Source of the DNA: Cyanophora paradoxa CCMP329
Lineage: Eukaryota > Plantae > Glaucophyta
Assembly (NCBI GenBank): GCA_004431415.1
Contig: QPMI01000281.1
Location: forward strand, 1-64,000
Length of the DNA: 64,000 nucleotides
Direction of reading: 5' to 3'
The position numbers and the translations under genes are program-made. This document shows, in pieces, positions 1-64,000 of the stretch; within the stretch, counting starts at the first letter, position 1, and the number at the start of each line of letters is the position of its first letter. A model generated the notes under the pieces. That model was not told the DNA's origin and did not search any database. It was given only the letters and a program-made list of their open reading frames with translations.

Positions 1-3000
1 TCAAGGAGGGCCTCGCCAAGGAGGGCGGCATGCTCGACACCGACGAGGAGCTCTTCCGCCGCTTCACCCAGCAGGTCCCCGGCGCCCCGCGCCCCCCGCC
101 CGCCCCCCGCCGAGCCCGCCGCGCAGGTCCAGCGCAACCTGCACGTCATCTTCACGATGAACCCCGCCAACCCCGACTTCACCTCCCGCCACCAGGCCCG
201 CCCGCCCGCCCGCACCCTCCCTCTCCCGCTGCCCCTGCCGCCTTCGAACGCCGCGGCAGACGAGCCCGGCGCTCTTCAACCGCTGCGTCATCGACTGGTT
301 CGGGGACTGGTCCGAGGCGGCCCTCCACCAGGTGCCCCCGCCCCGCCCCGCCCCGCCCCGCCCCGCCCGCCGCGCCCCTCGGCGGCCGACGGGGGCGGCA
401 GGTCGCCTTCGAGTTCACGCGGACGCTGGAGCTGGACGACCCCGCGTACGCGCCCCCCGAGGGCGTCGAGCTCCCGAGCCTGGGCGGGGCGGGGGCCCCC
501 GGGCAGCGGGAGGCGCTCGTCTCCTGCATGGTCGCCATCCACACGTCGGTGGCGGAGGTGAGCGGGGCGCTGGCGCGGCGCACGGGCCGCTCGCACTACG
601 TCACCCCGCGCCACTTCCTCGACCTCATCCGGCACTACGTGGCGCTCTACCGGGAGAAGCGGGGCGAGCTGGAGGAGCAGCAGCTGCACCTCAACCTGGG
701 CCTCCAGAAGCTGCGCGACACCGAGCAGCAGGTCGCCGAGCTCCAGGGCCAGCTCGCCCGCCAGGAGGCCGAGCTGGAGGCCAAGAACCGCGCCGCCAAC
801 GAGAAGCTCGACCTCATCGCCCGCAAGCAGACCGAGGCCGAGCGCGACAAGAAGGAGGCGCAGGCGATGGCCGCGCAGGTCGCCGCCCAGCGCCTCCAGA
901 TCGACGAGCGCAAGACGTGCGCCCCGCGCAGCCGCCGGCCGCCGGCCGCCCCGCCCGGGCGGGGCTGAGCGGGCGGGGGGCGCGCAGGCGGGTTGCGACG
1001 GACCTGGCGGAGGCGGAGCCGGCGGTGCGGGAGGCGCAGAGCAGCGTGATGGGGATCAAGAAGAGCGCGCTGGACGAGCTGCGCTCGATGGCGAACCCGC
1101 CGGCGCTCGTGAAGGTGACCCTCGAGGCGGTCTGCCTCATCCTGGGGCAGGACAAGGGGGACCTCTCGTGGGACGCCATCCGCCGCCGCATCCGCGAGGA
1201 GACCTTCATCGCCTCCGTCGTCGACTTCCGCACCGAGAAGGCCCGCCCGCCCCGCCCCGCCCTCCGCCCCGCGCCCCGCCCCCGGCGAGGCCATGGCGCA
1301 GCTGCGGAACGCGACGCGGCACTTCGTGGAGAAAGAGTACATGGGCAAGGCGGACTTCACGCACGCCGCCGTCGACCGCGCCTCCAAGGTCGCCGGGCCC
1401 CTCTTCAAGTGGCTCTCCGCCCAGCTCCACTACTCGGACATCCTCAACCGCATCGAGCCGCTCCGCAACGAGCTCGCCGCCCTCGAGGAGCAGTCCCGCG
1501 ACATGGAGCTCGCCTGCGCCCAGCTCGAGGAGAAGGCCCGCGCCCCGCGCCCCGCGCCCCTCCGCCTCCTTCCCCGCGCGGGGCGCCTGAGGGCGGGGGC
1601 GGGCAGGTTGCGGAGATCGAGGGGGCGATCGGGGTCTTCAAGGGGGAGTACAGCGCCCTCATCGGGGAGACGCAGGAGATGAAGGCGGAGATGGGCCGCA
1701 TCCGCGCCAAGGTCGACCGCTCCATGGCCCTCATCCGCTCCCTCGCCTTCGAGACGGCCCGCTGGGAGGAGGGCAGCGCCGCCTTCGCCGCCCAGATGGC
1801 GAGCCTGCCCGGGGAGGCCCTCCTCGGCGCCGCCTTCCTCACCTACATCGGCTACTTCGACGAGGCGCACCGCCGCCAGCTCCTCACCCGCTGGCGCGCC
1901 CGCGCGGGGGACCTCCGCCTCCGCGCCCGCCCCGAGCTCAGCCTCGTCGAGTACCTCTCGACGCCCGAGCAGCGCCTCGAGTGGCACGCCTGCGGCCTCC
2001 CCGCCGACGACCTCTCCGTGGAGAACGCGGTGCTGCTGGAGCGGCACGGGCGCTTCCCGCTGATCGTGGACCCGTCGGGGCACGCGACGGCCTTCCTGGC
2101 GGCGAAGCTCAAGGCGCGGCGGCTCGCCTCGACCTCCTTCCTCGACGAGGCCTTCCTCAAGAACCTCGAAGCCTCGCTGCGCTTCGGCTGCCCCCTCCTC
2201 GTCACCGACGTCGAGGGGTACGACCCCGTCCTCAACCCCGTCCTCAACCGCGAGGTCCACAAGACGGGCGGGCGCGCCCTCATCCGCCTCGGGGACCAGG
2301 AGATTGACTTCAGCCCGTCCTTCGCGCTCTTCCTGAGCACGCGGGACCCCGCCGCGCACTTCCCCCCCGACCTCTGCTCGCGGGTCACCTTCGTCAACTT
2401 CACGGTGACGCCGTCGGGCCTGCACGCCCAGTGCCTCGCCGCCGTCCTCTCCGCCGAGCGGCCCGACGTCGACGAGAAGCGCCGCGACCTCCTCCGCCTC
2501 CAGGCCCGCCCCGCGCCCCGTCCCCGCCCCCGCCCCCGCCCCCTCGTGACGGCGGGGGGGGCAGGGGGAGTTCCGGGCGCGGCTGCGGCGGCTGGAGCAG
2601 CAGCTGCTGGGGGCGATCTCGGAGAGCAAGGGGAACCTGCTGGACGACGCGTCGCTGGTGGAGACGATGGAGGCCCTCAAGCGCGAGGCCGCCGACGTCA
2701 GCGCCAAGATGGAGCAGGCCGCCGACGTCATGCGCGACACCGCCGCCGTCTCCGAGTCCGCCCCCCGCCGCCCCTCCCCCGCCCGCCCCCCGCCCCGCCC
2801 GGCTCACGGGCCCGTGCCGGCGCAGGCTGTACGGGCCGGTGGCGGCGGCGAGCACGCGCCTCTACTTCGCCGTCGAGTGCCTCGCCGAGGTCCACTTCCT
2901 CTACCAGGTGCACCCCGCACCGGCCGCGCGCCCCGGCCGGCCTGAGCGCGGGGCAGGTCTCGCTGCCGACCTTCCTCGAGATCTTCGCGGGGGTCCTCGC

Positions 3001-5914
3001 CGAGGGGAAGGGCGCCGGCCCCGCCGAGCCGGCCACCCGCATCGACGCCCTCCTCTCCTCCCTCTTCCGCGCCGTCTGGCGGTGCGCGCGTCGGCGGGGG
3101 CGCCCCGGGGTACATCCCGCCCGGCCTGAGGGGCGCGGCGCGCAGGCGGGTGGGCCGGGGCCTGCTGCAGCGGGACCACCTCCCGTTCGCGCTCCGCCTG
3201 GCGCAGATCCGCCTGCAGGGGACCCCCGACGAGTTCGGCGACGCCCTCCTCGAGTTCCTCACCAAGGGCCCGCCCCATCGCCTCGCCCGCCGCCTCGGCC
3301 CCGCCCCTTCCCGCCCGCGCTGAACCGCCCTCGCTCGCAGGCGTGGCGCACGGGGCGGCGGCGCCAGCGGTGGAGGCGTCGCGCCTGCCGGAGGCGATGC
3401 GGACGGAGGAGCGGCGGGCGCAGCTCGCGCGCCTGGCCGCCCTCCCCGCCTTCGGCCCGTCGTGGCCCACGCCTCGGACCCCGCCAACGCCGACGCCTGG
3501 CGCGCCTTCCTCGCCGCCCCGGACGCCGAGAGGTGCCCGAGCCTCCCTTCCTCCGTCGTCCGCCCCGCCGGCCCCCGACGCCGCGCAGCGCGGTGCCGGA
3601 GTGCTGGGAGGGGCCGGCGGCGCCCCTCTCGCCGGTGGCGGGGCGCTGCGGCGGCTGCTGGTGGTGCGGGCGCTGCGGCCGGAGCGCGTGGTGGCGGCCG
3701 GCTGGCGCCTGGTGGCGGCGGTCTTCGGGGAGGACTTCATGCAGCTGCCGCTGCAGGCCGACCTCGCCGCCGTCGTCGAGCGCGAGGCCGCCGCGGGGCA
3801 GCCCCTCGTCCTCGTCTCCACCCGCGGCCACGACGCCAGCGCCCGCGTCGAGGCCCTCGCCGCCGCCGCCGGCCGCCCCGTCTCCAGCGTCGCCATGGGC
3901 TCCCCCGAGGGCGTCGCGGCGGCGGAGCGGGCGGTGAGCGCGGGGGCGCGGGAGGGCCGCTGGGTCCTCCTCAAGAACGTCCACCTCGCCGCCGGCTGGC
4001 TCGCCGCCCTCGAGAAGCGGCTCCTGCGGCTCCAGGCGCACCCCTCCTTCCGCCTCTTCCTCACCAGCGAGCTGCACCCCGCGCTCCCGGCGCCCCTGCT
4101 GCGCGCCTCCCACGTCCTCCTCTACGAGGCGCCCGTCGGGATGCGCGCCGCCGTGCAGGGCGCCCTCGCCGCCCTCCCCGCCGAGCGCGGCGAGCGCGCC
4201 CCCGTGGAGCGCGCCCGCCTCCACTTCCTCCTCGCCTGGTTCCACGCCCTCGTCCAGGAGCGCCTCCGCTACTGCCCCCTCGGCTGGTCCCGCCCCTACG
4301 AGTTCGGCGACGGCGAGCTGCGCGGCGCCCTCGAGGCGCTGGACGTCTGGGTCGACGCCGCCGCCGCGGGGCGGCCGCACGTCGACCCCGCCAAGCTCCC
4401 CTGGCGCGCCCTCCGCACCGTCGTCCTCGCCTGCTACGCCGGCAAGGTCCGCCCTCGCGCGCTCGCCGGCCCCCAGGCGGGGCGCTGAGCGGGCGGGGCG
4501 GGGCAGGTGGACAACGCGTTCGACGAGCGGCTCATGGCGGCGCTCCTGTCGCGCCTCCTCGTTCCCGCCGCCTATGAGCTCGCCTTCCCCCTCGTCCAGC
4601 CGGCCCCGGGCGCCGCCTCCCTCCTGGGCGCCCCGGAGGGCACCGCCCGCCCCGCCTTCGCCGCCTGGGCGGGGCACCTGCCGCCGATGAACCCGCCCAC
4701 GTGGCTCGGCCTGGCGGGGAGCGCGGAGGGCCGGCTGCTGGGCGCCCTCGGGGCGCGGGCGCTGCGGACGCTGGCGCAGCTGCAGGGGGCCCTCGACGAG
4801 GACGAGGAGCTCGCGTACGCGCCGGCCGCCGGCCCCGCCGCCCCGCACCACTCCCTCGAGGCCGACGCCCGCGCCTGGCTCGCCGCCCTCCCGAGCGCCC
4901 TCCCGCCCTTCGCCGCCGCCGCCGCCGCCGCCTCCGATCCCATCGCCCGCTGCCTCCTCCGCGAGCATTCCGCCGGTGCGCCCCCGCCCGCCGGGCCCGC
5001 CCCCGCCCGCCCCGCGCGGCCCCTGAGGGGCGGGGCAGGGGCGCGCGTGCTGGCGCGGGTGCGGGCGGACCTGACCCTCGCGGCCGCCGTCTGCGCCCAC
5101 TCCGCCCGCCCCACGAACGCCTCCCGCGCCCTCCTCGCCGCCCTCCAGGCGCCCCTACCCCCCTCCCATCCGCCCCGGCCCCGGTCCCTCACCCTGCGCT
5201 GCAGCGGGACGTGGTGCCTGCGGAGTGGCGCGAGGCGGCCGGCGAGCGCGGCGCCGCCGCCCTCTCCTCCGTCCACGCCTGGGTCGCTGACCTCGTGCGG
5301 CCGCCGTGCCCCGCCCGCCGCGCCGCCATCGCGCGCTGAGGGAGCGCGGGGCGCAGAGAGCGCGGCTGGAGCAGCTGGCGGGGCTGGCGAAGGCGGGGGG
5401 CGCGGGGGAGCTGGGGGCGGCGGCGCGGGCCGGCGTGTGGCTCGGGGGCCTCTTCGCGCCCGAGGCGTACGTGACGGCGACGCGGCAGGCGGTGGCGCAG
5501 GCGGAGCGCTGGCCCTCGAGGCCCTCCGCCTCTCCCTCGCCGTCGGCGCCCCCGCCGCCCCGGTCCCCGCGCCTTCGCCCTCCGCGGCCTCGCCCTCGAG
5601 GGCGCCGCCTGGAGCGCCCCGGAGGGCCTCGTCCCTCCGACGCCCTCGCCTCGCCCCTCCCGGCCACCGCCCTCTGCTGGGAGCGCGCCGACCCCGCCGC
5701 CGACGCCGGCGCCGCGGCCGACACGCTGCTGGCCGTCGCCGGCGGGGACGGGGAGGGGGCCCCCGCCGGGGGCGCCGTGCAGCTCCCCGTCTACCTCGAC
5801 GGGCAGCGCGCGCAGCTGCTCTTCGCCGCCTCCCTCCCCGCCTCGCCCTCCCTCGGGCCCTCCCTCTGCCTCCAGCGCGGCGCCTGCGTCACCGCCTGGC
5901 AGGCCCCCCTTTAG
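1..5914 (+). CDS. DYNC1H1: Cytoplasmic dynein-1 heavy chain, 3' portion (end of AAA4, stalk/MTBD, AAA5, AAA6, C-terminal domain); 5'-partial, about 17 introns
   Basis: Spliced motifs VQRNLHVIFTMNP, TSPALFNRCVIDWFGDW, HYVTPRHFLDLI, LNLGLQKL, DLAEAEPAV, ELRSMANPP, RFPLIVDPSG, PDLCSRVTFVNFTVT, GRWVLLKNVHLA, FLLAWFHALVQERLRY. TSPALFNRC..WFGDW fits dynein-1 rather than IFT dynein-2. Stop at 5912-5914. Confidence 0.95.
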
Positions 5915-6321
5915 GCACCTCGCGCCCCCCGCACTCAGATGTGAGCCTCGTGCGCATCTGATCATGACACGTGATGTCCGCTGGCGGCTAGCTAGCAGCA
6001 CATCTGTGGTCAACGCGGGGCGACTCGGCAAAACGGGATTCACTCGAATTCGAATTCAGGACTCGGGATTCACGTGAATCGCCGGCAGGTACAAGACGCA
6101 GGTCAGCCCATAACTCCGAGGGCTCATCGGCTGTAGCTGCATGCGCAGAATCTCATTAAAAATTGCTTGGAAGCTTAACGTTGAATTTAGTTACGTATAC
6201 TTGGTGATCCCAGAAGCCAAATACTCAGTAGTAGTACGCAAGGAAGACTGCACATGCATATGTACACGGACAACTTGGCAAGATTCAATGATTGACAGTA
6301 AACCGCTGAGCCTGAGATTAA

Positions 6322-7978
6322 TTGGGGAAGGACCCCCTTCCCCTTCCCCCACTTGGGGGTGTTCGGGTGCCCACCCTAGGCCAAAATGAAATGTCCCGAC
6401 CTCCCAAAACCCGGGTTTTCTCGCCGGATCCTAGGAAGGCATGTCTCTAGGAGTCCGGAAACATGTTCCGGGAGATCCGGGTCCCGTCGGGTCGACCAGG
6501 AATGGGCAATAACACATTTTCACAAAATGCGATCTAGCGCCTCACCAAGTGGCGATATATCTGCCGGACCGAGTGCGCCTGAATGCGCCTGATACGCCCG
6601 ACGATTCATGTCATACATGCCGAGACCGGAGGGCAAAGGGTGGTCCGCTAGGCCGCCTCAAGTACCTGTTGTACCGGACGCCGAAAAAACGCGCTCCTGA
6701 GAGTTTCGGCCTATCGTGTTGTAGTACCCGTGCTTTAAGCCGGCAAGCTAGCCGACAGGCTTGCTAGCTGGCCAACTAGCTGAGCTCCGGCTGTAGGCTT
6801 GCTGCAGCTGGCATGGACTTCAGCCGCACGACATCAAGCGCGTGGCGTCCGTCGACATCGTACCGGCCGCGGCACGTGCGAATGCGTCTGCGCCCGCCGA
6901 GTGCGCGCCGAGGTTCTGCTCTGCTGCATGGATCGTTCGCCCGGGCCGGGCCGCTCGAGCCTCACTCGCTCGTGCGCGCGCGCCGCGCGCCAGGTACGAA
7001 CTCGTGCGCTCGCCCCGCGCGCCACCTCCGCCGCGCCGCCCTCTCACTTCCCTTACACTTCGAATTCCTCTCGAGCTCACTTCCTCTCACTTCTCACTTC
7101 CTCTCGAGCTCACTTGCAGCAGGCGAGACGCAACATCGCATCTGCAGCTGTTCCATCGGTGCGCATGCTGCACAGCTGTGCTCGTCCGACGGTCGCTTCC
7201 TCTGCCGCAGGGGAAGGGTCCGGTACCGGTTGCAATTGCACGACCCATGCTTGCCACCCTCAGTCTTGCACCCGCATGCAATCGACCGGGTCGAGCCGCT
7301 AGCAAGCATCACACCGCCTCCAATTGCAAGACCTCGGCCTCCGCCTCCGTTGACGGCGCCGGCGCGCCCGTCCGCCCGCGCGCCTTGCTGCGCTCCTCGT
7401 CCGCGCTAATATAAGCGCCTGCCGCTGCGCCTCCGCCCGCGCCAACGCCGGCCGGCAGCGCGGCCGCCGGGCTCCTCCCGCTCCTCGGGGGCGGAGGCGC
7501 AGCGGACGGCAGCGCGGCTCGCCTGGCGGGGCGGAGGCGCGGCGGGCGGCGCGCGGCGCAGCTCGCCGGGTGGGACGGGAGGCGCTGCGGGCGGCGGAGT
7601 GGCTATCCGGGCGGGCGGAGGCGCGGCGGGCGGCGGCGCGGCGGGCGGCGGCGCGTCTCGACGGGCAGGGCGGAGGCGCGTTCGCGATCGGGGGCGACGC
7701 GGCTCGCAGGGCGGGCGGCTCGCAGGGCGGGGCGCCGCGGCGGAGGCGCGGCGGACGGTGGCGCTTCTCAAGATCTAGTCCTCCGCTGAGCTAGATCTTG
7801 TCCTCCCCCACCCCCCCCCCCCCCCCCCATGATCGAGCTGCTATCAGAGTCCACACTATCTCGGCTCAAAGATAACGTGACCAGCTGCAGGGGTGAACTT
7901 TCCTGCTCATGATCAACCTTTAGAGGTCCTTCCCCTCCAACAGGGGCAGTGCAACTGCAGTGTCCCTGTTCCGTTCAT
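6322..7978. repeat. Copy 1 of a ~1.66-kb near-identical direct repeat (period 1719 bp)
   Basis: Matches 8041-9697; differences seen are mostly single-base indels; duplicated ORFs at 6386 and 8105. Confidence 0.95.
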
Positions 7979-8038
7979 TAAAGGAGCACTGCACCGTGGC
8001 CATGGCACGCGGACAAGGAACACCGGACCGAAGTAACT

Positions 8039-9697
8039 TGTTGGGGAAGGACCCCCTTCCCCTTCCCCCACTTGGGGGTGTTCGGGTGCCCACCCTAGGC
8101 CAAAATGAAATGTCCCGACCTCCCAAAACCCGGGTTTTCTCGCCGGATCCTAGGAAGGCATGTCTCTAGGAGTCCGGAAACATGTTCCGGGAGATCCGGG
8201 TCCCGTCGGGTCGACCAGGAATGGGCAATAACACATTTTCACAAAATGCGATCTAGCGCCTCACCAAGTGGCGATATATCTGCCGGACCGAGTGCGCCTG
8301 AATGCGCCTGATACGCCCGACGATTCATGTCATACATGCCGAGACCGGAGGGGCAAAGGGTGGTCCGCTAGGCCGCCTCAAGTACCTGTTGTACCGGACG
8401 CCGAAAAAACGCGCTCCTGAGAGTTTCGGCCTATCGTGTTGTAGTACCCGTGCTTTAAGCCGGCAAGCTAGCCGACAGGCTTGCTAGCTGGCCAACTAGC
8501 TGAGCTCCGGCTGTAGGCTTGCTGCAGCTGGCATGGACTTCAGCCGCACGACATCAAGCGCGTGGCGTCCGTCGACATCGTACCGGCCGCGGCACGTGCG
8601 AATGCGTCTGCGCCCGCCGAGTGCGCGCCGAGGTTCTGCTCTGCTGCATGGATCGTTCGCCCGGGCCGGGCCGCTCGAGCCTCACTCGCTCGTGCGCGCG
8701 CGCCGCGCGCCAGGTACGAACTCGTGCGCTCGCCCGCGCGCCACCTCCGCCGCGCCGCCCTCTCACTTCCCTTACACTTCGAATTCCTCTCGAGCTCACT
8801 TCCTCTCACTTCTCACTTCCTCTCGAGCTCACTTGCAGCAGGCGAGACGCAACATCGCATCTGCAGCTGTTCCATCGGTGCGCATGCTGCACAGCTGTGC
8901 TCGTCCGACGGTCGCTTCCTCTGCCGCAGGGGAAGGGTCCGGTACCGGTTGCAATTGCACGACCCATGCTTGCCACCCTCAGTCTTGCACCCGCATGCAA
9001 TCGACCGGGTCGAGCCGCTAGCAAGCATCACACCGCCTCCAATTGCAAGACCTCGGCCTCCGCCTCCGTTGACGGCGCCGGCGCGCCCGTCCGCCGCGCG
9101 CCTTGCTGCGCTCCTCGTCCGCGCTAATATAAGCGCCTGCCGCTGCGCCTCCGCCCGCGCCAACGCCGGCCGGCAGCGCGGCCGCCGGGCTCCTCCCGCT
9201 CCTCGGGGCGGAGGCGCAGCGGACGGCAGCGCGGCTCGCCTGGCGGGGCGGAGGCGCGGCGGGCGGCGCGCGGCGCAGCTCGCCGGGTGGGACGGGAGGC
9301 GCTGCGGGCGGCGGAGTGGCTATCCGGGCGGGGCGGAGGCGCGGCGGGCGGCGGCGCGGCGGGCGGCGGCGCGTCTCGACGGGCAGGGCGGAGGCGCGTT
9401 CGCGATCGGGGCGACGCGGCTCGCAGGGCGGGCGGCTCGCAGGGCGGGGCGCCGCGGCGGAGGCGCGGCGGACGGTGGCGCTTCTCAAGATCTAGTCCTC
9501 CGCTGAGCTAGATCTTGTCCTCCCCCCACCCCTCCCCCCCCTCCCCCATGATCGAGCTGCTATCAGAGTCCACACTATCTCGGCTCAAAGATAACGTGAC
9601 CAGCTGCAGGGGTGAACTTTCCTGCTCATGATCAACCTTTAGAGGTCCTTCCCCTCCAACAGGGGCAGTGCAACTGCAGTGTCCCTGTTCCGTTCAT
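8039..9697. repeat. Copy 2 of the direct repeat; bounded by TGTTGGGGAAGGACC ... GGTCCTTCCCCTCCAACA (LTR-like or TIR-like ends)
   Basis: Imperfect inverted termini at 8039-8053 and 9644-9661; no recognisable transposon ORF. Confidence 0.9.
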
Positions 9698-9921
9698 ACT
9701 TAGCCTAGTAGTAACTAGTAAGTTAGCTTTAAGCAAGAAGTCCAGGAGCACCTGGAGTACACGCGGACAAGATTGAAAAGATCGAGCATCCGATGATCTC
9801 AGTTCGCATTCCGAGTTCGCTCTCAGGCTCTATCCGTCGAGTGCCGCCCTTGCTTCAAGGCTTTCTCCCCACGAAGGATCGCCCGTTCCGCCACAAGGCC
9901 CGAGGCCCTCGCACCCGTGAC

Positions 9922-9922
<1 letters not shown>

Positions 9923-9958
<36 letters not shown>
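9923..9958. repeat. Poly-C/poly-G tract (36 nt)
   Basis: Seen directly. Confidence 0.9.
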
Positions 9959-9960
<2 letters not shown>

Positions 9961-10105
9961 GAGCTACAGCGAGGGTATGGAGGGGAGGACACCCGTGAAA
10001 CACTCCGAGAGAGTGGAATCACGTGAGTGCATGCGTACAAGACGCAATAATAGGGCGGCGGGCAGCAGGCGGCGGGCCCGCGCGCGCGCCCTCGCGCGGG
10101 GCGGG

Positions 10106-11988
10106 CTACTTGAGCTTCTGTACAATGGCGGCGCTCGCGAGGCCGGCGTCCTGTATGGAGACGCCGAAGTCGGTGAGGACCTTGTTCGGGAAGGTCGTCA
10201 TCAGGTCGTACGCCTTGCCCCGCATAGGGAGCGCCCTGCCCCCACCGTTGAGGGCGCCCTCCGGGGCCCCCGGGGCGGGCGGGGCGGGCGGGCGTACGCC
10301 TCGCAGAAGTTGCGGATGTGCTGGACGGTGTGCGTGAGGTTGAACTTGGCGACGAGGCGCGTGCCGTCGTGCAGCCGGATCTGCAGCGTCGTCGTCGGCT
10401 TGCTCGCGTCCACCTGCCGCCCCCGGCCAGCGTTCAGAGAAGCCAGGCCGGCGGGGGGCGGGCGCGGCACACCTCGAGCTGGATCGCCTGGCCGACGCTG
10501 CTGGCGGGTATGCTGCCCGGCGGCGTCGACGTGGACGAGGCGGGCGTCGGGTGCGCCGCCGGCGAGGAGGACGGGGCGGACGAGGAGCTGGAGCCGAGGG
10601 TGTGGCCCGACCCCGCGAACGCCTGCTCGCGGCTCAGTGCTCCCGCGACTCTCCCGGGCGGCGGGGGCCGCACCGTGTACTTGGGCCCCGGAGGCGGCTT
10701 GTACTCCTCCCCCTTCTTGTCGACGAGGTTGATGTTGACGGGCTCGCCGCCGGCCTCCTCCTCGAGCTCGCGCGGCGCGTACCCCTTCTCGATGTCCTCC
10801 AGGAAGGAGCGGTTCGCGGGGTCGTCGAAGCGCCGCAGCGGGCCCTCGTCGACGGTGAACCCGTTCGAGTAGAACGTCAGCGTCCGCACGTTCTTCTTCT
10901 TCTTGGCTGCCGCCGCCCCCGGCGCTCAGCGGTGCCCCTGCTCCGCGGAGGATGGCGCGCGCGCACCGGGAGCCTGGCCCGCAGCGCGCATGGCGGCGAG
11001 CTGCGCCTCGGCCGACTCCTTCGCGTCCATCGTGGTGCCGAGGCGGAAACCCGCGCCCGTGAAGGCCGGGCTAGCCGTCTGCGGTTCTGTTACTGACTAG
11101 ATAGGAGATACGCTTTGCGGCGCCGGAGCGCACGTCCTGCGTCGGGGGCGGGGCCGTGCCGCCCTTCTTGGCCTTGTCGATGATGCGGTCGGTTAGGTCC
11201 TTGTCGCCTCCCCCGCCCTTCTTGTTCTTCAGGCGCGGGTCGTTGGGATCGTGCAGCGCCACGCCCTACGCGAGAGAAGAAAACAAGTTAACAGAGGGGG
11301 GCGCAGCTGACTGGCTAGCGCTGGCGAGTCCGAGCGCACCGTGTCTCCGCCGGTGCCGGCGAAATAGTCCTGAGGACCTGCGCGGAGCGTAAGCTAGCGT
11401 AGGCGATGGAATTCGTTTGAGACGACAGCGCAGGGGAATGAGTCTGGAATGCAGTCAACCACGCGCACCCTCGCCGTCAGAGCCGCTGTCATCCGCTTGC
11501 TGCGCCTTCTTCATGTCGCTCAGGGTTGCGAAACGCGGCTTGGCGGCCGGTGGGCTTGCTCGGGCATTCGAAGCAGGCGCGGGCCGGCCGGTCGGCGCTG
11601 CTGCAGGGGCAGGCGCACGCGCTGGTGGTGGCGCCGGAGCCGACTGTGGCTCGAAGGTCGCACTCCCCGAGTACGGAATGCGTGGACCAAGGGCCGGCGC
11701 TGGCGCCTCGGGCTGCGGAGCGCGGGTAAACATGCGGGCGTACATCGGCCACGCGCGTACGTCCGCCGCGCACTTCATGTTCCATCGCCTCGTCGAAGAA
11801 GGCAGACGCCGCGCCCTCGAGATCCCAGTTGTGGCTCTGCGCGGCGCCCATCGGACTGCGGCCGCAAACCGGTGGACCGGAAGCGGTGCCCAGGGGGCGC
11901 GAACCTCGAGGAAGAAGCGCGCCTGCTCGTCTGAGCTGCAGCTCGTCAGGTCCTTGAAGTCCTTGAGGAGCCTCGCCTGGTCGGCCAT
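10106..11988 (-). CDS. NSFL1C: p47/Shp1 family p97-Cdc48 adaptor (UBA-like, SEP and UBX domains); multi-exon
   Basis: MADQARLLKDF..ARFFLE|SHNWDLEGA (UBA-like), LTFYSNGFTVDEGPLRRFDDPANRSFLEDI (SEP), AFAGSGHTLG (SHP box), TTLQIRLHDGTRLVAKFNLTHTV..FPNK (UBX). Confidence 0.92.
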
Positions 11989-12047
11989 CTTTGCCACCAC
12001 AGCGAACGAAGTGAAGGGGTACGGCAATCAGAGCACATTCTGCGAAG
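11989..12047. promoter_or_regulatory. Candidate ultra-compact bidirectional promoter (59 bp between divergent start codons)
   Basis: p47 ATG at 11988 (-) and PGK ATG at 12048 (+). Confidence 0.6.
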
Positions 12048-13901
12048 ATGTCTATTTCGACGAAGATTGGCATCGCGGACCTGTCCGACGAGCAACTGCG
12101 TGACAAGAAGGTCTTTGTTCGGTGAGCCGCCCCCCGGAATGTGCGGACGGCGTGCCTGACGCGGCCGTCAGCGTCGACTTCAATGTGCCCCTGACGAAGG
12201 AGAAGCCGCTCAAGGTCGCGGACCCGAATCGCATCGTTGCGACTCTGCCGACGATTAACTACCTGCTCGGCAAGGGTGAGCCGTCGGTAGACGTTTCGCG
12301 TTCTCCCTTCGCGTGCATTCGGCTGAACGTCACCGGGCGTCATTTCCAGGCGTCAAGGCGCTCATTCTCGGCAGCCACCTTGGCCGCCCCGATGGCCAGC
12401 GCCAGGACAAGGCGTCGATGAAGCCTGTCGCCGAGACCCTGCAGGAGCTGCTCAAGAAGTGCGTCGCGGCGCTGCCAGATCGGCCACCGCGGTGAACTTA
12501 CGTGCTTGCAGGCCCGTTACCTTCCTGAATGACTGCGTCGGCCCCGAGGTCGAGGCGGCGGTCGCGGCGGCGTCGGGCGGTGCGCCCAATCGAAAGGCCT
12601 CGCGCGTCAAGCGCTGACGCGCGCGTCAATGCAGGCCAGATCATTCTCTTGGAGAACCTGCGCTTCCACGTCGAGGAGGAGGGCTCTGGCGTCGACGCCT
12701 CTGGCGCTAAGGTCAAGGCCGACAAGGACAAGATCGCACAGTTCCGTGCGTCGCTTAGCAAGCTCGCGGATGTGTACGTCAACGATGCGTTCGGCACTGC
12801 ACACCGCGCGCACTCTTCGATGGTAAGCGGCGCACACTTCAGCGACAGTGACCCGAGGCTCAGTCCGTTCTCGCAGACCGGCGTGACCCCCCCGACCGGC
12901 ATCAAGGCGGCCGGCTTCCTCATGAAGAAGGAGCTCGACTACTTCGGCATGGCGCTCGAGAACCCCAAGAGGCCGTTCCTGGCCATCATGGGCGGGTGAG
13001 CGCCTCGGTCAAGCGGAACGCCCTGTTTTCTTCCCTTTAGCCCGCCCCCAGCGCCAAGGTTGCGGACAAGATTCAGCTCATCGAGAACATCCTCGACCGT
13101 GCGAACGAGATGATCATCGGTATGCGCTGGACTTGTTCTGCTGTTTTTCGTCGAAGGCGCGTCTGACTCAAATTCAGGCGGTGGCATGGCGTTCACTTTC
13201 CTGAAGGTCCTCAACGGTCTGAAGATCGGCAAGTCCATCTACGACGAGAAGGGCGCCGAGATCGTGCCCAAGATTATGGAGAAGGCGAAGGCTAAGGGCG
13301 TGAAGATCCACCTCCCCGTCGACTTCGTCATCGCCGACGCCTTTGACGCGAACGCCAACACCAAGCTCATCGCCGCCAAGGATGGTCCGCTGCTCGGCAG
13401 CCGTTTTTCCTCGCGCCGTTGCCTAAGAGGGAGGCGGGGGTAGGCATTCCGGACGAGTGGCAGGGACTTGACTGCGGCCCGGAGACTTCGAAGCTCTTTG
13501 CCGCAACCGTCTGGAACGCGCACACCGTCATCTGGAACGGGTCCGTGGGGCATGAATTACCGTGGTCCGCGTTGTTGTTTGACCCACGGCCTTGCAGCCC
13601 TGTTGGCGTGTTCGAGTTCGACAAGTTCGCGAACGGCACCAAGTCCCTGGCCTTCGCCCTTGCCTCGGCGACCGCCGCGGGCTCGTGCGTGTCTATCGTT
13701 GGTGAGTCATTCGTTGCAAGGTTATGGTCAGACCATCGAATTCTGAACGTTTTTGCAGGTGGTGGCGACACTGCCTCGGCTGCAGAGAAGTTCGGCATTA
13801 AGGACGCGGTTTCGCACGTCTCGACCGGCGGTGGCGCCTCGCTCGAGCTTCTGGAGGGCAAGCCGCTTCCTGGCGTCCTGTATCTTAGCGACAAGGCGTA
13901 A
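12048..13901 (+). CDS. PGK: Phosphoglycerate kinase, cytosolic type; multi-exon
   Basis: [77 protein letters not shown]; no N-terminal extension. Confidence 0.97.
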
Positions 13902-14186
13902 ACTTATTTCGGGAGAAGCTTTCACCCTTTCTTTCCCCAAAATTCAGCATCTGCATGTGATGTATCTGGAATGCTAATTTGCGTTCAGTGTAGGCACTTG
14001 CCGCCTCGGCCATCCCCCCGATGTCCTGAAGGGGCGTAATGCGGCACACGTGAAGGGTCATCGAAACAAAAGGGCCACCGAGGCCTTGGAATCGAGATCG
14101 AAAGCGTGCCACGTTTAATCAAAGCGTGACTCACTGGACTCACGTGGCGGACGATGTCAACGGGTCACGGGGTTGTGGGGACCGTC

Positions 14187-14568
14187 GGATGTGGCATGAG
14201 AGGTGGGACGTCGTCGACGTCACGAGTCAGCTTCGAATTCCACCAACTTGGCTTGCTTCCGAAGTTGGCTAGGTCACATGCCTGGGCTCTGCTTGCACCC
14301 TTCCCGGCTCTGCTTGCACCCTTCCCGGGCACTGCGGCACCGTGGCACTGTGCTGAGAGTCAACTTGAGTCAACTAGTTCTAGTTTACGAAGTGAGAATT
14401 CAGCTCGGTGCACGTTGGACATCTCGGCGTTAGATCCCGGATGACGTCAATGGGTCGAGGGGACGTGGCATGAGATCCAGAGGTGGGACGTCGACGTCGT
14501 CACAAGTCAGCTTCCGACTTGGCTTGCTTCCCGGAGTCCGGATCCGAAGTTGGCTAGGTCACCGTGGC
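14187..14568. repeat. Degenerate ~90-110 bp direct repeat pair (14187-14277 and 14461-14568) plus an internal 21-bp tandem duplication (~14287-14328)
   Basis: gtggcatgaga..gaggtgggacgtcg..agtcagcttc..acttggcttgcttcc..gaagttggctaggtcac occurs twice; ctctgcttgcacccttcccgg occurs twice. Confidence 0.85.
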
Positions 14569-14884
14569 ACATGGTTGTGATCGGATTTTGCTTGCTGGCA
14601 TAATGCCATGCAGCCTGGCTTTTGCATGCGCAGCTAGCGCTTGGAATGCGGCATTATGCCCAATTCTGATTGACGTCGACTCATTGACCGGCAATTGACG
14701 GCTAGCCATGCGCCAGAATAGTCATGACATTATGCTGGTTTTTGCTGCTCCAGACCCTCCGAACCCTGTGAGGGCAGGGTGGGGGTGGGGGGTGGGCGGG
14801 GGGGGAGGCGCTAGACCGCATCACGTGCCACTCTAAAATAGAACTGCATGTTATTGATACAATATCCACATCGGGCAGATGTTT

Positions 14885-17536
14885 CTAGCCTGTCCGCTGC
14901 CGCTTGCCCTTCTGGCCCTCGCTGCTGCTGCCGCCGGGGGGGTAGTTCCAGCGCGCGAACACAGTCTTGCGCTGGGTGAAGAACTCGTAGGCTTCAGAGC
15001 CCTGCATGTGAAGCATGCCGCGCCAGGAGTCCTTGGAGCCCGTGAATGCCATTGTAGGGATGGCTGCCAGCGTGATTAGAGGTGCAGTGCACATGATCAT
15101 GCATGCGGGAAAAGTTTGGGCTTACCAATGGGGACCGCAGCGTTGATGCCGACTTGCATGATGTTCACCTGTGAACTTACGGTTGGCCGAATGACACTGA
15201 CAGACGGTGCTCAACCAAAAACCTACCTCATGCTGGAAATACCGCCCAGTTGAGCCATCCTGGGTGAAGATTGCCACGCCATTGCCGAAGGCATTCTTGT
15301 TCACGAGCTTGATGGCCTCATCGAGCGTATCCATGCACATGAACCCTGATGAAGCAACAGGCGTCACGTAACAGCTGAAAAGTGGATGAATACAGGAAAC
15401 AGACCAACACAGGGCCCGAAGATCTCCGTCTTGTAGCACTCCATGTCCTCGCGCACGTTCCCCAGAATGGTCGGGCCGACGAAGTTGCCCTTCTCAAACC
15501 CGGGAATGCGAATGGTGCGGCCGTCAACAAGCGGAGTTGCGCCCTGCTCAATTGACTTGTTGATGAGCTCGAAGATCCGGTCCTTGCTCTGATGAAAGAA
15601 GAAGATTAGCTATGCCCTCTCAGCAGAAGAGTGATGTTAGGATCTGCACCTCCCGTGTCACAACTGGCCCGAAGAAGGTCGACTCATCCATCGGGTTCCC
15701 TAGGTATATGTGCATCAGATCACGATTCTAATCAGGGAGGACGGTTCTGAAGAAGCACCGGTCTTAAAATGTTCTACGGCCTTTACCTGTTTACGAGAGA
15801 AGCATTAATGAATCTATCAGAGCGTTTGAAAGGGCAGGGCAGACAAAGTCGGGGATCCACTGCTTTGCCTCGCCAATGAGAACACAGATCTTAATCGCCA
15901 TGCACTTCTGGCCGGACTCGGCGTACGCAGCATGCAGAACACTTTGGATGGCGAGCTCCTTGTCGGCATCTGATGGACGGTCACGGGGGCGCAGAGACCA
16001 AGAGGGAAAAGGGACACCAGGCATGACGACCGCATGGCAGTGCGCTCCCATATTGGCCTGAACATTCTTGCCTGCAAGCGTGGCGCGGTTGTAGATGTAC
16101 TGCAGTACATGTTACAAGAATCTCCGTTGCTGACAGAACGGGGCAGATCTACCTTGCCCGCAGGCGTGCTGCCAATGAAGGAAACCGTTTTGATATCGGG
16201 GTTGTCGCAGATGAAGTTCACGGCATCTGGTAATGCATTAGACAGCAGCACTCAGTGAACAGTTTTGGTTCTCCGGTCAGTTGCACCATGACGCCCATGG
16301 AAGACGTTCAAAACACCAGGGGGAAAGCCAGCCTCGCCAAAGAGACGAGCCAGAATCACCGCTGCGGTTGGCACGAACTCGCTGGGCTTCAGCACGAATG
16401 TGTTTCCACACACGATCTGCACGAGGACACTCCTTCGGTGCGTGCACGATAAAGAAACGACGGCCGGTCACAGAAGCAAAACGCGGCGCACAGCGACAGC
16501 CATCTCCAGCATGGGCATCGCGGCGGGAAAGTTGAAAGAAGAAATGCCAGCACAGACACCGAGAGGCTCGCGAATGGTGTACGAGTCCAAGTGCTTCGCG
16601 ACGTCGCCGACAGTCTAAAAGGAAGCATTAACCATGCATAGCAAGATCAATGGCCCAAAATTGCGCACCTCGCCCTGAATCATCGAGCCAGCCGAGAAAG
16701 CGTGCTGAAGGAGATCGAGGGTCCAGCGCACGTCTGTCCGCGCCGCTGTGATTGTTTTCCCCTCCTCCTCCGTGATCGCCCGCGCAATTTCCTCCAGATT
16801 GTCCTGGATCAAATTGTACCACGCCAGCATACACTTAATGCGCTTCGTGACCGACCTACGAGCGAGAGCGAGAGCGAATCAGTCAGAAAGGAGAGCGAAA
16901 AGCGCCGCTAGCAATTTTTCCGGATGCTCAAGAGACGAGGCGGTTCGGGCGCGCACATCCGAGACCATACGGGGTAGGCGGCCTTGGCCGCGTCAACCGC
17001 CCTACCATTTCGGGAAGGTAAGCGCACGGCAGAGGGCAAACCAAGGAGGGGCCAGAACGCAGCCCTGGCGCCCTGGCCCGCGCCAAACGACGAGGAAAGC
17101 GCTCGCCTTTGCATCTCTTCCTTAGTGCTCAGAGGAACGCGCGTTTGGATTTCCTGCGTGGCCTGCGGAGGCGCTCGCGTTCAGCGAGCGAATGGACCTT
17201 TTTTGCGGAAGGTCGTGCGAAGGGCTGGGCGTATTAAGTAGATGGAACTTGAGAAGGCACTTACGGGGTTGAGGACGTCCATCCACATCGTGGTCTCGCT
17301 GTCCACGAAGGCCCCCCCAATGTACAGCTTCGCCTTCGGGATCTGTCGGAAGTGACGGTCAGCGGCGCCGGGCTTCGGGCTGTGGGAGGCGAGCGAAGCG
17401 GGGGTTAAGCGGTCATTCGCGTGTCCTAGGGCCATTGTGCGGCGCGAGATGCCGCGCTGCACACTCCAGGAACGGAGCGTCGTGTGCGGACGCCGACGCG
17501 TCACGGGGAGGACGCAGCGCGAACCGTTTTTGCCAT
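14885..17536 (-). CDS. ALDH6A1: Methylmalonate/malonate-semialdehyde dehydrogenase (ALDH6 family); start uncertain (17536 or 17435)
   Basis: [59 protein letters not shown] (catalytic Cys), [39 protein letters not shown]. Confidence 0.9.
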
Positions 17537-17799
17537 CTTGACGATCCAACTGTCGAACGTGCGTGCTGCCGAGCTACAAATTCTGCGAGCTCTCCCCGGC
17601 CGAAAACTCTGAGGGGTACGCGCTCATAGCATCGGCCAGCAGGTTAGCCCTTGCTCTTTCTTGGCTTGCAGGTTGGCCCCTTGCCCTTTCTAGGCTCGTT
17701 GTTGTGGGGTTGTGCGCTCCTCTTTTCTCAACCCCACAACGAGCGTGCACGTGCTCGGCCAGCGCGCACCGGCGCGCCCGCCGCTGATATGCTTGCAGG

Positions 17800-18474
17800 A
17801 TGAATCCGGCGGCGGCGGCTGCAACGCTCTCCAACGAGCTCCTCGCCCCGATCCTTGTCCGCGCCGGGGATGCCCCCGCCCAGTGCAAGTGCAGTCGGGC
17901 GTGCCCGCAGCGCCGGCCCAGCACGGCGAAGACCGTCATGAAGGCCGACGCCGTGCGTCGGATAGCTGCTTGTTGAAAGTCTCGCTGACGGCCGCTTGCA
18001 GGGCGCCATCGCGGGCGGCATCATCGCTGTTGGCGGCGTTGCGGCCAGCATCGGCGCCCTGGCGTGGATCGAGCGCATGGGTGCCCGCTCGGTGCGTTGT
18101 GCTCGGTGAAATTGCGCAGCCGTTGCCTGAGCGTTCGATCAGTCCAAGCGCCCCAACGCACAGTCTTGCGTCGTGTGCAAGGGGTCCGGCAAGAGTGCGC
18201 CCCGGACTACTTACATCTCACGTGCACCTTTTAATGAAACCTCGCGCAGTCACCTGCAGGAACTGCGTTGGAACCGGCAAGGTCTCTTTATTTCTTTTTA
18301 ATGTTCTCTTCGCTTGCCCCTAACGCACGGCCTCAGCTCCCGATCGAGGTCGACGGGAAGTTCCCCTCTTGCCCCAACTGCGAAGGCAAGGGCACCTTGC
18401 TTTGCACAAATTGCTCAGGCAATGGCATTCAGCCCAGATACCTTGATCGTCGCGAGTTTGTCGATGACGATTAG
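17800..18474 (+). CDS. LQY1: LQY1-like thylakoid DnaJ-type zinc-finger protein (TM helix plus four CxxCxGxG repeats)
   Basis: Spliced product ...GAIAGGIIAVGGVAASIGALAWIE..SKRPNAQSCVVCKGSGKITCRNCVGTGKLPIEVDGKFPSCPNCEGKGTLLCTNCSGNGIQPRYLDRREFVDDD*. The QPRYLDRREFxDDD tail matches plant LQY1 as I recall it. Start codon tentative. Confidence 0.85.
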
Positions 18475-18921
18475 GCACCCCACTCTTTCGGTCAGTGTGT
18501 CGGGCTGCAATTCCGTAGTGTAACCCCTGGCACCTTTTTATGTACGCGCTCTCTCTCAACTGCTTTGCATGGTCACGCGCATGTACATGTTGCACCAAAT
18601 GCATGCATAGTTCCTTCTCTTCTTCTCAAAATGTCGATCGCAAGTTCTGCTGATGGCTGGAGTCAATCGCTTGAAAATGTCGATCGCCCATGGCCATGCT
18701 ATCGGCCAAGTGATCCGAGCGCTAGTGAAGATCCCGAGGGTCATGAACGCTAATCAGTAGATCTAGATGCCGCAGCCCCCCTTTTTAGTACCTGGCCAAG
18801 TCTGAAGGCGGGGCGGTTAGGAGAGAATTTCCCCACCCCCCGAGCCAAAAAGTCTACGCCGCAGCGAAACAGATCACGATGTATTGGCGGCGACTGATAA
18901 CCAGGAAGACATGGCGACTTT

Positions 18922-19551
18922 CTACTCGTCACCCTCGGCCTCCTCGTTCTCGTGGATGTTGAAGTAGCGGAGCTCGAAGGTCGTCTTGTTCGACGACACC
19001 ACGCGGAGCCAGTCACGCAGCTGCTGCTTCTTCAGGTACTTCTTGGTGAGGTACTTCAGGTAGCGCTTCGAGAAGGGGCCCTCGGCGGTCACGTTGATCT
19101 TGGTCTTGTCCCGAGAGATGGTGATGGTATCGCCAAGGTTGCCCGCCTTGCCGTTCACCTTGATGCGGTCGTGCAGGAACTTCTCCTACAAAGCAGGCGT
19201 GGGCCAAACGCGGGGCCGGAGCGTGCGGAAAGTGGGGTGCGCACGAAGGAAGCGGCATCCATGATGCCGTCATCGACCGGGGAACTGCATCCGCGTCAGC
19301 GTCTGCAGGTCAGCATATACCGTGAGCGCGGGCACCTGGCATCGATCGTGAACCTGTTTGCGCGAACACGGAACTCGAACGTTAGCTGCGGGACTGTGCA
19401 CTCGCTGGCGCGCTCTAGAGCCTGCTAGCTGGACCGAGGCTCGGAACGCTCTACGCGCATCCGCCGTGGGGGCAACTCAAGCAGAGCTAGCGCACTTGTT
19501 CACGATCTTCTTCGACTTCGAGGCGCCGCCCTTCTTCTTGATGACTGCCAT
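18922..19551 (-). CDS. RPL22: 60S ribosomal protein eL22; includes an 18-nt micro-exon (19336-19353)
   Basis: [66 protein letters not shown]. Confidence 0.97.
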
Positions 19552-20502
19552 CCTGCCGCCGGTCGCGATCTGGGGGTAGACGGGCCGCACAACCAGCTCC
19601 GTACCCACCCCCCTCCACTCCCCCCCCCGTCGCCGATGCAAGCAGCTAGCGCTTCTGGGACTCTGTAAGCTTTTCTCCGTCTGTGCTGCTGTTCACCACG
19701 TTTGTTTGCAAGCTGGGGCGTATTTGCGCAGCGGCGACCGGGCCGACCGATGCCATGGCCAGCTGCTGGAGCCTGGAGGTCGACGCTGCGCGTGCGGCTC
19801 GAGGCCGACAGTGACTGCGTAACTGGATATCTCTCAAATCGTAACTGCGTAACTGGATCGATGCAGAAACTGACGATCGATCACATCGATCGCTCGATTT
19901 TGAATTCCGGCTCTTGTCGCGCGCATAGGCAGGTGGCTCTTGTCGCGCGCATATTAACGTTCTCTAGCTGCGAGATTCGGGCGTTTTTGCGCAGCGGCGA
20001 ACCGCTGGACCGACCCTTGCGCAGCGGCGAACCGCTGGACTGGAATATCGATATCTAGATCTAGATCTCGAGGTCCTCTAAAACTCCCTCGAGCTCGATG
20101 TATAAAAAGGCCGAGCTGCATCGGCTGGCCGCATTCTTCGCCCATCGCGAGAAAGGTGATCTTTGCTTTAACTTCCCACCCCCGCGCCGAAGCTGGGATC
20201 TAGATCTAAGCGGTAGTCCGCCGGTCCTCGCAGGTCAACACAGCAAAGCTGCGACGGCCGCCTCCGCGCGGCCGGGCGCGGCGTGTTCTGGTTCGCTTCG
20301 CCGAGTCGCCCGCGCGCGCCGCCCCGCGCACGTGCTCGCGTGCTGAAGGGTGATCATGCATATGATTCTCGCGCGCCCTGACTCCGGAAAATTCGGCTCC
20401 GCGCAGGGCGCTCCCTCCTAGGGGATTTGCGCTTCTCCGCGCAGGAACTCGTCGAAGCTGCCACGCGGTCCTCGTGAGCACACCCCGCGCAGCGCCCGGC
20501 AA

Positions 20503-20531
20503 GCGCGCGCGCGCGCGCGCGCGCGCGCGCG
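20503..20531. repeat. Perfect (GC)14 alternating tract
   Basis: Seen directly. Confidence 0.9.
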
Positions 20532-21858
20532 ACGTCGACGTCGCGTCGTTTGATCTCATGGGCACTCGCAATTCTGCAGATCTAGAGGCCCGCTTCGGCG
20601 GCGGCGACGAGTGCACCCGCGATGCGTTTCGCAGCTCCTTCCCCGACCGAGGCCGCGCTCAGGTACGCGCATGCGCAGCGCGCGCGCGCTCGATCGAGCT
20701 TGTTTAAATTCAAGCTTGCCTCTTAAGCTTCGGGCGCTCGCGATTGAGCGCCGACGTCGCGCGCGCAGGGTCCTGCGCGCTCCTTCGCCGGGGTTCCGTA
20801 TGGATCTACACGCGCCCCGCTCTGGCAGGCCACCCAATCCCTCTGTGCGCTCTTCGGCGAGCAGCACTCACATTGGGCACCAGTGCCCCCCCTTCGATTT
20901 CGATTTCGATTTCTTTAAAATTTTGATTTAATTTCGCGCGCGCGCGCGGCGCCACGCAGGCGATCCGCACGGATTGCGATGGCCCCGGCACCCCAGCTTC
21001 GATCCGACGCGACGCGATGCGGCTCCACCTTTCGCACCTTCGGGAGCGGGGGAGGCCCGGTACCGGTCTCCCGGTCCGGGGCTCGTTGGGGTTCCGGCCC
21101 CCTCGGGCAGCATTCCTCTCCCTTAGCGGCCAGTCCGTGGCGGGAACGGGCGAGCCTCCGGGCACGGCCCGCACCTTTGATCTTTTGATCTTAAGCACGT
21201 AGGGCAAGTAGGCCTAGGTTTCGATCTCGAGCTTCGGTATTCGATTTCGATTTTCGACGTCACTTGCCTATCTGACTGAGCCCATGGATTCGACCGGCGG
21301 CCCACTGCTAGCCAAACAGCTACTAGGGCTAGTCCAGATGTTGTCGGTCGTCTCTGAAATGCATGGCCATGGCATGCGCAGCGCTAGAGGGCTGCATGCG
21401 CACGACTCGGCGAGGTCGACCGTCGGACGCTGCCGCTCGCTAACGCTCATACCGTAACTGTCTGCGACAACTTATTATATGCATGCATATGCAGCTGAAA
21501 CAGACCATCGATCACTCAGTGACTCGATTACGAATTCAAGCCCCTTCCGAAGTTCAAGGCTTCGATTTCGATTTCAGTGCGTGCTTTTACCATCTTGTCG
21601 AGTTCGATTATTCATTGCTAAGATACGATGAGTAGCTTGACCTCTGTTATCTTTCGATTTCGATTTGCGCACTCAGTCGAGCCCGAGTGTAGATTCACAG
21701 GATCTGCTAGTCAAACAGCTAGCTGCGCGGCACGTCAAAATGCAACCCAGGAGCCAATGCACAATCGCTCGCTAGTTTCTCATGTACTAGTACTTGGTAT
21801 GCACAGATCTCCTACTTGCAACTAACAAAATACATTATCCTCAAAGAAACCGCCCTCC

Positions 21859-24644
21859 TCAGCCTTGGCTGAGAAGCAGAATCCCACTGGGCGACTCCAC
21901 ACTCTCCTGGCGCTTGATCTTCAGATCGTGCAGATCGCGAATCTCTCTCTCCAAAGCTGTACTCTTATGCCCATTCTCCAGAAGAATCCGGCGCCGCTCA
22001 TCAGCAGGCATGAAACCTCTGTTCATGTACTCCTCACGGGTTACTCTTCTGTTTCATAAAAAGTTTGTTGTAGTGCGAAAATTAAAAAAATCGGAGAGCA
22101 TACGTAATTTGCCGTGCACGCTCGAAAGGACTCAGCTGATGCACCGATTCGTTCTCCCACTCCCAGTCCAGGCCTTGTGGACAATGAGTTTCAAAGAGGA
22201 GGCCAGATAATGCATAACCTACCGACAGATGGCCCAGTATCATCAGGTACACCTCCACCGCCGCTGAGCGTCCGCCTGTATTCTCGGATCTCAACCTGAC
22301 CAAACCTCGTTTGCTTTGCTCCACCTGCGCTTGATCCACCTGTTGGATGGTTGTCAAGAGATGAGGCGAGAAAAAGAATGAAAAGGAGAACGAGCCAAGC
22401 GATTGACGCCTTTGAATCTGCGACTGCAAGGCTTGCAGCTGCTGCTTGAGATCGGCATTCTCTGACCGCAAGCTATCAATGTCGCCCTTGAATGAGCAGA
22501 TCTGGTCTGCCTGCTGGGATATTCTCTGCACACAGCCCTGTCAGAGTTTAGAGAGTGTTACAATGCCAGAAGGCAAACCTGTTTGAAATCCGCCTGCAAG
22601 CGTGCACTCTCCGCCTGCATGGCCTCAAACTGCATGACAGCAGACTGGCGGGAGTTCTCTTTGTCTTCCATCTCTCTCCGAAGGCGCCTGGCCTCCTCCT
22701 GTCGAGCCTCAAGCTCCCGGCGGAAATTCTCTTGCTGTGAGGACAGTAAGCAAAAAGTTGCCCGAGAGAGAAGCGATCATACCCTCGCAGCAGCAACTCT
22801 GCGGATTCCATCAATGAAGATGCGCTCATATTCATCCAGTTGTGTATTTGACAGGCCAGTGAGTGGAATGGTCCCGTTCAAACGACCAAGCTCATCCTGA
22901 AGATATTCATCAACAGGGCATAGAAGAGAGACCAAATGATGGGGTATTTTACCTGCAGCTGCCTGTCTGCTGTCATGGCAATACGGCGCTCAGATTCTAC
23001 AGAGTCGTCCGCCTGGCGAGATCGGGATGAAACAGCAGGATTCGCAGACGATGGCGGCTGCAGAGCTGCATCGAGGTACGAGCACTCCAAGGACCACATC
23101 GTCTCCAGGTATGCCTTGCCATCGTAGCCGCCAAGAATCAGAACCTGGCCATTCACTGCAGTTGAAGAATGTTTGCAAAGGGTAGTTGGCGCGACTCCCG
23201 CCAGCACCCACTTGTTTTGACCTACGGAGAAACAACTTTGAGCGATGTGGTCGAGTGCATGGACCTCAACCCTCGCACTGCAATCAAAGAGCCAGCAATC
23301 GTCGTAGAAGTTTGTGCCATCAAAGCCACCGAAAACGACAAGGGTATAGTTCCACAGCACACAAGTGTGGTAGGCTCGCGCCGCAGGGCCCTCTCCTGAC
23401 GCCTGGCCGACCTTGCGGATTGGGGTCGCCGGGAAAGAGCTACCAGGATTGCAATCCACTTTGGACCAGCGGAGGGTTGCTATACGGGGGACTGAGAAAT
23501 GTAAAAATAGACTAGATCGTGAGAGGCTGCACGCACCAACGTCCAAGCAGTTGATGTCATCAAAGAAGTGATCACCAGCACGACCACCGAACAGGTAGAG
23601 CTTCCCTCCGTTCAAAGTGGCTGAATGATAGGCCCTGGGTGCTGGACAGTCCCCTGCAAGGTTCGCACGTGTCCAGCTGCCAGAAACTGGACGAAATCAA
23701 ATAAAGCCAGGCGACTAATCGATCCTTAGTTCATACCAAGATCAAGAAACCAGACATCATTGAAGTACTCTGTCTTTGCGCAGCCTCCGAAGACGAGCAG
23801 CTTATTATCGCCGATGAGAGTGGCCGTATGCGCGTAGCGAGGAGCAGGGTGTGGCCCGGAAGTCGCCAGCCGGGTCCAATTCATGGAAACTGAGCTTGCG
23901 TCAGCCTGAGGGCGCAGCGGCATCCAGGCAGGACAACCAGAAACGAACGAGTATCAAGAATCCAGCAATCGTCAAACCAGTGTGAACCATCGAAACCACC
24001 GAAGATAACGATCTTCGACCCGCAGGCTGTTGCAGAGTGCGCGTACCGAGCAGGTGGCGGGCCCCCGGTGACGGACGGCAGCGACCAGGTGTTCAGCGCT
24101 AGCAGAAAGTTAAGAAGGCATTCGAGAATGCCCCAGAGCCTACAGTGGCTCACCGAGATCGAGCTGGATGAGGTCGTTGAAGATCTTCGGAAAAGAGCCG
24201 CCGCCGAACACGAAAAGCTTCTGCCGGCCGCCGTGGCTGATCACGGTGGCGGTGTGGCCCCCACGCTCCCCCATTGGAGGTCCAGCCAGCGAAGGAGTGC
24301 CCCACGGGAGCTGCTGCGCGCCTGCCGCCGCAAACCCTGAGTTTCCAGCCCCAAAACCAGCGGCACGCGCGCGGCGCACTCAGCGAGGCCTTAATCTTTC
24401 CATTGTCTTTCTTCCTCAAGCTGTCTCGACCCGTAGCGCTGCCCCCGTGGGTCTTTGGGGTTACAATCTCGCTGTCGGACGCACTGCCGCTGCCGCCAGC
24501 ACGAGGACGGTACGGCTTGGCCCCCTCGAGGCTATCCCGTTTCTTTGCCGGCTGCTGCTGGGCGGCCAACGCGGAGGATACCAGCGGCGTAACCTGGCGG
24601 AACAGCTTCGTAGGCGCCGCCGCATTTTGGGGCTGTAGCCGCAT
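21859..24644 (-). CDS. Kelch-repeat beta-propeller protein with C-terminal coiled coil; 5' end uncertain
   Basis: Repeated R.GH/AHTA..LFVFGG..FND..W motifs (ERGGHTAT, ARYAHSAT, PRYAHTAT, RAYHTCV), followed by heptad-rich exons; stop at 21859-21861. Confidence 0.8.
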
Positions 24645-24855
24645 TCTGACGGCTCTAAGCTTTGTCGGCTGCGCTCCTGGGCCAAGCGGCTTCGCTTTAA
24701 GCTAACGGGTCGGTCCGGATGAAGCTCAAGAGGGGCAACGGCTCTCAGGCTCGACTGTACCCCCCGAGCGTCGGGGTACGATGGTCGTCCGCTGCCTCCG
24801 TGTCTACAGCTAGCAGCGACGACGCGGTCACGTACGCTGCGAAGTGCATGTTTCT

Positions 24856-27249
<2,394 letters not shown>

Positions 27250-27471
27250 CTCGAAGGGACGTCAATCAGCTTTGTTTGATGTACGTCACTAATACTAGTA
27301 ATATAGAGAGAGAGCAAGCAAAAGACAATATATCCACTTTTGACAGAGACTTCGGGGTACAAGAAAATACGTCGAATCTGACGACCGTCTGGGCACGGAA
27401 GGCGCGCGCCTCGGAGTGATCTGCGAACGCGCCGTCGGCGTGATCTGAATCTCCGCACCCAGCTGGAGCTC

Positions 27472-29200
27472 ATGTTCTGCGCGGGGATCCTGCCGCGCGG
27501 CAGCGGCGTCGCCAGCGGCGCGGCGCTTAGCCTCCCGGTAGATGCGCGCGCGAGGAGCTATCAGCGCGCGCCGGCAGCAAGCGCCTTTCTTGGCCAGGCC
27601 GTCCGGGCAAAAACGTTCCTGCACACGCCCCAGCGGATCGTGCGCTTCGTCGGACCAGTATGTGCGGCGGACGAATTCATGATTAAAAAGTCAGTTCCAG
27701 TTTGCTCGTTTGAGCCACGTGCCTCGCTGAGCGGCGCACAGGCTGCAGTCGATCGAAAAGAACTTCGACGAGCTCACGCGCCGGCTCGGAGATCCTGAGC
27801 TTGCATCCAACCCCGATGAGCTCATGCGCGTCGCTCGAGCTCGGTCTGAGCTTGAAGAGGTTGTCACTGCCTTCAACCGCTACAAGGAGGTCCAAACTCG
27901 TGCGTGGGTTCCGCCGCTTTCGCGGCCCGCATTCCTCAGCTGATTTTCCGCGCTCGCAGAAATCGAGGATGCTAAAGTTCTCATCGAGGAGAGCGGCGGC
28001 GATCGTGATCTCGTGGCGATGGCAAAGGAAGAATTGTCCATGCTCGAGGACGAGCTGGTGGGTCACGTTACCAGGCCACAAGCCAGGTTGATTGTGCTTA
28101 TAATCCCCGGACAGGTCCAGCTCGAGAAGGATGTGAAGCTCATGCTGCTTCCAAAGGACCCGCTTGATGAGAAGAATGTTCTCCTCGAAATCCGTGCTGG
28201 AACAGGAGGTGATGAGGCCAGCATTTGGGCTGGAGACCTTGTTCGGCTCTACACGAAATATGCAGAGACGCAGAGCTGGAAGGTTAAGCTGGTATCAGAG
28301 TCGGAAGGCGAGCATGGGGGTTACAAAGAGTGCATTCTGGAAGTCCAGGGCGAAAAGGTCATAAGCTAGTGAGCTCCAAAAATCGCTTAAAGCACTAAAT
28401 ACATGTTGCAGGTTTACAGCAAGCTTAAGTGGGAGGCTGGCGTCCACAGGGTTCAGCGTGTGCCTGCAACGGAGTCGCAGGGTCGGGTTCACACAAGCAC
28501 AGCAACAGTTGCAATCATGCCGTTCGTTGATGAGGTGTGAGAATCTTCTTTGAATTCAACTGGATCACTCTTCCCCCTCGTGTGCTTATTGCTCCGTGGG
28601 CAGGTCGATGTGCATATCGATCCAAAGGATATAGAGTTGAAGACAGCGCGGTCAGGGGGTTCTGGTGGGCAGAACGTGAACAAAGTCGAAACAGCCGTCG
28701 ATCTTATTCACAAGCCCACCGGCATCCGCATTTTCTGCACACAGGTAACCCGTGTTCTGGCGGAAACCCTGCAGCTGCCTTTGAACTCGAGAGCAGGAGC
28801 GGTCTCAGTTGCAAAATCGTGCGCGGGCAATGGAAATTCTGCGGGCTAAGCTTTTCGAGATCAAGCTTCAAGAGCAGCAGGCCGAAGTTCGTTCTCTGAG
28901 GCAGTCGCAAGTGGGCACTGGTGCCCGTTCGGAGAAGATCCGAACTTACAACTACAAGGACAACCGTGCCTCTGATCATCGCATCAACCAGAACTTCTCG
29001 CTGCAGCAGTTCCTTGATGGTGCAGGTCCTGCATTTTTTGAAGTCATATTTATATTAACACAACCACAGGCGATATTGATGATGCTATTCAATCAATGAT
29101 TCTCCGTGACCAAGAGGAGCGCCTTGCGGTACTTTCCCCACCTCGCAGAATGACGTTGGTTCTGACGTCGTTATGCCAGGCACTTGCCGCGTCAGTCTAA
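27472..29200 (+). CDS. prfA: Plastid-type peptide chain release factor 1 with transit-peptide-like N-terminus
   Basis: [37 protein letters not shown] (PxT), [16 protein letters not shown] (GGQ), [14 protein letters not shown]; N-terminus [20 protein letters not shown] is Ala/Ser/Arg-rich. Confidence 0.93.
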
Positions 29201-29499
29201 AGATTGGGAGTGGTTTTCCCCCCTTCCATGAGATGCTGGCAACGATCTCGTAGCTAGATTAGGATCGGTAGGCAATTTTCAAACTCCGAGAGGATCAAGG
29301 GCCCCGAGTCGTAGGGTTCCCACCACTGCCCAAGACACGATCATCCACTGTGCAGGCACTATAGCTAATGTTTGAGGGGACTCAGGGCCCGGTCCAGCGG
29401 GCGGCCAGCTTGATGCTGGACTGAGCCCGCGGCACGTTGCTGCACGTTGCTCTCTGTGTTTTAGGACATCCCGAGATGCATGTAAAGAGACTCACACAG

Positions 29500-30189
29500 T
29501 CAAGAGCTAGGGGTCTCCCCGAGGTTCTGCTGCATGGACGCGAGGCTGCCCATAAGCGCATTCTTCATGGCCTCCTGAGACCGGTTGTATGCATCCTTCC
29601 ACGCCTCCTCGAGGGCAGCAGACAGGGCCTCCGCGCCGAGTGCGACAGCCTCGTCGTCAACAGAGACAGAGATCGGCTGAGACTTGCCGTCGACTGCAAA
29701 GGAATATCAAGCTTAGCTCTCTGATGAAGGCAGCGCAGCGAAGAAGTTTCGCACCGGTGACTTTGACGTGGCCATCAGCAGCCTCGCCAGTAATGCGCTC
29801 CTCGCCGAGCTTCGCCTGCAGAGCAGCAGCCTGCGCCATTCTCAGCGGCTAGGTCTACGAAAGCGCGCAACTGAAAAACACGCACGTTCTTCTGTGCCTC
29901 CTGCATCGCCTTCATCATGTTCGCCATGCCGCTGCGATCGAGTTTAGATATTTTGGCGCCCCGGGAGGGAAGCAGCCCGATCTTCGCACCCAAGGCCGCC
30001 GAAGCCACCGCCCTCCTTGTTGCCGCCGCCGAAGAGGCCAGCGACCGGGGCCTCATAGGCGAACCGCGATGGCGCCTCGGGGGCCGCGCGCCGGATGGAA
30101 GCAATACGCTCCCGGCTAACGAACGAGCTGTTGAGCGCGAGCGCCTGCTTAGCGCCTGAGGCAAGCGGGACGGGGCAGACGAAGGCCAT
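29500..30189 (-). CDS. Plastid-targeted YbaB/EbfC family protein (STIC2-like)
   Basis: MAFVCPVPLASG transit-peptide-like start; GLFGGG..GMANMMKAMQEAQK, AAALQAKLGEERITGEAADGHVKVT, EAMKNA. Confidence 0.85.
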
Positions 30190-30440
30190 TGTTTCTAGTA
30201 CCCGTCGAGGGGGGTGGGGCGTCTCTTGTTCTTGCATACGTCTAGATACGAATGCATAGGAAAATGCATTTGCATACGTCTAGATCGATATCTAGATCCG
30301 CGGCCGATATCGATCGTACTGCTCCCCGGGTCATTGCTCCATTTTCAAAGTTGACAAGAAATTGATTAAAAGAATTCGAATTGAGAAGACTTCGATTTGA
30401 GTTGCTGCTGGACAGTATGCAGGAGAATAGCGAAACCCTA

Positions 30441-33400
30441 TTAGCTGGAAAGGGAGCGAATCTTGCTCTCAAGAGCATCGAGCTCCTCCAGTGTGTTGGC
30501 CCCCTCCACCTTCCAGAGGCTTTCGGCAGGCACTTGGAAGCCCTCCACAATCTTGCCAGCAGCTACAAGTTGTGAGACGAAATCTGTCGCGTAGTACTCG
30601 TATGCGACAGGATCCTCCTTTGTTTGCGTGGGAGAGATGGATGCCAAGGCCTCCAGATAGTCGCCAGCTCGGACCATCACAATGCCAGAGTTGAACTCGC
30701 CAATCGAACGCAGCTGCTCCTTCTTGAAATGAGAGCCATCTGCATAGGTGCGTTCCTCACCATCATCCATCTTCTCAATGACCTTGCGCTCCACAATGTC
30801 AATCACAGTACCGCCCGTGCCACGAACAATGCGTCCGTAGAAACCAGCATCAGGAAGAACGCCAGTGACAATAAGGCCGCTGTACTTTTCTCCATAGCGA
30901 GCCTTGTTGGCAGAGTGAGCAGTGATGATCTGTTTGATGAGAGCTGCATCGACGCCAGGGTTGTCGGCGTACAGGACGAGGACATCTCCCTCAAAGGCAC
31001 CAAGGCCCTGAAGTGCCAGGAAGACAGCATGGCCTGTCCCAAGGCGCTCCTGCTGCAGGACATACGTGTGGCCATCCACACCGAGAGTCTTGGTAACCAG
31101 ATCACTGGCAAAGCCCACGACGACAATAGAGTCCAGGCCGACTTCTGCAACAGCAGAAAGGGGCTTCTCTGCCATTGGTCGCCCCAGGAATGGGTAGATG
31201 ACCTTCGGCGTGTCGGCCTTGAACCGAGAGCCTTGCCCAGCTGCAAGCATAACAGAAACCATGCCATTCTGATTGGCAGCCTCGACATTGAATGGCCGCC
31301 CAGAAGGGGGAACGATTCCAGAGGCGACGACAAGTTCAGACAGACTCATCTTGGCAACGTCCTTCGTAGAGGGGAAGGGGGCCGGACGGGGCCCAATACC
31401 AGCACAGATATCGTAGACAGCACCAGACACCTCGTAAGCAAGGGCCTTCGCCTGCTCCTTCGTAGGTGCCTCCGCGAAAACACGAATAATGTCCTCTGTG
31501 CCTGATGCACGTGCAAACGAACGACCACCAGAGTACTTTTTCACTATGGTATCGATCGCATCTTGCAAACCAGGCGGATCTGGTTGCAAAAAAGTGTTTG
31601 TTTTTGAAACCCAGCATGGGAAGGCAACGAAGACTTACTAACTGCGCGGGTCTCGATCTCGTTTGTAGTAAGGACGTAGCGGTCTGCCACCTTGACCTTC
31701 AGGAGAAGGGATGGCATGTCCTTGTAAATGGCATCCCAGTCGGAGGCAGACCAACCGTTGTGGGCCAGAACAGCTTCCACAAGGAGCAGGTCGGAGATAG
31801 CATCGCCAACTGCTTGGTTCATTAGATCGTGGATGCCGACCAGAGTCTCAAAAGCATGCTGGGCGTCCGAGTTCCTAAGGCTTTGGTCAGGATTCAAAAG
31901 TCTTTATCAGGAGAAATCATGCTCGCAAACAACGCACCCCGCCTGCTTTGCTGCAGCCTGCTTGATCTTCTCGATCGCAGAGTTCTGGAACAGAACAGTC
32001 CCATGTCCATTAGATTCGAAATAGAGGCCAATGTCGAAAGACACGGCCCGATGGTGCAAGTGCCGAACACCTGCAGCTGCAGTGAACCAAAGACAGCATT
32101 GTGCTACAGGCAGACAGAGCAAACCAGTGGGTGACCAGTTGACAGGCACGTTTAGGTGCTTCGTGATGTACTTGGTGGACGAGCCGTTGGCATACGCTGT
32201 CTGCACAACACCGATGGAGACCTCGTCGGCGCAACCGAGCCTTCGGAGCTGATCGATAATGAACTTCGTGTAGAGGCACATTATCTTGTCGCCATCAAGA
32301 AGATGGAATTTGCCGTCATCGTCTACGTGGCCAAACACTACACGATCAACGTCTCCATCGATGCTGGCCATGCGACGACCCTTGTCGATCGCGCCATCGA
32401 AGCCACGGGGCAACCGCTTGTTGACATTGACGTAGTCCGCCCCCACCTCGTAGTTGACCATAGCGCCATCCCCACAATTCCGAACCTCGACCTTCAGCAC
32501 GTCGGCGATCTCCTTGGCAAGTCGGGATATCTTAACGCCTCCGACGCCATTTGCGCAGTCGATCACAAGGCTGTTCTCCCAGTGATCTTGGCTAGCGGAT
32601 GGCCGCAGAGAGATGAGGCGCTTGAATGCCGACGCGAGCTTGGAATAATAGTCATCCTCGTTGAAGATCTTCCCACCGTTGAGGTTGGTCTCTTGAACGA
32701 TGAGGTGCAGCTGGGGGGTCGTGAGCTGCTCAAAGGACACAGCCTTGGCGGACGTGAGCTCTACGCCAGCACGGACGAGCTCGAGGAAGTGAGCGCCCGT
32801 GGTGCGGTTGTCGCGAGCGAGAAAGACAGTAGAGGGGGCTAGAAGGTCGAGGTTCAGCTCGGCTGCGACACGCCGAAGCGTATCAGGTAGCGCATCGTTC
32901 TCCGCGTTGCAGATCGCTGTGGCGACGCTCTCCCAGGACGACTCCAACATCTCGCCCGAAACGTCGATGAGCTTAGCTCCGTTGTCACCTGTGGTGGGGT
33001 TCGAACGCAAGGCGCGTGGCACGGGTGGATCTGGAGCTCACATGCGGGGTTGTGCGAAGCAGTGATCATAACGCCAGTCACCTTGCCGCCGCTCTTCTTC
33101 GACCGTCTACGGCACAGAAATGAAAGAGTTAGCGCAGAGCGCCCCGCGCGTGCCGAAGCGAGGGTTGCGCACAGAGCGGCAACGATGCCAAGCCGGAACA
33201 TGACGGGCTCCAGATCGTCGGCATGCCCGCGGAAGCCGATGGTTCCATAGCGGAACTGCTTGCCCTCAGGCTTCGGATACTTCTTCGCTGCTTCGAGAAC
33301 CGCGTCCATCATGCGCGCCAGCTGCTCCTCGTCTCCGGGGGTGCGTGCCGCGGTCGTGAGCGCGGCCGAAGGTGTCGGTTGGGATGCAGAGCTGGTCGCA

Positions 33401-33695
33401 AACTGCCGCGCCGCTACGTAACGCGCCGGCGCCGGGCGCGGGCTGCTGAATCCGAAGGATGCGGCCCGCTGCCTGCGCGCGCTGTCGGCACCAGAGTTGA
33501 GGCCAGCCGCGGCGCGCGGCGCTTACCGGAAGAGCCGAGCGACGGCTGGCTGAGAGGACCTGCGCCCAAGCGCGCTCAGCGCGCAGCGAAGTGTGGAACG
33601 GTGCAGCGCCAGCCGCACCGGAGCGAGGATCGGATCACGTTGGACGGGGCTTCTTTGCGTGCTGCAACGGGATGCAGCAACGAGACGAAGGGCAT
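30441..33695 (-). CDS. Fusion: presequence + phosphoacetylglucosamine mutase (PGM3/AGM1) + GlmU-type GlcNAc-1-P uridyltransferase domain (no acetyltransferase domain)
   Basis: Mutase motifs RYGTIGFR, MITASHNP, IDCANGVG, SIDGDVDR, GLYFESNGHG, NQAVGDAISD, RSFARASGTEDIIRVFAEA. Then, in the same exon, MLAAGQGSRFKADTPKVIYPFLGRPM, QQERLGTGHAV, LVLYADNP, YGRIVR, EFNSGI, EYYATD, VEGANTLEEL. Upstream exons 33619-33695 and 33527-33559 splice in frame through GT-AG introns. Confidence 0.9.
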
Positions 33696-34028
33696 CGAAT
33701 CGAAAACCGGTTCCCGCCGCGTGAATCCGACGAACTGCCCCCCCTTTGCCTTCTTCCCCCCCTTCCCCCCCCCCCCCCCCCCCGCCTTTTGTATTTGGTC
33801 AATTGGAAGGCCTCTCCGGGTACGTAGTTCTGCAACGACCGGGCAGCAAATTCGAAATCGTTTCCCTGAAGCGCGGCCCCCGGCCCTCACAGCGTCTAAA
33901 TAGCATTCGTAGCGCCCGACGCCGGCTTCCAGTCCGGCCCCAAGGCACTCCTAGTTAGCTAAGCGCCACGGCCGCGGGGGCAGTTAGCTAAGCGCGACGG
34001 CCGCGGGGGCAAACATTCGGCCGGCCAA

Positions 34029-37000
34029 ATGGATGGCTTCCGCACCCCAAAAGCGCCTGTTACGCCCTCCGCCGACCCCGGCACCGGCCGCACACCCGGC
34101 ACGCTGAAGGATGTGGAGTCAGTGCGTCTGCCCCGCCCGCGGCATACTTTCAGCCGCATGCTGACCGTTATCCGCCAGGAGGTCGAGCGGCTCGGGAAGG
34201 TAGCTACACGCGCGCGCGCGCGTGTCAATCAGATTGCCGCAAACGCGCGCTGCTCGGCAGGAGAACTTCAACCTCAAGCTAAAGATATTCTTTCTTGAGG
34301 TTCGGTTCGCAAGCGCAGCTGGCATTTGTAAAATTCAGCGGACGTCGCGCAGGAGAAACTGTACAAGTCGCTTCCCGACAACTTCGAGCAAACGCTGCAG
34401 GAGGTGTGAAGCTCGCTCTGTATCTCCAAACGCCAGTCAACTCCTTCGCAGAACATCGAGCTAAAAATGGAGCTTGCGGGGAAGAAGCAGGAGCTCGACG
34501 AGAAAAACCAGCTGCTTGTTAAGGCGAGAAACGCAATCGAGTCTCTTCAAGCAGATCTCGAGCTGGCCCGAATGCAGCGTTTGACCGAAAAGCAAAGGCA
34601 TTCCAAGGGCTGCCGTGCATTCTGCTTCCGTCTCTAATTTCACCTGCAGGTCGAAGTTGGAGGAGATGCCACGGACAATTTCAGGGCTCGAGATCAAAAT
34701 TCGCTCTCTTGAAGAAGAGCTTGATCGTGCAAGGCGGTCTGCAACTGAAGCGACCGATGTGACAGCTAGTCAGGTAGCTGACATACAAAGGCAACTGAGC
34801 CGTGAGCAGGAGTCTGCTCGCTCTCTTGAGAAGGTCCAGTTCTTTTGTTATCCCCCTTGGCTGCCATGTGTTCATGTGCTGTTCATCACAGGCTCTGCGA
34901 TCTGCTGAAAAGGATATGGCGGAGCTCCGCCGTGAGAGAGAGGAGTCTCGCCTGGTTATTTCGCAGAAGGAGAGAGAAGTGTCAAATTTGCGTGAGCAGA
35001 AGCAGAGTCTGGAGGACGATTTGAATCGTGTTAGATCTGAAGCGAAGACGATGGCCTCACACCTTCAGAATGAAAAAGAGGTATCAAAACATCGGCCTCC
35101 CATCTCAAGAGCTCTCTCTTATCTTGTCTTGTAGGAAGTGGCTCGGTTGCGAAATTCGCTTCAATCTGCAGAGATCTCAATGCGCGATGCTGCGAACGAG
35201 ATCCAAAAAGCAGCTTTGGAGCGCACTTCATTGGAAACAAAGATGCAGACACTCTCGGATAAACTTGCAGCAGAGCAAGATGCCCGGCAACGTGTCAGCC
35301 GTCAGACAGAGGAGCTCAAATCTCGTCTAACAGGTGAGGAGGATGAGACCAAACACCTGCAAGAACAACTCCAGGTGCACAATCCAACATTCACCCAATG
35401 CCAGTTTCCTGATAAGCTTTCCAGCTCCAGAGTGAGCTCGTGGATCAGCTCCAGAAGCAGCTCTCTCAGAAGAGCAAACTACTTACACAATCACTTGAGG
35501 CCTGCCGGGCCAGCGTATGTGCTTTCCACCTTTCTCCTTATCCATCACACTTACATATCAGCAGGAGGAGTCAAAGAAAACGGTACAAGACAAGGCAATG
35601 ACTCTTCACAAGCAGCTGCAAGATGTGGAGGCAGAGCTCAGGGCGTCAAAGATTCAGATGGATGCCCTTCAAACAGATTGGATTACCCGGGAACAGGTTC
35701 CCAATTGCTGGTGAGTGCGCATGGCCTGCTTTTCTTGACCGCAGAGTTGTGCAGGAACTTCGTCAGGGCCTGCTCAACAAGGAAGAAACACTGAACAAGG
35801 AATGGGTATCGAGACATGAGGTCAGTTCTCCGCTGTGTTCATCCTGTGGCTTGCACCTTGAAGGGGATGCAGGCATTGGAGTCGAAGTGGCAGGCTCGGC
35901 TTGAGCAACTTATGCAAGACTGGAGGGTTAGCTGCTCGTTGTTTGTCAATCCCCTTGCATGCTATTGCTCAATCAGTCGATGCAGCTCAAGGAGATGGAA
36001 TGGAATACACGCCTTGGCAATCAGCAACGACTTTTACAAGTGTGGCCTTTGTTAGGCAAGCCATGCCCAATTGTGCATTCTGACGCGTTTTCTCGATCCA
36101 GGCATCACTTGCAGAGCAGGAGAACAGCCTACAGGCCCAGCTCATTGACGCACAGGCCCGAGAACAAGAGCAGGCAGCACGCATTCACCAGCTGCAGATG
36201 CAGCTGCAGAAAGCAGCTAGTGCAAATCTTGAAGCAGCAGACAAGGACACCACAGTATGCCTTCGACTGCTTGGCAAATTTTCAACAGCTATTTGACACA
36301 ACTGCAGCTTGCGCTGAAGGAACAGGATATTCAGCGCCTGCTCTCCGAGAATGCTAGCCTGAATCGTAAGGTTTGCATTTCGATCAATAAACCCTCTTCG
36401 CTTTTTTTGCTGATATATCCCCAAGATCCAGCAGCAGACTCGCCTGGAGGACGAGGTTGAATCCACGCGAATGTTGAATGGAGAAATGCAGGCTCTCCGG
36501 GACAACCTTAGCAAACTACTTGCTGCTGTGTTCAACTCTGCACTTGTTTGCACATTTCTAGAGATTGACGAGAAAGCTTTCTAACATCTTGCACAGTCAA
36601 GTGAATCAAGCTCTCTTGAGAACATGAATTGGGCACGTATGAGTGTTGCAAACCTATCAAAAGAGGTCATCTTGTCTCCCTCATTTCTTGGTCGTTGTCT
36701 CTTCTGAAAGGGCCTGACTTGTCCTGTAAATCCAGGTGCAGCAGGCACTTGACTTCGTCAGGCGGCTACAGGAGCAACAGGCTGAAGGGCTTCGGAGGGC
36801 GACCAAGGCAGAAGACGAAGCACGCACATCTGCAAGGATAGCTGACACTCTGCGTGTACAGGTGTGCTGGTTTCTCTTTCCTTTATGACAAAACAAACAT
36901 TGCTACAGGCCATGCAGAGTGCGGAGCGTGAGAGGATTCTCAATGAGCAACTCGAGTCGTTGCAGGAGCAGCTTGCCACCGAGTCCAGGCTCCGTGCAAA

Positions 37001-37613
37001 CATTTCACTCGCAACAAGCTTGGGTGGTCCAAACAAGACGTCTGCCCACGATGAGCATGTCACGGGTGAGAGTCAAACTCACAAGAACCTCGAGGAGAGC
37101 AATCGGCTGCTGCTTTCTGAACTTCAGCTGGCTCGTGAAAAGTACCACCGCTGGTCTGCCACTAGTGCAAGCGTCTTTCTCTCAATCTGAATACTTTGCA
37201 GTCGTGAAAAACTCTCATGCGAGAAGGAGGACCTTCTCAACCGTCTTCGCGAGAAAGAGGCACTGCTCTCGAAGCACCTAAGCTTGAAGCTGGGAAAGGT
37301 CTGCCAAATGCTTGTTCTGTGCAATGGAAGTAGTTGTTCAATTGATTGGCAGGAGTACGGGGTGGGTGTGTCTTCTGAGAAGCACGACTCTCCCGCTCTG
37401 GCATTGACAAAGCGCAAGAACAAGGTTGAAGTAGTGTTCTTACGTCAGGTATGTTGCAGTGTGCTCAAGTGTTCTGTCTGACAGCAATGCTTACCTCTTC
37501 TGATGCAGATTAATCCCTCACGAGAGGATATGATGAAAGCGAAGCAGCTCCTCGAGAAAACTGGCCACTCTGTCTCTCGAGAACTGTTGCGCAAGTCTTG
37601 TGAATACCCCTAG
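34029..37613 (+). CDS. Long coiled-coil protein with N-terminal centrosomin motif 1 (CM1/Cnn_1N); CDK5RAP2/Mto1-like
   Basis: Spliced IRQEVERLGK|ENFNLKLKIFFLE|EKL matches the CM1 consensus KENFxLKLRIYFLEE; followed by many E/Q/K/L-rich heptad exons. Confidence 0.8.
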
Positions 37614-38009
37614 TACTTCCTTCACATTTGTACCTGCATATCATTTTTCGTCAAACCCACAGAGGGGATTCAAGATAGGATGGGGTTGGATTAGAGGAAT
37701 TGGACTTTGAGGGGAGGACTTGTATTTTTAGGAGTTGACTTGGCAAAAAATAGTTGGTTTGGACTCTTATCAATGACGCTATGAAATCAGCTTCCTTCCC
37801 CTTCCCCTCTCTCGTCATCAGCTCTAGAGGCTTTGATTGAGATAATGATGTAGTTTGATCCAGTGATCTCGCAAGTTGCATTCCAGTTCGTTTCCAGAAA
37901 GCAATCAAAACATATTCCAGTTGTGAAATCATGGATGTGTGACGCCAGCCATCTTGATGAAATTCAGCAGCACAGAAACTCGGAATTCTAGCAAATTCAT
38001 TGCAGAAAG

Positions 38010-39037
38010 CTACGCATCAGAGCTAGCCTGCGGCGCAGGCTCCTCTGCTCCTTCCGCTGGTACAGTTTCGAAACCGTCCTCAGTTGCATATAGAATCTTC
38101 GTCACCTTTTCCACAAGCTCAGGGTCCTTGGATTCTGATGTCTGGCACAGTATCTCGATGTCCCGAAGCTTCGAGAAGTAGAAATCCCGCTCTTTCTCCA
38201 GACCATCCACAGTCGTCTTGAGCTCACTCAACTGCTCCTCAAGCACACGTATTCTAGAGTCATCCGCCCCATCGCTTGGCTTGTCGGAACCTGGCCGTGC
38301 CGCCTCTGCCGACTTCGTTGCTGCTGCGGGCTTCGCGGCTGTTGCAAAATCAAAAACTCTGCATTGAGGAATACCAACGTTCCAGATGTACCTGCGGGCT
38401 TCGGCTTCACAACCCCCGAGGGCGCAGCTGCTGCCGGTTTTTTCTCCGCTGCCTTCCGTCGCTCTGCTGCGTTGTACTCGGTCGCTCCATTGTGGTGTAG
38501 GTCGTAGTAGCGCTTCATCCACTATGCGCGACGTCCACCGTCAGGTCAGGTGTAATGCGAAACGAATAACGCGGCTTACCTGCAGAAATTCGAGGTTGTC
38601 CTGGTATTTGCCCTTGATGAGCTTCTCCACTTCGATGTATTTCTCAATCTTCACACTATCGAATGCGCTTTGAAGCACTTTGTAGTTCTTGATGTACTCG
38701 TACTCCTGCTTTGCGGTGAAATTGACCTTGCTGAGGGCGACCTGCAGCGCGTTCGGCGCACTGACAACGTGGGAACTCTATGCGCATCTCGATGCAGCGC
38801 GCAGCACCTTGCCCGGGTAGAGCGCGTCCATAATCTGGCAGTAGATTGCGCCGCTGGCGCACTGCTCGATCTTGGTGTAGTTCGCCCCAAACGTCGTGTT
38901 CAACCAGGAGAGGAGCTCTGTACGGGGCACGAAGTACGCCTGATAGTGCTTCAGCCCACGCGGACGCAGCGGCATCGCCTGAGCGAAAAGCGCAACGCTC
39001 GCACCCCGTCCATCATGCCGAAGTCGCCCTTGGACAT
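38010..39037 (-). CDS. EB1: End-binding protein EB1
   Basis: [78 protein letters not shown]. Confidence 0.97.
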
Positions 39038-39276
39038 CGCTGCGCGGGCTTCCAAGCACGCTGCTGACTCGGAAGGTCTGAGGCCGCGGCCGGAAGGCTG
39101 TGCAGAACGACGTTCAAAAAGCTTGTGACGTTCAGTTTTTTTCAAAGCTTGAGCTACAGCGTACCCCGATCGGCAGAGCGAGTCTGAGCGACGATTGCCA
39201 GCACGCTCAGCGCAGCAGTGCCAGCAACGAATAGCTTTCATTCGACCGCCCGCGTGCGGGGGGGCTCGCCGCCGCC

Positions 39277-42200
39277 ATGGAAAGCAACCTGGACCTTCTG
39301 TACGAGGAGGCCATTATTCGGAACCCGCTTAGCTATAAGCAGGTGCCCTGTCGCGCGGGCCTCGCTTCCCCGGCCTGCCGCGTGGGGGCGCGCTCTCGCA
39401 CCGCTCAACTATGTCGCAGTGGGTCGCGTATGTGGAGACGAAGCGGAATGCGCATCCCCGCGAGCGTAACACGCTGTTCGAACGGGGTTTGAAGAAGGTG
39501 CCGCGTCCCGCCGACGCGCGCCCTCGCCTTCCAACTCATCCCCGATGGCCCCAGATTCCGATGAGCTACAAGTTCTGGCGGTATTACCTGAAGGATCGGA
39601 AGGACCAGATCAAAGCGCTCCCGATCTCGCACCCGGCGTACGAGACCGTCAACAATGTCTACGAGCGCTGCCTCGTTTTCATGCACAAGGTGCAGCCCGC
39701 GGTCCGCCTTGCGTTGCGTTCTTCCGGCCTGACCGCGCTTTCTCGAAGATGCCGCGCATCTGGATGGAGTATCTGCAGTTCCTCATGGATCAGAAGCGCA
39801 TAACGAAGACACGCCGCACATTCGATCGGGCGCTCCGGGCTTTGCCCATCACGCAGCACGACAAAATCTGGCCCATGTACATCAAATTCGCTCGCACGTG
39901 TGGGTGCCCTGATACTGCGATCCGGATCTACCGCCGGTACATAAAGGTCCGTGGCTTCCCCGGCCCCTCCCTGATTCGTGCATTGACCACGCCCCATTCA
40001 GCTGGAGCCAGAGCAAATTGAGGAGTTCATCGAGCACCTGCTGAGCGTTGAACGCTATGACGAGGCTGCGAAGCATCTGACTGAGGTGTTTTGAAATTCT
40101 AGTGTGGGCGACGTGTTGGTCTGACCCGATTCCGCAGTGCGTAAACGACGATCGCTTCATCTCCTCCAAAGGCAAGACAAAGCACATGATGTGGTCCGAG
40201 CTGTGCGAGCTGCTGGCAAAGCACCCCGATAAGATCAAATCGGTCAAAGTAAGTCCGTTCTTGCATTTACTGTGGGGCTTCACTTGACACGAATTGATTG
40301 CAGGCGGATCTCATCATCAGAAGTGGGGCCATGCGCTTTACGGATGAGGTCGGAAAGATGTGGTCCTCGCTTGCGGATTACTACATTCAACTTGGCCACT
40401 TTGATAAAGTTTGCGGATTTTTCTGTCGGCATCTCGTTTTTGATAATCTTAATCTGTTCAGGCACGGGACGTTTACGAGGAAGCAATCACAACTGTGACG
40501 ACTGTCAGAGATTTCTCGATTTTGTTCGATGCTTATTCGCAATTCGAAGAGTCTCTCATCGCTGCCAAGATGGAGGGACCTGGTGCTCATGCTGACTGTC
40601 CTCTATGCCTTGTAGCTCCAGCTCACTTCCAGTTCAGCCTCAGAACCAGGGCAGGAGGACGACATGGACCTGCATCTCGCAAGACTCGAATACGTGAGTG
40701 CTCTTTGGAGTTTTTTGAATCATAGTCGCTCACAATCTTGTAGCTCATGGAGCGGAGGCCTCTTCTTCTCAGCTCTGTCCTCCTCCGACAGAACCCCCAT
40801 AATGTACACGAGTGGCTCAAGCGCGCCCGTATTTTCAAGGCGGATCCAGTGAAGGCAAGATCTTTCCATTGTAGTGTGCATCTCTTTCGCCTGTAGTAAT
40901 TGAACATATTGTATTGCAGACAATCCAGATCTACTCGGAAGCCTGCAAGACTGTGGACCCTCAGAAGGCTACCGGAAAGCCACAAGCATTGTGGATCACG
41001 TTTGCAAAGGTACAGTCGTCTCTTTGTGTTTTGCAGATCGGTTGCGACTTACAAATGCAGTTCTACGAGGAGCACGAGGATCTGGATAATGCACGTCTGG
41101 TTTTCGAGAAGGCCACAGAGGTCTGATTTCCTTGTTGAATTCTTAACGTTTGCAAGCCTCGTCTCAGGTGAAATTCAAGGGGATTGACGAGCTTGCGAGC
41201 ATTTGGTGTGAATACGCCGAATTTGAACTCCGGCACAAGTGAGCAGCATTCGCTGTGCTCCGCTGCCTTGTGTCTTACGCCGCCATAGAAATTTCAGCAA
41301 AGCGCTGGAGCTCTGCAGACGGGCCACTATGCCTCCGTTCCGCAAACGGCTCGCAAGAGGAGCTCCTGATGAAAAGCCACTGGTGCGATGGGCCAGCGTG
41401 ATGGTTGGGTCCGGGGAGATGGTGTGATAGTCTGCCCAAACACCGCTGACACTCTGCTGCGTAGGAACTCACTGTACAGGAGCGTGTGTACCGTTCGACG
41501 CGCCTGTGGAGCTTCTACGTGGATCTTGAGGAGTCGCTCGGTTTGCCTTTGGTCCCTCTTGAACTGTTTGTCATCTTTTAATGAGCTCTTGATCACCCAG
41601 GTTCTTTTACGTCCACGCGTGCAGTGTACGACAAAATTCTTGAGCTCCGTATTGCGACTCCTCAGGTGCGTGTTCCAGAATTGATTCCAATCCATTCCAA
41701 TTGAAGCTTTGTTCGCAGATTATCATCAATTATGCGCACTTTTTGGAGGAGCACAAATATTTCGAGGACTCTTTCAAGGCGAGAATTCGTTCAGAGATGC
41801 AATTTTTCGCAATCGTGATTTCGCTCAACAGGTCTACGAGCAAGGCATCGCTCTTTTCCCCTTCCCGCATGCTCTAGACATCTGGATAACATACATCAAC
41901 AAATTCATTGCACGGTATGGAGGCAAGAAACTGGAGCGTGCACGGGACCTCTTCGAACAGGCTATCGAAAAGTGCCCTGTCGACAAGGCCAAGGTGGCTT
42001 CGCTCATATTAAATCAGCTACACGCAGTCTGCTTATCACCCAGCTCAGGTTCTTTACCTTATGTATGCAAAGCTGGAGGAGGATTATGGCCTCGCACGCC
42101 ACGCCATGGCTGTCTATGATCGGGCATGCAATGCTCTTGCAGCAGAGGCCAAGTATGAGGTCAGTACCGCCAGTTTGCATCGCTTAGTTCATCCTGGCTT

Positions 42201-43285
42201 CCACTTGATACTCTCCTTGGCAAACAGATGTACCTCACATACATCGCACGGGCGGCTGATCTCTTTGGAGTGGCCAAGACTCGCGAGATATATGAGCAGG
42301 CAATTGAAAAGCTCCCCGAGAAGCACATCAAGGATATGTGCCTGCGGTGAGGACATCTCCTGCTCATCCTTATCTTAGAGAATTCGCTGAGGTTTTCTTG
42401 CAGGTATGCCGATCTCGAGCGCAAGCTGGGTGAGGTCGATCGTGCTCGTGGTATTTACATCCATTGTGCCCAGTACTGTGATCCTCGTGTAAGTGCTTTT
42501 CCATTCAAGTGCTCTCATTTTCCCACTCTCTTTAAATCCGCCCAGACGGAGGAGGCATTTTGGAAAGTATGGCACGACTTCGAGGTGTGAGCCTGCACTT
42601 AGCTGCCCTATGTTGCATTTGACGATTTCGAACTAGGTTGCACATGGCAACGAGGACACTTTCCGGGACATGCTCCGCATCAAGCGCTCTGTTCAGGCGA
42701 CATACACACAGGTGCGTTTGTCATTCAAGTCACACGATCATTTTTTAATGTATCCACATTAGGTCAGTTTCACCTCGATGGAAATGCTGGCTGCCACACG
42801 GGCGGTGAGGATTTAACTCGTCTGATTTATGTGCTAAAACAGAGCACTCAGCTTCCCTGTTTCCGTGCAGCACGACGAAGAGAACATTGCCAAACGGCGG
42901 AAAATCGACGAGGGTGGGGATGGCGATCTCGCAAAGCTGGAGCGGTCCATCCTCGGCGACAAACCAACTGAGACTCCACGCCTTGGAGCGGCGCCTGGGC
43001 GTCCCGCTCCCCAACAGCGGGAAGCAGAGGAAGTCGAAAGGGAGCCCATGGATGTTGATGGTACTGGAGAAGATGCGGACGATGATAATGACGAGGATGG
43101 GCCGGGTTCGCCTTCACCTATTTCTTTTGTGCTACGCAGTACTTATTATGCGGGCAGCGGTGCGGGTGGAGCAGAAGGCGGTGCCCAAGGCCGTTTTTGG
43201 CGATCTGGCGGCGCTGGCAGAGAAGCAAGGGACCGATGCCCCGCTGGGTGCCCTTGCCAGGCTGCGTGGGGCAAAGCGAGACTAG
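39277..43285 (+). CDS. SYF1: Pre-mRNA splicing factor SYF1/XAB2 (HAT repeats); intron-rich
   Basis: [106 protein letters not shown]. Confidence 0.96.
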
Positions 43286-43689
43286 CAGAACATGGCTTTT
43301 TTTGCAACGTGAAAAAACATCTCTCTGTGATCCAGAAGTGCAAGAGAAGCCACAGGGAATGCGGCTGGGACTGCGTTTGATGTGACGCACAATGTTTTTC
43401 TAGCGGCTAGCACAGTGGATCACGTAAATCTACACCGGGTAACAATTGAGTAGGATGCTATCGGAATGGATCCGGAAAGGAGCCCTGAGGGGCTGACAAT
43501 GAACTTCGGAACATTAACCCCGCTTTAAATTTGTTGGTGATGGTGTGTTTCCCTCTCTCCAGTCTTTTCCGAGGCTTCCAGTGTGCTCGCGGAGTCGCCC
43601 GGCCCTGAGCTCCTTCCACTCACTGTCACAGTGTGCATGTTTTTGAGCGGCTCACCAAAGTGAGCTAGCGCTAGCGCTGCACTGTGCGC

Positions 43690-44220
43690 CTGCATTTCTT
43701 GCAATTCAAGATCAGTTGAATTCGAACCGTTGAACTTGCATTTATATCAATACTCCCACATATGTACAGGCGTTATTGATGACGCTATCTATGCTCCTTC
43801 ATCGGATGCTCCTTGCCCTTGCGGTACTCAGTAGTACTTTCCCCCACTCATACGTCACCCCCACGAGTTGGTTCCGACCTCGTCATGCCAGGCCTAGGCA
43901 TTTGCCGCGCCAGTGTACATGTAAAGATCGGGAGTGACTTTTCCCCCTTCCATGAGATGCTGGCAACGGTCTTAAAAGCTTGTAGCTAGATTAGAATTGG
44001 GCCCCATTCAATCGTAAGCAATTCTCAGACCAAACTCCGAGCCTCAGAGAGCTCGAGGATCGTGGGCCCCGACTCCCCGATCCTGCAGGAATTCCCGCCA
44101 CCGCCAAAGATGCGATCATCCACCGTGCGGGCACTATAGCTAGTGTTTGAGGGGAGGCGCATTACTTCCAAGAGGGCCACCCAGCGGCCGCCCAGCTTGG
44201 TGGGCTGGGCATGCGGCACA
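43690..44220 (+). pseudogene. Degenerate copy of the 3' end of the RF1 gene (last two introns/exons and 3' flank, source ~29027-29435)
   Basis: Collinear blocks caggcg.tattgatga.gctat, ccttgcggtact, tgccagg..ca.ttgccgcg.cagt, taaagat.gggagtg, cccccttccatgagatgctggcaacg, gcactatagcta.tgtttgagggga. Confidence 0.85.
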
Positions 44221-44274
44221 CTGCGATTTCGCAATTCAAGCCCGAGCGTTGTGATTTCGATTCGTGTCCAAATG

Positions 44275-45450
44275 CTATTCTGCAAATGCATCGTCTTCCG
44301 GCTCTTCTTCAGCAGCCATCTGGCCCAAGCGCTCGGCACGCCGTTTGGCCGATTTGTCCCGGTTCTCAAACTTCGACCCCTTCTGCCGCTTCATGGCTGC
44401 TCGGATCTGCACGAAAAATCGGTTAGGCTCTACACGAGAAACACAAACACTGGGCACAGACAGCTGCAATCACCTCATTAGGGCTGACGAAGTGTGGGTT
44501 GTGCCTGTGTATGCAGAGATTAGAGAGTGCAGTCTGTGCTTTTGAAGACTACCACGAACCACAACACGGGGCCCCCAAAGCTCCCACTGATGACCACGAT
44601 GGGATTCAGGACAAGGCGTGGCCCGATCTCGACCAGGGTGGGCTCCGCCTTCTTGTCCTTCTCATCCCCCAGGCTGATCTATTGCGTATCTCAGAGATTT
44701 TCAAATGCTCGGACAGTTTAGTCTAGAAAAGCGCAAACCTGGTAGTTTCTGAACCAGATATGATTGTCGACAATGGAGAACGACAACACGTGGTCGATGA
44801 ACGGCTTGCTCTTCTTGTGCTGACGGGGCGTCGCAAAGGTCTGCGCGGATCTGCGTCATAAACTGGTTCAATCGCAAAAAAAGACTAGCAATGACCTGGC
44901 TAAACATCTCCTTCAGCAGCTGCCAATTTGGGGCACTGTCGAAATTTGCGTCGAAAACGAGCACGGGCCGGGAACCCAGCAGGCAGTTTCCCGTCAGCTT
45001 CAGCTCATCCATAGTGTGTACTACGACATCGAACGGATAAGGCAGAAGCTCGAGCACATCACTCCGGCCACGCACTGTTCAGGACCTGGAACTTCGCCGA
45101 CGGCCCCTGCGGTGACCGAGCCAGCCACAGGTACAGGTCGGCCTTCTTGCGCGCCTCGAAGTACATCACAGTGTTGCAGCCTTTGAGGTCGCAGATCTCG
45201 TTCAGCACGGAGAGTTGGTCCTTCGAGTCGAGCTTCGCGTCTTTCTTGCTGCAGTGCTCGATCTCAGTACGCAAGCATGAGAAGCAGGCGTGGGCTCGAA
45301 CCTATGAGGAAGAAGCCGCTGCAGGTCCTCCAGCAGGTGCCGGTGCCGGTGCAGGAGACCCCGGCTCGAGACGAGGAGAACGCGCTGCTTGGGGAGCTTC
45401 TTGCGGGTTGCGCTCGGCCCTGCTTCCTGCATCTCATCTTCGGAAGACAT
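44275..45450 (-). CDS. BRX1: Ribosome biogenesis protein BRX1 (Brix domain)
   Basis: KQRVLLVSSRG..RHRHLLEDLQRLLPH, LNEICDLKGCN..FEARKK..DLYLW..GPSAKF, VHTMDELKLTGNCLLGSRP, SKPFIDHV, WFRNYQI, LVEIGPRLVLNPI. Confidence 0.95.
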
Positions 45451-45769
45451 CTTGATGATCGATCGCGCGAGGCTAGCTAGCGCTGCCGTGCGGTCAGTCG
45501 GCGATCCTGCTTGTTCCGAAGCAGGACTTTGATTGCAGCGGATTCGCTGCAGCCGCGCGCGTCGCAAGACGCGACGCCGGCTGGTAGTCGCGAAGTCAGC
45601 CCGGCGCTCGATCCACGCGGCTTCGGGCTGTTGCTTCGCTGTAGGTTGCGGCTGCAGGCCTGCTGCACTGCTTAGGGGGCGCTGACTAACTGTCTGGCTC
45701 AGACTGGCTGGAGTCAGTGGGTACGGCGTTAAAACGGTGTTTGCTTGCCCACAGATCAGGCTACAGATC

Positions 45770-46083
45770 AGCCGAATTCGATCGGCGCTGTAGCCGGCCA
45801 GAAGTCGGATAATGCTAGCTACAAGCTCGAGATAGGTTGGCTGGAAGAGCACGCTGGCCGGGGAGCTGGCCCTTTGCAGCTGGGCCCGGCGCGCTACTAG
45901 GCTATTCGCGCCCCTGCAGCACGGCCTGCGTCAAGCAGAGATGGCAAGTCACATAAGCTGTAAGCTATGGTGTTGAAGTTCCTGCGTTCATTAGGTCAGC
46001 CCAGCCCGGAGTCTCTGCATCGAAGCCACATAAGCTGTAAGCTATGGTGTTGAAGTTCCTGCGCTCGATAGGTCAGCCCAGCC
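45770..46083 (+). repeat. ~315-bp segment (promoter and start of the WW gene) repeated at 49091-49404; each copy holds a 57-bp duplication with 77-bp period
   Basis: agccgaattcgatcggcg...ataggtcagcccagcc occurs twice; cacataagctgtaagctatggtgttgaag...ggtcagcccagcc occurs four times. Confidence 0.93.
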
Positions 46084-48061
46084 TGCAGCCCAAACAGCGA
46101 AGCGCTGAAGGCGATGCCGAGGCCCTCGAGGCCGACATCCGGCAGATGGCGCGCTTTCTGGGCATGAACCTCGACGACGAGCTGGACATCCAACTCCTGT
46201 ACATCGCGGAGGAAGCCTATAAGGCGAGTCACCTTCCGCCAGAACGCGAGCTAGCTCGAAAAAACTGAAGACAGCTTGAATATTTTATCGAAATCGTGTG
46301 CCAGGCTTTCGTGTGTGTGTGTGTCTTGTCGAAATCTTCGTCCGCTCTCATGGTCCAAATTGCAGGCACCGCTGCCTCCCTCCTGGACCGCCCATCGGGA
46401 TCGAGACGGACATCTTTATTTCTACAATGTGACGACGGATGCTTCACAATACGAGCATCCAGCAGATGCCCTCTACATGCTCAAATTACAAAACGAGCGC
46501 GCAAAGCGGCAGAAGCTCCGCGAGATAGCGGAGCAGAAGAAGCGTGCCATCTTTGATGCACAGATGAAGAAAACAATCTGCAACCGCCTTGGAAACAGGC
46601 ACAGCAATTTCTGCTCAATTGAAGAAGTGTACGATATGGCAAAATATTTGGGGATCTCGATTGACGATGGGCGAGAGTTGACACTGGCCTGGATCGCCAA
46701 GCGAGCAGTGCTCGCCCCGCTTCCTGAGATCTATGACGAGTATGAGGATCAGCAAGGGTCCTCGTACTTCGTGAGTGAACCGCGCACCCTTCAACCTGTC
46801 TTCACATCCTTGTGCTCAACTCATGTTGCTTGCAGCACAATCGGGAGACAGGGGAGACATTTCGAACTCATCCAAATGACTCCATTTTCTTTGAGAAGGT
46901 GCAACGGCCCCGAATAATATAACAACTAGACCTAGCCCCCGCTTTGCCTATCAGCATTTTACAACCCTATCAGGTTGCCACTTTACGGCTCACTCTCAAA
47001 GGAGAGCTTGCGAATGACTCAATTCCACACGAAGATCGAAACGAGATTGAGCTGGCAGCATGGCGAGGCTGTTGGATGGAGATCGCTGGTCGAGGGTTTT
47101 TCAATTTGCTCTCATTTGAGCAGTGCACGGTTCTCTGGTTCACAAAAGCTGAAAGGTTGACGATCTCTTGCTTTTTTTGCATTCATCTTCTCACTTTTGT
47201 TTTCAAGGGTGGCGGCTGCCCTGCTTATCCAACGAGTTTGGCGGGGCTATAAAGTGAGAAGCACTGTTGCAATCGACTTCGTTAGATGGAGAGCAGCTCG
47301 CAAATTGCAACGACAATTTCGTTCGAGCCTGGTGACTCGTCTTCTAAGAACTGTCTTCTTGTCGAAGAAAGGGGCTGGTGAGAAAACGTTTTTTTTCAAC
47401 TCTATAACTTGTCTCTAATGGCGATGCAGTGATTCGAATACAAACTGTGTGGCGTCGTGCTTTGGTGAGAAGCCGGCATGACGTTCGGCTGTGCCTTCAG
47501 CTGGCACTGGGTCGGCTGGCAGCTTCCAAGCTGATTTGCGCTGTTGCTCGGCATTATCTGGCAAGGCGCTTGAAGAAACGCCTTCAAACCGGAATTCAGG
47601 TTGCTAGATTCCATGAACGTGAGTGCAAAGAATACCGACAACAAGTTGACGACTCTGGAACAAGCCCGACCAAGGCAGTCAGGCTCGCATTTCACAGACT
47701 ACCAATGCCAACTGTGGATTCTTCCCGTTTCAATCTCTTCTTTCCATCCGATTTCAGCCCACCATCCAAACCAGCTCAGCACCAGCGTCCGAGCTTGCCC
47801 CAGATCCCGTCCCTCTCATTGCTCGATTCATTTCTCTCGGAAATCGCCTCGCTGCCCTGCAAGGAGCTCGGTCCTGTTCGAGAATCGACCAAGAGGCGAT
47901 CGCTCGTGCCCTCACAGCCACAGTATCAGTATCAATCGTGCGTTCTCTGTTCTTTTTTTCACGACAGCGTTGCCCTCATGGCGGCTTGTAGCCTCATGGC
48001 GGCGTTAAAGGCTGGCGGGGGCTCGGCTGCACTCGTTCTGCGGGCAGGTTTTGGACGATGA
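46044..48061 (+). CDS. Protein with two CEP164-type WW modules followed by IQ motifs; 3' end uncertain
   Basis: MARFLGMN..LLYIAEEAYK|APLPPSWTAH..GHLYFYNVTTDASQYEHPAD; second module MAKYLGI..LAWIAKRAVLAPLP..YF..HP; IQRVWRGYKVR, LQRQFR, IQTVWRR. Confidence 0.75.
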
Positions 48062-48090
48062 GAAGCATGCACGAACCTAATACCGCATCA

Positions 48091-48408
48091 TCAAAGCGCT
48101 GGAGCTCTGCAGACGGGCCACAATGCTTCCGTTCCGCAAACGGCTGGCAAGAGGAGCTCCTGATGAATAGCCACTGGTGCGATGGGCCAGCGTGATGGTT
48201 GGGTCCCGGGAGATGGTGTGATAGTCTGTCCAAACACCGCTGACACTCTGCTGCGTAGGAACTCACTGTACAGGAGCGCGTGTACCGTTCGACGCGCCTG
48301 TGGAGCTTCTACGTGGATCTTGGGGAGTCGCTCGGTTTGCCTTTGGTCCCTCTTGAACTGTTTGTCATTTTCTAATGAGCTCTTAATCACCCAGGTTCTT
48401 TCACGTCC
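48091..48408 (+). pseudogene. Duplicated internal fragment of SYF1 (source ~41297-41615) with introns retained
   Basis: Near-identical sequence and ORF translations (41275..41472 vs 47994..48266; 41388 vs 48182). Confidence 0.93.
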
Positions 48409-49090
48409 AGGTACACACGGGATGCTCAAAGGGTCGGACGAATACACGGAGGGCGAGGCACATCGATCAAGGTTGCACAGTTGTTTTTTCATTTCGATCT
48501 CGGGGCTTTTCGATTCCGATCCGACCCTTCGCCTGCATCCTGGCGCAGGCTAAATCCGTATCGGGTCCCCCCCATGAGCTCCCGCCACTGCCCCAGACGC
48601 AATGCTGCTCTCAGTGCGGGTGTGCATTACTCCCCTAAAGAGGCGCATTACTCCCCTAAAAAGGCAACGCAGGGCCCAGCCGGCCAGCTTGCTGATGAGC
48701 TGGACCAGTTCGTGTCCAAATGCTGACTCATCATCCCGTACTTGTAGCCCGGACGTTGTGATTTGGTTTGTGTCCAAATGCCTACTTCATGCTAAGCAAG
48801 CACCCGCACCCCGGGGCAAGCTAACTTCATGCCGGGTGCCCCAAATTCATAGGAGCTCCCGTCACCGCCCTGAGACGACCCCTCCGCCCCAACTTGCAAG
48901 ACGCAATGCCGCACCGGTGCATTGTCCGCAGAAAGGCACATTACTCGCCTTCAGTGCACATGCCCAACTTATTGTTTGCATTCAATTCGAATTCGAAGGA
49001 CCTTTCGGGCTACTCAATCAGATAGAGCACACGGTGCACAAGCAGCAGGAACGCCGGAGCTCGAGGAGCCCGAGTCGGCAGGTCGCAATG

Positions 49091-49404
49091 AGCCGAATTC
49101 GATCGGCGATGTAGCCGGCCAGAAGTCGGATAATGTTAGCTACAAGTTCGAGATAGGTTGACTGGAAGAGCACGCGGGAGCTGGCCCTCTGCAGCTGGGC
49201 CTGGCGCGCTACTAGACTATTCGCGCCCCTAGGCCTGCAGCACGGCCTGCGTCAAGCAGAGATGGCAAGTCACATAAGCTGTAAGCTATGGTGTTGAAGG
49301 TCCTGCTTTCAATAGGTCAGCCCAGCCCGGAGTCTTTGCATCGAAGCCACATAAGCTGTAAGCTATGGTGTTGAAGTTCCTGCGCTCGATAGGTCAGCCC
49401 AGCC
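49091..49404 (+). repeat. Second, truncated copy of the WW-gene promoter/start segment
   Basis: Matches 45770-46083; similarity stops after codon 13 (agcc|gttataat). Confidence 0.92.
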
Positions 49405-49461
49405 GTTATAATATTATTTATGAACCAGATCGACCAGACCAGACCAGTGCTAGGGATCTAG

Positions 49462-51459
49462 GAGCGCATTCTGGTCCAAAATTAATACAGCAATTGGGTT
49501 GGGAATTATGTGTTGTGTGATGGCGCAGCGAGGGGGGCAGCGGGCTAGGCGACAGATAGCAGTAATGGAGGTTGCATGCTACTGAACACGATACATTAGG
49601 CGGCGTCTAGCCCCGTCACCATCGGTTTTCGACCACTGCGGGCGCGGGATTCGCGGCGCGGGATCGGCAAGACAGCTACACGAGTGCTAGGGAATCGGCG
49701 CGCATAGGTCCTTTTTGCTAGCGGATCCCCGCTGCGCGCCCGCGCGCCAAGGTCCCGCGCGCCCGCTTGCGGAGGGGGGGGACAGCGATTCCGTCATGCA
49801 GTCCGCGCTGCTAGCGCTCTGGTCGCGTTATGCATGCGCGGTACAGCGCAACGATTGCGCTGTGTACCGCTTCGGGTCCTCCGCGCTGCCGCCGCCGCGC
49901 CAGCGCCGGTTTTGGGGCTGCCCAAAACCGGGGGGACAGCGTTACGAGGCACCAGCTCCAGCCACACATCGCCCGGTGTGCGAAACGCTCGAGCGCGTCG
50001 CACTCCCCAGGCGCCGCCGCTATATCTGGCGCCTCCATCTGGCCCCGCTCGCCGCCGCAGTACACGCCGCACATCGCGGCACATGTACAGCTACTGCTAT
50101 AGGTCCGTGGCTCACTTTGCATCGTGCTCGGTTCGCTCACCGCGGGCGATCCGGCGCGGCGCATCTGGCGGTTCGTCGCCCTCGCGCCGCCGCCGCATGT
50201 CAACGCGATCCCGTGCGCGCTCCATCACGAGCCGAAAAGCCGGCGCCGAGGTCTGCACACGCCCGCGCCGCCCCCTGCGCCGAGCGCCGACCGCGGCCTG
50301 CCCGCGCTCATTTGCGCAGGGCGATCTCCGTTACCGCGCGTGCTCTGGGGGCACCTCGCCGTCGACGCATGGGACTCAATGGCTGCTGGCGTCTTGCGCA
50401 GTCAGAGCCAGGATCGCCGACGAGCTGCAGCATGCCTCCTCCGCACGTGGTTGTGGCGAAGCGCGCGCGCGCAGGGCATGGAGGCGGCATGCTGCAGCTC
50501 GTCGGCGATCCTGGCTCTGACTGCGCAAGACGCCAGCAGCCATTGAGTCCCATGCGTCGACGGCGAGGTGCCCCCAGAGCACGCGCGGTAACGGAGATCG
50601 CCCTGCGCAAATGAGCGCGGGCAGGCCGCGGTCGGCGCTCGGCGCAGGGGGCGGCGCGGGCGTGTGCAGACCTCGGCGCCGGCTTTTCGGCTCGTGATGG
50701 AGCGCGCACGGGATCGCGTTGACATGCGGCGGCGGCGCGAGGGCGACGAACCGCCAGATGCGCCGCGCCGGATCGCCCGCGGTGAGCGAACCGAGCACGA
50801 TGCAAAGTGAGCCACGGACCTATAGCAGTAGCTGTACATGTGCCGCGATGTGCGGCGTGTACTGCGGCGGCGAGCGGGGCCAGATGGAGGCGCCAGATAT
50901 AGCGGCGGCGCCTGGGGAGTGCGACGCGCTCGAGCGTTTCGCACACCGGGCGATGTGTGGCTGGAGCTGGTGCCTCGTAACGCTGTCCCCCCGGTTTTGG
51001 GCAGCCCCAAAACCGGCGCTGGCGCGGCGGCGGCAGCGCGGAGGACCCGAAGCGGTACACAGCGCAATCGTTGCGCTGTACCGCGCATGCATAACGCGAC
51101 CAGAGCGCTAGCAGCGCGGACTGCATGACGGAATCGCTGTCCCCCCCTCCGCAAGCGGGCGCGCGGGACCTTGGCGCGCGGGCGCGCAGCGGGGATCCGC
51201 TAGCAAAAAGGACCTATGCGCGCCGATTCCCTAGCACTCGTGTAGCTGTCTTGCCGATCCCGCGCCGCGAATCCCGCGCCCGCAGTGGTCGAAAACCGAT
51301 GGTGACGGGGCTAGACGCCGCCTAATGTATCGTGTTCAGTAGCATGCAACCTCCATTACTGCTATCTGTCGCCTAGCCCGCTGCCCCCCTCGCTGCGCCA
51401 TCACACAACACATAATTCCCAACCCAATTGCTGTATTAATTTTGGACCAGAATGCGCTC
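49462..51459. mobile_element. ~2-kb foldback element: ~980-bp near-perfect inverted arms, ~37-bp spacer, TAG on both flanks (candidate non-autonomous DNA transposon)
   Basis: TAG|GAGCGCATTCTGGTCCAAAATT ... AATTTTGGACCAGAATGCGCTC|TAG; mirror ORFs (49811..50203- vs 50719..51111+); spacer ~50443-50479. Confidence 0.85.
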
Positions 51460-51498
51460 TAGTGTCCCTGATAGACCAAACCATGGCCATGGCCAGAC

Positions 51499-51625
51499 GA
51501 TTACGATCGTCGAAGCCTTTTGATCTTGTGATAACGATTATAATTACGACGCCTTTGATCTTGCTATATAAAATTACGACGCCTTTGATCTGCGACTCGG
51601 CGATTACGCCTATAAAAATTATCGT
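51499..51625. repeat. Short degenerate tandem repeat (attacgacgcctttgatct core, about 4 units)
   Basis: Seen directly just right of the foldback element. Confidence 0.75.
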
Positions 51626-52060
51626 GCGCCGCCTCGGCCCCGCAGGCTACCGACGGGTCCCGGCCCCGCCGGGCCTGCAGGAACTCCCACGTGCACCGCC
51701 CAAGAACGTTAACGACGACGCGACTCGGCGATGCTGCACACGACACGCGCGCGGCCTAGGCCGTGCGGGGGTGGAGCGTTACTCCCCTTACCGTAGAATA
51801 TACGTATACGTACGGGCGCCGGCCTCGGGCCGGGGGGGCAACGGCCGGGCCGGCAACGGCGAGGGCCGCACCTTCCTATGCGTAGCCCAGACAGGCGTAG
51901 TACACAGCTAAATAGCTCTGTCTACGCTGAACGCAGATGCATGCATGCGCATGTTCAAGTTTCGATCGTGTCAGTGTGTTCGAATCAGGGCGAGAAGTTA
52001 TTTCAAGCTAGTGCGCCCGCGGCCGCCGAAATCCGCGGCGCGGCCGTGGCTGCCTCCAGC

Positions 52061-55000
52061 ATGCCCGGTAAACTCAAGTTCAGAGTCGTCCATGCAACTT
52101 CCGCAGACGAGCAGTTCCCGGCGGCGGAGCTTAACTCGCACACCCCTCAGACCCGCGGCTGGTGCTCGGCCAGGTGCGTACAAGCCGCAGCATACAGTTG
52201 CGGTCTATGGCGCAACGCTGATGCAGCGCAGGTTCTGCGAGTACCCGCAGGAGCTCGTCGTTCAGCTCGAGGCGCCTGCGCTGGTCCAGCAGCTGCAGAT
52301 CCTCAGCCATGAAGCGAAGATATCAACGCGAATTGAGCTGTTCATCGGCGAGCCTGGCGCTAGCTCGGACTTCCGCGCCGCCAAGTTCAAGCGCCTTGGG
52401 TTCGCCCATACGCGTGCGCCTCTGTGTCGCTCGCGCGCGCTGATCGCTCTTTCTGGTAGGCATCTTTCGCTCGACAGCAACGAACGCAGCTCGTACCAAG
52501 CAAGAGAGCTGAAGTCCGTCCACATTAACACGCGCGCTGCTTTTGTGAAGCTAGTGCTTCACAAGTGCTACCTAAACAAGATGAACTTGTTCAATCAGGT
52601 GCCTCCTCTGTTTGCGCGAGAAGCCTTCGCATCGCCAGTCACTTAGCTGTGGCGCCACTCAGGTTGGGATCATTGCGCTCAGTTTTGTGGGAGATGTTGG
52701 GCCGGTTCGACGCTCTTCGCCCACCTTCCGAGTTTGTACTCTGAAACCCTGTGCAGGCGGATTCCGTGAGCGATCTCAGCGCACCTGTCAGCAATCCATC
52801 ACGTGTCAATCCTGGGCAGCAAATCGCGAGTAATGTGCGTTCTCTCTGTTCTCTTGCTGCCAATTTCAAGCAAATGATTTGGCTTGCAGCAACCAGCAGC
52901 CGACCTGATGATGGACATCACGCTTGATGAGTACGTCTCCCAGCGCATAAGGGAGCTGACTCGCAGCAAGGATGCTGCAGTTGCTAGTGAGTACATCGCC
53001 CTCCACGTCTGCTTCAATGCGTGATCTGCTTTGTAGGAGAGGACTACGATGAGGCTAAAAAGATTAAGGATTCCCTAGGCACGCTGAAAGATGTGAGATT
53101 TTCTGCATTTATTCATACATGGGCCATCTTTACTTGCTGCCCAGCTCGGCATCCAGCTTGCCAAACTGGAGCTTCAAAAGAAGCGAGCAGTCCAGCGGGA
53201 GGACTATGATACAGCCAAGAACCTCAAGGTGAGCGAAACATGTGGAGATAAGCAAGACATTCGTTAATTCCCGTTGTCAGGTGGAGATAGACAACCTGCG
53301 GAATGTAGTTGACCAAATCAGCAGTGGTCTTCGCACAGAATCCCTCTCCGCTGGAAGTCGGTCTGTCTCTATGTTACCATGAGCTGAGGCTTATAAAGAT
53401 CTCACACAGTGACACACACTCGTAGGCAGCAGCCAGCATCCAGACAACAGCCTTCACGGGCTTTACAAGAAGCATCGGTGCCAAGTCCAGCAATCGCTGA
53501 AGCTCGGATTCCCTCCCGTGGGCCTTCTCGAGAAGCAGGTAGAGTTGTTGACGGCAGGGTCGACAGGAGTGATGTGGTGGGCTTCCGCATGTCTGCTGCT
53601 TTTTTTCGCAGTCTGACAGGATGCAGCGACCACCTGTTGGCGACGTGGCTAGTCCTTCTCGCGATCCAATCAGGAGTCCTCCTTCTCGACAGGCAGCCTC
53701 TGGAGGACTTCCTCCCCAACCACCTCCAGCACGAGTGCCAGAGCCTGATGGTGACGACCGCCCTCTGCCAGCTCTTGTGCGCCGTCAAGTCAACGCTGAC
53801 GGGTTTGCTTTTATAATGGGCCAATCCTTGCAAAATTCTGCTTACCTTTGTCTTCAGAGATCCAGTTGATGATGGTGCTTTGTACCCAGATGCTGCTGAT
53901 GATGATCCAGGGGCCCAAGTTGATGATGCTGCTGACCCACAAGGTACCTGCTTTCATGAGATCCATAAACACTGAGGTGTTGATCTCTGTTTTTGCAGAG
54001 GCGGAGCCCCTTTCTGCTGCAGCACGAAAGGAGGCAGGAGCTCTCCTCGATGCATTTGGAGAAGAGCTCACAAGGATGGTCTATTCGAAGACTTGGACCC
54101 TGCGGGAGGCAGGGCTGAATCAGCTTATCGACAGAGCTTCATCTCCTGTGGATCCGGATGTACTTTGGGGTTTTTTCCTATAATGTTTGCACTCGCTCAC
54201 TCATCCCACTTCGATGCAGGGCACTTCTTTGAGAGGATATTTCAAAGCTATCGAAAAGGCATTTAATGACAAGATTGCTCAAGTCTTCCAGCGTGGTCGT
54301 CAGCTGTTGGAAGTGGCAATGAGTGCATGGCTTTTTTATCTACTATGTCTGTGTGCACGTTTGACGAAAAGAACGTCTCTCCAGAAGGCGGCTCCTCCCA
54401 TTCAAAGCAGGTCGTCCAGGGGCTTCTTGAGCCTGTCCTTGGTGCTGCTGTGAGCAAGTGTGGTGATGCCAACGCAAACGTTAGGCGGAGCGCAAGCGAT
54501 TCCGTCGCATTCATTGCTCGTCACCAGGTAACTATTTCAGTCCAACTAAACCACGAGCTTGCTCATCCGGCTTCTAGCTTGGTGGGCCCGGGCTGGTTAT
54601 TGCAAGCGTGATCAGAAGTCCAGAGAAGCTGGCAAATCCAAAACTCCTGGTTGGAAGGCTGCAGATTTTGGCGATGATTCTCACAGACTACCAGATCTCT
54701 CAGGGCATCAACGTTGAGGTTTGAGAGCACTTTCCTGTTGATCTTTTCTTTTCTCACTCGATTCCTCAATTCCTCAGAGTGTTATGCAATTCTGTGTCAG
54801 CCTCACAAGTCACTCGAGTGGGGATGTTCGGAACGCTGCCACGCGGGCCATTGTCTGTGTGTACAGACAAATTGGTCCCAAGATTGATTCGTATCTCAAG
54901 GGCGTGAAGGATCAAATTCTCCAGTCCATAACCACAGCTATGGAATCTGCTGATGCAGGCCGTCAGTACACTGACCCTCTCCCGGGGCCAAGTGCACCTC

Positions 55001-55648
55001 GAGAGGCACCGGTATGTGTGTGGGCAAGCTACTGAAACGATACATAGCATTCTGCTAATGCATAGCAGCCTGCAGCCAAGCGTGCAGCGGCAGTCATTGA
55101 TGCTGCCCCGAAGGAGGAGAATGGAGGCCAAGGTTCGTGCCCATCTTTATCCTCATAAATCTCTTTGATCACTTTCGTGATGCTTTTCCAGCATGTCAAT
55201 TCTGCTTGAAGAAGGACCCGAGCTTCAAAGACGATGCTGCTCTGGACCTCCACTTCGTCACGGATTGTACCATGCTGTGTGACTGCGAAGATTGTGGACA
55301 GGTCTGTACAGAATGCAGCACTGCCATCCATTTTTCTAACAATCTTTAGGTCGTTGAAATCGCCACTCTGAATGAACATCGCCTCACGGAGTGTGAGAAG
55401 AAGTTCAAGCAATGCAGTACCTGTGGGGAGGCTTTCGTAACACTTCCACATCAGCCATGTGTGCCTTCAAAACCAACTCTCGCAAGGTGAGCAGCAACTA
55501 AAACCGCATAATCTTTGACGATCGGCATATACATTGTCGTTGACTTGGTCTTCGGTGCAGATGCCCACTTTGCCATACGGACATTGCGAAGGCTGGATTC
55601 AAGAAACACATTTCAAATTGCTCAAAAAACAAGCGTGCTCACAAGTGA
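52061..55648 (+). CDS. CEP104: Centrosomal/ciliary-tip protein CEP104
   Basis: MPGKLKFRVVHATSADEQFPAAELN..GWCSARFCEYPQEL, LQILSHEAKISTRIELF, LDSNERSSYQARELKSVH, N..NLFNQVG, TOG-like YSKTWTLRE, zinc fingers CQFC..LDLHF..C..L..C..C, RCPLCH. Confidence 0.95.
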
Positions 55649-56280
55649 TCTTCCAGCTATCTTTGCATTTGACGTCACACGTGATGTTCTTCTAGCCGCT
55701 AGCGCTAGTTGATCACGTAAATCTCCACCGGGACAGCGGCGGCGCGGGGTGGGGGCCCAGCTGCGGCGGCAGGGTGAGGCCTAGGTGCGCATCAGTAGCG
55801 GCGGGGCGAACCTGGAGTCGACGAAGCTGATGCAGCAGGCGGGGCGACGGATAGGGAAGCAGGCAGAGCGGCAGGTGAGGTCGGGCACTGTGCATAGCGT
55901 ATATATAGCCTGCGCAGGGCCGGGGCAGGGCGAGGCCCGGGCCCAGCCCGGCGCTGCGTACTCGTACTAGGTTGAATGCAGTCCCTGCCTTCTCCCAGAA
56001 GGCTGGCCATGGGCCGTTCCACCGTGAGGCCCTCAGGGCCTAAGAAAGATCGATGCGACGAGGTGGTTTGTTGGAATCCGGCACCACAGGCAGTCTTGGG
56101 GCGGAGGGGTAGCCTCAGGGCGGTGTTGGGAGCTCCTATGAACTTGGGGACCCGGCATGGAGTTAGCCTGCACCCGGATGCGGGCGAAGGGTTGGATCGA
56201 AATCGGAAAAGGAATTCTTTTGAGACACTGAATTCGAAAAATGTAGTTTTTTTGCATTTATCGATACATCGGTCATTCTA

Positions 56281-56341
56281 ACTTGCTGTTCAGCCCGGCA
56301 TCCAGCTCGCCAAACTGAAGCTTCAAAAGAAGCAAGCAGTG
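56281..56341 (+). pseudogene. ~60-bp degenerate copy of a CEP104 intron/exon junction (source ~53132-53191)
   Basis: acttgctg..cagc.cggcatccagct.gccaaactg.agcttcaaaagaagc.agcagt at both sites. Confidence 0.8.
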
Positions 56342-56602
56342 CACGGAGCACCTGCATGCGGGCACGCGGGGGAAGAGTCAGATCGAAATCAAACGGACTG
56401 TCGTCGAAATCGAAATCGAGTGCACTTTGATCGGTAGCGTCCCAAAACGAGCGCCTGTGGACGGGCTTTGATCAGGAAAGCTGTGGGCATTATGGGCGCG
56501 ACACGCGCATGCACACACAGACATGGGCGCCCTCCGCCTCGTTGTACATGTGGAGACTCGGTAAACAAAATACAGCCTAATCAGTCGTTTGTTACTTTGA
56601 GA

Positions 56603-57054
56603 TCAGCCACAGAGGGTCTCCACAATGAGCTGCCAGTCCGACTGGCAGGTGTCAAAAGAGAGCTGGAGGGCCGGTGCGGAGGACACTTGCACCTGATGCT
56701 TTGTAACGGATATGGCGAGAAGTGAAACGAGTGATTTCTTATCTGAGTCGCCAACTCTGGTCGAGAACTTAGCGTACTGATCACACATACGATCGTCTAG
56801 TCGAGTGAGCACCTGAAAAGCGCATGCGCTGCACACGGTTATTGGGCGATTTAAACTGTACACGGTACAAAATGCGCACCAAGCAGATGCGCGACGTCAG
56901 GAGATGGCGTTTTGTGTTTGAGGGATCGCAGGAGCGCGATGGTTTCCTTCAAAAGACCACGAGAGTATTTGTCGGCGGCAGCTTTGTAAATATCGGATTC
57001 GCCTGGCTCGCGGCCAAGGGATTTGCGGAGGGCAGCGATCTCTTCCTCCTCCAT
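56603..57054 (-). CDS. Hypothetical small protein, probably two exons
   Basis: MEEEEIAALRKSLGREPGESDIYKAAADKY... has protein-like composition, a plausible GT..TTTCAG intron, and sits head-to-head with syntaxin-16; no family recognised. Confidence 0.4.
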
Positions 57055-57447
57055 CGCGGCCGCGACGACAGGCCGATCGATGCTCTGACGCCGTGCAAGG
57101 CCGCCCGTAACCGACTTGTCGAATCCAGAGGATGCGGTGTGCTGGCCGGGGGCACTGTCGAAAGCGACGGCGGGCTGGGAGGAGCACACAAGCACGCAGA
57201 TAGAGCTCAAATTAGCTTGCTAAGCTTAGCTATAGCCGATTAAGCGGTAGTTACACTTCGCTAGAAGCAGAATTCGAACGCCGGCTGTCCCGGTAATCTG
57301 TGTACCCCGCCATCCTGAACGAGCGGGCGGGCCAGCGGCTTAGCGAAAGCGCGCGAATACATCCAATACAGAGGAGCGAGGAGCGCTAGGCCATCCCGTG
57401 CTGCCCAGGCTAGTAAACAGCGCCCCGCGTAGCGGTCCGCCTGAGGC

Positions 57448-58810
57448 ATGGCGGCGCGCGACCGGACAGAGCATTTTCTGAAGCGGAGACAGTTCTACAG
57501 GTTCTTCCGCATGCGCGGTCCCGCGTGCTTCGTCCGAAGGCCGGCTCACCGCGCGTTCTCTGCAGCACACAGCGCGGCGACAAGGGCGCGAAGGGCTCTA
57601 CGACTTATCAGAGGCTTCACGACGATGAGGACGGCGACGGCAAGCGGCACGAGCACCGGAAGCTCATCTCAGGCGACGCGTCGGTTCCTATCTGGGTGAA
57701 CCTCGCTGAGGAAGTCAGCGGTATGATTCCGCAGATTAAGGCAAAGAGTGAGCGATGCTTACTACGTGCTCTCGGAGCGTTTTCTCGCTCGGTTCGGCGT
57801 TCAAACGAAAGCGCGCAGTGTCCGAGCTGCAGAAGAAGTACTCCAAGCGCTTGCTCCCAGGTTTCGTAGACGAAGACAATAAAGCTCTAGAGGCGGAGAT
57901 TGAGTTGCTCACGCAGGAGATTACAAAGGTGCGCTGGATAGAATGCTGCTGCCGCTTGCCTTTCTCCGACATTCCGCAGCTACTAGGAGACTCGGAGGCG
58001 CGGGTAAAGCAGGTTTCCATCATGTCAGATGCAGCGAATAAGCGCAGGACGGATAGCGACAAGCAGGGCCGCATCGGCGCTACTCCGAAAGAGGCAGTTC
58101 GGCTCAATGTACAATCTTCTCTTGCCGTTCAGCTCTCGGACCTATCTTTGCAGTTCCGCAAGCAGCAAAAGCATTATATGTCCAGTACGCTGACCCTGTA
58201 CCGAATCTCCAATGTATGCTTAGCCCTTTCCCAATCTTCAGGATTACAGACGGAGTCGGCTGGATTGGTGAACCTTTCTCAGGACCAGATTCTCAATCCA
58301 GACGAAATACAAACAAGAGATGATGTATCGGTTCGCAGAATCTTTAATGCTGTGGAGGTCCGTTACTCACGAACTTTCTACAGGACCCTGGAGCTGCCAT
58401 GTCTGCAGAGGCGACTATTCAGAAGGAGCGGAGTGGAGAGATAACGAAGATCGCGAAGTCGATCAATGAGCTGGCATCAATCATCAAAGATCTGAATGGG
58501 CTTGTCATCGACCAGGTCATGCCCCGAGATTAGCCTCTCGTAGTTTTCAGTCTGAAACATCCATCAGGGAACCCTTCTCGACCGCATTGACTACAACATG
58601 GAGCAAGTGAGCCACAACGTAGAGGCGGCAAATAAAGAGCTGGAAAAGGTGATGGGCCCCGCTCTGATGACATTCAACACACCATACTGACGATGTTTGT
58701 GAATGCAGGCTGAAAAGCACCAGAAGAGTGGCAAGTTCATGGCCTTTGTCATGTGCTGCGGTGTAATCATCATCATTCTTTTCATTCTCCTGCTGATCAA
58801 ACACCATTAG
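57448..58810 (+). CDS. STX16: Syntaxin-16/SYP4/Tlg2 Qa-SNARE
   Basis: N-peptide MAARDRTEHFL, PIWV, LLPGF, LSLQFRKQQKHY, IAKSINELASIIKDLNGLVIDQGTLLDRIDYNME, C-terminal TM helix. Confidence 0.93.
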
Positions 58811-59121
58811 CACATGTACATTGCAGCTATAGGTTTTTTTGGTTCTGTTCAGGCGAAACTGAACATTCACCTGTATAAATACATGACTCCGAAACAATTG
58901 ACCGTGGCTCTACATAGTGAGCATGCAGTGAGCTTTGCAGCGCGCGGGCACCGCCTCATTCCTAAAATGGTGCTCGCAATCGCTAGCCCAGCACGCTTGT
59001 GCAATGCTCGCAACTTGGCCCTCCCTGCGCAGCAGTTCGAAGGCGAGCAATCGGGATCATTTGGGTGATAGGAATAGAGCGAGCTGAAAGGGGAAATCTA
59101 CTATAACTCTGCAACCTACAT

Positions 59122-59526
59122 CTATAGCGCCTTCAGGCCGAGCTGCTTAATGGTCTGGTAGTACACGGCCGGCTTGTCGGATTTCAAGTAGCGCATGAGG
59201 CGGCGGCGCTGGCCGACGAGCTTCTCGAGGCCCTTGCGAGCAGCGAAGTCTTTCTTGAAGTCCTTCAGGTGCTCGGTGATCATCTTGATGCGGGCGGTGA
59301 GAGTCGCGATCTGGACGGCGGCCGAGCCGACGTCATTCTCGCCCTGGCGGAACGCCGCCAGGTACTCGCCGCGCGACTCCGCGGGGATCTCGTCCCAGGC
59401 GCTGGCCCGGACCTCGAACACCGGGGCAGGTGCGGGCGCCGCTGTGCAGGCCAGGCGCTTGCCGGCAAAGAACGACGGGGCGGAGCCCGCAGTGAAGACC
59501 GCCGACGAGGACGCGAACGCCGACAT
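59122..59526 (-). CDS. rps15: Nucleus-encoded plastid ribosomal protein uS15, intronless, with transit peptide
   Basis: MSAFASSSAVFTAGSAPSFFAGK..VRA transit peptide; ENDVGSAAVQIATLTARI..EHLK..KD..RKGLEKLVGQRRRLMRYL..LGL. Confidence 0.93.
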   Translation of the reverse strand: MSAFASSSAVFTAGSAPSFFAGKRLACTAAPAPAPVFEVRASAWDEIPAESRGEYLAAFRQGENDVGSAAVQIATLTARIKMITEHLKDFKKDFAARKGLEKLVGQRRRLMRYLKSDKPAVYYQTIKQLGLKAL

Positions 59527-59899
59527 GGCAACCTGCGGTGCGGCGCGAGCGGGTGGGCGCGTGAGCTGCGCGACTTGTGCACCGAGACGAAATATCTTCG
59601 GCGAGGGGCCCCATAAGCGCAAGATGGCAGCGGCGGGACGCCTTCGGAAGGAACAGGGCAAGCTCTAGCGTATCCACGCCGCTCTAAGACGCCGGGCGGC
59701 CGGAAAGATCTCCACGGCCCGTCCTAGGGCGTGCGGCGGAACGGACGCTGGATCGTACACACGCTGCTTCTCTCCCAGCTCCGTCCCGCGAGACACATCG
59801 GCCCCGCCCGCCGCACGCCACGCACCGGACGAGATTTGGCGAACCGGACGAACTACCCCCCACCAGCTTCTCCCCCCAGGCAGGGTACACAGCGAAACC

Positions 59900-62800
59900 A
59901 TGGCGGCCCAGCTCGCGCCGGGCGCCGTCTACAAGAGCGCAGTGCAGACGGCGATCGAGGCTGGAGCCAACATCGACCGCGTTCGCGAGCTTCTCATCGC
60001 AAGCCGGGAGCGCCTGGTGCGTACGCGTCAGCGTGTGACGCGCACGCGACCCAGGCTCTAAAACGGCACTCCTCCGTCGTTACCCGTTCCCCTTGTCGTC
60101 GCGCGCCTCCCCGCTCGTGACGCGCTGCTCGACGCCTCACTCCCCTCCGCCGCTTGGGTGCAGGACTGGGAGACGCTCACGGCGGCCATCAATACGGGAA
60201 ATCTCAAGGTCGTGGAGCTGTGCTTCAGTCATGCCCTCGCGTCGCCCCACTCCGACGGCGACAAGGAGATCCGCGTCGCGGGCCATTGGGTGCAGGCCGC
60301 GCTCGACAGGAGCCCCGAGCTTGCGCGGTGCGCGTATATGACTCCCACCTCGGATTTTGAAATCCATTCGGCGCCGAACCCCACCCGGCCCGCAGGTACC
60401 TTCTTGACTTCGGCAAGCGGTTCGCTGGTGGGGGCCTCGGGAAGGATACGCGGGGCGCTGATGCCTTTTTCGTTTCAGTTATGAGTCGAATGACTCTGCT
60501 CCGGGCCTTCGAGCCCTCGTCCGGTTCATCCGAAAGGGTGACGAAGAGCGTGCCCTGAAGCTCATGGACCTCGGCGTCGAGTGCGACGTCGACGCCTGCA
60601 GGTTCGAGCCGCTTGGTGCGTCAAAGTCTTTCTTTATTTCAGTTTCCTTTCCTTCCAATGCGGACACAATTCCTGAGGCGTCGTCTACAGATCCACTGGT
60701 GGTCGCGCTGGAGGGTGGGCAGCGGAAAATTGCAAAGCGAATTTTGGAGAAGCGCGAAAAGGGCGAGTATGTGCGCAGCAACGAGCGCGGTGCGCATGGC
60801 GTTCGTCGGGCCCGGTCGCTCGGAGGCTGAAAGCAGTCACCCGGCCTGGCGCAGCTGTTGTCCTCCGTCGCGCCCTGCAGAAGCACTACGAAGACATTGT
60901 CGAGATTCTCCTTGCTTCGCCCGAGTACGGCTCGGTGACCCAGGAGGGAGGGGAGCCCCTGCTCCGAGGTGCGCCCGTGCCCGTGCAGCCGCCTCCTCCT
61001 TCGGGGTTTTTGATCGAGCGCGCGCTACGCAGCTTTTAAGCTGCAGGATGGCTTCCAGACCGTGGACCAGCTGCTCCAGGCGGTCAAGGGTGACGTGCGG
61101 GACAATCTGCTCCTCTTCGGGACGCGCTTCGCCGCCGCGACGGGTGCCAACGCGTTCACCCGCTTCCTCCTCGACCGTATCCAGAACCCCAGCTGCCTCC
61201 ACCGTCCGAAGATCATGGGCACGGTGCGCCGCCGACCCGCTCGGCCGCCTCCACGGCGTGTCGACGCGCCGCTCGGCAGTACGAGTCGCCGCGCTCGTCG
61301 CTGGAGATTGCGCTCAAAAAGCGCTACCCCGGCGTCGCGAAGATGATCCTCGAGAAGTGGACATGCTCCGTGCGCGCCTCCCGCCGGCGCGTCCCCGCTG
61401 GCGCTCACACGCGCATGGGGCGCGCAGGCGGAAAATATTGAGGAGGGCTGCAATGCCCTGCGCCTCGCCCTCCATCAGAAGTGCGCGCTCGCGCGCGCTG
61501 CGTCCCCCGCCCCTCCGCCCCCCGCCCCTCACCCCTCACCCCTCATTCCCCCTCAGGTACTTCGACATCGCGGCGGAGCTGCTGGGGAAGGGCGCCTGCG
61601 AGACGGGCGGCGAGTTCGACAACGAGATCCGCGAGACCGCCATCCAGGTCCGCCGCGCCCCCATCGGACCCGCCCCGCCCCGCCCCGCGGTCTGACAGCG
61701 GGCGGCCTTCTCCGCCGCTGCCGCGCAGCTCGTGCTGCAGGAGGCGGGCGACGACTTCGAGCTCACCCGCAAGGTCCTCGCCGCCACCAAGCCCAAGAAC
61801 ACCACCAAGGAGGCCTGCCCGCCCGCCCGCCGCCGCGCGCCGGCGCGCTCCTAACCCCGCCCACAGATGATGCTCTTCGACGCGATGCTGGCGTGCTCCT
61901 CCCGCGGCCTCGGCGCGGCCGTGCGCTTCATCATCAACGAGGCGCTGTCCCACGACGCCCCGAACTACGCCAAGGTGCGCGGGCGCCCCGCCGGTCGCGG
62001 GCCTCGTCCGCCCCGCCGCGAGCCGGGCCGGCGGCAGTTCGTGGAGGACGCGATCCGCTACGCGGTGCAGAACAAGCACGTCGACGTTGCCGCCTTCCTC
62101 CTCGAGAAGGCGCGCCGGCCGCCCCGGCCCCCGCTCCCCCGCCTGCGCCGCTGACGGGCGGGCAGGCGCTGAAGGGGAAGCCGGAGCGGGAGGGCCCAAT
62201 CCTGGTTGCGGCGGTGAACGCGAAGAGCGAGGAGTGCCTGGAGGCGCTCGTGCAGCACGGCTTCAACGTCGACGTCATGGAGACGCAGACCGACATGCAC
62301 CTCTCCCTCCCCTCCCGCGTCCGCACCGGCCCCCCGCCTGCCGGCTCCGGCCTTCGCGAGCCGCCCGGCGCCCCTGAGGCCTCGCGCCGGCCCGCAGAGC
62401 CTGCACCTCTTCGCGTACGCGATCGAGCGCGGCACGCTGCGCCAGGCGGAGCTCGTCGCCCGCACCAAGCCGCGCCTCCTCCTCACCCACACCCACTCGG
62501 AGGCGCGCCGCGCCCACGGCGGCCTCCGCGCGGCGCGCGACCCCGCTCACGCCCCGCCCCGCCGAGCAGGTCCTCGCGGAGCTGTACACGCGCCCGTCGG
62601 CGGGCGCGGTGGCGTTCGAGAGCCTGAGCCCCGCCCAGAGCGCCGCCGTCCACGAGCTCTTCTTCACGGTCCGCGCGGAGCACCTCTGCGCGCCTCCGCC
62701 GCCGCGCCTAACGCGGCGCGCAGGCGGACTTTGCGGAGGACTGGAAGCTGCGCGCGAGCGCGGCCGCCGTCATCTACATCCTCGGCATCGACGGCGCCAA

Positions 62801-63590
62801 GGTCCGCCCGCCGCTCTGAAGATACAGAAGAGGGGCCCGCCCGAACGGGTCGCGCCCCGCAGGTGAAGAACAGCGCGGCGGACTGGGACCAGGCGCACTA
62901 CGAGCGGGCCCTCGCCCGCTTCGCCTCGCACACCGACAAGCTCGTCCCGCACATCATCCGCCCCGGTCCGCACCCGCCATCCGCCTCCCTGCCCGCTTGC
63001 CGGCCGCCCGCCCCGACGACCCCTCGCAGTGCGCGCCAAGCGGGGCGAGTCCATCGAGATGAACCTGGAGGGCCTCCTCTACGAGCCCCACGAGCGCCCC
63101 GCCGCCATCCTCCAGTCGGCCTCCGCCGTGCGCCCCGCGCTGCGCTCTGCCCCCTCGTCCTTGCCCTCAACGCACCCCCGCCAGACTCCGGGGAGCGGCA
63201 CCAAGCGCAAGATGCCGCCCTCGGCCTCCTTCGCTGTGCGCGAGCCCCGCCCGATCTCGCGCCATGCCTCGCAAAGCTCACCGGCGTGCAGGTGGCCCAG
63301 AAGAGTGCTCGTGGCATGACCGAGAAGCTGGCGCCCCCGAATGCCCTCAAAGACCGCAAGACCAGCGAGTTCCAGCTCGAGGTGCCTCGCTTTCAAAGCG
63401 TGCCATATGTTGCCCCCATGGCCAGCTCCCCACTGACCGCCCGTGGCTGCGCATACACGAGCAGGCGGTCAGCGAGCTCCTGGCGTGCCCCTCATGGGTG
63501 GGCCTGAACGTCACCACCCGCGACAAGTTCCTCGCCTTCCTCGCCGAGCTCGAGCCCCTCGTCCTTGCCGAGACCACCGCCCAGTTCTAG
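59900..63590 (+). CDS. Ankyrin-repeat-like multi-exon protein
   Basis: Repeated helical motifs TLTAAINTGNLKVVELC, PLVVALEGGQRKIAKRIL, AIRYAVQNKHVDVAAFLL, ILVAAVNAKSEECLEALVQHGFNVD; stop at 63588-63590. Confidence 0.65.
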
Positions 63591-64000
63591 GCTACTAGTG
63601 GCCCGTCCGCTTTACATGTCCCCTGAATATGCTGCTGAACATACAGACAACCAAGTACGGGCTTAACTTGACCATGGTTGTGAGACGAGGTCAGCAGCGC
63701 TCAGCAATTTAAAAATTTGCGTTTGCAAATTGCGCAAATCACACGTGCACATGCCTCGTGATCGCGATGATATCGCCATCCATCACTCCGGATCCGCAAC
63801 ACTCCGTACACGTATAATCCGTTCCATGGCCCTAGCCCACTCCAACGGAGTAGAAGAAGAGCACAGAACCACAACACTCGCCAATGAGTCGCCATCTACA
63901 TGTACCCTCCCCGACCTTGCTATATACCAAGCCCAACCTCGTTGTACGTTATCTATTTTATAATAGGTTTATTCCGTGCCAGCAGTACAGACCAAGCTGC

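Follow-up and report, generated by a model that had tools for sequence, protein, structure and literature searches.

Phosphoacetylglucosamine mutases of the PGM3/AGM1 family are known from eukaryotes such as yeast (PCM1) and Arabidopsis (DRT101), and the step after PGM3 is assigned to UAP1/AGX1 (PMC10087520). Bacteria possess the bifunctional GlmU, in which an N-terminal uridyltransferase of two lobes precedes a C-terminal left-handed beta-helix acetyltransferase; the beta-helix trimer is dispensable for the uridyltransferase activity (PMC10087520, whose two-lobe layout we used for assignment). Published gene inventories of walled plastids begin at MurA or name only glmS (PMC6704402, PMC9434261, PMC12681378), leaving the UDP-GlcNAc supply of these plastids uncovered. 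Here we describe a gene of Cyanophora paradoxa that fuses a PGM3-type mutase with a GlmU-type domain and provides a testable enzyme for this supply, already detected in cyanelles. Both kinds of enzyme are known, while the fusion, its probable plastid targeting and its red-lineage distribution were not found in the literature searched. No description of the fusion was found in the open-access literature searched; some key Cyanophora reviews and chapters lay outside that search, and a prior mention is not excluded.

The gene lies on the reverse strand of the window, the whole stretch of 64,000 nucleotides that was analysed, with the following features:

30441-33695, minus strand: whole coding sequence, 948 amino acids in 8 exons (RNA contigs of four studies for the splice joints, local model, EukProt)
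33695-33619, 33559-33527, 33472-33173, 33106-33042, 32988-32125, 32070-31938, 31874-31639 and 31579-30441, minus strand: the eight exons, the last including the stop
33618-33560, 33526-33473, 33172-33107, 33041-32989, 32124-32071, 31937-31875 and 31638-31580, minus strand: seven GT-AG introns of 53-66 nt, spanning 31580-33618
30443-30441, minus strand: stop codon TAA
30320-30440, minus strand: 3' untranslated region, its outer limit approximate, since contig ends (30320-30383 in the RNA) need not be transcript ends
33313-33695, minus strand: presequence of about 90 amino acids over exons 1-3, probably a muroplast transit peptide (composition, Phe3, and a cyanelle proteome protein with a matching N-terminus)
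33307-33312, minus strand: two in-frame methionines, Met91 and Met92, at the point where cytosolic PGM3s begin in the alignment (initiation here is not demonstrated)
31376-33312, minus strand: PGM3/AGM1 phosphoacetylglucosamine mutase, amino acids 91 to ~638, four domains (Pfam PGM_PMM_I, AMG1_II, AMG1_III and PGM_PMM_IV; motif comparison)
31250-31346, minus strand: pre-domain element of about 33 amino acids, a short helix followed by PPSG[RK]P (alignment, pLDDT about 90)
30444-31249, minus strand: predicted GlmU-type GlcNAc-1-P uridyltransferase domain, amino acids ~681-948 (PDB sequence matches, NCBIfam, structure model, Foldseek, signature comparison)

The first in-frame ATG of the fusion gene, at 33695, opens a spliced frame of 948 amino acids, and the seven intron joints were identical in RNA contigs from all four studies. 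Single spliced contigs of 2975, 2990 and 2945 nt, assembled in three independent studies, run from ~33720 to ~30340-30380 and contain this whole frame, and every RNA contig starts at 33716-33736, upstream of the first ATG. The fusion gene is thus real and is expressed as one spliced mRNA. All sampled words of the stretch were present in 14 sequencing runs, 12 of them possibly the source of the DNA itself, and six runs guessed to be RNA held about 80% of the sampled words. The EukProt entry for the fusion, Cyanophora paradoxa tig00001206_g7496.t1 (P0001), has 925 amino acids; a false intron removes residues 573-595, and with them the first part of the mutase phosphate loop. The region 31570-31502 of exon 8 is continuous in the RNA contigs, and the intron of g7496.t1 there is unspliced. 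Remote searches were run with individual exons and with P0001 as a stand-in, and the joined 948-residue model was analysed locally only.

The first-pass annotation, made from the sequence alone, had proposed a PGM3 and GlmU N-domain fusion in one frame within exon 31579-30441. This held: the exon encodes PGM_PMM_IV (E 1e-9) and, without a change of frame, NTP_transf_3 (E 2e-14), the exons upstream of it encode PGM_PMM_I, AMG1_II and AMG1_III, and all the motifs it quoted are on the minus strand. The check that it had proposed, RNA across ~31260-31400, was met by spliced contigs spanning the junction between the domains with neither splice joint nor variant, and no transcript ended or spliced before the GlmU domain. 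Its gene start at 33312 failed, since two more spliced 5' introns (33618-33560 and 33526-33473) add 90 residues and place the ATG at 33695; the transit peptide, and hence the muroplast context, had been missed. A referee might still ask whether adjacent genes, an assembly chimera or a fusion with one half reduced to a dead relic could account for the locus, and these readings are all but excluded. Their sole support is the strongly diverged mutase half of the Cyanidiales orthologues. Against them, no stop or intron separates the domains, spliced contigs from several studies span both, the active sites of both halves are intact in Cyanophora, and the junction in Rhodelphis is alike, with 78-88 amino acids from the phosphate loop to LAAG. 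The spanning contigs together with the conserved Rhodelphis junction refute the two-gene and assembly-chimera readings.

The mutase half met the family criteria of PGM3, with TASHNP, DGDxDR, FE[A/S]NGHG and RxSGTE motifs all present. The catalytic ASHNP contains Ser154 (33057), followed by the DGDVDR metal loop (369-374), the FESNGHG sugar loop (464-470) and the RASGTE phosphate loop (593-598). The PGM3-specific AMG1 domains II and III were found along with PGM_PMM I and IV, AMG1_III reaching E 9e-56 on P0001. From these motifs, and without an assay, the mutase half is inferred to convert GlcNAc-6-P to GlcNAc-1-P.

In the C-terminal domain, the GlmU motifs LAAGQGSRFK..PKV (681-697), LGTGHAV, YGRIVR, EFNSG, EYYATD and GANT follow in the same frame on the minus strand. 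The best PDB sequence matches were GlmU N-domains (E 1e-23), and the best NCBIfam match was to positions 3-237 of the 452 in the GlmU model (E 3e-38), with other nucleotidyltransferases at least 20 orders lower. An alignment-based structure model reached pLDDT 94 and, in Foldseek, its top 37 matches were all GlmU structures, with RmlA, GalU and MurU ranking below by about ten orders of magnitude; the two-lobed fold is thus nearest to GlmU among nucleotidyltransferases. A search of the ESM Atlas returned generic NTP-transferase clusters only. The pyrophosphorylase fingerprint L-x2-G-x-G-T-x-M-x4-P-K is met by LAAGQGSRFKADTPK, in which S replaces T, F replaces M, and the equivalents of R18 and K25 are retained. 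Of 25 signature positions of E. coli GlmU, 23 are identical, Q79 and G104 being the sole differences; R688, K695, Q745, D775, E833, N866, Y899, T901 and N931 correspond to E. coli R18, K25, Q76, D105, E154, N169, Y197, T199 and N227. In GlmU, D105 and N227 are Mg ligands, and Q76, G81, T82, G140, E154, N169, Y197 and T199 contact GlcNAc or uridine. Equivalents of all of these are retained. The domain is therefore most probably a GlmU-type uridyltransferase, predicted without any assay to convert GlcNAc-1-P and UTP to UDP-GlcNAc. Grouping with another NTP-transferase family, which the annotation had named as a refuting outcome, was not observed, GlmU being best by both NCBIfam and Foldseek.

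No left-handed beta-helix acetyltransferase follows: the frame stops at about profile position 237 of 452, the RNA contigs end 60-120 nt further, and the domain ends within the first turns of the helical arm. The short pre-domain element is common, by alignment, to the Cyanophora fusion, to stand-alone proteins of red algae and to a bacterial-looking metagenome protein, P0010, and is part of this GlmU subfamily rather than of PGM3. A single-sequence fold of the near-full protein (pLDDT 37) carried no information on domain packing or channelling.

Other identities for the C-terminal domain were tried and rejected. It is not a bifunctional GlmU (TIGR01173), as the beta-helix is absent and the score was 132 bits against a cut-off of 367. 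UAP1/AGX1 was ruled out by the lack of a UDPGP Pfam domain and of any UAP1 among the PDB sequence matches or the top 50 structural matches. MocA/IspD was likewise rejected, and the JGI label 'phosphomannomutase/MocA' on a Cyanidiales fusion is contradicted by its active site. A preference for another sugar-1-phosphate, namely MurNAc-1-P as in MurU recycling, Glc-1-P or GalNAc-1-P, would place the enzyme in wall recycling or in the synthesis of another nucleotide sugar. In its favour, identity to characterised GlmU is merely 30-35%, the stem to the clade is very long, two insertions lie in the region of the sugar lobe, and no member of the clade has assay data. We consider it very unlikely: the equivalents of E154, N169, Y197, T199 and G140 in the sugar lobe are retained, MurU, RmlA and GalU fall far below GlmU in the Foldseek ranking, and five other genomes have the fusion to a GlcNAc-phosphate mutase in conserved form.

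An N-terminal Phe is a hallmark of cyanelle transit peptides (PMC4510345). The presequence of the fusion begins MPFV, with Phe at position 3, and its residues 1-80 contain 21% Ala, 16% Ser, 12.5% Arg and one acidic residue, so that the criterion for a cyanelle precursor (Phe within the first 10 residues of an Ala/Ser-rich, acid-poor extension) is met. In Supplementary Table 2 of PMC4510345, row 8098_cds:1892 has the matching N-terminus and is annotated solely as phosphoacetylglucosamine mutase; the cyanelle 6-phosphogluconate dehydrogenase in the same table starts MAFVSPSPV. The row belongs to a set of 276 proteins that were quantified, in two or more of three replicates, in intact as well as periplasm-free cyanelles (PMC4510345). 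Its abundance was low, about 1.7 fmol, and the domain from which its peptides came is not stated, leaving contamination possible. The supplements of PMC4510345, where the old gene model lacked that region, contain no peptide from the N-terminus expected for the mature protein. We conclude that the presequence is probably a Phe-type transit peptide for import into the muroplast (cyanelle), with import and the processing site inferred.

Met91-Met92 may be the ancestral start and could perhaps yield a cytosolic isoform. This leads to a rival reading of dual location, with the two reactions unchanged. The long form would be sent to the muroplast or mitochondrion, and a shorter one starting at Met91/92 would remain cytosolic as a general source of UDP-GlcNAc for N-glycans, GPI and O-GlcNAc, in keeping with an ancestral function in the cytosol like that in Rhodelphis. 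For it speak the alignment of Met91-Met92 with the start of cytosolic PGM3, the absence of the presequence from the fusions of Rhodelphis and the stand-alone domains of red algae, residues 59-64 of the extension (R-Q-F-A-T-S), which we take to resemble a mitochondrial R-3 cleavage motif, and a C. paradoxa LpxA gene, another consumer of UDP-GlcNAc. Against it, all RNA contigs start upstream of the first ATG, a second PGM3 locus is apparent, and the protein was detected in the cyanelle proteome. We regard dual location as unlikely, while noting that it is compatible with the muroplast reading.

Judged by motif, the genes beside the fusion appear to be of plastid type: one for a nucleoid protein resembling YbaB/EbfC, its transit peptide being MAFV-type (29775-30190 of the window, minus strand), and one for a class 1 peptide release factor (about 28000-29200, plus strand). 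Between the 3' end of the fusion and the start of the YbaB-like gene, at 30232-30285, two exact copies of a 16-nt motif, 38 nt apart, flank a short palindrome, a possible promoter element. Elsewhere in the window, 49452-51469 is a near-perfect palindrome of about 2 kb (arms about 1 kb, 98.5% overall with long stretches of 100%, 37-nt spacer at 50443-50479), either a foldback element or an artefact of long-read assembly.

Returning to the muroplast reading, the nuclear-encoded precursor would enter the muroplast stroma and shed its transit peptide of about 90 amino acids. The PGM3 half, using phospho-Ser154 and Mg2+, would shift the GlcNAc-6-P phosphate to C1, and the GlmU half would convert GlcNAc-1-P and UTP to UDP-GlcNAc and PPi, supplying MurA and MurG for the peptidoglycan wall. 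Acetylation would come first, in the eukaryotic order, so that stromal GlcNAc-6-P would be needed and a GlmU acetyltransferase would not; the GlcNAc-6-P may come from a stromal GlmS and a GNA1-type acetylase, or be imported, for example by a UhpC-type hexose-phosphate carrier. In the genome paper (PMC6704402), the table of peptidoglycan genes lists eukaryotic-type glmS and murA-G, with glmM, glmU and g7496 absent, and a second C. paradoxa gene, tig00000237_g20475, was there matched to a PGM3-annotated transcript. That gene may serve the cytosol as PGM3, a possibility resting on annotation, as its sequence was not examined. Because of the transit-type presequence, the presence in the cyanelle proteome, the lack of glmM and glmU in the gene list and the second PGM3-annotated gene, the fusion is the best candidate for stromal UDP-GlcNAc supply.

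The two-step route that the annotation had inferred, from GlcNAc-6-P through GlcNAc-1-P to UDP-GlcNAc, is supported by the domain calls and retained residues, because GlmU residues and PGM3 motifs fit consecutive steps; activity remains inferred. Conservation of the fusion in Rhodelphis and Cyanidiales also speaks for this reading. Its explanation for the loss of the acetyltransferase, that the PGM3 product is already acetylated, is logical and not shown, and the donor possibly lacked the domain already. One spliced mRNA, intact catalytic motifs and presence in the cyanelle proteome are demonstrated. That the fusion is a two-step UDP-GlcNAc enzyme of the muroplast stroma and the main source of wall precursor is likely, with both activities, channelling and the main-source role inferred. 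Points against a wall role are the low abundance in the proteome and the lack of an identified stromal source of GlcNAc-6-P, and the architecture requires neither plastid nor wall, as Rhodelphis fusions have no extension at all.

Relatives were sought in 1.84 billion representatives and twice in a 90% collection; the searches were not exhaustive and many matches were unnamed. Two Rhodelphis species, R. marinus (52% over the exon) and R. limneticus, carry the fusion with no N-terminal extension. It was also found in three intron-free, syntenic Cyanidiales-type loci with a strongly diverged mutase half:

L002, 5001-8228: Cyanidiales-type fusion
L003, 5001-8264: Cyanidiales-type fusion
L007, 2049-5894: Cyanidiales-type fusion

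Each of the three bears an Arg-rich extension of 75-100 amino acids with an early Phe. The Cyanidiales mutase half has EPNGH for EANGH and an altered N-terminal YGTxGFR motif, a hint of a changed substrate, and in the GlmU half of two of these fusions Tyr replaces the equivalent of N169. A stand-alone domain, again without the beta-helix, occurs in Galdieria, Porphyridium, Timspurckia, Rhodosorus, Gracilaria, Agarophyton, Pyropia, Porphyra and Cyanidium. Two Cyanidiales assemblies contain both forms: in ERZ1300892 the contigs with the fused and stand-alone forms have coverages of 128.3 and 128.7, the stand-alone copy falling in the Cyanidium caldarium cluster, and the second organism is represented by JGI 3300051397, SRR18192416 and SRR17356570. 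The architecture, which the annotation had thought undescribed, remained so in the literature searched, yet it is not unique to this genome. Database labels for the fusion or its domain read mutase, 'GlmU' or 'phosphomannomutase/MocA'. C. paradoxa was the sole glaucophyte species among the matches, and no green alga, plant or other eukaryote appeared among the named ones, an absence left unproven by non-exhaustive searches.

Among green plants, the liverwort PGM3s P0287 (Riccia) and P0296 (Calypogeia) have Ser-rich, acid-poor N-terminal extensions of 72-87 amino acids, missing from the PGM3s of Lactuca, Eruca and Cymbomonas. They may point to a parallel plastid-targeted UDP-GlcNAc route in green plants with walled plastids.

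Phylogenetic analysis placed the eukaryotic GlmU domains in one clade on a long stem (100/100), joined by P0010, the sole non-eukaryotic member (45% identical, pre-domain element present). Its locus is:

L001 (SRR12113385), 1-7947: bacterial-looking, intron-free locus of P0010

P0010 adjoins a giant protein of 2,200 amino acids with SIS and response-regulator domains and repeated GDG motifs. A position of P0010 as sister to all eukaryotic domains was not rejected (p-AU 0.36), and no relative was found among GTDB genomes scanned with the clade motifs and with P0010. P0010 may point to the donor lineage, or it may itself be a recipient. The red-algal stand-alone copies formed a sub-clade (90/88) nested among fused ones, which favours an initial fusion with later fission or duplication in red algae. 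The Cyanidiales fusions are fast-evolving and basal in the GlmU tree, and their position may be an artefact. Monophyly of the six fused PGM3 halves was neither recovered nor rejected (p-AU 0.48) in a tree that was opisthokont-biased, lacked red-algal stand-alone PGM3 and had a very long Cyanidiales branch, and is thus uninformative. Junction lengths of the fused proteins are alike, at 78-111 amino acids. Many bacterial relatives are already ~250 amino acids long without a beta-helix, so the donor may have been without the acetyltransferase.

The annotation had left the donor as either cyanobacterial or other, and no sign of cyanobacterial affinity was found for the GlmU domain. PRK14360, which we take to be the cyanobacterial GlmU model, ranked 7th to 10th among GlmU models with each of the seven eukaryotic domains that were scanned. 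This disfavours an endosymbiotic (cyanobacterial) origin without excluding it; the GlmU-domain trees took in no labelled cyanobacterial GlmU.

The fusion is likely an ancient character common to glaucophytes and the red lineage. A bolder reading, on which we find it hard to come down on either side, is that a single fusion of host PGM3 with a non-cyanobacterial GlmU preceded the split of glaucophytes from the red lineage (Rhodelphis and red algae) and replaced the endosymbiont GlmM/GlmU. Cyanophora and Cyanidiales would then retain a plastid-targeted copy, for peptidoglycan and, in Cyanidiales, for lipid A, and most red algae would have split the fusion, keeping the bacterial-type domain as a cytosolic UDP-GlcNAc pyrophosphorylase. 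Cyanidiales plastomes encode glmS, lpxA and lpxC; the open-access literature searched gave no confirmation of these plastid genes. If true, this reading would fill in the missing first step of wall synthesis in plastids and would also give a rare genomic change, shared between lineages, that bears on the unresolved branching order of Archaeplastida. Being fused in Cyanophora, Rhodelphis and Cyanidiales and split in other red algae, the gene offers an ancient character for the glaucophyte/red/green branching question (10.1101/2025.05.06.652364). Its distribution suggests a bacterial-type enzyme for red-algal UDP-GlcNAc synthesis, and one polypeptide for two steps has potential use in enzymatic UDP-GlcNAc synthesis.

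Compared with known systems, the Cyanophora protein is a chimera of host and bacterial parts in what is probably an endosymbiont's job. It has in common with eukaryotic PGM3/AGM1 the four domains and catalytic motifs, with identity of its mutase half to animal, fungal and plant PGM3 of up to 47%, but it adds the transit peptide and a C-terminal uridyltransferase, whereas known PGM3s terminate ~35-48 amino acids past the phosphate loop. With bacterial bifunctional GlmU it has in common the N-terminal uridyltransferase fold and active site; unlike that enzyme, it has no beta-helix, is joined to a mutase, and has both the pre-domain element and a ~19-residue insertion after the E154 equivalent. 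UAP1/AGX1 performs the same predicted step after PGM3 but belongs to a different protein family. The red-algal stand-alone 'GlmU' proteins (Porphyridium KAA8498821, Galdieria KAK4528291, and those of Gracilaria, Rhodosorus and Pyropia), named by automatic annotation, fall in the same clade at 39-51% identity and likewise lack the beta-helix, but are not joined to PGM3 and have no evident presequence. A bacterial protein of like layout is P0030 (MAG GCA_964549305; L089 4081-6933), with its relative P0034, in which a phosphohexomutase is followed by a GlmU N-domain without beta-helix. Its mutase, however, is bacterial and GlmM-like without AMG1 domains, and its GlmU domain groups elsewhere among bacteria, which argues for an independent fusion and for a mutase and GlmU N-domain logic that evolved more than once.

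Follow-up and report, generated by a model that had tools for sequence, protein, structure and literature searches.

The window, meaning the whole 64,000-nt stretch of Cyanophora paradoxa DNA analysed here, carries on its minus strand a gene of eight exons which join into a single open frame of 948 residues. Its product comprises an N-terminal presequence, a mutase of the PGM3/AGM1 type and a C-terminal uridyltransferase of the GlmU type. In the direction of transcription the features are as follows.

33696..33742, minus strand: 5' untranslated leader; RNA-like contigs extend as far as 33731, 33736 and 33742, and there is no upstream ATG
33619..33695, minus strand: exon 1, start codon and presequence residues 1–26, with Phe3; residues 1–12 uncharged
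33560..33618, minus strand: intron 1, 59 nt, GT..AG; joint in X1, X2 and X9, none in X15
33527..33559, minus strand: exon 2, 33 nt, presequence residues 26–37
33473..33526, minus strand: intron 2, 54 nt, GT..AG; joint in X1, X2 and X9, none in X15
33313..33472, minus strand: presequence part of exon 3, residues 37–90; Val-x-Ala at 56–58 is the likely processing site
33307..33312, minus strand: Met91-Met92, position of the ancestral PGM3 start, aligned with the start methionines of Rhodelphis
33173..33312, minus strand: remainder of exon 3, beginning of PGM3 domain I
33107–33172 and 32989–33041, minus strand: introns either side of exon 4
33042..33106, minus strand: exon 4, catalytic Ser loop TASHN with Ser154
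32125..32988, minus strand: exon 5, PGM3 domains I–III with metal loop DGDxDR; Pfam AMG1_II and AMG1_III
31938..32070, minus strand: exon 6, sugar-binding loop YFExNGH; its upstream intron is 32071–32124
31875–31937 and 31580–31638, minus strand: introns either side of exon 7
31639..31874, minus strand: exon 7, end of domain III and start of domain IV
30441..31579, minus strand: exon 8, PGM domain IV (RxSGTE), linker, GlmU-type uridyltransferase and stop codon
about 31277–30444, minus strand: GlmU-type N-terminal uridyltransferase domain, within exon 8
33749..33835, no strand assigned: brief intergenic region containing a run of G, common to this gene and a divergent plus-strand transcript starting near 33836

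The first-pass annotation had placed exons at 33619–33695 and 33527–33559 and a third from 33472, separated by GT-AG introns and giving about 90 in-frame residues ahead of MMDAV. This structure is borne out, as contigs of three RNA-like sequencing runs from three studies (X1, X2 and X9) show introns 1 and 2 removed at the very positions predicted, and exactly 90 residues precede Met91-Met92. No joint across either intron is present in the DNA-like run X15; the labels RNA-like and DNA-like are the tool's guess, and the splice joints themselves show the spliced RNA content. Five further introns are confirmed likewise by RNA-like contigs, and the stop codon after the uridyltransferase domain is found inside RNA contigs. 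The contigs begin 36–47 nt above the presequence ATG, at 33731–33742 (worked out from the contig tables), and apart from those of Met1, Met91 and Met92 there is no ATG in the spliced leader. Single contigs of 2980 nt in X2 and 2916 nt in X9 cover the whole length between the leader and the 3' end, and the fusion of PGM3 and uridyltransferase is therefore one transcript. A chance construction of the splice model is ruled out by the RNA splice joints, and a gene-calling artefact behind the fusion by the single contigs together with the orthologous fusions described below.

The presequence had been called hidden, which it is not. A representative search with exon 8 retrieved the EukProt model tig00001206_g7496.t1 of Cyanophora paradoxa (P0001), which has an identical 90-residue leader, and the leader was therefore already in the public model. 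The start of exon 1 is shared by this model and by the 2015 proteomics entry 8098_cds:1892, which together rule out the leader as previously unseen. At the last intron the public model falls short by about 23 residues; these contain the Arg motif of domain IV and are supported by RNA. Queries for the homology searches were single exons or open reading frames or the Rhodelphis protein, and the joined spliced model was analysed by local scripts only.

The first half of the protein is a eukaryotic PGM3/AGM1, containing AMG1 domains II and III and PGM domains I and IV, and exon 5 matches fungal AGM1 structures in PDB (E 4e-56). As compared with PGM3/AGM1/DRT101 (PDB 4bju, 2dka), all four domains are shared and the catalytic serine, the metal, sugar and phosphate loops and the domain IV arginine are kept, while the 90-residue leader and the C-terminal uridyltransferase are additions. 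Identity to animal and fungal PGM3 enzymes is 39–46%, and the host-type character claimed for the mutase is thus upheld by Pfam domains, homologue identity and structure match alike. Two substitutions near the sugar loop set it apart from its homologues, namely arginine at position 449, where lysine is found in 114 of 114 matched PGM3 homologues, and serine instead of alanine in the loop itself. The bacterial GlmM model TIGR01455 gives a partial match of 37.5 bits to the largest exon ORF, against a cut-off of 447.55.

The second half matches positions 3–237 of the 452 in the GlmU model TIGR01173, where the protein ends, and the score is far below the equivalog cut-off. The uridyltransferase motifs (G-x-G-x-R, Lys, Gln, Asp, Glu, Asn) are present in the alignment to 4fce and 3fww, and all motifs of this fold are shared with the bacterial bifunctional GlmU (TIGR01173; PDB 4fce, 1hv9). 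In contrast to that enzyme, which has a left-handed beta-helix acetyltransferase, the Cyanophora protein contains no C-terminal hexapeptide acetyltransferase domain, and named bacterial GlmU proteins are only 33–38% identical to its uridyltransferase. No match to Pfam UDPGP (the UAP1 family) was reported for exon 8. Identification as GlmM, complete GlmU or UAP1 is ruled out by the TIGR01455 score, the absent acetyltransferase and the missing UDPGP match, respectively. In both halves the catalytic motifs are intact, the residue roles being those we take over from AGM1 and Escherichia coli GlmU; neither active site looks impaired, and activity is predicted.

In bacteria, glucosamine 6-phosphate is converted into glucosamine 1-phosphate by GlmM and is then acetylated and uridylated by GlmU, whereas in eukaryotes acetylation by GNA1 comes first and is followed by PGM3 and UAP1. 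The fused protein would need GlcNAc-6-P, because it fits the acetylate-first order with a last step of the GlmU type. The organism does not lack Mur genes, as the 2019 Cyanophora genome paper reports MurA to MurG together with a eukaryotic-type glmS, tig00021357_g20765; its gene list, in which glmM and glmU had been proposed as the genes to look for, holds neither and jumps from glmS to murA (PMC6704402). The supplements of that paper also contain, both named by best-hit label only, a second PGM3-like gene (tig00000237_g20475.t1), which could serve the cytosol, and an LpxA gene (tig00001065_g6744), whose best hit is alphaproteobacterial.

These data suggest that the enzyme probably makes UDP-GlcNAc from GlcNAc-6-P in the plastid stroma for MurA and MurG, filling the gap left by glmM and glmU. 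The nuclear gene would yield a 948-residue precursor with a Phe-type transit peptide that leads it into the stroma and is cut probably near residue 58–60. There GlcNAc-1-P would be formed from GlcNAc-6-P by the PGM3 half, and the GlmU-type half would convert it into UDP-GlcNAc, the MurA/MurG substrate for the plastid peptidoglycan wall. The fused enzyme would in this way replace cyanobacterial GlmM and GlmU via the eukaryotic order of steps, while GlcNAc-6-P may be supplied by a plastid GNA1-type enzyme, by import or by salvage of wall fragments. The fused Cyanophora enzyme is the strongest candidate for producing the sugar from which the wall is built, a step that published pathway lists lack. 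The earlier proposal that a host mutase was retargeted to replace GlmM stands in so far as the mutase is host-type, bears a leader and is present in cyanelles; it does not stand if the fusion is meant as an invention for the glaucophyte wall.

The same fusion is found, leaderless, in Rhodelphis marinus and Rhodelphis limneticus (EukProt m.940 and m.29165), with domain order and junction as in Cyanophora and identities of 42–44% for the mutase and 53–55% for the uridyltransferase. It is also encoded at two syntenic intronless loci (P0017 and P0025), probably from Cyanidiales judging by gene order, compactness and tree position, whose mutase halves are very divergent and which have Arg-rich extensions of their own of about 85–105 residues. 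As these probable Cyanidiales fusions contain no methionine near the start of the mutase, their extensions must be translated unless spliced. A stand-alone uridyltransferase, 35–52% identical to the Cyanophora half, occurs in many red algae (Galdieria, Gracilaria, Porphyridium, Rhodosorus, Timspurckia and Pyropia), where database labels only name it UDP-N-acetylglucosamine diphosphorylase/GlmU; it belongs to the same clade as the Cyanophora half but is unfused to a mutase. In a quick tree the uridyltransferases of Cyanophora, Rhodelphis and red algae form one clade with a support of 100, apart from bacterial GlmU. Inside this clade also falls a bacterial-looking sequence (P0010) from an 8.7-kb metagenome contig, adjoining an ORF of 2200 residues with a SIS domain. 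No cyanobacterial names are among the matches listed, and the uridyltransferase tree holds no cyanobacterial sequence; PRK14360, presumably the cyanobacterial GlmU model, scores below eight other GlmU models against the Cyanophora uridyltransferase, and scans of bacterial genomes gave no donor. In the mutase tree, which is poorly sampled, the hypothesis that the fusion arose once is neither supported nor rejected (AU p 0.10).

A glaucophyte-specific fusion is ruled out by the copies in Rhodelphis and the probable Cyanidiales. Peptidoglycan is undocumented in red algae (PMC10784329), and the occurrence of the same fusion in lineages without known peptidoglycan is an observation that speaks against a wall role. 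As both the fusion and the uridyltransferase occur in such lineages, the fusion predates wall supply or is independent of it, and the plastid role of the Cyanophora copy comes from its leader.

The first conserved motif of PGM3 (YGTxGxR) lies a median of 26 residues from the start in 105 homologues, the longest distance being 62. In Cyanophora it is at residue 112 counted from Met1 and at 21–22 residues from Met91/92, the position at which both Rhodelphis orthologues begin, unlike the Cyanophora protein with its leader. By motif distance and the Rhodelphis alignment, the internal methionine pair, which had been suggested as the start of a cytosolic isoform, sits at the ancestral start, and the 90-residue leader is, on sequence comparison, an addition ahead of it. 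Among the sequences seen the leader is specific to Cyanophora, and no other glaucophyte orthologue of the fusion is among the matches listed in the homologue and representative searches.

The context of Met1 is weak (T at −3, C at +4) and that of Met92 is strong (A at −3, G at +4); a purine at −3 is present in three of four nearby putative starts, a count that is illustrative only. Translation that skips Met1 and begins at Met92 would give a leaderless cytosolic copy like that of Rhodelphis, and it is plausible that one gene would then supply glycosylation in the cytosol as well as the plastid wall. Such dual use, which is compatible with the stromal role, is a serious contender at somewhat below even chances. 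It draws support from the three ATGs and their contexts, from the ancestral nature of Met91/92 and from the fact that no second Cyanophora copy of the uridyltransferase is among the matches listed, but the second PGM3-like gene stands against it, and contigs cannot reveal a second start site. A broader scenario, namely that a host PGM3 was joined, in the common ancestor that glaucophytes share with the red lineage, to a GlmU-type uridyltransferase acquired from a non-cyanobacterial bacterium, and that Cyanophora sends the enzyme to plastid and cytosol by way of the second start codon, is put forward tentatively and is, taken as a whole, rather doubtful.

Even inside the plastid the enzyme might have another main sink or serve salvage, its product going to lipid A precursors through LpxA or its substrate arising from GlcNAc recycled during wall turnover. 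The plastid genomes of Cyanidiales may keep glmS, lpxA and lpxC. The LpxA gene listed for the Cyanophora genome, the obligatory Arg-rich extensions of the probable Cyanidiales fusions (red algae without known peptidoglycan) and the lack of both an acetyltransferase domain in the protein and a GNA1 entry in the cyanelle proteome table are in keeping with this alternative. It is nevertheless unlikely, since peptidoglycan is the documented UDP-GlcNAc sink here, with no other source of the sugar nucleotide listed, the best hit of LpxA is alphaproteobacterial and the Cyanidiales mutase halves have diverged so far.

Targeting to the plastid is suggested by the leader itself. Residues 1–83 consist of 21% alanine, 16% serine, 12% arginine and 12% proline with one acidic residue, whereas every 83-residue window of the remaining protein has at least four acidic residues; together with Phe3, which is shared with the neighbouring gene, this agrees with the Ser/Ala/Arg-rich, acid-poor character ascribed to it in the first-pass annotation. 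The first charged residue is Arg13, preceded by 12 uncharged residues, and the hydrophobic moment of residues 1–18 is only 0.10; the first 20 residues are neither amphipathic nor Arg-rich, as a mitochondrial presequence would be, and an amphipathic stretch with a moment of up to 0.62 is located at residues 17–38. In cyanelle transit peptides phenylalanine occurs among the first ten residues, the median length is 63 residues, and the cleavage site is marked by Val-x-Ala or Arg (PMC4510345). The Cyanophora leader resembles them (PMC4510345, PMC2222254) in its phenylalanine, its hydrophobic uncharged start and the Ala/Ser richness of an acid-poor extension before the conserved domain, and likewise in its cut motif (Val-x-Ala at residues 56–58) and length, with the predicted cut near 58–60 close to that median. 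It differs in having proline at position 2, where alanine is common, although one transit peptide with Pro2 is given in Table 1 of PMC4510345. The leader part of exon 3 had no usable match in the Atlas search. The leader is thus, as judged from these features, a genuine one of the cleavable type, with cleavage predicted.

The protein is also present in purified cyanelles. Table S2 of PMC4510345 lists 8098_cds:1892 as 'phosphoacetylglucosamine mutase'; its first 26 residues are those of exon 1, and its body matches exons 5–7. This entry, of low abundance (about 1.7 fmol), was quantified in three of three Triton-washed, periplasm-free cyanelle samples and in two of three whole cyanelle samples, with a normalized ratio of 1.69, a value in the range spanned by the neighbouring stromal enzymes in the table (PMC4510345). 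Mitochondrial markers fall to 0 (MPP-beta), 0.13 (ADP/ATP carrier) and 0.10 (VDAC) after the wash (PMC4510345). As the wash strips mitochondrial markers and the mutase is kept, the plastid is favoured over the mitochondrion, and the plastid location claimed for the protein is strengthened accordingly. MurG is present in the same table, while the proteome tables yielded no entry for GlmS or for a GNA1/acetyltransferase, the mutase is absent from the N-terminus table, and the main text neither contains the word 'glucosamine' nor discusses the protein (PMC4510345). Cytosolic and nuclear proteins survive the same Triton wash (beta-tubulin 1.21, histone H2B 1.21, SAH hydrolase 1.08; PMC4510345), an observation that weighs against the plastid location. 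Carry-over of the mutase from the cytosol is unlikely in our estimation, because the contaminants are very abundant and a housekeeping enzyme would hardly be expected at half their level.

A mitochondrial presequence, with UDP-GlcNAc provided for a mitochondrial lipid A pathway of the kind reportedly present in Arabidopsis, is still less likely than a different plastid sink. The Arg-rich, nearly acid-free leader, its amphipathic stretch at residues 17–38, the alphaproteobacterial-like LpxA in the genome and the resemblance of Arg59-Gln-Phe to an R-2/R-3 site would all suit it. The likeness of RQFATS to a mitochondrial cleavage site, pointed out earlier, does hold, but this site is equally compatible with the cyanelle Val-x-Ala rule and decides nothing. 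The uncharged first 12 residues with Phe3 and the retention of the protein (1.69 versus 0–0.13 for the markers) argue against mitochondria, and the proteome table of PMC4510345 turned up no names of TCA-cycle enzymes. A purely cytosolic enzyme, translated from Met91/92 with untranslated upstream exons and detected in cyanelles as carry-over, is very improbable, for although Met1 is in a weak context, cytosolic contaminants persist in washed cyanelles and no peptide of the leader or of the mature N-terminus is on record, an open frame of 90 codons with transit-peptide composition and Phe3 is kept across two introns.

The enzyme types of both halves, the public gene model and the table entry of 2015, named only as mutase, were already known. 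Newly recognised are the fusion in Rhodelphis and the probable Cyanidiales and the stand-alone uridyltransferase across red algae. No literature was found on the fusion, its plastid role, the red-lineage clade or a Cyanophora glmU, and prior mention is possible. Plastid peptidoglycan pathways have been described from MurA onward, and the source of plastid UDP-GlcNAc is unstated in the literature found (PMC6704402, PMC10784329). For two missing steps the gene described here names a testable enzyme, and a third step, by an acetyltransferase, an importer or a salvage kinase, is predicted. The uridyltransferase clade unites red algae with glaucophytes and Rhodelphis and is possibly the trace of an early gene transfer within Archaeplastida. 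If the proposed reading is true, the last two UDP-GlcNAc steps for the plastid wall would be carried out by a host-built enzyme on the eukaryotic route and not by cyanobacterial GlmM and GlmU, which would clearly exemplify how a host enzyme can be enlisted to build the wall of an endosymbiont.

The public EukProt model of the fusion gene, tig00001206_g7496.t1, differs from the RNA contigs at the last intron (window 31511-31579, minus strand), where it lacks about 23 residues, the domain IV Arg motif among them; according to these contigs, the intron is the shorter, 59-nt form. Exons 3-4 of the gene are also skipped in the 2012 model listed in the proteomics table (Table S2 of PMC4510345, entry 8098_cds:1892).

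Exon 6 (31938-32070, minus strand) of the mutase part encodes Arg449, which lies near the sugar site and is replaced by lysine in all 114 matched homologues, as well as a sugar loop containing serine, where 118 of 119 homologues possess alanine. These two changes could affect the substrate range of the mutase.

At the 5' end of the gene, one contig from X1, an RNA-like run showing its splice joints, connects position 33045 back to 33736, with a single additional letter (a sense-strand G). This contig may represent a circularised cDNA in which a cap-derived G marks a start at 33736; being a single contig, it could also be an artefact. The gene is separated from a divergent coiled-coil gene by the following region, which is likely a promoter common to both.

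33749-33836: spacer, about 95 bp in length, containing a long G-run

The window is gene-dense in its middle, with a G+C content of about 0.52-0.60 as compared to 0.68-0.81 at its much richer ends (1-6000 and 60001-64000). Two genes neighbour the fusion gene.

29503-30189, minus strand: gene of 171 residues with three introns, RNA-confirmed
27472-29100, plus strand: gene for a peptide chain release factor (PCRF match)

The 171-residue protein, which has a transit-peptide-like start with Phe3 and weak YbaB/EbfC matches, is probably a plastid YbaB/STIC2-like protein. The release factor has an Ala/Arg-rich start with Phe2, and this gene and the two beside it form three adjacent genes all bearing plastid-type leaders.

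Outside Cyanophora, the stand-alone uridyltransferases of Galdieria (P0003, P0278 and P0283) start with a hydrophobic, membrane-anchor-like segment, and several other red algal ones carry long acidic low-complexity N-termini. Fused divergent and stand-alone copies co-occur in the same hot-spring metagenomes (loci L004/L008 and L005/L011), which hints at the retention of two paralogues in some Cyanidiales, one of them with an organelle-type extension. P0030 (NCBI, 950 aa), in which a GlmU N-terminal domain is joined to a bacterial-type phosphomutase, falls outside the algal uridyltransferase clade in the tree and combines these two enzymatic steps in a fusion of independent origin. The only non-algal-looking member of that clade in the tree is P0010, encoded on a metagenome contig.

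L001:22-8641: bacterial-looking contig with a 2201-residue ORF (GlmS-like SIS domains, plus receiver domains) adjoining P0010

The lineage represented by this contig is possibly the donor or the recipient of the algal-clade uridyltransferase.
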